A stretch of DNA of 33,585 nt from the NCBI GenBank assembly GCA_944363695.1, contig CALVUW010000001.1:1-33585 (forward strand), read 5' to 3'. Position 1 is the stretch's first letter. Every line of letters begins with the position of its first letter. The notes under the pieces were generated by a model, which did not search any database, was not told the origin of the DNA, and was given only the letters and a program-made list of their open reading frames with translations. A program made the translations under genes and the position numbers. Below, piece after piece: positions 1-33,585 of this stretch. Source of the DNA: an uncultured Bacilli bacterium (GTDB lineage: Bacteria; Bacillota_I; Bacilli_A; RF39; UBA660).

Positions 1-1171
1 TCGCATATTGATGACGATATTCTCCCTTAACTGGGAAATAATATTTAGGTTGCATAAGATTAATTAATAGGCTTAAATCTTCACGTGAAGCATGATGTAG
101 CAAATGCTTTTTACTAGATAGACTAATAGCATTGACACCCAACATAGCAATGTCATCCATAACCGTTGCAAAACGTTTTTCTACACCCGGATAAGACGGT
201 TCTGTAATGAAAATCGTATCGGTTGTTTTTAATTTAATATAACGATCATAGCCTTTAATAATTCTTTCTAAGTTAGCAAAAGGCTTTTCTTTCTCATCAG
301 AGATAAAGACAACGACATCTTTGTCATCCAAATTCGTTAAATCACCTATGACATGTTTATCAACGGTTAAATAGTGGTGATTAATTGCATAATGAATTGT
401 ATGCTGTAAACTCTTACCCATAATGACGATTTTTCGATGCGTTTTGCTAACTTCGTCAAAAATTTCTTGAATCCGATAGAAATGAGCCGGAAAAATAGTA
501 GCGATAATCCGATTTGGATTCTTTGCTAATACGTTACGAATAAAATCTTGCACACGATTATTAGGGCTAGTATAACCACTACGCTCTGCATACATAGACT
601 CACATAGCAAGCACAATACGCCTTGCTTGCCCACATAGGCTAATTTACCAATATCTGTTTTATAAATTCCAGTCATCGTATGATCAAAAGTAAAATCACC
701 CGTATATACAATCGCACCATCGGCTGTATATAATACATAACATAAAGCATCAGGAATAGAATGCGTCATCGCAATAGCGAACATACTTTCTTTACCAAAT
801 GCAACTTTAGTATGTGGTTTAATTTCTATTAGCTTACATTTTTCTTTTTGCTCTTCCGTCAAATCTAACTTTAATAATTCTAACGTCAACTTGGCACCAT
901 AGATAGGAACTTCTGGTAAACTTTTTAAAATATCTGGTACAGCTCCCATATTTCCCTCGTGTCCATGGGTTAGAAAGATACCTTTAATCTGTTTACGATG
1001 TTTTATTAAATAATCATAATTAGGAATAATATAATCAATTCCCAAATTCTTTTCATTATCATATTTTAATCCGGCATCAAAGACATAAATATTTTTATCG
1101 ACGGTTACAATATACATATTTTTTCCATTCTCGTTTAAACCGCCTAAACTAAAAATTTTAATTTTACTCAT
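1..1171 (-). CDS. rnj: Ribonuclease J, first ~390 codons (gene runs off the window start)
   Basis: Absent from the ORF track because it is open at the window edge. The minus-strand ATG at 1171..1169 follows an AAGGAG Shine-Dalgarno sequence. The translation MSKIKIFSLGGLNENGKNMYIVTVDKNIYVFDAGLKYD...IKGIFLTHGHEGNMGAVPDIL matches the metallo-beta-lactamase/beta-CASP RNase J of Bacillota. The same frame at the window edge reads ...LMQPKYYFPVKGEYRHQYA, which also fits. The metal motif reads HGHEGN, like RNase J2, rather than HGHEDH. Confidence 0.85.
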   Translation of the reverse strand, partial: MSKIKIFSLGGLNENGKNMYIVTVDKNIYVFDAGLKYDNEKNLGIDYIIPNYDYLIKHRKQIKGIFLTHGHEGNMGAVPDILKSLPEVPIYGAKLTLELLKLDLTEEQKEKCKLIEIKPHTKVAFGKESMFAIAMTHSIPDALCYVLYTADGAIVYTGDFTFDHTMTGIYKTDIGKLAYVGKQGVLCLLCESMYAERSGYTSPNNRVQDFIRNVLAKNPNRIIATIFPAHFYRIQEIFDEVSKTHRKIVIMGKSLQHTIHYAINHHYLTVDKHVIGDLTNLDDKDVVVFISDEKEKPFANLERIIKGYDRYIKLKTTDTIFITEPSYPGVEKRFATVMDDIAMLGVNAISLSSKKHLLHHASREDLSLLINLMQPKYYFPVKGEYRHQYA

Positions 1172-1215
1172 ATAAACTCCTTTCTTATCCCGTTGTAAAC
1201 GTCCTTCATTATACG

Positions 1216-1698
1216 CTATTTTTTCCGTTTTGGCAAGTAATAAGCCATTTGCTTCTGTAAACGTTTAGTATTATGATCCATTGTTTCTTGATAAAACTGC
1301 AAATGTAAATCTGTTCGCCGATTGGTTCCATCCAGCTGATATAAGTCAAAATGAAGGATTTTATCTAATAAAGTTACCCCATAGATTCCCTGATATACTA
1401 AGATGGTATCCAACAATGGTAAATCCGATAACAAAAAAGATAATAACTGACTATCTTTTGTCGCATTAATGAGATGGGTCACTTGTGATATTTGTTCTAG
1501 TAATATATCCACACTTTGATGATTGGTTACTAAGGGAGTTACATCACGATTAAAAAAAGGAGCTTCTACTACATCCGGAATTGTCTGTTGCAACAAACAT
1601 ATGCTTTTAACCAATGTAAAGCGATTATAACTAGCTACTTGTTGTTTTAATTCCACTTCGGTTGTTAACATTTCAAACTTTTGCTCCCAGTTTCCCAT
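1216..1698 (-). CDS. Hypothetical protein (160 aa) between rnc and rnj
   Basis: Complete ORF starting 10 nt after the rnc stop on the same strand, which suggests an operon. I recognised no motif. Confidence 0.5.
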   Translation of the reverse strand: MGNWEQKFEMLTTEVELKQQVASYNRFTLVKSICLLQQTIPDVVEAPFFNRDVTPLVTNHQSVDILLEQISQVTHLINATKDSQLLSFLLSDLPLLDTILVYQGIYGVTLLDKILHFDLYQLDGTNRRTDLHLQFYQETMDHNTKRLQKQMAYYLPKRKK

Positions 1699-1707
1699 AT
1701 TTACCTC

Positions 1708-2373
1708 TTAAGAAGCTAACTTTTCTAACGCATTTTTAGCAGCTACTTGTTCTGCTTCTTTCTTGCTGCTACCTTTGCCAACACCATAGATGATATCATC
1801 TATTTTCACTTGCATCGTAAACTGTTTGTCATGTGGTGGACCACTTTCTTCAATTAATTCATAATAAAGACTCTTTTGGCTAGTTTGTACAGCCTCTTGC
1901 AAAGCAGATTTATAATCTTCAAAAAAGCTGACACTAGGATTTTTAATATACGGTACAATAATATCAAGAATTACTCTTCTAGCCGTTGCATAGCCCAAAT
2001 CTAGATAAATGGCTCCCATTAACGCTTCAAAAATATCAGCGACAATAGCTTTTTTAAATTTACCACCCGAAGTTGCTTCGCCATGACCAACTTTTATATA
2101 TTGTGGTAGTCCTAATTGCATGGAATATTCATACAAAGCATTTTCACACACATAACTAGCTCTGACTTTCGTCATTTCACCTTCTGTTTCACTATAATTA
2201 TTATATAAATAATCAGCAACTGCTAAATCTACCACAGCATCTCCTAAAAATTCTAAACGCTCATAGTCTTTTTTAGCACGATGTTCATTAGCATAAGAAG
2301 AATGCGAAAAGGCAATTGTATATAACGTTTGATCTTTAGGATGAATATGCAAAGTAGCAAATAATTCTTTCAC
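1708..2373 (-). CDS. rnc: Ribonuclease III
   Basis: Carries the RNase III signature ERLEFLGDAVVDL. The C-terminal dsRBD-like tail reads GKGSSKKEAEQVAAKNALEKL. At 221 aa it has the typical length. Confidence 0.92.
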   Translation of the reverse strand: MKELFATLHIHPKDQTLYTIAFSHSSYANEHRAKKDYERLEFLGDAVVDLAVADYLYNNYSETEGEMTKVRASYVCENALYEYSMQLGLPQYIKVGHGEATSGGKFKKAIVADIFEALMGAIYLDLGYATARRVILDIIVPYIKNPSVSFFEDYKSALQEAVQTSQKSLYYELIEESGPPHDKQFTMQVKIDDIIYGVGKGSSKKEAEQVAAKNALEKLAS

Positions 2374-2391
2374 AATAGTTCCTTCTTTCTA

Positions 2392-2805
2392 TTAACGCAC
2401 TTTAGGATTTTCTTTTTCAAAATAAGATTGTAATACCACTTCAGAAAATTGCTCACCAATATTATCACCAGTTAAGCAAAAATCTTGATAATCATTATCA
2501 CGAAATTTTCTAATTTCTAGTAATCTTAAATCGTCCATTTCCATCTGTAAAACTTCTAAAGCATATAATTGATCATCAGAAATTTCTTTAGGCATAAAAC
2601 CTGCAGCTTGTGTTTGATTATACATATAAAATAAAGCATCTCCCATATCACGGGCAATTGCTATCCGATCAGAAGTAGGGTAATTTTTTTTCTTCTGATA
2701 ATCAACTAAACAATCTTGATGTCTATCTTCTATCAGGCGTTCATAACGATAAATTTCTCCCTCTTGATCAACCACTACTAAATTATAATCTGTTATCTTT
2801 TTCAT
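2392..2805 (-). CDS. Hypothetical acidic cytosolic protein (137 aa)
   Basis: Complete ORF co-directional with its neighbours. No recognisable motif. Confidence 0.45.
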   Translation of the reverse strand: MKKITDYNLVVVDQEGEIYRYERLIEDRHQDCLVDYQKKKNYPTSDRIAIARDMGDALFYMYNQTQAAGFMPKEISDDQLYALEVLQMEMDDLRLLEIRKFRDNDYQDFCLTGDNIGEQFSEVVLQSYFEKENPKVR

Positions 2806-2825
2806 TTTATCTTATCCCCCTATTA

Positions 2826-3455
2826 CTATTTAGCCGTTTCTTTGTTTTTCTTAGATCGCTTCCAATAAAAGATCACAATAGCTAGTATAACTAAAACAGC
2901 AAGTATCGCTACAATGATATGTGAGTATGTATCAAAAATATTAACAATATTCTCCCAATTCTCACCAACCAAAGATCCAACTAAAATCAATACAAAATTC
3001 CAAATAAGGGAACCAATTGTAGTATAAAGCAAAAACTTAGGAATTGGCATTTCACTCATACCAGCTGGTATAGAAATTAAGCTACGAATTAATGGTACAA
3101 ACCGACAGAAGAATACCGTTTTATTTCCTTTGGTGTCAAACCATTCATCCGCTTTATCAATATCACTGGTTTTAAGACGCAATATCTTTCCCAATTTACC
3201 AGATATTAGCTTTTTCAAACGCTCTTTATTGAATATTTTTCCAATGTAATATAAAGCAATCGCCCCAACGATAGAACCTGCTGTTGCGGCTAAAACCATG
3301 ACAACAATATTCAATTTAGTATAGGTCGTCATAAAACCACCAAATAATAGAATAACTTCTGATGGAATCGGTGGAAATATATTTTCAATGGCAATCATTA
3401 AGAAAACTCCTAAATAGCCATATTGATTCATAACTGATAAAACAAATTCTTGCAT
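2826..3455 (-). CDS. dedA: DedA/SNARE-associated family membrane protein
   Basis: The N-terminus GYLGVFLMIAIENIFPPIPSEVILLFGG is the typical DedA motif. The protein has multiple hydrophobic spans and is 209 aa long. Confidence 0.8.
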   Translation of the reverse strand: MQEFVLSVMNQYGYLGVFLMIAIENIFPPIPSEVILLFGGFMTTYTKLNIVVMVLAATAGSIVGAIALYYIGKIFNKERLKKLISGKLGKILRLKTSDIDKADEWFDTKGNKTVFFCRFVPLIRSLISIPAGMSEMPIPKFLLYTTIGSLIWNFVLILVGSLVGENWENIVNIFDTYSHIIVAILAVLVILAIVIFYWKRSKKNKETAK

Positions 3456-3602
3456 TGTAAACTCTCCTTTTTATAACCTAACAGTATTATATCCCAGAAG
3501 TTGGAAAATTCCTAGTATTTTTCACAAGACAAATGCTTTATTAACATCTAAATATGTCAGCTTATAGCCAAGCTGCATTAATTATTTATATTTTTTAACG
3601 TT

Positions 3603-5558
3603 TTACAAGTCACCTTTATAAAAGTATATTTTCAATGCATTATCTGAATATTTAGGTTTTGATACATCAATATCTAATACTTTTCCAATATAATATATTA
3701 TATATTGGGATGCAATCAATAAATCAAACTCTGCTAATAACCCGTCATACCTACTTTCAATAAGTATATTGTCATTACCCAAATATTTTAAAAGCTCACC
3801 TTCATATTTACTAGTAGATTTTTGCTTAAAATAAATCGAACATGTATTATTTAAATTTTCATAATTAATAAATCTTCCGTGGGAAAAATTCTTTTTTTCA
3901 TGAATAAGGCAATTAAATACCCCTGATTCAATAATTTTACTTTCTAAGTCATAACAAGCAGTATCACTAAAATCACCACGAAAAATATTAATTAAACCGT
4001 GTTCTTTTATTTTATTTATACTATCTTTATCCATCAAATTTTCTAGCCTATCGTTCCAATAATTTACAGATTCTTCAATAAAATCATTCAAATCAAAATT
4101 ATGATTCACGTTACTATAATAATATTTTAGAAAAATTGCAGCAGGAGCAACTGCTCCTTCAAATGATAAAAATCCCCTTTCTTTTCCTTTGTTAGATGCC
4201 GTTCTATAGCTTAATATATTTTTCTTTGGTATTCCAGTCTTTATTACAATATTTTGTAATTCACCCTTTGTAATAATATAAATATTTTTACAATCAAAGT
4301 TTTTAACACTATTTATAACGTCATTTGTTGTACCAGAATATGAAAATAAAATAACTTTATTAATAGTTTTATTATTTCTATACAAAACATCTCTAGGATA
4401 TATTGGATATGTATTACATCCCAATAATGAATTAATAATTTTTGATGCAAAATATGCACCAGCATACGAGCCTCCTGTCCCTATAAATAAGCAATTATCA
4501 TTTTCATTAAAATCTATATCATTAATCTTTTCACTTGCAGGAGAGTTTATTGCATTAATAATTCGTGTTTTTAAATTATTAATATTTATATTACAGCGTT
4601 TAATTTTTTTTCTTTCACTATACTCAAAGTTATTACAAGTGCAATCGTTATCTATTTGTTTTATTTTAAACAACGAAGACAGGTGACCTCTTGCTCCCAT
4701 TTTAGCAACAACCTTTGATGTAAGTTTATTAGAATTTTCATACCATTTTGAAAATAACTTAACATTATATTGAAAATTATTTTTTAAACAATCTCTAATG
4801 ATACTAGATATAAAAGCATCACCAGCTCCTGTGGAATCAACAACAGTACCTTTAATAATTAAATTAAAATTATATAATATGCCATCATATATAAATGTTG
4901 CCCCATTTTCGCCTCTAGTTATAGTCATAAATTTAGGATTTAAATAGTTATATAATTCTAAATCGTTTTCTAATTGTAATTTTTTTAATAAATATTTTGT
5001 TACACGCTCATTAAAATTAATAATTTCAAACTTATTTTTAATTTTTTTGATTATTTCGTTATTATTTAATTTTTCAAACTCAAAATATTGCCCTAAATCA
5101 ATAATTTTCTTATTTTTAGTTTCATCAATTATCATTTGATTTTTATCATTTAAATTATCAAAAACTAATATGTCATCATCTTTAATATGACTTATTATAT
5201 AACGACTATCAATTAAACTTTCATCATACCATTTTTTGTTATTACAAAAAGGGCATCTTTTTTTTGATGTGAATGACAATTGCCCTTCATTATCAAAATA
5301 TGAGACATGGAAACATCGTGTCCTTATGTCATCTAAAACCTTTATATTAGAGACATCAACCTTTAAATTTTCTAAACTTTTAATTGCCATTTTGCCTTGA
5401 ATGTCATTACCACAAACTGCAAAAACTGATGTAGCAATCCCCATCTTAGCAAGGTTGGCAATAATATTATGAGCAGTCATGCCACCATTAACGCCCAATA
5501 ACTTCCCGTTTTTATAATAATAATCTGTAACTAAATCACCAATACTTACTACTCTCAT
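3603..5558 (-). CDS. Fusion protein: N-terminal PfkB/ribokinase-family sugar kinase plus C-terminal SIS (sugar isomerase/deglycase-type) module, 651 aa
   Basis: PfkB signatures are NGGMTAHNIIANLAKMG near the N-terminus and VDSTGAGDAFISSI around residue 245. A CPFCNNKKW knuckle sits in the lid region. The C-terminal ~315 aa carries SIS motifs FIGTGGSYAGAYFASKI and VILFSYSGTTNDVI. That length fits a double-SIS fold like GlmS-C/FrlB/AgaS. Confidence 0.75.
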   Translation of the reverse strand: MRVVSIGDLVTDYYYKNGKLLGVNGGMTAHNIIANLAKMGIATSVFAVCGNDIQGKMAIKSLENLKVDVSNIKVLDDIRTRCFHVSYFDNEGQLSFTSKKRCPFCNNKKWYDESLIDSRYIISHIKDDDILVFDNLNDKNQMIIDETKNKKIIDLGQYFEFEKLNNNEIIKKIKNKFEIINFNERVTKYLLKKLQLENDLELYNYLNPKFMTITRGENGATFIYDGILYNFNLIIKGTVVDSTGAGDAFISSIIRDCLKNNFQYNVKLFSKWYENSNKLTSKVVAKMGARGHLSSLFKIKQIDNDCTCNNFEYSERKKIKRCNININNLKTRIINAINSPASEKINDIDFNENDNCLFIGTGGSYAGAYFASKIINSLLGCNTYPIYPRDVLYRNNKTINKVILFSYSGTTNDVINSVKNFDCKNIYIITKGELQNIVIKTGIPKKNILSYRTASNKGKERGFLSFEGAVAPAAIFLKYYYSNVNHNFDLNDFIEESVNYWNDRLENLMDKDSINKIKEHGLINIFRGDFSDTACYDLESKIIESGVFNCLIHEKKNFSHGRFINYENLNNTCSIYFKQKSTSKYEGELLKYLGNDNILIESRYDGLLAEFDLLIASQYIIYYIGKVLDIDVSKPKYSDNALKIYFYKGDL

Positions 5559-5559
5559 T

Positions 5560-6246
5560 TTAATAGTCTCCCTCTACATTTTTATCTAGCCATTCGTATA
5601 TGTATTTTTCTTTAAAAGCATGTGATGTCAAAAAATGATTATCATCTTTAATTATTTTTAATTCAATATTTTTAGCACCTAATTCTTTAAGTCTATTATA
5701 GCTATCAATACTTTCATTGACACTTACTACATCATCTTTATCACCGTGATAAATAAGAATTGGTTTATTTTTTATCAATTGTAAATTTTGTTCAATGGGA
5801 AGCATTATACCCCCGGCGACTGAGACTATTCCCTTAAAAAGTTTAGGGCGTTGAATCAGATAATTCCAAGCTCCATATGCGCCCATACTCGACCCTAAAA
5901 TAAATATATTATTTTTATCAAATTTATAATTTTCATACTCAATATTTATTATTTCTTCTATATCTCTTAAATGATAATCCCAAAAATTATACACATGACA
6001 CTGGGGAGCAATTACTATATATGGTATATCTAACTTATTCATGTATTTTGGTAATGCATATTTTTCTATATTATCCAAATTATTTCCGCGTTCACCAATT
6101 CCATGCAAAAATAATAAAACAGGCAGATTCTCCTTAACACTTTTTGGATAATAAATAAAATATTGAAACAAACTATTATCATTTATTCTAATACTTTTTC
6201 TTTCTTTTAACATAAGTCTTCCCCTCTTCATATAAAATTTCATCAA
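5560..6246 (-). CDS. Alpha/beta-hydrolase (esterase/S9-like serine hydrolase)
   Basis: Shows an LFLHGIGERG oxyanion region, the nucleophile elbow GSSMGAYGA, an acid in YHGDKDDVV and a His in KDDNHF. The real start is probably M12 (ATG 6213), which still overlaps the upstream gene by 26 nt. Confidence 0.7.
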   Translation of the reverse strand: MMKFYMKRGRLMLKERKSIRINDNSLFQYFIYYPKSVKENLPVLLFLHGIGERGNNLDNIEKYALPKYMNKLDIPYIVIAPQCHVYNFWDYHLRDIEEIINIEYENYKFDKNNIFILGSSMGAYGAWNYLIQRPKLFKGIVSVAGGIMLPIEQNLQLIKNKPILIYHGDKDDVVSVNESIDSYNRLKELGAKNIELKIIKDDNHFLTSHAFKEKYIYEWLDKNVEGDY

Positions 6247-6889
6247 TTTGAAGAATATTTTCTTGTAATGTATTTATTAATAGTCTTATATGATACCCAT
6301 CTTGAAAAGCATGATTAACCAATATTGAAAAATCAATCAAATATTTATCATTCATTTTATAATATTTCCCCCAACAAACCTTGGGCTTACTTGACTTTTC
6401 TAGATTATTCGATGCATCTTTAAAATTGTTAAACTTAATCCACGGCAAACAAGTTACTTGAATTTTATTCATATTATCCAAATTAGAAATTTTATAATAA
6501 TCAACACCATTTTCTGCATCATGTTTAGCATTATTAAATTCTTTCATAAATTTTAAGTAATCATTATCATATTTAATATATCTAGTAAAATTCAATTCAT
6601 GATTTTGTGTCAATACAGTAACTGTTGCAGCAATATCATCATATTTATACACATCATATTTCCCATTATCTTTCCCATATCCATATTTAAATGCATCTAT
6701 CTCATTCATCGACATTAATACCAAATATGTCATAGTGCCATAAAGCGATTGGTTGGCATTTTTTACCATGCAAACCAAATTAGTAATATCTAACGTAGTA
6801 GTAATGCCTGTATATGGATCATCAAAATCACAAAAAGTTTTATAAGCCTTTTTTCGAGACCAATCTGCTAAATTAACTTGTTTTTTCAT
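6188..6889 (-). CDS. Chloramphenicol-acetyltransferase (CAT) family acyltransferase
   Basis: Collinear with classical CAT. The N-terminus NLADWSRKKAYKTF parallels DVKNWVRREHFEFY. It also has LPWIKFNNF, and the catalytic-His block VNHAFQDGYHIRLLINTLQ parallels VHHAVCDGFHAARFINTLQ. Confidence 0.75.
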   Translation of the reverse strand: MKKQVNLADWSRKKAYKTFCDFDDPYTGITTTLDITNLVCMVKNANQSLYGTMTYLVLMSMNEIDAFKYGYGKDNGKYDVYKYDDIAATVTVLTQNHELNFTRYIKYDNDYLKFMKEFNNAKHDAENGVDYYKISNLDNMNKIQVTCLPWIKFNNFKDASNNLEKSSKPKVCWGKYYKMNDKYLIDFSILVNHAFQDGYHIRLLINTLQENILQIDEILYEEGKTYVKRKKKY

Positions 6890-7941
6890 AACACTAATTT
6901 CCTTTTATATTCTCCTACTTCACTATTTTCATTAAAATCATGATTTTTAACTAAGCACTCTACTATTTTTTTCCTATTTAAATCAAAAACTCCTAACGAA
7001 TCCACATAATCAATTTTACCAACACTATTTTTCCAATCATTATCTTTCCAACTATAAGGGCTGCTAAAACATAAGCCGTATATATAATCAAAGAATAAGT
7101 TATAATCAATCGCTGCTGATCTTTCTAAAAACATTTGCTCAACTCTATTTATACTCGGATACCTAACAATACATATATTTTCTACTTCGATATTATAATC
7201 ATATAGTGAATTAATTGCTAATTGTAACGTTTTGCCTGTTAAAACATTATCATCAAACAAATCAACACTAGCATTAGCTATTCCCCCAGATCCAATTAAT
7301 CCACCAAAATTATTAATATTAAATTTTCTTAAATCTATTAATTGTTTATTAGAATAGCCAGAGACTTCTTTATTAAATTTTAATAATAATGTTTTTCCCT
7401 CTTTGTTTTGATTAATTATTCTAGAAATAATTGGTAATTCAATTCCACCATAACTCAAACCGCAGTAATTCATAAGCTCGTTAGTATTATTACATTTTTC
7501 ATTATATAAAGATACTGCCACATAATTTTCGCCAAAATTATCTATTTCCCTATAAGCCCTATAGTCTTTTGAATAATCTTCTTTTTCTAAATCAATCAAC
7601 TCTCTTTTCAAATTACCGTCCAAAATATCTTTCGTATCTCTAATACTATTCATAATATCATGAACATTTATAATGTACTGGAATTCAAAACATATAAAGC
7701 TCATCACCTGCTCAACTTTTAAAAGACTTTTATAAATATCATAAAAATCATTATATGTATTTGATGATACATCAAGTAAGACGTTTTTATCAAAATAATT
7801 TGAAACTAATTTATGATTCATAATGATCAGCAAAACATTTCTACAGTTATCTAAAATTCCAAGCAATAATTTTTTGTTTGACTCATTATTTATATTTACC
7901 GTCGCTGCTACAGCATTTAATGAATCATCTAAGAACTCCAA
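6886..7941 (-). CDS. Phosphoribosyltransferase-like protein with an unassigned ~170-aa N-terminal helical domain
   Basis: The C-terminal half has a PRTase-type PRPP loop: a hydrophobic strand followed by VDLFDDNVLTGKTLQLAINSL. An earlier GLSYGGIELP segment is also present. The stop overlaps the CAT-family start through ATGA. Confidence 0.6.
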   Translation of the reverse strand: MEFLDDSLNAVAATVNINNESNKKLLLGILDNCRNVLLIIMNHKLVSNYFDKNVLLDVSSNTYNDFYDIYKSLLKVEQVMSFICFEFQYIINVHDIMNSIRDTKDILDGNLKRELIDLEKEDYSKDYRAYREIDNFGENYVAVSLYNEKCNNTNELMNYCGLSYGGIELPIISRIINQNKEGKTLLLKFNKEVSGYSNKQLIDLRKFNINNFGGLIGSGGIANASVDLFDDNVLTGKTLQLAINSLYDYNIEVENICIVRYPSINRVEQMFLERSAAIDYNLFFDYIYGLCFSSPYSWKDNDWKNSVGKIDYVDSLGVFDLNRKKIVECLVKNHDFNENSEVGEYKRKLVL

Positions 7942-7953
7942 ATAATTTTTGTG

Positions 7954-9225
7954 CTAATTTATTACATCAGTTTTTGAAGTAACATCTTTACCTTCAACAC
8001 TTATCCTATTTGAAAGAAAATAATAATAAGTATTAGATCCCCTTAAAAGATAATTATTATCATCTCTGACTGAATATTTTAAATGGCCATTATTAGTCGA
8101 TGACCATAATTCCTTTAACGGTTCATCTTTTAATAGTTCCCATTCATACATAGGAATTTTAACACTTCCGCTAAACTTATCAAATAAGCTTTCAATACCA
8201 TTAATATCATTAAAATTATTATTAATCATAACATTATATTTACTTAACAGTTTATTCCTACCCAGTACTATATCCTTTTCTACACCTGCAAAATTATGTG
8301 TGTACGCTTTTTTATCGGCGCTTTCTAAACATACTGTCGGTAATATTTTTGCTTTCTTTATCAAATGTAGAGTAGCTTCTATTCCTCTTAAAATATTTCC
8401 ATCATCATCATAAATTGGAAAACATGAATTAACATCGCCACTTATTTTATCTACACTATAACCTTGATTACAATTGAGCATAGTATAATCATTCCCTCGA
8501 ACATCACCACAATCTCCTATTCTAATCATAGAATTTTGTGGAACCCCTATTATCTTCTCGGCTCTTTCAATCGCTTGACCTTTTGTCGCTGTGCCAATTT
8601 GAATGACTGATTTATCTTTATAGATTCCTCTTGTTAAATGAATATTCTCATATTCACTTTCTTTGATGAATTTTGTAATATTATCAAACATAAAATTAAT
8701 AATATCCTCATTATTGGTATTAAATACCATTCTAATATTTATAATAGTATTATTCTTTAAATCTTTAGAATAAGTTACATTAAAGTAGTTTGAATATTGT
8801 GAGTTCGTACTAAATTTAAGAATCATATCATTAATATTTAATAATTGATTTAATTCTTCGGTAGTTGAAATATAGATGTTTTCTTTTAGAAAATCTTCTT
8901 TAGAAACACTATCACTATAAAATAGTCTAGCCCCGTCATTAGCTAATACATAAACTCTTTGTAAGTCTGCCTCAAGAATACCATCATCGTTTTTCAGTTT
9001 ATCATATATATTTTCTTTCAAATCATTCAAGCCGGTCTCTCCGCGACCAGTTATAAACACAATGGGTATTTTTTTCTTTAATAAATTTCCTATCATCGAT
9101 ATAGCTCTATCATCAATCACTTTTGAATTTTCTTCCGTTAAAGTACCATCAATATCAAAACAAACTGCATAATATTTCTGCTCTAAAGATTTTTTATAAT
9201 TCTCAAACATCAACCTACTATTCAT
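7954..9225 (-). CDS. HAD-superfamily phosphatase (Cof/IIB-like) with a ~130-aa C-terminal extension
   Basis: Motif I is AVCFDIDGTLT, motif II is VFITGRG, and motif IV is GDCGDVRGNDYTML. Confidence 0.7.
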   Translation of the reverse strand: MNSRLMFENYKKSLEQKYYAVCFDIDGTLTEENSKVIDDRAISMIGNLLKKKIPIVFITGRGETGLNDLKENIYDKLKNDDGILEADLQRVYVLANDGARLFYSDSVSKEDFLKENIYISTTEELNQLLNINDMILKFSTNSQYSNYFNVTYSKDLKNNTIINIRMVFNTNNEDIINFMFDNITKFIKESEYENIHLTRGIYKDKSVIQIGTATKGQAIERAEKIIGVPQNSMIRIGDCGDVRGNDYTMLNCNQGYSVDKISGDVNSCFPIYDDDGNILRGIEATLHLIKKAKILPTVCLESADKKAYTHNFAGVEKDIVLGRNKLLSKYNVMINNNFNDINGIESLFDKFSGSVKIPMYEWELLKDEPLKELWSSTNNGHLKYSVRDDNNYLLRGSNTYYYFLSNRISVEGKDVTSKTDVIN

Positions 9226-9227
9226 AT

Positions 9228-9752
9228 CTAGTCCCTCTTAAGCAAAAACTCTAAACTTTTGACTTTAGTGTCAGTATCTTCAGAAAGTGAAGAATCAAAT
9301 ACAAAACCTCTACCGCCATTTGCAATCCAACCATCTATGTTTTTGGTAGAATCATCAATAAGAAGTTGATTGTTCGGTATTACGATTTGATGTTTCTTGA
9401 TTCCAGGAGGAACAAAAAACACCGGGCATTGAATATTTCTGTGCAATCTTAAATCTTCAATTTTGACTTTCATTTCATAGAGTGTATGAATTTTTGTTAA
9501 AATTGCTATTTTCTTTTTTAACATTTCTAAATTACGAATTATTTCTACTGAATCATTAATAGAGCAAGCTTCTCTAATAATATAATCCCATTCTTCAGGA
9601 TGTAAAGTTGTATACTCAAAATATGCATCAAACTCAGTTTTATTGTTATGGTCACGAAAACCCAAATTATATTTTCTTTCAAGCATCTTCTCTTCAGAGT
9701 CCAACACAACTCCATCAAAATCAATAAAAGTGTAATCATTCATCATAATCAT
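9228..9752 (-). CDS. Small HAD-like hydrolase, 5'(3')-deoxyribonucleotidase (NT5C)-like
   Basis: Motif I is FIDFDGVVLDS. The C-terminal LLIDDSTKNIDGW resembles the YLIDDNP block of YorS/YqfW-type NT5C proteins. Size is 174 aa. Confidence 0.55.
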   Translation of the reverse strand: MIMMNDYTFIDFDGVVLDSEEKMLERKYNLGFRDHNNKTEFDAYFEYTTLHPEEWDYIIREACSINDSVEIIRNLEMLKKKIAILTKIHTLYEMKVKIEDLRLHRNIQCPVFFVPPGIKKHQIVIPNNQLLIDDSTKNIDGWIANGGRGFVFDSSLSEDTDTKVKSLEFLLKRD

Positions 9753-9783
9753 ATTCCTCCTGAATGCATTATAACACGCAAAA

Positions 9784-9811
9784 TTGAAATATTTCGTCTT
9801 TTTTATTTCAA
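9784..9811. promoter_or_regulatory. Inverted repeat TTGAAAT-N14-ATTTCAA spanning the WYL-regulator stop codon, ~30 nt upstream of the next gene start
   Basis: The 7-bp arms lie at 9784-9790 and 9805-9811. On the minus-strand transcript the repeat is followed by TTTT. It could be a weak terminator/attenuator or an operator for the 6-gene downstream block. Confidence 0.3.
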
Positions 9812-10393
9812 ACTGTTAATTCTTTTTAACTCAAAATGACGAATGTCATTTCTCAATTCGCAAAAAGCTGTAACATAATAATCTTCTTTGTACTTAAAAA
9901 AATGTAATGGATGAATAATTCGTGTGGATTGACCGCCATCAATATCGTTATATATTATTTCAACTTTATCGGACCTACTTATCGCATCTTTAATAATTTT
10001 TTCTATTTCATTAGGAGAATCGATATTTACATTTGAAATATATTTACTTTTTTCATCATAAATCGAATACATTTTTTTAGCTTTATCTAAAAACTCTTTA
10101 TATTTATTTAAATAATCAAATTGACTTTTTTCTAAAATGCTATATATATTATCTAATAATTGAATATCGTATTTATTAATGCAAGTATAGTTTTTAATTT
10201 TATCAATCATAAAATATCCACCATTTGGTCCCTTAAACGATTCAATTGCAATTCCATTATTGCAAATTTCATTTTTATAATATCTGATCATTCGTTCAGT
10301 AACACCAATTTCTTCAGATAATTCTTTTAGGGTATATATATTACCAGTATTTAATAAATCAATCATATATAACATATTTGATAATTTTCCCAT
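9803..10393 (-). CDS. HTH-WYL domain transcriptional regulator (short form, 196 aa)
   Basis: The N-terminal winged HTH reads YTLKELSEEIGVTERMIRYYKNEI, as in HTH_11/DeoR-N regulators. The C-terminal WYL-type block reads KVEIIYNDIDGGQSTRIIHPLHFFKYKEDYYVTAFCELRNDIRHFELKRI. Confidence 0.75.
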   Translation of the reverse strand: MGKLSNMLYMIDLLNTGNIYTLKELSEEIGVTERMIRYYKNEICNNGIAIESFKGPNGGYFMIDKIKNYTCINKYDIQLLDNIYSILEKSQFDYLNKYKEFLDKAKKMYSIYDEKSKYISNVNIDSPNEIEKIIKDAISRSDKVEIIYNDIDGGQSTRIIHPLHFFKYKEDYYVTAFCELRNDIRHFELKRINSLK

Positions 10394-10446
10394 AATACCA
10401 CTCCATTAACAACTATTATAGCATTTTTATATCTTATCTACTTACC

Positions 10447-10520
10447 ATTTTTAGCAAGCAAATTACTAAAACTCCACGAAAAATATTAATTAAACCGTGC
10501 TTTTTTATTCTTGTTATAAT
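10447..10520 (-). pseudogene. Non-coding relic of a second kinase-SIS gene (matches 3950-4020 of the intact gene)
   Basis: A 26-nt identical core, ccacgaaaaatattaattaaaccgtg, occurs at 10474-10499 and at 3976-4001. Flanking sequence is similar on both sides. The relic lies in the 191-nt gap upstream of the WYL gene. Confidence 0.6.
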
Positions 10521-10572
10521 ATTTTCCACATTTCACTCCAAAACAATTTCATTATAAATTTTGATAAATATT

Positions 10573-10596
10573 AAAAAGCAAGATCTAATAATCTTG
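10573..10596 (-). terminator. Weak intrinsic terminator overlapping the stop of the 228-aa HAD gene
   Basis: The minus-strand transcript reads CAAGAT-tattag-ATCTTG followed by CTTTTTAATATTT. The stem is only 6 bp. Confidence 0.35.
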
Positions 10597-11271
10597 TTCA
10601 TTATCAATATCTTCTATTAATTGATTTAATTCCCCATATAGTTTAGAAGCTGCTTTTTTGGTTTCTTCTTTCGCTGTGATTAAAGAGTACCCATTATAAT
10701 GCAGAATCATTTTAATATCATTTATATCATCACCTATTGTGTAAATGCTTTTAGCATCTATTTTCTCTAAATTTTGTATAATCTTTATTATATCCGATTT
10801 GTTGCACTTTTCATTAATTACTTTTATTTTGGGATATTTATATTCAACAAACGATTTCGTTAGATTATTATCTAAATATTCTTTTATTTGTTCAAAATCT
10901 TTTAAGTTATCAAAATATATGTTTGCTGAAGATATTAATTTACTATTACAAGGATTTCTAAAAAAAACTTTGTCCCCTAACTTCATTAAAATTTCTAAAT
11001 CTGCTCCTTCAATAGGTAAACAAAACAACAAATTATAACTACCATCATATAATTCTGCTCCGTTATTAGCACATAGATAACTAAACTTAATATTGTTTTC
11101 TATTAACGTTTTGTATATAGCATCAAAATGTCTTCCAGTTGCTATACAAACAAGGTTTTTTTTCATAAATTTGTTTATTGCTCTTATATTTCTTTTTAAA
11201 ATGGAAATATTATCAGTAAAATCATAATGCAACTCTAATGTATTGTCATAATCAGTGACTAATAGTTTCAT
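10585..11271 (-). CDS. HAD-superfamily Cof-type phosphatase
   Basis: Motif I is LLVTDYDNTLE, motif II is ATGR, and motif IV is IGDDINDIKM. Size is 228 aa. Confidence 0.75.
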   Translation of the reverse strand: MKLLVTDYDNTLELHYDFTDNISILKRNIRAINKFMKKNLVCIATGRHFDAIYKTLIENNIKFSYLCANNGAELYDGSYNLLFCLPIEGADLEILMKLGDKVFFRNPCNSKLISSANIYFDNLKDFEQIKEYLDNNLTKSFVEYKYPKIKVINEKCNKSDIIKIIQNLEKIDAKSIYTIGDDINDIKMILHYNGYSLITAKEETKKAASKLYGELNQLIEDIDNEQDY

Positions 11272-11272
11272 A

Positions 11273-11956
11273 TTATTCCTTAGGTTGGAACTCTAAAACA
11301 TTCCCAAACAATTCTAATTTATTAGTACGTCTATCATAAATCATTGCGCCATCATCAAAAATTGCATATACATTTTTCTTTTTATTATTAGCCACTTTTT
11401 GTAGCTTTTCTAAATATCTCTTATTATTTATTGAATGAACATCTATATAAAATGGATCATCTAAAACTCCAAAGCCATCATAAAAAGCAAAATATTTGTA
11501 GTAATTATTTTTAGCAGTAATAAAATATCTTTTTAATTGCAAATCTGCACCGGCACTAAATCCAATAATAATTCCTTTATAATGTTTAATGTTATATAAA
11601 ATTTCAGTTTCCTGAGTCACCTTACTATATAACATTTCTGGATTACCACCAGTTATTACTAATATATCGCTATCATCTATTATCGTTTTAAAGTTTCCAT
11701 AATTATCTTTATCATAACAATTCAAAACAGTTATATTTTCTTCGCTAATTCCTAATTTTAATAATGATCCAACATATTTGTTATATCTTCTTCCTCCTTG
11801 TGGGAACCATTCCTCATCAAATGTTTTCTTATCTATTTCTGTAGGAAAAGCCCAAGCAATAATTACAGCCTTTTGTGTAGGATTAATCATTTTTTTTAAT
11901 TTACTTTCAACTAGTTCCATTCCTTTTTCGTATTCGCTTAATAATACACTATACAT
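11273..11956 (-). CDS. Peptidase S51 (dipeptidase E/cyanophycinase)-like class-I amidotransferase-fold hydrolase
   Basis: ILVITGGNPEML parallels the PepE GGGNTF block. The nucleophile block IIIGFSAGADLQ parallels GWSAGAN. A downstream His is present in IDVHS. Confidence 0.65.
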   Translation of the reverse strand: MYSVLLSEYEKGMELVESKLKKMINPTQKAVIIAWAFPTEIDKKTFDEEWFPQGGRRYNKYVGSLLKLGISEENITVLNCYDKDNYGNFKTIIDDSDILVITGGNPEMLYSKVTQETEILYNIKHYKGIIIGFSAGADLQLKRYFITAKNNYYKYFAFYDGFGVLDDPFYIDVHSINNKRYLEKLQKVANNKKKNVYAIFDDGAMIYDRRTNKLELFGNVLEFQPKE

Positions 11957-11960
11957 TAAA

Positions 11961-12659
11961 TTACCTTCTTTCTAATTTTAATCTTTTTACACTCTCTTGC
12001 ATATTTAATTGTTTTTTTAAGGTTTTTTCCGTATCCTTATAAAAATTAACGTTTTCTGTTATAGGCATATTTATTATATCATATAATTGCTTTCTTTTAT
12101 CATCTGACATTTTAGTTAAATATGTGAGAATTGTTTCATCATATAATATTTCCTTTTTTTGCCACTTTGTATTAAATAATATAAATAATTTTCTTAATTC
12201 TTCATTATCTATAAAATTTGGATTTTGTAAAATACTACTAATATTTGTTATATATGGCGTACCAATTAATATTGTATTATTTTCTGGAGATAAACATTTT
12301 TCTAATACACTCACCAGAAATAATTGGTAAACCATTCTATTACCAGATACAACAATCTTTTCTGTTTCTTCAAAAGTATTTAAATATGTCTCCCATAAAA
12401 AATCTATATCAATATTATATCTAGTTCCATTATAAACCATTGTAACCCCTGTATTCCTTTTCCGAGAAATTGTCGTATATGAATTCAAAACAGTTTGTTC
12501 ATAAGTTTTAATATCTTTATTTAAATATCCTGGAAGAATACTTATATCTTGTAATTGAATACCATTGGGAGCAAAAACTAATACTTTTTCCTGGTACTCT
12601 TTGCAAATTGATCCACACTGCTTACATACTAACTTATCTTTATCATAATAAAATTTCAA
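11961..12659 (-). CDS. Cys-knuckle protein of unknown function. The frame continues upstream to an ATG at 12935 if two homopolymer frameshifts are corrected.
   Basis: The ORF-track start is a TTG. The same frame stays open upstream and reads ...IWWYDIENIPKLLKNVETLIKKGYIFELDSSIYRCECGIVEIEKDKINTCNPNN-LKFYYDKDKLVCKQCGS, which gives CxC plus CxxC knuckles. See the finding on this gene for the frameshifts. Confidence 0.6.
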   Translation of the reverse strand: MKFYYDKDKLVCKQCGSICKEYQEKVLVFAPNGIQLQDISILPGYLNKDIKTYEQTVLNSYTTISRKRNTGVTMVYNGTRYNIDIDFLWETYLNTFEETEKIVVSGNRMVYQLFLVSVLEKCLSPENNTILIGTPYITNISSILQNPNFIDNEELRKLFILFNTKWQKKEILYDETILTYLTKMSDDKRKQLYDIINMPITENVNFYKDTEKTLKKQLNMQESVKRLKLERR

Positions 12660-12984
12660 ATTATTGGGATTACAAGTATTAATTTTATCCTTCTCGATTT
12701 CTACAATACCACATTCGCATCTATATATACTAGAATCCAGTTCAAAGATATATCCTTTTTTTATTAAAGTTTCTACATTTTTTAATAATTTCGGAATATT
12801 TTCTATATCATACCACCATATTTTTTTGTCAAATTATATATACATTCCTGCATTTTTTCATAATCTTTTTTGTTTACATTAATTATATAAGTATCGTATT
12901 GATTAATACTTTCAAAATCAAAATTTTTTTTCATAAATACACCCATATTTATTAGTTTTTATATTTTATGATTATAGACGTTAT

Positions 12985-13080
12985 ACCGCCTTCACTTTTT
13001 GTTATAGTCATCAACTTTAACTTTGTTAATAAAAATTCATTACCTGCTCATTAAAATAATGATTTCAAACTTATTTTTAC
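12985..13080 (-). pseudogene. Decayed relic of a second kinase-SIS gene (matches ~4905-5040 of the intact gene)
   Basis: Shared strings are gctcattaaaat (13046-13057 and 5006-5017), atttcaaacttattttta (13062-13079, ending at 5040 in the intact gene) and gttatagtcat (13002-13012 and 4918-4928). The relic translates as KNKFEII...MTITKSEGGITSII against KNKFEIIN...MTITRGENGATFIY in the intact gene. It has stops and an internal deletion. Confidence 0.65.
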
Positions 13081-13107
13081 TAACTCTTTTTCAAAGCTTT
13101 TATTTCA

Positions 13108-14340
13108 TTAAGAAATTTTTGTTTTCCTCAGACTGAGCAAGGCACAACATTCAACATGATATGTCTCAGGGAATTCATCCACTAATTTAATATCTTCTAA
13201 TTGATATTGTTCTGCCAACATTTGTAAATCACGAGCTAATGTTAATGGATTACAAGAAACATAAATAATCTTTTTTGGCAAAAGCTCCAGTAATTGGCTA
13301 CGGGTTACCTCATCCAATCCGGCTCTTGGTGGATCGACAACTACAAAATCTAAAGGCGTTGTAATCAACGGCAAAATAGCAGCCGTACTACCAGCATAAA
13401 AGATAACATTATCAACTTTATTAATATGAGCATTTTCTCTAGCACTCATAATAGCTTGCTCATTTATTTCAACACCAATCACTTGCTTAGCCACTTCTGC
13501 CAATAACAAAGTCATGGTACCAGTTCCACAATATAAATCAAGAATGACTTGCTCTTGCTCTTTTGGAATCCAGTCAATCACTTGTTGATATATCTTACGC
13601 ATTCCTAAATCATTCACTTGGAAAAATGCATCACCTGCAACCATAAAACGCTTGCCAAAAATAGTTGTTTCTAATGACCTTACTCCTGCTATTAAACGAT
13701 TATTATAATAAAGAGAATCGACATACGTACTAAAATAATTGATAATAACAGCTTCATCAGCTTTACCTTTTAAACAAAGCATAATCTTTCTATCCAACAC
13801 TCGCATAACCGCTTGATTTAGACCACGATTTGTTTCTATAAAAGTTTTTATAACAGGTATCAACTTTTCAATAGCAGGATCTAAAATAGGACAAGTTGTA
13901 ATTGGAAATAAACGATGCGTCTTATTTTGATAAAATCCTAATTGATTTCCTTCTATATGTAAAGTAACCTTATTTCGATAAGCTTTCGGTTTCGTTGCCA
14001 TAATTGGTGGTAATTCTTCTAGTTTAATTGATGCATAACGCTCTAATTGATTTTTTACTAATTCTTGCTTGTATTCTAATTGTTCTTCATATGATAAATG
14101 TTGCAACTGGCAACCACCACACTTCCCATAATAAGGACAAAAAGATGGCGTATCACTTGGTAACGGCAACAATTTTCCTACAGCATAATTTTTCTTCTGC
14201 TCCACTATCTCTATCTCAACTGTTTCGCCTTTTTTAGTATATGGTACAAAAACAACTTTACCATCGATTTTAGCAATTCCTCTGCCTAAATGATCATACG
14301 CTTCTATTTTAACCTTCATAGTAACTCCTTTGTTATTCAT
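13108..14340 (-). CDS. rlmD: 23S rRNA (uracil-5-)-methyltransferase, RumA/RlmD/RlmCD family
   Basis: Has a TRAM-like N-terminus and the Fe-S cysteine block CPYYGKCGGCQLQH. The SAM motif is LDLYCGTGT, followed by VVDPPRAG, the catalytic YVSCNPLTLARD and a C-terminal FPETYHVE. The likely true start is M8 (14319). Confidence 0.85.
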   Translation of the reverse strand: MNNKGVTMKVKIEAYDHLGRGIAKIDGKVVFVPYTKKGETVEIEIVEQKKNYAVGKLLPLPSDTPSFCPYYGKCGGCQLQHLSYEEQLEYKQELVKNQLERYASIKLEELPPIMATKPKAYRNKVTLHIEGNQLGFYQNKTHRLFPITTCPILDPAIEKLIPVIKTFIETNRGLNQAVMRVLDRKIMLCLKGKADEAVIINYFSTYVDSLYYNNRLIAGVRSLETTIFGKRFMVAGDAFFQVNDLGMRKIYQQVIDWIPKEQEQVILDLYCGTGTMTLLLAEVAKQVIGVEINEQAIMSARENAHINKVDNVIFYAGSTAAILPLITTPLDFVVVDPPRAGLDEVTRSQLLELLPKKIIYVSCNPLTLARDLQMLAEQYQLEDIKLVDEFPETYHVECCALLSLRKTKIS

Positions 14341-14365
14341 TATAATGATTTTTAAAAAAATTGTA

Positions 14366-14372
14366 CATACTA
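14366..14372 (+). promoter_or_regulatory. Possible forespore sigma-G/F-type -10 element (CATACTA) ahead of the ger operon
   Basis: CATACTA fits the CATxHTA -10 consensus and lies 20 nt before the ATG, with AAAGGAG between them. I could find no convincing GHATR -35 at the expected spacing. Confidence 0.25.
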
Positions 14373-14391
14373 AACTTAAAAGGAGACTTTT

Positions 14392-15813
14392 ATGGAAACA
14401 GTTGAAATGATCAAAAAAGCGTTTGGAAATAGTAGTGACTTAATTGTACGTCCTTTTTATTGGGATCAAGTAGAAGTAACCCTGGTTGAATGTGAAACTT
14501 TAACCAGTTCAACTTTCGTTAATGAATACATTCTGCAACGATTAACTAGGCTAACATTAACACCACAAAATAAAGAAACAGCTTTATTCAATCTGTTACC
14601 AAATAATTCAATTACCATCCTTAACGATGTTCAGCAGATGTATGATTATATTTGCAAAGGCTTTGCCTTATTAGTTTATGACGAGAAAAAAGCAATGGCT
14701 ATTGAAGCGAAAGCAGACCTAGACCGTGGTATTGGTCAAAGTGATAGCGAAAGTACCGTTCGCGGTAGCAAAGATGCTTTTAATGAAAATCTTAATACCA
14801 ACGTAGGGCTGATTAGAAGAAGAATACGCAGTGAACATTGTTATTTAGATAGTCTTTATATTGGCAAACAAACCAGAACGAAAATAGGTATTATGTATAT
14901 GAATACGATTGTAGAGTCCAAAAATGTGGACACGATAAAGAAAAGATTACAAAAAATTAATACCGATGGTATTTTAGATAGTGGCGTCTTAAAAGGTTAT
15001 TTAGAAGATAAACATAATTTCTTTTTTCCCACTGTTATGGCAACAGAACGTCCCGATAAAGTCTCTCAAGCATTACTAGAAGGAAAAATTGCCGTCATTG
15101 CTGATAACTCACCCTATGTATTATTAACACCTAGTTTTTTTGTTGATTATCTACATGCTTCAGATGACTATTATCAAAAATCTTTTAATATTTCTTTTTT
15201 GCGCATCTTACGATTTTTAGCTTTTTTAATTTCTATTTTTGTACCAGCTATTTATATCGCTGTCACTACTCATAACCAAGATGCCATCCCCTTAAATTTA
15301 TTATTAAACTTTACGAACCAACGACAAAGTGTGCCCTTTTCAGCTTTAGTAGAAGCTTTATTTATGAGTATTTCCTTTGAAATTTTACGCGAAAGTGATA
15401 TTAGAAAACCAGCAGCCATGGGCAGTGCTGTTTCTATTTTAGGTGGTCTCATCTTAGGAGATGCCGCTGTAGCAGCAGGCATTATTTCACCCATTATGAT
15501 TATTGTTATCTCAATTTCTGCTATTTCTGGTCTAGCCTTTTCTTCAATGGAAATGATCGCTGCTCTTCGTTCTCTTCGCTTTTTAATGATGGTATTTGCT
15601 ATGTTCTTTGGAGTATTTGGTATTTATTGTGGTGGATTTATTTTATTAGCTAGCCTTAGTACTACTTCTACACTATCGCTTCCTTATCTAGCACCCGTCT
15701 CACCGTTTATCAAAGAAGAAATTGGTGATTCAATCATTAAAACCAAACGAAAAAAAGTGAAAAAGAGAAATCCTTTATTAACAAAAAATACAACGAGAGG
15801 AAGAGATGTATGA
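14392..15813 (+). CDS. Spore germination protein, GerA (A-subunit) family
   Basis: A soluble N-domain contains RGSKDAFNENLNTNVGLIRRRI, followed by a C-terminal multi-span membrane region. At 473 aa it has the typical A-subunit length. Confidence 0.85.
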   Translation: METVEMIKKAFGNSSDLIVRPFYWDQVEVTLVECETLTSSTFVNEYILQRLTRLTLTPQNKETALFNLLPNNSITILNDVQQMYDYICKGFALLVYDEKKAMAIEAKADLDRGIGQSDSESTVRGSKDAFNENLNTNVGLIRRRIRSEHCYLDSLYIGKQTRTKIGIMYMNTIVESKNVDTIKKRLQKINTDGILDSGVLKGYLEDKHNFFFPTVMATERPDKVSQALLEGKIAVIADNSPYVLLTPSFFVDYLHASDDYYQKSFNISFLRILRFLAFLISIFVPAIYIAVTTHNQDAIPLNLLLNFTNQRQSVPFSALVEALFMSISFEILRESDIRKPAAMGSAVSILGGLILGDAAVAAGIISPIMIIVISISAISGLAFSSMEMIAALRSLRFLMMVFAMFFGVFGIYCGGFILLASLSTTSTLSLPYLAPVSPFIKEEIGDSIIKTKRKKVKKRNPLLTKNTTRGRDV

Positions 15814-16790
15814 AAAAAATATTACTAATCGGCTGTCTTTTATTTCTTCTTAGTGGTACACCCTATACAGAATTAAATAATATTCGCATTGTTGATACTA
15901 TTGGTATTGGTAAAACTGAAGATGGGTATTATCTATATATTAGAACGGTACCAACCAATAACGACGACGAAACGGTATATCGCGTGGAAGGAAAAAGTCT
16001 TGGTTCTTTATTTCAAGAAACAACAAAATTAGCTTATAAAACCGCTTATTACAAACATTTAGGAACCGTCATCATCGAAAGTTCACTTTTAGAAGCAAAC
16101 AGTCAAGAAATTATTTATTTTTTAAAAGAAAAATTTACCCAAATCAATTACTTATTACTAACCACACCAGACTTAGCTGCCTTTTTTGCTACTGATATAG
16201 ATACCTATGACTTAGAACAGTTTATAAAACAGGAACAAGCCACCAATGGAACGATTCACATTCTAACATTTGATCAACTATATGCCAACTTTTTAGATCC
16301 CTTGGAACAAGCCGCTATTCCTCAGATTCGAGTTCAAAATCAAGAAATAAATGTCGCTGGATTACAAATTATTGATGAAAGCACAGTACTTAATCAACAA
16401 CAAGCTAGAAGTCACTATCTATTAAGTGATCAATTAACTAAGTTCCAGCAAACCATTACATTAGATCAGCAAGCTTACAATTTACAACTATATAACTTGG
16501 GCACTACCATCCGTTATCAAAATAATACACTAACCATTAAGATAAAGGGAATGCTTGATAGTGACGATTTTGTCGCTAATTATAAGAAACGACTAGAAGA
16601 AGCCATAACCAAACAGTTAACAGATGAAATAATAGCATTGCTAGCCGAGCAGCAACAAGAAAAAGCTACTACTACGCCTATTATCAACACTATTTATCGA
16701 AAAATTAGGAATCAAAAACGAAGTATCGAGGCCTTTCACAAAGCAACTTTAATCATTGATATAAATTGGCAATGGAAGGGAGAGATTTAA
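15810..16790 (+). CDS. Spore germination lipoprotein, Ger(x)C family
   Basis: Has a signal peptide with the lipobox LLIGC. The start overlaps the A-subunit stop by 4 nt. Size (326 aa) and position fit a C subunit. Confidence 0.7.
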   Translation: MKKILLIGCLLFLLSGTPYTELNNIRIVDTIGIGKTEDGYYLYIRTVPTNNDDETVYRVEGKSLGSLFQETTKLAYKTAYYKHLGTVIIESSLLEANSQEIIYFLKEKFTQINYLLLTTPDLAAFFATDIDTYDLEQFIKQEQATNGTIHILTFDQLYANFLDPLEQAAIPQIRVQNQEINVAGLQIIDESTVLNQQQARSHYLLSDQLTKFQQTITLDQQAYNLQLYNLGTTIRYQNNTLTIKIKGMLDSDDFVANYKKRLEEAITKQLTDEIIALLAEQQQEKATTTPIINTIYRKIRNQKRSIEAFHKATLIIDINWQWKGEI

Positions 16791-17687
16791 ATGGAACATC
16801 AAAAAATTAGTACTCTACAATTATTTTCGCTCGTCTTTTTCTTAAGTCATGCCTTCTTCTTATTTTGGGGTAATACGATTATCAAGGCCAGTGGCAACGA
16901 TACGCTACTAGCTTGTCTACTAGGTACTATTCTAAATATTTTTCTCATAAAAATATTACTATGGCTACGAAAAAAGAACATTAATAGTCCCAAAATAGGT
17001 AATTATATCTTATTACCCCTATTTCTACTTTTAACATTTGTTTTATTACAGCAAATGAGTCATTTTATTCAAAGTAATTTTCTAGAGCAAGGAAATCTAC
17101 TACAAATCGGTATTTTATTAATTTTAATTGCTATTATTATTTCCAAACGAAACATCCCCCAAGTAGCAAGTCTTGCCTTTTTATGCCTCATTATATTTTG
17201 TATTGGCTTTGCTAGTAATATCATCGGAATGGTTCCTCTCATTACTAGTGATCATTTAAAACCCCTACTCACCAATGGGATCATACCTATCTTAAAGGGA
17301 GCTTTATTATTTAGTTTTCATACTATATTACCGTTATTATTATTACTATTTGTTCCCTATCACAACGTTACTCCAAAAGAAAAACAAAATAAATATATTT
17401 ATTTTGCGCTCATTATTAGTAATTTAATTACCATCATTCAATATACGATGATAAGTTTTGGACCAAGCATACTCGCCGCTTCCACTTATACTTATCCTTA
17501 TATGTTAATTATTCATAAAATTTCTAGTTTCGTAAATCTAGATCGCATTGGTTATTTTATTTCTCTTTACGTCTTACTAGATAGTACTATTTTACTAGGT
17601 TTCATGTTTACCTTAATTAAGATGTTATGGTTTGACATACATAACCATTTTGAGAAAAGTAAGCGTTCTGTGTTGCCAAATCATTAA
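16791..17687 (+). CDS. Spore germination permease, GerAB (B-subunit, APC-like) family, short form
   Basis: A polytopic membrane protein that begins MEHQKISTLQLFSLVFF, typical of B subunits. It starts 1 nt after the C-subunit stop. At 298 aa it is shorter than the usual ~360 aa. Confidence 0.65.
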   Translation: MEHQKISTLQLFSLVFFLSHAFFLFWGNTIIKASGNDTLLACLLGTILNIFLIKILLWLRKKNINSPKIGNYILLPLFLLLTFVLLQQMSHFIQSNFLEQGNLLQIGILLILIAIIISKRNIPQVASLAFLCLIIFCIGFASNIIGMVPLITSDHLKPLLTNGIIPILKGALLFSFHTILPLLLLLFVPYHNVTPKEKQNKYIYFALIISNLITIIQYTMISFGPSILAASTYTYPYMLIIHKISSFVNLDRIGYFISLYVLLDSTILLGFMFTLIKMLWFDIHNHFEKSKRSVLPNH

Positions 17688-18114
17688 AATATGTACTTTG
17701 TAATGTACCAGTTGTATCAGCAGCAACCGTCGCTGGCGTTACCACCAATTTAAGGCCATTTGTTTCTTCTGATACGGTAAAAGCCGGATTAGCTTTCATC
17801 GTCTGCATCTCTGCTTCAATATCATTTACTGGTGCAGGATTTAACATGGTACTACGCTGATATTGAAAACTAACTTTACTTAAAGTGGTACCTATATAAT
17901 TAGTTGTTACACGAATTGTATAAGTAATTGGTTCTACTACCGCTTGTCTTGTGCAAATTAGAGCAGTTGCTGTATCAGTTGGTATTTCAATATTTGGAGT
18001 CGTTTCTTTGAAAACCATCCGAAAGATAGGAGGCAAAGCAATAATAAATAGCAATAGAATCATAATGAGATATACCAATACATTTTTTATATCAAAACTT
18101 TTACTGGCCTTCAT
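17617..18114 (-). CDS. Hypothetical secreted or anchored protein (N-terminal TM, Thr-rich ectodomain)
   Basis: One N-terminal hydrophobic span, VLVYLIMILLLFIIALPPIF. No recognised family. Its 3' end overlaps the convergent gerAB-like ORF by 71 nt. Confidence 0.45.
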   Translation of the reverse strand: MKASKSFDIKNVLVYLIMILLLFIIALPPIFRMVFKETTPNIEIPTDTATALICTRQAVVEPITYTIRVTTNYIGTTLSKVSFQYQRSTMLNPAPVNDIEAEMQTMKANPAFTVSEETNGLKLVVTPATVAADTTGTLQSTYFNDLATQNAYFSQNGYVCQTITS

Positions 18115-18511
18115 TAACTCTTTCCTCCTCCTCTTCTACAATATAATGTTTATTTAAATTTGTTACAAATTTCATAATGAAAATCACTAAGAAAGTACAA
18201 GGAATAATAGGAAAGAACATAAAGAAATAATAGAAGAAACGATTCTGCGCTATTGCATTTAGATCACGTACTGTCTGAATAAAAGCGGCACTAAAGCCAA
18301 GGGATACAGCTAGTAAAATAGCGCCAAAAATAATTCCTAACACCGCACTCCAGTAATTAACAACGTAATTTGTTTTATTAGGATATTTGTCTTTGTTCTT
18401 TAAATTATATATCAAACAAAAACAACTAAAAATAATCATTAACACTAGTAATGGTACTACAATATACCATATTAATTTTTCCAAATTAGACAAAGAATAA
18501 ACCACCGTCAT
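18101..18511 (-). CDS. Hypothetical small integral membrane protein (about 4 spans, acidic tail)
   Basis: Has hydrophobic segments and an EEEEE tail. It overlaps the downstream ORF by 14 nt, which suggests an operon. Confidence 0.5.
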   Translation of the reverse strand: MTVVYSLSNLEKLIWYIVVPLLVLMIIFSCFCLIYNLKNKDKYPNKTNYVVNYWSAVLGIIFGAILLAVSLGFSAAFIQTVRDLNAIAQNRFFYYFFMFFPIIPCTFLVIFIMKFVTNLNKHYIVEEEEERVNEGQ

Positions 18512-18605
18512 ATTATCACCTATTATTAGTGTAACACAAGTGGTTTATTTGTTCAATTATTAACTATTTTAAATTTTATATTTAGCGTAAACAACTGAAT
18601 ATATC

Positions 18606-18635
18606 AAAAAAAAACTACTAACCATTTGTTAGTAG
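18606..18635 (-). terminator. Rho-independent terminator of yceD-rpmF
   Basis: The minus-strand transcript reads CTACTAAC-aaatg-GTTAGTAG, a perfect 8-bp stem. It is immediately followed by T9 and starts 8 nt after the rpmF stop. Confidence 0.8.
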
Positions 18636-18642
18636 CTCATGC

Positions 18643-18846
18643 TTATTCTTCTACTGTTACAACTGTTTTACCTTTATAGTTACCACATTTTGGGCAAACA
18701 CGATGTGGTTTAATCATTTCACCACAATTAGAACATTTAACCATACCTGGAAGTTCTAAAGCATTGTGTGATCTTCTCATTCTTTTTCTTGTTTTTGATA
18801 CTTTTCTAAATGGTACAGCAAACATTTGAATATTTAATGCTAACAT
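18643..18846 (-). CDS. rpmF: 50S ribosomal protein L32 with a 9-residue N-terminal leader
   Basis: The core [18 protein letters not shown]...[23 protein letters not shown] is canonical zinc-ribbon L32. The ATG at 18846 lies 7 nt after GGAGAGGAG. The ORF-track TTG start at 18864 lies inside the yceD coding sequence and is unlikely. The internal ATG at 18825 has no SD. Confidence 0.85.
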
Positions 18847-18850
18847 GTTA

Positions 18851-19315
18851 TCACTCCTCTCCAAACTCTTCTAACAATTCTTTAAACGGGTTAGTCCCAC
18901 TGGTATTTTGATAGTCTTGTTCATCTATCAATTTCCAGCCATCCCCAGAAAAGTTGGAATAATCATTCACCCTACTATATCGAATGGGGATCTCTAGTAC
19001 TATATTTTCCCATAAAATGTCCATAATAGCAAGAGTATTTTCGCTATTTTTTATTTTTTCTTCTACATTTTCATCGATTTCACATGCAAACGGATAAGTA
19101 ACCGGCTCCAAAGAAACAGAATCTGGTATAATCATCTCGCCTGTAATGGTAGCTTTTATATAAGGACTATTATCCACTAGTTGCAAGCTTCCTGTCACTT
19201 TTATTGGTTTCAACTCCATAATATCCGTATTTTGATAATATGTAGAATCTAGTGAATACGTACCTTCAATCGGCAATACATCCACTTCATGTCGTAATAA
19301 TGCGCCAATGTCCAT
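18851..19315 (-). CDS. yceD: YceD/DUF177 family protein (large-subunit rRNA accumulation protein)
   Basis: Occupies the conserved position directly upstream of rpmF. It is an acidic 154-aa protein with the DUF177-like layout. Confidence 0.7.
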
Positions 19316-19324
19316 TTATCTCAC

Positions 19325-19831
19325 CTACTTTTTGATCACAAACCAAAACATCAATAATATCATCGTAAGACCCGCTGACATATTTTCTTTTACCACATAT
19401 GTTTTTTCAAATACACTAGCCACATCATCCACAATATCGACAATCCAGCTTTCCAAATACTTAGGAATACGATGTCCTAAGGGAAACATATGTGTTTTAA
19501 TAATATCCTGTTCTAAATCATCTAGTTCAAAATATTGCAACGAATTAGATAAAGCTTGATCCGCATGCTTTACTAATCGTTTTGATTTTGAGACAGTATC
19601 TTCATCATGAAAGAAATCATGTAAAACCGATCCGCGAGCAGTTGCTTTATAATTCAGATGCAAAAACTTTGTAATCTTATAAGAATAATAAGAAACACGA
19701 ATCATATGATCATATCGATTCATGCCATGATGTATACAATTTTTCATTGTTTGATATTCTTTATGTGAAATGATTGGTTCAATAATCTGATTAAACTCAA
19801 TATCAGGATAAACTGTTTTAAGTCTCATCAT
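19325..19831 (-). CDS. HD-domain phosphohydrolase with a C-terminal hydrophobic tail
   Basis: Shows NRYDHMIRVS followed by GSVLHDFFH, giving the H...HD metal motif. Size is 168 aa. Confidence 0.65.
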   Translation of the reverse strand: MMRLKTVYPDIEFNQIIEPIISHKEYQTMKNCIHHGMNRYDHMIRVSYYSYKITKFLHLNYKATARGSVLHDFFHDEDTVSKSKRLVKHADQALSNSLQYFELDDLEQDIIKTHMFPLGHRIPKYLESWIVDIVDDVASVFEKTYVVKENMSAGLTMILLMFWFVIKK

Positions 19832-19908
19832 TGATACCCACTTTCTTTTCTTACTTATTTAAAGCATTATCATTCTAGCACAAAAATAGAATTATTTCAA
19901 GTTATCTA

Positions 19909-20973
19909 TCATTCTGTAATTTGTTCTTTTACTTTTTTAACACCTTTTTTAATATCAGTTTTAAAGAAATGATAGCTAGTAGCAATTAAAATATAGATAG
20001 GAAGTGCTACAACAATTCCAAAGAAGCCACCGATTGTTCCTCCTACTGATACCACCATAATGGTAACTAATGGATTAATATTATTGGTTTTACCATATAC
20101 TTTCGGAGAGATAATATAACCGTCTAGTTGTGGGAAAATCAAGCAAATAATTAATGTTGCAATAAAAACTTTAGAAGAAATTACCGATGCAGTAAGCAAA
20201 GCGATAATATTCGTAATTAGACCGCCAAAATAAGGAATAACCGTGGTAACACAAGCTAAAACTCCAAATAATAACCAGTTAGGATGGCCCGCTAAGAAAA
20301 AGACCAGTGAATATTCAAAGAAATGAATCAACATAAATAATCCTAAACCCTTTAAATAATTACCAAATTCTACATCTAAAGTTTTAAAATAAGCATAACT
20401 TTTATTTTTAAAACTCTTCAAGAATTGTTTGATAGCCATTCTAATCTTATCCATATAGGCCAAGAAATAAATCGTTACTACAATCACAATAACTGCCTGT
20501 CCTAAAATGGATACAGTCTTACCTACCATATCAATGGTTCCCTCTTGTACAATCGTTCCTAGACTATTAATGACGGAATTTAAATAATTGGAAACACCAT
20601 TTTCAAAATCATCTAAATTGACATTAAACTTTTCTCCTAAGTCTCCTAGTAACTGACCGATATTGGAAGCAAAAGAAACCAACTGATTATATAACAATGG
20701 TAATGTCACACTGACAATACCAATGACAATTAGTAGCAAAACAATAACAACAATCGCAACTGCTAATGATTTTCTCACACCCTTCTCTTCAATTTTTTTA
20801 ACTAGTGGATGTAAGGCATAAGCAATTGCAAAGGAAATAATAAATGGTAGACAGATCCGAATCAAGCTCATCAAGATAGAAAACCACGTGCCAATATTCG
20901 TAACACAGATAAATAGCAATCCCATTAAAATGAGAAAATTCAACAATTTATAATTGACTCTATTTCGATACAT
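19909..20973 (-). CDS. AI-2E family transporter (PerM/UPF0118)
   Basis: A polytopic 354-aa protein with the family-typical FAIAYALHPLVKKIE segment. Confidence 0.75.
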   Translation of the reverse strand: MYRNRVNYKLLNFLILMGLLFICVTNIGTWFSILMSLIRICLPFIISFAIAYALHPLVKKIEEKGVRKSLAVAIVVIVLLLIVIGIVSVTLPLLYNQLVSFASNIGQLLGDLGEKFNVNLDDFENGVSNYLNSVINSLGTIVQEGTIDMVGKTVSILGQAVIVIVVTIYFLAYMDKIRMAIKQFLKSFKNKSYAYFKTLDVEFGNYLKGLGLFMLIHFFEYSLVFFLAGHPNWLLFGVLACVTTVIPYFGGLITNIIALLTASVISSKVFIATLIICLIFPQLDGYIISPKVYGKTNNINPLVTIMVVSVGGTIGGFFGIVVALPIYILIATSYHFFKTDIKKGVKKVKEQITE

Positions 20974-20981
20974 AATTTATC

Positions 20982-21416
20982 TCACCTTTCTAATAGTATG
21001 GTCGTTGGTCCTACATTCGTTAAAGAAATCTCCATATGAACACCAAAAATACCAGTTTCAACGGGAACGAACTCTTTTAAGCATTGGTTAAAATAATCAT
21101 ATAACAATATGGCTTTACTTCCTGTCATAGCCTTGATATAACTAGGTCGATTTCCCTTATGGGTATCAGCATATAAGGTAAATTGGGAAATTGAAAGAAT
21201 GGAGCCACCTGCTTCCAAAATAGAACGATTCATGACCCCATTTTCATCTGGAAAAATCCGTAAATTAACAACTTTTTTGACCATCGCGGTAATCGTTTCT
21301 TTATTATCGCCTTCTGTAAAACCCACAAACAAGACAAAACCATCATCAATTTGTCCTGTCGTTTTATTGTCTACCTTACAACAAGCTTGTTTGCATCTTT
21401 GCACTAATACTCTCAT
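20982..21416 (-). CDS. dtd: D-aminoacyl-tRNA deacylase
   Basis: Begins MRVLVQR and contains SQFTLYADTHKGNRPSY and GPTTILLE. It is 144 aa, ends on TGA, and its start overlaps the relA stop (ATGA). Confidence 0.9.
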   Translation of the reverse strand: MRVLVQRCKQACCKVDNKTTGQIDDGFVLFVGFTEGDNKETITAMVKKVVNLRIFPDENGVMNRSILEAGGSILSISQFTLYADTHKGNRPSYIKAMTGSKAILLYDYFNQCLKEFVPVETGIFGVHMEISLTNVGPTTILLER

Positions 21417-23563
21417 TTTATTAACCTTTCTACATTTGTAATATATGGTGCTTTTTCTAATTCTAGTAGTAATTTTGTCAAATGTTCAGTATTTTTTACA
21501 TAAACACTCATCTCATAAACAAGCGTATCTGTACGCGATATAATCTTCGCTTCACTAATATTAATATCTAACTTGCTAGTTTTTTGAATAATATCTGCTA
21601 ATTTATTTTCAGTTGTATTCGTATAAACAACTACATCACTTTCATATTTGGAAGCTGGCACATCACTCCAATTTACTTGGATACAGCGATCATCCATTCT
21701 GGCTAAATTATGACAATTGCTGCGATGAATGCTAATGCCGTTACCTTTAGTAATATAACCAACAATATCATCACCATAAACTGGACTACAGCAGGCTGCT
21801 AAACTAACTTTAATTTTATCTACACCAGCCACAATAATATCAGAATTACTATCCGCTATTTTAGGTAATACTTTAATTTTTGGTTTTTCTTCTTCTGGTG
21901 GCTTAAAAACAGTATGAATGACACTATTAGGATTGAATTTTCCATTACCAATAGAAAAATATAATTCATCAATATCATCTATTTTAAAGGTCTGAAAAAC
22001 TAATTTTAAGTTTTCTTCAGTCATAAATTCCTGAATACTATATTTTTTCTTACGTAGTTCTCTATTTAACGTATCTTTACCACGTTCTATCAAAATATCT
22101 CGCTCATTTTTAGTAAAATAACTACGTATCTTATTTCTAGTCTGTGTCGATTTGACGATATTTAACCATTCTTTAGAAGGATGAGCACTTTTATTAGTGT
22201 TAATTTTAACAATATCATTGTCTTTTAATTCATAATCTAGCGGAACAATGGATCCATTGACAATTGCCCCAACCGTGGTTTCGCCTACTCTCGTATGCAC
22301 TTTATAAGCAAAATCTAATGGTGTCGCTCCTCGTGGCAATTCAATAACATCGCCCTTTGGTGTAAAGGTATAAATATTATTATTTAACACCTCATCTTTA
22401 ACACTATTAACGAAATCTTCACTACTCATTTTATCTTGTGATAACTCAATAATCGATTTAAAAAATTGCAGCTTTTGCTCGGTAGTATTTTGCATACTAC
22501 GACTAGCATCTTTATGTTCTTTATAAGCCCAATGGGAAGCGATACCATTTTCGGCGACTTCATCCATCTGATAAGTTCTAATCTGAATTTCAAATAGATA
22601 ACCATCGATTCCAAATACGGTTGTATGCAAAGATTGATACATATTAGCCTTCGGCATGGCAATATAATCTTTAAAGCGTTTTGGTAAAGGTCTAAATTTA
22701 GAATGGATAAGACCTAATGCTAAATAACAATCTTGCTCTGTGTCTACTAAAATACGCAATGCTAACAAGTCGTAGATATCACTAAATTTTTTACCATGAT
22801 TTAACTTATTATAAATACTATAGATGCTCTTTGCCCGGCCTTTCATCTCATGAGGAATGTGATGCTCTGTTAATAAGTCTGAGACTTCTTTTAACATCTC
22901 ATTAACAGTTGTATCCCGTTCTGCTTTCGTTTTATTTAACTTTTCCGCAATATCATAAAATACAGTCGGCTTTAAATAACGTAGCGATAAATCTTCCAAT
23001 TCACTTTTAATTTTATGAATTCCTAAATGATGTGCTAAGGGTGCGAAAATTTCTAGAGTTTCTTTCGCTTTTGCTTTTTGTTTTTCTTTAGGAAGTGCCC
23101 ACAAAGTACGCATATTGTGCAAGCGATCTGCTAATTTGATAATAATGACGCGCACATCTTCACTCATACCAACAATGATTTTCTTGTAATATTCAACCAA
23201 ATACTCATTCTCGGTCGAAAAATGTAACCGCCCTAATTTAGTAACCCCCTGTACTAATTTTAAGACATTTTTCCCAAATAATTCTTCAATTTCGGACTCA
23301 TCACAATCGCAATCTTCTAGTGTATCGTGTAATAAAGCAGCTGTAATACTTTCACTATCTGCATAAACACCCGTTAAAATATAAGCAACATTTAAAGGAT
23401 GGGCAATATAAGCTTCCCCACTTTTTCGAAACTGTCCCTCATGTTTTTCTTTAGCAAACAGATAGGCTTGTTGAATCATTTCTTGTTCTTTTTCATTTTT
23501 AATATAAAATTTTATTTTTTCTAACAATTCATCTATTGTTACTTCTTGTTTTTGGTGAGCCAT
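21413..23563 (-). CDS. relA: Bifunctional (p)ppGpp synthetase/hydrolase, RelA/SpoT (Rel) family
   Basis: The HD hydrolase domain has HPLNVAYIL and LHDTLED. The synthetase block reads SIYSIYNKL...DLLALRILV...YQSLHTTV...EIQIRT. TGS and ACT-like C-terminal domains follow. Size is 716 aa. Confidence 0.93.
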   Translation of the reverse strand: MAHQKQEVTIDELLEKIKFYIKNEKEQEMIQQAYLFAKEKHEGQFRKSGEAYIAHPLNVAYILTGVYADSESITAALLHDTLEDCDCDESEIEELFGKNVLKLVQGVTKLGRLHFSTENEYLVEYYKKIIVGMSEDVRVIIIKLADRLHNMRTLWALPKEKQKAKAKETLEIFAPLAHHLGIHKIKSELEDLSLRYLKPTVFYDIAEKLNKTKAERDTTVNEMLKEVSDLLTEHHIPHEMKGRAKSIYSIYNKLNHGKKFSDIYDLLALRILVDTEQDCYLALGLIHSKFRPLPKRFKDYIAMPKANMYQSLHTTVFGIDGYLFEIQIRTYQMDEVAENGIASHWAYKEHKDASRSMQNTTEQKLQFFKSIIELSQDKMSSEDFVNSVKDEVLNNNIYTFTPKGDVIELPRGATPLDFAYKVHTRVGETTVGAIVNGSIVPLDYELKDNDIVKINTNKSAHPSKEWLNIVKSTQTRNKIRSYFTKNERDILIERGKDTLNRELRKKKYSIQEFMTEENLKLVFQTFKIDDIDELYFSIGNGKFNPNSVIHTVFKPPEEEKPKIKVLPKIADSNSDIIVAGVDKIKVSLAACCSPVYGDDIVGYITKGNGISIHRSNCHNLARMDDRCIQVNWSDVPASKYESDVVVYTNTTENKLADIIQKTSKLDINISEAKIISRTDTLVYEMSVYVKNTEHLTKLLLELEKAPYITNVERLIK

Positions 23564-23582
23564 CTAAAGCCCTCCCTTCTTT

Positions 23583-25868
23583 TTAATCGTTTATTCCCGC
23601 TATAATTTTTTCACTGACTTCATCACTATTTTTCTTTGCCCTAGTTTTCTTACCAAGTTGTTTTTTAGTAAGATGATACCAAATAAAGCTAGCTAAAAAG
23701 ACTGATGAGAAGGTACCAGCAATTAAGCCAATCGTCATAGAAACATTGAAAGTGATTAATTCACGACTTCCTAATATCATTAAGGCAATAATTGGCAATA
23801 AGGTTGTTAAAGATGTATAAATAGAGCGAGCCATTGTCTGGCCAATACTTTTATTTAATACTTCTTGTAGGTCAGATTCTGTCATTTTTTCTAACGATTT
23901 CTTTTCCATATTTTCTCTTACACGGTCAAATACGACAATGGTATTGTTAATAGAATAGCCAATAATGGCAAGTACGGCAGCAATAAACATAGAATTAACT
24001 TCAATTTGGAAAATAAGCAGACCAGCAATCATAATTAGTACATCATGTACTAAACAGATAACAGAACTAAGTCCAAAACTAAATTGGAATCTAATACTAA
24101 CGTAAGCAATAATACCAAGTAAAGAAATCAAAATTGCAATAACCGCATTCTTTACTAACTCTTGTTTAACAAGATTGGAAACAACGCCTATATCAACACT
24201 AGCTGCATATTTATCCTCAAAATACTGTTGTACTTCATTAACTTGGTCTTTTGTTAACACATCTTTAACACGTATATTAATTTCATCACTTGTCATATCC
24301 GTGCTAACTTCTTCTAACCCTAGACTATCAATGTCATCTTTTAGATCATCTTCACCTACTACTTGATCGGTTGCAATCGTAATATCACTACCAGCTTGAT
24401 AATCAATACCAAGGTTAAATCCTTTTACTCCTAAGAAAATAGCACCAACGACAACAATGATACTAGCAGCAATGGCTACTTTTTTACCATAGCCTAAGAA
24501 ATTACGCGTTTTCTTAGTTGTTTTCTTTTCTTCTTGTTCTCTAGCTATTTTATCTTCTGATACATGCAAGAATAGGTTTGGTTTATCATCAAAATAACCG
24601 CAATCAATAAACATTTTCATGAATGCCCTAGTGATCGCAACCATCGTAACCATGGTTACACCGATATTAATAATTAACATCGTTGCAAAACCTTTGACAC
24701 TACTCTCACCAAAAATAAACATGATAATTGCTACTAAAAGCGTTGTTAAATTAGAATCTAAAATAGTTTTAAAACTTAATTTACTACCATTTTTAAACGC
24801 AGTTTTTAAGCTACGACCTTTTAATAGTTCTTCCTTAATTCTGGCATATGTTAAAACATTAGCATCAACAGCCATACCAATTCCTAAAATTAAAGCCGCA
24901 ATTCCTGGCAATGTTAGAACACCACCGACTAACCAGAAAATAGCAAATACTAATAAAGTATATAACAAAATGGAAGCTGCTGAAATTAAACCTGCAAAAT
25001 GGTAAACGATTACTAACATAATGATAATCGCAGCTACACCAATAATACCAGCAATTAAGGTTGTTTGTAAGGTTTCATCTCCTAAAGAAGCAGATACCGT
25101 TTTACTAGAGATTTCGGTTAATTGCGCAGGCATTGAGCCAGAATTAATTAAATCTACCAAATCTTCTGCTTCCTCTTGCGTAAAGTCGCCTTGAATAACA
25201 ACATCACTGGCAAAACCTTGATCCACTCTAGCAGCGCTCAAGCAGTGACTACTACTAGAACCACAATAATTTTGTTCAGTCGCATAACTATCTGTCATTT
25301 CATTATAATCTAACCAAATAACAATCACATTTTCTTCATAATTTTTTACTTTATTGGTAACATCATAAAATGTAGACTTATCTTCCACACTTAATAACAC
25401 AGCAGGCTTTCCACTGGTATCTGTTGTAACTTTCGCGCCTCCGGCTTTTAAGACATCACTACTCATCAATAAGTTATCTTCCGTATCCCGGAAAGAAAGA
25501 GAAGCAACTGTTGATAAAGTTGAACTAGCCTCTTCGCGATTCGTTACACCTGCTAGTTTTACACGAATTTTATCATTTCCTTCTAAAGTAATTTCTGGTT
25601 CTGATACACCTAGAGAATCAATTCTTTTCAGCATACTTTTATAAGTTGCTAACAATTTATCCTTCGTCATATCACTACCATCTAATGGTTCTACCTGATA
25701 TAAAATTTCAAATCCACCTTGTAAATCTAGTCCAAACTTTAAATTTTTAAAGACCGGATTAAATAGTAAACAGATTAAAACGGATAAACTGACAAGCAAC
25801 ACCGTTCTAGTTAACATTCTTCTTTTTTTAATATTCTTACTTTTTGTTTTCTTCTTACCTATTTTCAT
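23583..25868 (-). CDS. secDF: Protein translocase subunit SecDF (fused)
   Basis: The 761-aa protein starts with the SecD-type segment LGLDLQGGFEILYQV. It has two six-span RND-like membrane halves, and the arrangement is typical of Bacillota. Confidence 0.9.
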   Translation of the reverse strand: MKIGKKKTKSKNIKKRRMLTRTVLLVSLSVLICLLFNPVFKNLKFGLDLQGGFEILYQVEPLDGSDMTKDKLLATYKSMLKRIDSLGVSEPEITLEGNDKIRVKLAGVTNREEASSTLSTVASLSFRDTEDNLLMSSDVLKAGGAKVTTDTSGKPAVLLSVEDKSTFYDVTNKVKNYEENVIVIWLDYNEMTDSYATEQNYCGSSSSHCLSAARVDQGFASDVVIQGDFTQEEAEDLVDLINSGSMPAQLTEISSKTVSASLGDETLQTTLIAGIIGVAAIIIMLVIVYHFAGLISAASILLYTLLVFAIFWLVGGVLTLPGIAALILGIGMAVDANVLTYARIKEELLKGRSLKTAFKNGSKLSFKTILDSNLTTLLVAIIMFIFGESSVKGFATMLIINIGVTMVTMVAITRAFMKMFIDCGYFDDKPNLFLHVSEDKIAREQEEKKTTKKTRNFLGYGKKVAIAASIIVVVGAIFLGVKGFNLGIDYQAGSDITIATDQVVGEDDLKDDIDSLGLEEVSTDMTSDEINIRVKDVLTKDQVNEVQQYFEDKYAASVDIGVVSNLVKQELVKNAVIAILISLLGIIAYVSIRFQFSFGLSSVICLVHDVLIMIAGLLIFQIEVNSMFIAAVLAIIGYSINNTIVVFDRVRENMEKKSLEKMTESDLQEVLNKSIGQTMARSIYTSLTTLLPIIALMILGSRELITFNVSMTIGLIAGTFSSVFLASFIWYHLTKKQLGKKTRAKKNSDEVSEKIIAGIND

Positions 25869-25877
25869 GTCACACCT

Positions 25878-26153
25878 CTATATTACTTCTAAGTTTGATG
25901 GTTGTGTTTGTTTTGACAAGTTTGTCTTAACATAATGATCTAGTTTTTTATTATCAACGTTTAAAATATCATCAACAACATCCGATAACATCAAAGAATG
26001 ACTTTGTTGCCATCTACTTTTAATTAAATAATTCCATATATCTACTTCTTTAATATAAAAATAGCCACATCGCTTTAACTCCTGTTTCTTAGCTCTTAAA
26101 GCCGGTTTTACTCTTTGATATAATTCTTCCTTCGATGAAAATTCTATCGTCAC
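25878..26153 (-). CDS. ComN/YrzD-like post-transcriptional regulator family protein
   Basis: A 91-aa protein directly upstream of secDF, as in Bacillus. It shows the pattern VKPAL..K..EL...GY..I...DIWNYL....W. Confidence 0.5.
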   Translation of the reverse strand: MTIEFSSKEELYQRVKPALRAKKQELKRCGYFYIKEVDIWNYLIKSRWQQSHSLMLSDVVDDILNVDNKKLDHYVKTNLSKQTQPSNLEVI

Positions 26154-26208
26154 TACTACTCACCTACCAAACTACATTTATTATAACATCATTTTCTAAG
26201 AAGTACAC

Positions 26209-26238
26209 AAAAAAGTTAGATGTTCTATACACCTAACT
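26209..26238 (-). terminator. Rho-independent terminator downstream of the two-module gene
   Basis: The minus-strand transcript reads AGTTAGGTG-tatagaa-CATCTAACT, a 9-bp stem that includes one G-U pair. It is followed by T6. Confidence 0.6.
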
Positions 26239-26247
26239 TGTAATGAT

Positions 26248-27519
26248 TCATGCACTTAATTCTATCGTAAATGGATCAGATTTCGTGCCACTTCCCCCAG
26301 TGATGATAACGCTAGATTTTAGATTCATGGATGGCCGCACGCCGAGCGTATCCGAAGGACTAACGTAGTTCGCGTCGCCATAGCTGGTGACGCCACGCAC
26401 GCTAGACGCAGTATATGAGGTTAACGTCCAATAAGATGTATTATTACCATATCTATCAAATTGGCCAGCCATTAATTCTCCTAACCGGAGTAGTCCTACC
26501 TGAGCAGTGGTTGTATTACTCGTAAGATCATTCCCGGTGGCGCTACTATATTTAGCTCGCCGATAACTTTGTCCACTTCCTACTGTTCCCAAATACCATG
26601 TCGTACTTGGTTCTATCATACCGCTATATTCGCTACCTACATAACTCGTTAGATAGTCTCCGTTTAAGAAGGTTCCTATCGTATTACTACTTGAATATGT
26701 TACTGTTTCTCCAAATGCACTTTCGATGAAACTTTCTGAACTTTTCAACGGTTCAGCACTTGTTATTTTAGTTAACCCTGAAGTTTCGTGACTAACTATT
26801 CGATATAATGTATTCTCTCCAATTCAGAACTCTATATATTCGCCACTATATCTGGTGTTTAACAAGGTACCATTTAGATTACTATCATTATCTCATTCTA
26901 AGCGATACGGATTATTTACAGTTCCGTCCCCGCTTTCGATTTTAACATCAGCTTTTAAATTGACAGATGGGCGTACACCTATGTTAGCACTAGGGAGTAA
27001 TAGGTTTTGATTTGCATCACCACGCTGTCCGATGTAACGCACATGATATGTACTATATTGGGTTATATATGGAGTTAACGTCCACCACCAAAGTCCATTA
27101 TTTAAATAGCCATTTTCATAATCGGTTCCATTATAACTCATCGTATATTCATAGGCATTCAGTAACCCTGCTGCATCTGTTACCATAGTAGTTTCAGCTG
27201 GTTTAGTAAATTCTTCTGTCATTGTAGCATTCCACACACTATCCATCTTAATAAAATTCTCTGGTGCTCTTAAATTTCCTAAAAAGCCATCGACACTGGT
27301 ATCATTTAGCCACTGTTCCATAACACTGTCTTCAAAAACAGGATTATCTCTACTTGCATTAAATACTACTGAACTAATATTCCATTGGGTTACTAGTTTG
27401 ACGCTGTTATCAGTTGTATCTATACTTACTGCTCTCCATAACTTTCCACTATACCAAATATAGTTATTCGGATCCGTTCCCGTGATAAATGTTTGATCGG
27501 AATCACTTGTATTGATCGC
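26248..27519 (-). pseudogene. Tandem two-module secreted-protein gene interrupted by two in-frame TGA codons. Each module ends in an aromatic-rich patch followed by GVRPS(V/M)NLK.
   Basis: ORFs 26893..27747 and 26248..26748 share one frame (26892-26748 = 144 nt). Stops lie at 26895-26893 and 26826-26824. Module 1 reads ...NYIWYSGKLWRAVS...LWWWTLTPY...IGVRPSVNLK. Module 2 reads ...EYIEF*IGENTLYRIVS...SYWTLTSY...LGVRPSMNLK. The architecture resembles the WW(L)RSP...GVRP-type domains I recall as DUF6273, but I am not sure of that family name. Confidence 0.6.
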
Positions 27520-28114
27520 TCCGTTTGAGGCAACTGTTCGGAATTTCCGAACAGTTGCTAATTCATCTAATTCTCCTTCTTCAAATATATGCTTTATATG
27601 CTCTGATATATTTGATTTACTTGAATTATACAATCTCACTAGTTGTTCTTGATTTAGCCAATTTGTAAGTCCCATATGTTCTTTCTTTGAATCCGCTCTA
27701 TTGTATATAGTTTCAGCTGCTGTTTGATGAGATACTGCATAATGCATTTTATTTTGTACTTTTTTAAAAAACTTAATTGTAGTAGGAGATTTAGAATCAT
27801 AGTCTACACTAGTTGCATAAATATCAGTAGTTTTTGATAAAATCTTCTTTCAGGCAACTTTATTTCTCTAATCTCTGCGAGTAAAGATCGTAATAGTCTT
27901 CATCAAAGAAAGCACCATTTGCCATCCTCTTTTTATCAATAATATAACCTTTTTTTGAAAACTCTTTTAATATGTGAGTGGCCCATCTTCTAAACCGAAT
28001 TGCTCTATCCGAGTTGACTCTATATCCAACAGAAATAATTGCATCTAAATTATAGAATTCTATACGATATGTCTTTTCATCTTCTGCAGTATGTACAATT
28101 TTTGCACATACTAC
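27520..28114 (-). pseudogene. RhuM-family (virulence protein RhuM-like) remnant: N-terminally truncated, frameshifted at least twice and segmentally permuted
   Basis: Three-frame reading gives SVVCAKIVHTAEDEKTYRIEFYNLDAIISVGYRVNSDRAIRFRRWATHILKEF..., then a shift near 27885. Next comes LLAEIREIKLPERRFYQK, then a shift near 27832. Then TDIYATSVDYDSKSPTTIKFFKKVQNKMHYAVSHQTAAETIYNRADSKKEHMGLTNW. This is followed by an N-terminal-type segment, LNQEQLVRLYNSSKSNISEHIKHIFEEGELDELATVRKFRTVASNG. Confidence 0.7.
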
Positions 28115-28490
28115 ACTTTATAAATTTCATCAACTGTTATGTTCCTGTTTTTATCTTTATATATCAATAGACTCTTTTGCTCATTTAACATATGTGCAAT
28201 TCATCTCATTTCGCTGCAAAATATTATAGGAGGTTACCTATGCGGCATCAACTAAAATGTTTTACACCATTTTTTAATAAAAATCGCTTATTTTGCCCAT
28301 TTCTTGTCATTTTTTACTATTTTTTGAAAAAACGTACAAGTTTTAAAAACTCACAATTGTTTTATCTATAAGGATTTCTTAGAGGGGGTTAAATAAATTG
28401 GTATCAAGCATTGTTTCTCACCCTCTCCTTACCATCTTACATGTTTATCTTACCACATTAGGATAGGTTATTTAACCTGTTTACAGTCAA

Positions 28491-29399
28491 TTATTTATTT
28501 TTTTCTTTAGAATGTAACACCGATCTTGGAAAATTATGATGATACACTTCTTTTAAATGCTCGGTTGTCACATGCGTATAAATTTGAGTCGATGATAAAC
28601 TTTCATGTCCTAATAATTCCTTTACCGATAGAATATCACAACCTTCATTTAATAAATGCGTTGCAAAAGTATGACGAATCATGTGCGGAGAAATATTCTT
28701 ATGAATAGAAGTCTGTTTGATTAGCTTATCCAAAATATAAGCTACACCTCTAGTTGTAATCACTCTTCCTTGATTATTTAAAAACAGATAGGAACTATTA
28801 AATTTATTTAACTGTTGATAACCATCTTTTAAATACAAAGATAAGCTATCAGCAGCGTATTCACCATAATTAACAATTCTTTCTTTACTACCTTTTCCAT
28901 GAATTAAAATCTGTTGATGATACTGATTAATATCTTCTCGTTTAATCTTAACCAGTTCTCCTACCCGAATACCAGTAGCATATAATATTTCTAGTATCAG
29001 GCGATCTCGTTGCCCAATCGGCGTTGTTATATCAGGAACAGCTAATAACGCTTCGAGTTCATTATATTCAAAATAACGTGGTAGGCGTTGCTCCTGCTTA
29101 GGACTAGTCACTAGTAAAAAAACATTACTTTCTACCTTTTGCTCAGCACATAAATAACGATAAAAACTACGTAAAGAACTTAAATGGCGACTAATGGTTG
29201 AAGCTTTATCTTGTTGATTATCTTTTAAATACATCAAATAAAGGCGGACGTCACTATAAGTGATTTTCAAATAAGACAAACCTTCTTGTTCTAAATAAGA
29301 AAAATAAGCTTCTAAATCTTTCCGATAACTATCAACTGTACAATCAGAATAATGACGCTGGTATTCTAAATACTCTAAAAAACGATTAACGTCTTCCAT
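28491..29399 (-). CDS. xerC: Tyrosine recombinase XerC/XerD family
   Basis: All catalytic blocks are present: RDRLILEILYATGIRVGE, HGKGSKER, HMIRHTFATHLL and LLGHESLSSTQIYTHV. The preferred start is the ATG at 29399 (MEDVNRFLEYLE...) rather than the ORF-track start at 29438. Confidence 0.85.
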   Translation of the reverse strand: MEDVNRFLEYLEYQRHYSDCTVDSYRKDLEAYFSYLEQEGLSYLKITYSDVRLYLMYLKDNQQDKASTISRHLSSLRSFYRYLCAEQKVESNVFLLVTSPKQEQRLPRYFEYNELEALLAVPDITTPIGQRDRLILEILYATGIRVGELVKIKREDINQYHQQILIHGKGSKERIVNYGEYAADSLSLYLKDGYQQLNKFNSSYLFLNNQGRVITTRGVAYILDKLIKQTSIHKNISPHMIRHTFATHLLNEGCDILSVKELLGHESLSSTQIYTHVTTEHLKEVYHHNFPRSVLHSKEKNK

Positions 29400-30225
29400 G
29401 TTTTTCTGGTCCTTCATCATTAAAACTGATGGCAGCATCTACTTCTTCACTAGTCAAGAACTCTTCAAATTCTCTACCATAATATGTTTGTTGGTTAAAA
29501 GCAGCGGTTTGCCTTTCTACATAGCCCTCTTCATTAAAAGGAGGGATAGAAACGGTTTGGTTAGTAGCAGCAGAATTCTTTCTAGTGATCTTCATAGCAG
29601 TATTAATCTTCTTAGGTTGATAAAGTTGAAAACCTTTTTTTGGTTGTTTCATTTGATGAACTAAAATTTTACGGAAATTGGAATAATGGCGTGCTTCCTG
29701 CATTAATTCTGTCATACCCAGACCATAAGATGCTTCGCTGCTATCAGCGTTTAAATAACGTCGAACGTGCCAAGCAAAATCACCTTCATCTGGTAACAAA
29801 AGAGATAAATTACCTAAGTTACGATCCGTGACGGCTTGTTCAATAGGCTTTAGTGTCCGCTGTACTAGTGGCATAGCAACGGGTACTAATTTTAAATTTT
29901 TATATCCCGTAGAAGTTAAAGCCATTTTTTTCTGTAACTGATCAATTACTTCTACTAATTCTGGCTGATTAAAAATAACCCGTTGATAATAAACAGTATG
30001 ATCATTAGTAGAACAACGAATAGCAAATTGATTTTTATCTTGATATTCGATAGGCAATTTTTTACTAATGGTATACAAATTTTCTGGCGCTGTAAAACGA
30101 TCAATCGCTTCTAATGAGTCTAAAGCAATACCATCTATTTTAACGACCTCTTCTTCTTGATATTTATTTCCTTTAGCATATTTATTATATATAGATCCCA
30201 CTAATTCGTAATATGTTTTGGCCAT
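29386..30225 (-). CDS. Hypothetical protein (279 aa), 3' end overlaps the xerC start by 14 nt
   Basis: A complete ORF starting with ATG. No family recognised. The overlap ...AAACATGGAAGACGTTAA contains the xerC ATG. Confidence 0.55.
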   Translation of the reverse strand: MAKTYYELVGSIYNKYAKGNKYQEEEVVKIDGIALDSLEAIDRFTAPENLYTISKKLPIEYQDKNQFAIRCSTNDHTVYYQRVIFNQPELVEVIDQLQKKMALTSTGYKNLKLVPVAMPLVQRTLKPIEQAVTDRNLGNLSLLLPDEGDFAWHVRRYLNADSSEASYGLGMTELMQEARHYSNFRKILVHQMKQPKKGFQLYQPKKINTAMKITRKNSAATNQTVSIPPFNEEGYVERQTAAFNQQTYYGREFEEFLTSEEVDAAISFNDEGPEKHGRR

Positions 30226-30368
30226 TTTGCCTCACTCCTTATTTTTATTCTAACAAACAAATATTTTTTTGTCTACTTGTCACTTTTTGTCGCTTATAGG
30301 GTTGTATAACCCAAAAATTGTATGATACAATACAAGAACCCGACAAATTTTGTATACAAGGAGGAACG

Positions 30369-30872
30369 ATGGAACAAGACAACCTAGTACCAAGGTATTG
30401 TAGTGCTAAAAGAGCCTTAGAGTATTTCTCTTTAGCAATACCCAACTCAGAAAAAATGCCTTATTTACCTTACAGTGAAATAAAGCGAATAAATGAAACA
30501 GCACATAAAATGGGCCATGTTATGATAAAGGCCTTTTTTGAACCAACGGAGATAATGTACATTAAATCCGTTATCGATAATAACAATATCATAGATACCT
30601 CTATTCATGAGGACGACGATATTTATGAATTACTAAATCGTTATGACAGACTAACGGCCGCACTTGATATGGTCGCTGATTCTATGATGTTCAAATTTCA
30701 ATGTGCTGAAATAAAAAATGTAGTCAATGAGGTAGGAAAAAACCTGATTGCAAGTTTTTTCCACGAAAACGAAATGAAAAAAATCAATTATATTAAACAA
30801 CAAGATACAATTACAACACCTCATTATAAAGAAATTACCTTAATTAAGAACCAACAAAAAGACTACTGCTAG
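30369..30872 (+). CDS. Hypothetical cytosolic protein (167 aa from the SD-backed start)
   Basis: AAGGAGG lies at 30358-30364, 4 nt before the ATG at 30369 (MEQDNLVPRY...). The ORF-track start at 30318 has no SD. No family recognised. Confidence 0.55.
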   Translation: MEQDNLVPRYCSAKRALEYFSLAIPNSEKMPYLPYSEIKRINETAHKMGHVMIKAFFEPTEIMYIKSVIDNNNIIDTSIHEDDDIYELLNRYDRLTAALDMVADSMMFKFQCAEIKNVVNEVGKNLIASFFHENEMKKINYIKQQDTITTPHYKEITLIKNQQKDYC

Positions 30873-30884
30873 TCTTATTTTTTT
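30859..30884 (+). terminator. Intrinsic terminator between convergent genes (possibly bidirectional)
   Basis: AAGACTA-ctgc-TAGTCTT forms a 7-bp stem that contains the TAG stop, followed by A and T7. Confidence 0.5.
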
Positions 30885-30898
30885 CTTTATTTGAATTT

Positions 30899-32499
30899 TT
30901 ACACCACAGTAACACTACTTCGTTCAAACATAACATCTGCACTGGTTACTGATGACATATCCCATAAGTTACTAACTCGTATTTCTGTTAGGCTACTCGT
31001 TCCATAAAACATACTACTCATATTTGTTACATTTGAAGTGTTAAAACTAGTTAAATCTAGTTCTTCTAGTGCATAACTATTAGTAAACATATTGGCCATA
31101 GAAGTCACACTTGATGTATCAAAACTAGTTAAGTCAAGTTCTTTTAATATAGATACATTTTGAAACATACCACCCATAGTCGTTACTTTTGAAGTATTAA
31201 AACTACTAACATTTAAATAAGTCAAAGCTCTACAACTTTCAAACATACCTGACATATTCGTTACGTTGGAAGTATCAAAGTTAGATAAATCAAGTCTGAT
31301 CAAATGCCAGCAATCCTGAAACATGCCTTGCATATTCGTTACTTTTGAGGTATCAAAACTACTGATATTTAAAGTTTCTAATTGACTACATTGATAAAAC
31401 ATCCACTGCATATTCGTGACTTTTGCCGTATCAAAGTTTGTTAAGTCTAAATCCGTTACTTTTATGCCTCGAAACATTTCACTCATAGCCGTGACATTTG
31501 ATGTATTAAAATTGGATACGTCTAAACTGGTTAAACCACTTCCACTAAACATTCTCACAATATTCGTTACCTTCGATGTATCAAAGTTACTAATATCTAA
31601 TTCTATTAAATTCGAATCAGATGCAAACATATCACTCATACTAGTCATTTGAAAGGTATCTAGTTTCGAAAGGTCTATAGTATTTACATTCGTAAAACCA
31701 TAAAATAAATGATTACAATTAGTAGGCGCGATTAAGGATCCGTCTCCTCCTATCGTTAGTTTGTAAGTACTATTCCCACTGCCATCATCTTCTATGTAAG
31801 CAATAACACTTCCATCTCCTGCTTCTGATACATCCCAGCTTTCTATGGCGCTATCGGGTATCAGAATATCTTCTTTAGTCTCAACAGAAGTAATAGAATC
31901 TTTATAAGCATAATAATCATCTGTTGAGGTAGATATGCGTCCACCTTTTAATACCGCATACTTCTTTTGAATTGCTTCGATTCGTAGTTTGCCACTAAAT
32001 ACTTCATTGTAGTTAGCTGTACTATCTTCTTTTAACCATAATCTTAATTCATAACTTCTACTTTGTCCTACATTTAAGATACTATCTTCTATTTTTCTAT
32101 TATCTGTCTCTGATAATAAGCCACCTTCTCTTGGTCCTTCATTCATCCTTAGATCATATTTAATATTACTATCATCTACTCTGATATCACTTGCTTCTAT
32201 TTCAGCATCATCTAAATAGATTTCATAACCAGCAGCAACTGTTCCTGTGTTTTCTACGGTAAATCGATAAACCACTTCTTGCGCTTTTCCTTCTTCATCA
32301 CTCATGGGATATGCTTCTGCAATGTTGATGACTTCACTACTATTTTCATCTAAGATAAGATTAAGGGTACCGGCCTTTAAGACATATTCTTTTTCTCCTC
32401 TTAACGTAGTCGTTAGCTACGCATAGGTAATTCCTACTGCTACAACTAATAAAATGATGACAATTCCGATTAAGATATAGATTGCTTTATTTTTTTCAT
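30899..32499 (-). pseudogene. DUF285/BspA-type leucine-rich-repeat surface protein gene with a TasA/camelysin-like signal region, disrupted by a TAG codon and a homopolymer frameshift
   Basis: The ORF 30899..32305 frame continues upstream as ...KAIYILIGIVIILLVVAVGITYA*LTTTLRGEKEYVLKAGTLNLILDE. The TAG lies at 32419-32417. The ATG at 32499 (behind AAAGGAGGAG) is out of frame by one base at the T7 run at 32490-32496. The C-terminal half consists of about 10.5 repeats of the LDLSNFDTSNVTNMSxMF type. Confidence 0.7.
30902..31720 (-). repeat. About 10.5 tandem in-frame coding repeats of ~25-26 codons (DUF285 units)
   Basis: Protein-level periodicity: SMSDMFASDSNLIELDISNFDTSKVT / NMQGMFQDCWHLIRLDLSNFDTSNVT / NMSGMFESCRALTYLNVSSFNTSKVT, and so on. 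Confidence 0.8.
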
Positions 32500-32525
32500 T
32501 CGTTACTCCTCCTTTTTCCAACACG

Positions 32526-32557
32526 AAAAAGAACAGAATTCTTCTATTATTCTGCTC
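32526..32557 (-). terminator. Probable topA terminator
   Basis: The minus-strand transcript reads GAGCAGAAT-aatagaaga-ATTCTGTTC, with 8 of 9 bp paired, followed by T5. It lies ~145 nt after the topA stop and just upstream of the SD of the DUF285 gene. Confidence 0.5.
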
Positions 32558-32700
32558 TTATTGTGACACACTTATACCAGAAAAATCTACCGGTTAAATC
32601 CCCCATCGGGTTAACTTTACGTTATCTTTCATATTCTCACTACTATTATTATGTTAACATAATGTTTCCATTTCTTCAAGGCTTTCCATAATATAGATAT

Positions 32701-33585
32701 TTATTTCTTATAATCGCATTTACTACAACGGATTTCTCCCTTATGATCAACCAAGGTAGCTCCACATAGAGGGCATGTTTCTGCTAAGGGCTTATCCCAA
32801 AAAGCCACCGTACATTTCGGATAATTACTACAGCCATAAAAAGTCTTACCACGTCTTGTCTTGCGTTCTAAAATTTTACCATCACAGGAAGGACAATCCA
32901 TTACTTCGATGACTTGTTTTTCTTCCTTCTTAATATATTTACAAGTCGGATAGTTACTACAAGCGATAAATTCTCCATATTTACCTTGTCGTTTTACCAA
33001 AGGACTTCCACATTCAGGGCACAATTCACCCGTTTCTTCTGCCGGTTTCTTTTCCATGTCATGAAAGGCTTTTTCTACCCTTGGTTCAAAGACATCATAA
33101 AACTCCTGTAAAACTTGATTCCAAACTAATTCACCTTCAGCTACTTTATCTAAATCATCTTCCATTTCTTTGGTATATTCTACATTAATAATATCAGAAA
33201 AGAAATCCTGAAGACGATCTGTTGTTTCAATTCCCATAGCAGTTGGCTTAAACTTCTTCTCTTCTAATGTGACATATGCTCTTTGCTTTAAGGTCTCAAT
33301 GGTTTGCGCATAAGTACTTGGTCGTCCAATACCTAATTCTTCCATTTTTTTAACTAAAGTAGCCTCACTATAGCGAGCTGGTGGCTTTGTAAAGTGTTGT
33401 TCACTATCTATTTTTTCTGCTTGATGGATCTGACCCTGCTCTAATGCTGGTAAAATGGTATCTTCGCTACTTTCAAATTCTCTATATACTTTTAAATAAC
33501 CATCAAATAGTAAAACACTACCAGTTGTTTTAAATATATAATGATTGTTATCTAATAATACCGTTGTCTGATTTACTTTGGCATC
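32701..33585 (-). CDS. topA: DNA topoisomerase I, C-terminal part (gene continues past the window end)
   Basis: The sequence ...FTKPPARYSEATLVKKMEELGIGRPSTYAQTIETLKQR is followed by three Zn-ribbon repeats, including CPECGSPLVKRQGKYGEFIACSNYPTCKY. The frame remains open upstream of the ORF-track Met, verified to ~33405 and assumed through to the window end at 33585. Confidence 0.9.
   Translation of the reverse strand, partial: DAKVNQTTVLLDNNHYIFKTTGSVLLFDGYLKVYREFESSEDTILPALEQGQIHQAEKIDSEQHFTKPPARYSEATLVKKMEELGIGRPSTYAQTIETLKQRAYVTLEEKKFKPTAMGIETTDRLQDFFSDIINVEYTKEMEDDLDKVAEGELVWNQVLQEFYDVFEPRVEKAFHDMEKKPAEETGELCPECGSPLVKRQGKYGEFIACSNYPTCKYIKKEEKQVIEVMDCPSCDGKILERKTRRGKTFYGCSNYPKCTVAFWDKPLAETCPLCGATLVDHKGEIRCSKCDYKK

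Follow-up and report, generated by a model that had tools for sequence, protein, structure and literature searches.

Ribosomal protein bL32 is probably made as a pro-protein in the organism studied here: its Prp-type propeptide, MLALNIQMF, is predicted to be removed by the cysteine protease Prp after F9, so that bL32 would start at AVPFRK. We examined the rpmF gene in a 33,585-nt stretch of DNA (the window) together with its homologues. From the comparison we consider it rather likely that this uncultured gut lineage has two chromosomally encoded ribosomal Prp substrates, bL27 and bL32, the latter having acquired the signal by an insertion of 24 nt that resembles the L27 leader of the lineage.

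The rpmF gene and its leader in the window

The window has a GC content of 30.7% and carries relA, secDF, dtd, GerA-type germination genes and a gene for a DUF285 protein. The features around rpmF are collected in Table 1.

Table 1. Coordinates of rpmF, its leader and the neighbouring elements in the window
Feature	Position	Strand	Basis
rpmF, pre-bL32, 67 aa (9-residue leader plus canonical Zn-ribbon bL32)	18643..18846	minus	ORF, Pfam PF01783, PDB alignment
Propeptide codons 1-9, MLALNIQMF (P9-P1 relative to the predicted Prp cut)	18820..18846	minus	Homologue conservation
Predicted scissile bond F9-A10 (TTT GCT)	18817..18822	minus	F and A invariant; leaderless relatives; known Prp F'A cuts
Shine-Dalgarno (SD) GGAGAGGAG, within the yceD 3' end, 7 nt upstream of the ATG	18854..18862	minus	Sequence
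yceD (DUF177), conserved upstream partner of rpmF	18851..19315	minus	Pfam PF02620, E=4.8e-5, below gathering threshold; synteny
HD-domain protein gene, first of a probable HD-yceD-rpmF transcription unit	19325..19831	minus	Weak Pfam HD match; synteny
Promoter-like site upstream of the HD gene	19900-19872	minus	
Intrinsic terminator directly 3' of rpmF, 11-bp stem then T-run	18612..18638	minus	

The rpmF ATG is at 18846 and the stop at 18643; positions 18817-18846 are codons 1-10 (M1 to A10), and the N-terminus of pre-bL32 reads MLALNIQMF↓AVPFRK (the arrow marks the boundary between leader and mature protein). An earlier note on this DNA had described an N-terminal leader translated from an SD-backed ATG at that position, and both the position of the SD and the open reading frame confirm it. 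The yceD stop codon (TGA, 18853-18851) lies 4 nt ahead of the rpmF ATG and the SD is inside yceD, so translational coupling of yceD and rpmF is likely. The yceD-rpmF synteny is kept in loci L001-L009 and L217-L220, where the HD gene is syntenic too.

Residues 10-64 of pre-bL32 matched positions 1-55 of the 56 in the Pfam profile Ribosomal_L32p (PF01783, E=3e-26), and the cysteines of its Zn-ribbon CxxC…CxxC (C38, C41, C51 and C54) are invariant in a 38-sequence alignment. Matches to bL32 in the PDB reached E=1.8e-19; the bacterial chains align from about query residue 10, and the leader is absent from 39 of 39 matched PDB bL32 sequences. A relaxed 7-residue Prp motif, whose expected frequency we roughly estimate at ~2e-7 per position, occurred a single time in the six-frame translation of the window. 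The leader motif in rpmF is more than chance.

Conservation of the leader among relatives

Among 5.8 billion proteins searched there were 1011 matches to L32, and in the best 120 of these M[LM]xL[DN]IQ[LMF]F stood directly ahead of AVP without exception (120/120). A scan of GTDB species representatives yielded 80 L32 loci, in which the in-frame sequence ahead of AVP was reconstructed; overall, the leader was present in 47 of the 84 L32 loci examined (mostly species-representative genomes). These two counts answer how widely the leader occurs, a point that the earlier note had proposed to settle by aligning orthologues. In the 38-sequence alignment F9, A10 and V11 were invariant and L4, I6 and Q7 were conserved in at least 90% of the sequences, and the conservation of the leader equalled that of mature L32. 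In the 47 leader-bearing species, P1 Phe, P3 Gln, P6 Leu and P1' Ala were present in all 47, P4 was Ile in 46 (Leu in one) and P5 was Asp or Asn in 46 (Glu in one), and P7 and P8 were variable, as in L27. The leader is confirmed as a conserved clade-wide feature that is not specific to the window.

The 47 leader-bearing loci come from metagenome-assembled genomes (MAGs) of 20-35% GC from animal guts, labelled mostly as uncultured Bacilli, Mollicutes or Tenericutes, with a few other bin labels; one of the genomes is Ca. Fimihabitans, under Mycoplasmatota incertae sedis. Leaderless close relatives have a near-identical mature L32, and their genes pass from the ATG straight to GCN GTN CCN (M↓AVPFRK). 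The two forms of rpmF differ by an exact 24-nt indel right after the start codon (21 nt in four species), and the context (a)ggagtga-N4-ATG is common to most low-GC leader-bearing and leaderless relatives. The 9-aa leader is placed immediately before the N-terminus seen in the leaderless orthologues, as a propeptide would be. It had been noted earlier that a cut between F and A would give the canonical L32 N-terminus; the start of the leaderless relatives (M↓AVPFRK) and the start of the Pfam profile at A10 agree with this.

Paenibacillus, Kyrpidia, Rubrobacter and other more distant L32 matches have no leader. Among 1.84 billion cluster representatives, a Prp-like leader was found in about 10 of the best 150 matches, all of them in this L32 subfamily, and the remaining N-terminal extensions among the best 150 are over-called ORFs ending …M↓AVPKRK.

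Translation of the leader and selection on the peptide

The P2 codon of the window happens to be an ATG (M8, 18825-18823), and bL32 might be translated from there (MFAVP…), or the gene might be mis-called. The earlier note had named a start at 18825 among the observations that would overturn its reading. We regard such a start-site artefact as extremely improbable. The SD always precedes the first ATG in leader-bearing rpmF genes and none is found ahead of 18825, and MF-AVP would still be unlike the canonical N-terminus. In place of the internal ATG, 21 of the 47 species have TTA, CTT, CTA, TTT or AGA (2 more have TTG), so that an internal start is impossible in these 21, and the codons upstream of it are nevertheless conserved in frame.

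The leader codons vary synonymously (Leu TTA/CTT/CTA/TTG, Ile ATT/ATA/ATC, Phe TTT/TTC, Asp GAT/GAC), which indicates that selection acts on the peptide and not on the RNA. This bears on the reading that the 24 nt act at the level of nucleic acid or translation (in yceD-rpmF coupling, in mRNA structure or as an autoregulatory leader) and that the peptide is incidental. The likely coupling of yceD and rpmF, with the SD inside yceD and a stop 4 nt from the ATG, would be in keeping with such a role, but the SD/stop/ATG context is mostly the same in the leaderless relatives, so coupling needs no insert. Neither compensatory covariation in the 24 nt nor tolerance of non-synonymous change was seen, and no Rfam family matched within the window. 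We consider an effect of the 24 nt as nucleic acid very unlikely.

Prp and L27 in the clade

Firmicutes make L27 as MLKLNLQFF-ASKKG (S. aureus) or MLRLDLQFF-ASKKG (B. subtilis). No L27 was found in any rpmF locus, and rplU-prp-rpmA was neither in the window nor in the 10 kb past its left edge, where a contig of the window's own species carries other genes. The clade L27 was reached through obg, located at the edge of the leader-bearing locus L045 (ORF-level blastp), and from there through Obg homologues 72-95% identical to it. A single 39.8-kb contig of 34% GC (L212) carries rplU, prp (PF04327), rpmA, a NUDIX gene and obg, with the HD gene, yceD and rpmF ~9 kb downstream of this block. Here L27 starts with (M)VKLLTLNIQLF↓AHHKG and L32 with MLKLDIQMF↓AVPFH; this is the one contig obtained that has L27, Prp and L32 together. 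The order rplU-prp-rpmA was also found in 4 more clade sequence types (L213/214, L215, L216 and L221-223), in which L27 reads …L[KR]LNIQLF↓AHHKG. Along its whole length the clade Prp could be aligned with S. aureus Prp (4PEO/7KLD, E=1.3e-8), and the catalytic His of GHA and the Asp and Cys of DIVC are retained in it.

The earlier note had pointed to a prp gene between rplU and rpmA, and to an L27 leader, as what to look for in the rest of the genome. Both are present in five clade sequence types, in one of them on the same contig as a leader-bearing rpmF, and absent from the window and the 10 kb to its left; from the relatives we infer that prp is encoded elsewhere in the genome of the window's own species. 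The same note had matched the leader to the L27 signal of the model Firmicutes and had counted Ile for Leu as a conservative change. The resemblance to the L27 signal stands, and the change proves to be no mismatch: Ile at P4 is common to the clade L27 (LNIQLF↓A) and the L32 leaders, whereas L27 of S. aureus and B. subtilis has Leu. The six-frame translation of 1.02 Mb of clade DNA contained [LIMFV][DNE][IL]Q[LMFIY]FA 65 times, 57 times at L32 and 8 times at L27 N-termini, and never outside these N-termini.

Two other approaches did not reach the clade L27. A probe joining an L32-like leader to the N-terminus of mature L27 yielded truncated L27 fragments, and the two contigs taken from its matches (L090 and L091) were high-GC Clostridia (56% and 41% GC) and irrelevant. 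A scan of metagenome DNA for AT-rich [LIM][DN]IQxFAxKKG gave many low-GC L27s (…NIQLF↓A[HS]KKG) and missed the clade, because the clade L27 starts AHHKG; its ORFs compared with the L32 loci nonetheless brought out obg at the edge of L045. Covariation at P4 was sought with genomes whose L32 leader has Leu at this position (L031, P0095); L031 has no obg synteny, and its L27 was not reached.

Several observations concern L27 itself. The mature L27 of the clade would begin AHHKG (L212:6746-7039; L213:8442-8732; L215:9263-9556; L221:8546-8836), which puts His for the first Lys in the L27 tail that reaches the peptidyl-transferase centre; to our knowledge, A(S/H)KKG is regarded as a near-universal start of mature L27. 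Several clade rpmA genes (the L212, L213, L215, L221 set) start with TTG or GTG. In another low-GC organism (L116:6747-6779, metagenome contig Ga0213864_10002646) the L27 leader is MLKLDIQLF↓ASKKG, residue for residue the commonest L32 leader of the clade. Ile at P4 of the L27 leader is widespread among low-GC genomes from gut and rumen, and Clostridia have it as well (L090, L091). At positions 1-1170 (minus strand) the N-terminal part of RNase J runs off the left end of the window; the genes there come in the order rnc, 160-aa ORF, RNase J. In a related species (L221) an equivalent rnc–RNase J block is followed immediately by rplU-prp-rpmA, which is not so in the window's own species (L224).

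Fit of the leader to Prp specificity

The published Prp motif is MLxx(D/N)LQ(F/L)F'A(S/H)KK (PMC9405229, PMC9261936). Binding of P1-P3 is the main determinant, replacement of P3 Gln by Ala or Glu abolishes cleavage, and P5 Asn forms a stabilising hydrogen bond (PMC9261936); with the pneumococcal Prp, changing P1 Phe to Ala blocks cleavage (bioRxiv 10.64898/2026.08.10.744006). The fixed positions of the L32 leader (P1 Phe, P1' Ala, P3 Gln, P4 Ile, P5 Asp/Asn and P6 Leu) include the experimental determinants P1, P3 and P5. Prp cuts F'A in L27 (F'ASKK), gp46 (F'ADQS) and gp47 (F'ASNN) (PMC9405229). Past P1' Ala the phage proteins that Prp accepts have nothing in common, so a P' side of AVPF should be no obstacle to the enzyme. 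Judged by its sequence, the L32 leader counts as a propeptide of the Prp type.

Two differences from the clade L27 speak against recognition by Prp: P5 is mostly Asp in the L32 leader versus Asn in L27, and P2 is Met or Leu versus Leu. Prps are reportedly very substrate-selective, and the S. aureus peptide is not cut by C. difficile Prp (PMC9261936). The patchy distribution of the leader could mean that it is easily dispensable.

In the proposed pathway, translation starts at the SD-backed ATG at 18846, as sequence context and comparative data show, and gives a pre-bL32 with a 9-residue propeptide that reproduces the signal of the lineage's pre-bL27, L-[N/D]-I-Q-[L/M]-F↓A. Prp, whose gene is presumed to sit between rplU and rpmA in another part of the genome, would cut after F9 and release a mature bL32 starting AVPFRK, which is the N-terminus of all leaderless bL32. 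By analogy with bL27, processing would precede late 50S assembly or coincide with it, and mature bL32 would then enter the 50S subunit. A clean indel of 24 nt immediately behind the start codon created the leader or removed it, and purifying selection now holds it in a large group of uncultured low-GC, Mollicutes-like gut Bacilli.

The leader might instead be translated and never removed. It would then be a permanent, lineage-specific N-terminal part of bL32 that serves the ribosome structurally or in regulation, its likeness to the L27 signal being coincidental or due to shared binding to another factor. A short extension of bL32 is not necessarily incompatible with the ribosome, since bL32 of Thermus and Deinococcus carries ~3 extra residues (query residue 10 corresponds to chain residue 4-5). 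A retained leader is nonetheless unlikely: the conserved positions are those of Prp recognition, with an invariant F↓A at the canonical mature junction, the motif equals that of the clade L27 down to Ile at P4 and is found nowhere else in 1 Mb, and it is not obvious what a hydrophobic 9-mer would do on a tail inserted into rRNA.

We consider it quite unlikely that the leader is removed by a protease other than Prp, such as an Rrp-like Ntn hydrolase or a general aminopeptidase or endopeptidase. Prp is encoded in every rplU-rpmA locus of the clade examined, and the pattern of leader conservation fits the determinants of Prp. Leaders of the Prp type are not strictly exclusive to Prp, as Rrp can process bL27 in S. 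pneumoniae TIGR4, but Rrp is carried on a mobile element by some pneumococci only and has a different specificity (bioRxiv 10.64898/2026.08.10.744006).

Gain or loss of the leader

On a tree of YceD, the leader state was strongly clustered, with 10 changes where shuffled labels gave 23 on average and never fewer than 18, and every bootstrap tree needed at least 6 changes; the tree is weak, as YceD is a short protein whose sequences in the group share only about 40% identity. The other candidate markers, RelA and the HD protein, could be recognised or placed by synteny in the subclade of the window alone (8 and 10 taxa). These data are consistent with either (i) one gain of the leader followed by several precise losses; or (ii) several gains.

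Variants of the leader were also observed. Of P0411 and P0410, one has a degenerate-looking leader, MKLNITLF↓GALPFRR, and one a leader with Leu at P4, MKLDLQLF↓AVPARR, and a 60-aa leaderless L32 (MAVPFRK…; P0148/P0149) falls in the same 90%-identity cluster as leader-bearing L32. The degenerate variant and the leaderless members of a shared 90%-identity cluster suggest that the leader state is evolutionarily labile, and all the variants together suggest that loss or decay of the leader is ongoing in some lineages.

Comparison with known systems

Processing of the pre-bL27 N-terminus by Prp has been reported for Firmicutes and relatives (Wall et al. 2015), and maturation of the mitochondrial MrpL32 by the m-AAA protease has been reported as well (Nolden 2005; Bonn 2011). 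The system closest to the L32 leader is pre-bL27/Prp (MEROPS C108; PMC9261936, PMC9405229). Both have a 9-12-residue leader ending …L-[D/N]-[L/I]-Q-[F/L/M]-F↓A, at which a cut would expose a universally conserved mature N-terminus, and the lineage has its prp gene between rplU and rpmA. In contrast to pre-bL27, the substrate would be bL32, the P' side reads AVPF and not A[S/H]KK, and rpmF lies outside the prp operon. Also unlike pre-bL27, the L32 leader is limited to one uncultured lineage and was apparently gained or lost repeatedly.

Non-L27 proteins that carry the host L27 motif and are cleaved by Prp have been described in the staphylococcal phage 80alpha, namely gp46 (scaffold, KFNLQFF'ADQS) and gp47 (capsid, KLNLQHF'ASNN) (PMC9405229). 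These are structural proteins of a phage, whereas L32 is a chromosomal, essential ribosomal protein. Hotinger et al. 2022 (PMC9405229) proposed that Prp has a second substrate in the cell, the N-terminus of FlhB; like the L32 case, this proposal is bioinformatic and concerns the motif on a cellular non-L27 protein, although FlhB is a flagellar export protein. L32 is not named as a Prp substrate in that paper (PMC9405229).

The nearest functional parallel is the mitochondrial bL32m (MrpL32), from which the m-AAA protease has to remove the N-terminal region before ribosomes can assemble (PMC5438985), with proteolysis acting as an assembly checkpoint, as it would for bL32. The m-AAA enzyme is an ATP-dependent AAA protease of the FtsH family that proceeds processively up to the folded Zn domain, and the cut is set by structure, not by sequence (PMC5438985), whereas the bacterial leader is 8-9 aa long and ends in a sequence-specific junction; the parallel is a functional analogy only. 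The long, unstructured MrpL32 presequence (71 residues in yeast) also serves import, unlike the bacterial leader, and the two are evolutionarily unrelated.

Implications

Prp is pursued as a target for narrow-spectrum antibiotics, on the premise that its sole essential cellular job is the maturation of L27. The earlier note knew of no description of L32 as a Prp substrate, and our search of the full-text literature on Prp with L27 and L32, and on 'phage-related ribosomal protease', likewise found no mention of it. A 2025 Prp preprint (Dokland laboratory) gives other Prp substrates as unknown. If the prediction is true, (i) bL32 would be the first strong candidate for a cellular Prp substrate besides L27; (ii) a single small cysteine protease would license the entry of two proteins into the large subunit; (iii) with a second, independently evolved ribosomal pro-protein, the Prp signal would prove portable between ribosomal proteins, and not only onto phage proteins; and (iv) bacteria would have a sequence-specific counterpart of the m-AAA/MrpL32 assembly checkpoint. 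Close species with and without the L32 leader would then offer a natural experiment on ribosomal pro-forms, and recombinant Prp with two substrates taken from MAG sequences would make a simple in vitro system. For annotation, leader-bearing rpmF genes are correctly called long, and the mature protein is probably 8-9 residues shorter.

Other features of the window and the lineage

The window encodes GerA, GerAC and a spore permease (14392-17687), and related contigs encode SSPI (L213:15043-15279) and Coat_F (L212:3088-3402). On account of these germination, SASP and spore-coat genes, the lineage, with MAGs labelled Mollicutes, Tenericutes or Mycoplasmatota incertae sedis, is probably an endospore-former and not a true mollicute.

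Directly downstream of rpmF, some strains with an identical L32 protein, probably of the same species, carry a ~10-kb block (L001:10735-20204, L002:10578-20168 and L004:9801-19391) that encodes a 1518-aa FtsK/SpoIIIE-domain protein and proteins of 89 and 1583 aa. In the window (16791-18511) this position is taken by the genes for two small membrane proteins of 136 and 165 aa and by the GerA operon. The block represents strain-level variation, possibly a mobile or secretion-related element.

Beside a gene of the XerC/phage-integrase type, the window has ORFs of 166 and 284 aa with RhuM/DUF6273 matches (26248-27747 and 28491-29438), in place of which other strains have a single 638-aa DUF6273 protein (L001:683-2599); the region is variable or decaying. 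A 468-aa protein of the window (30899-32305) combines LRR-like matches with three repeats of DUF285 ('Mycoplasma protein of unknown function'), as is typical of the surface proteins of Mollicutes and Erysipelotrichia-like bacteria.
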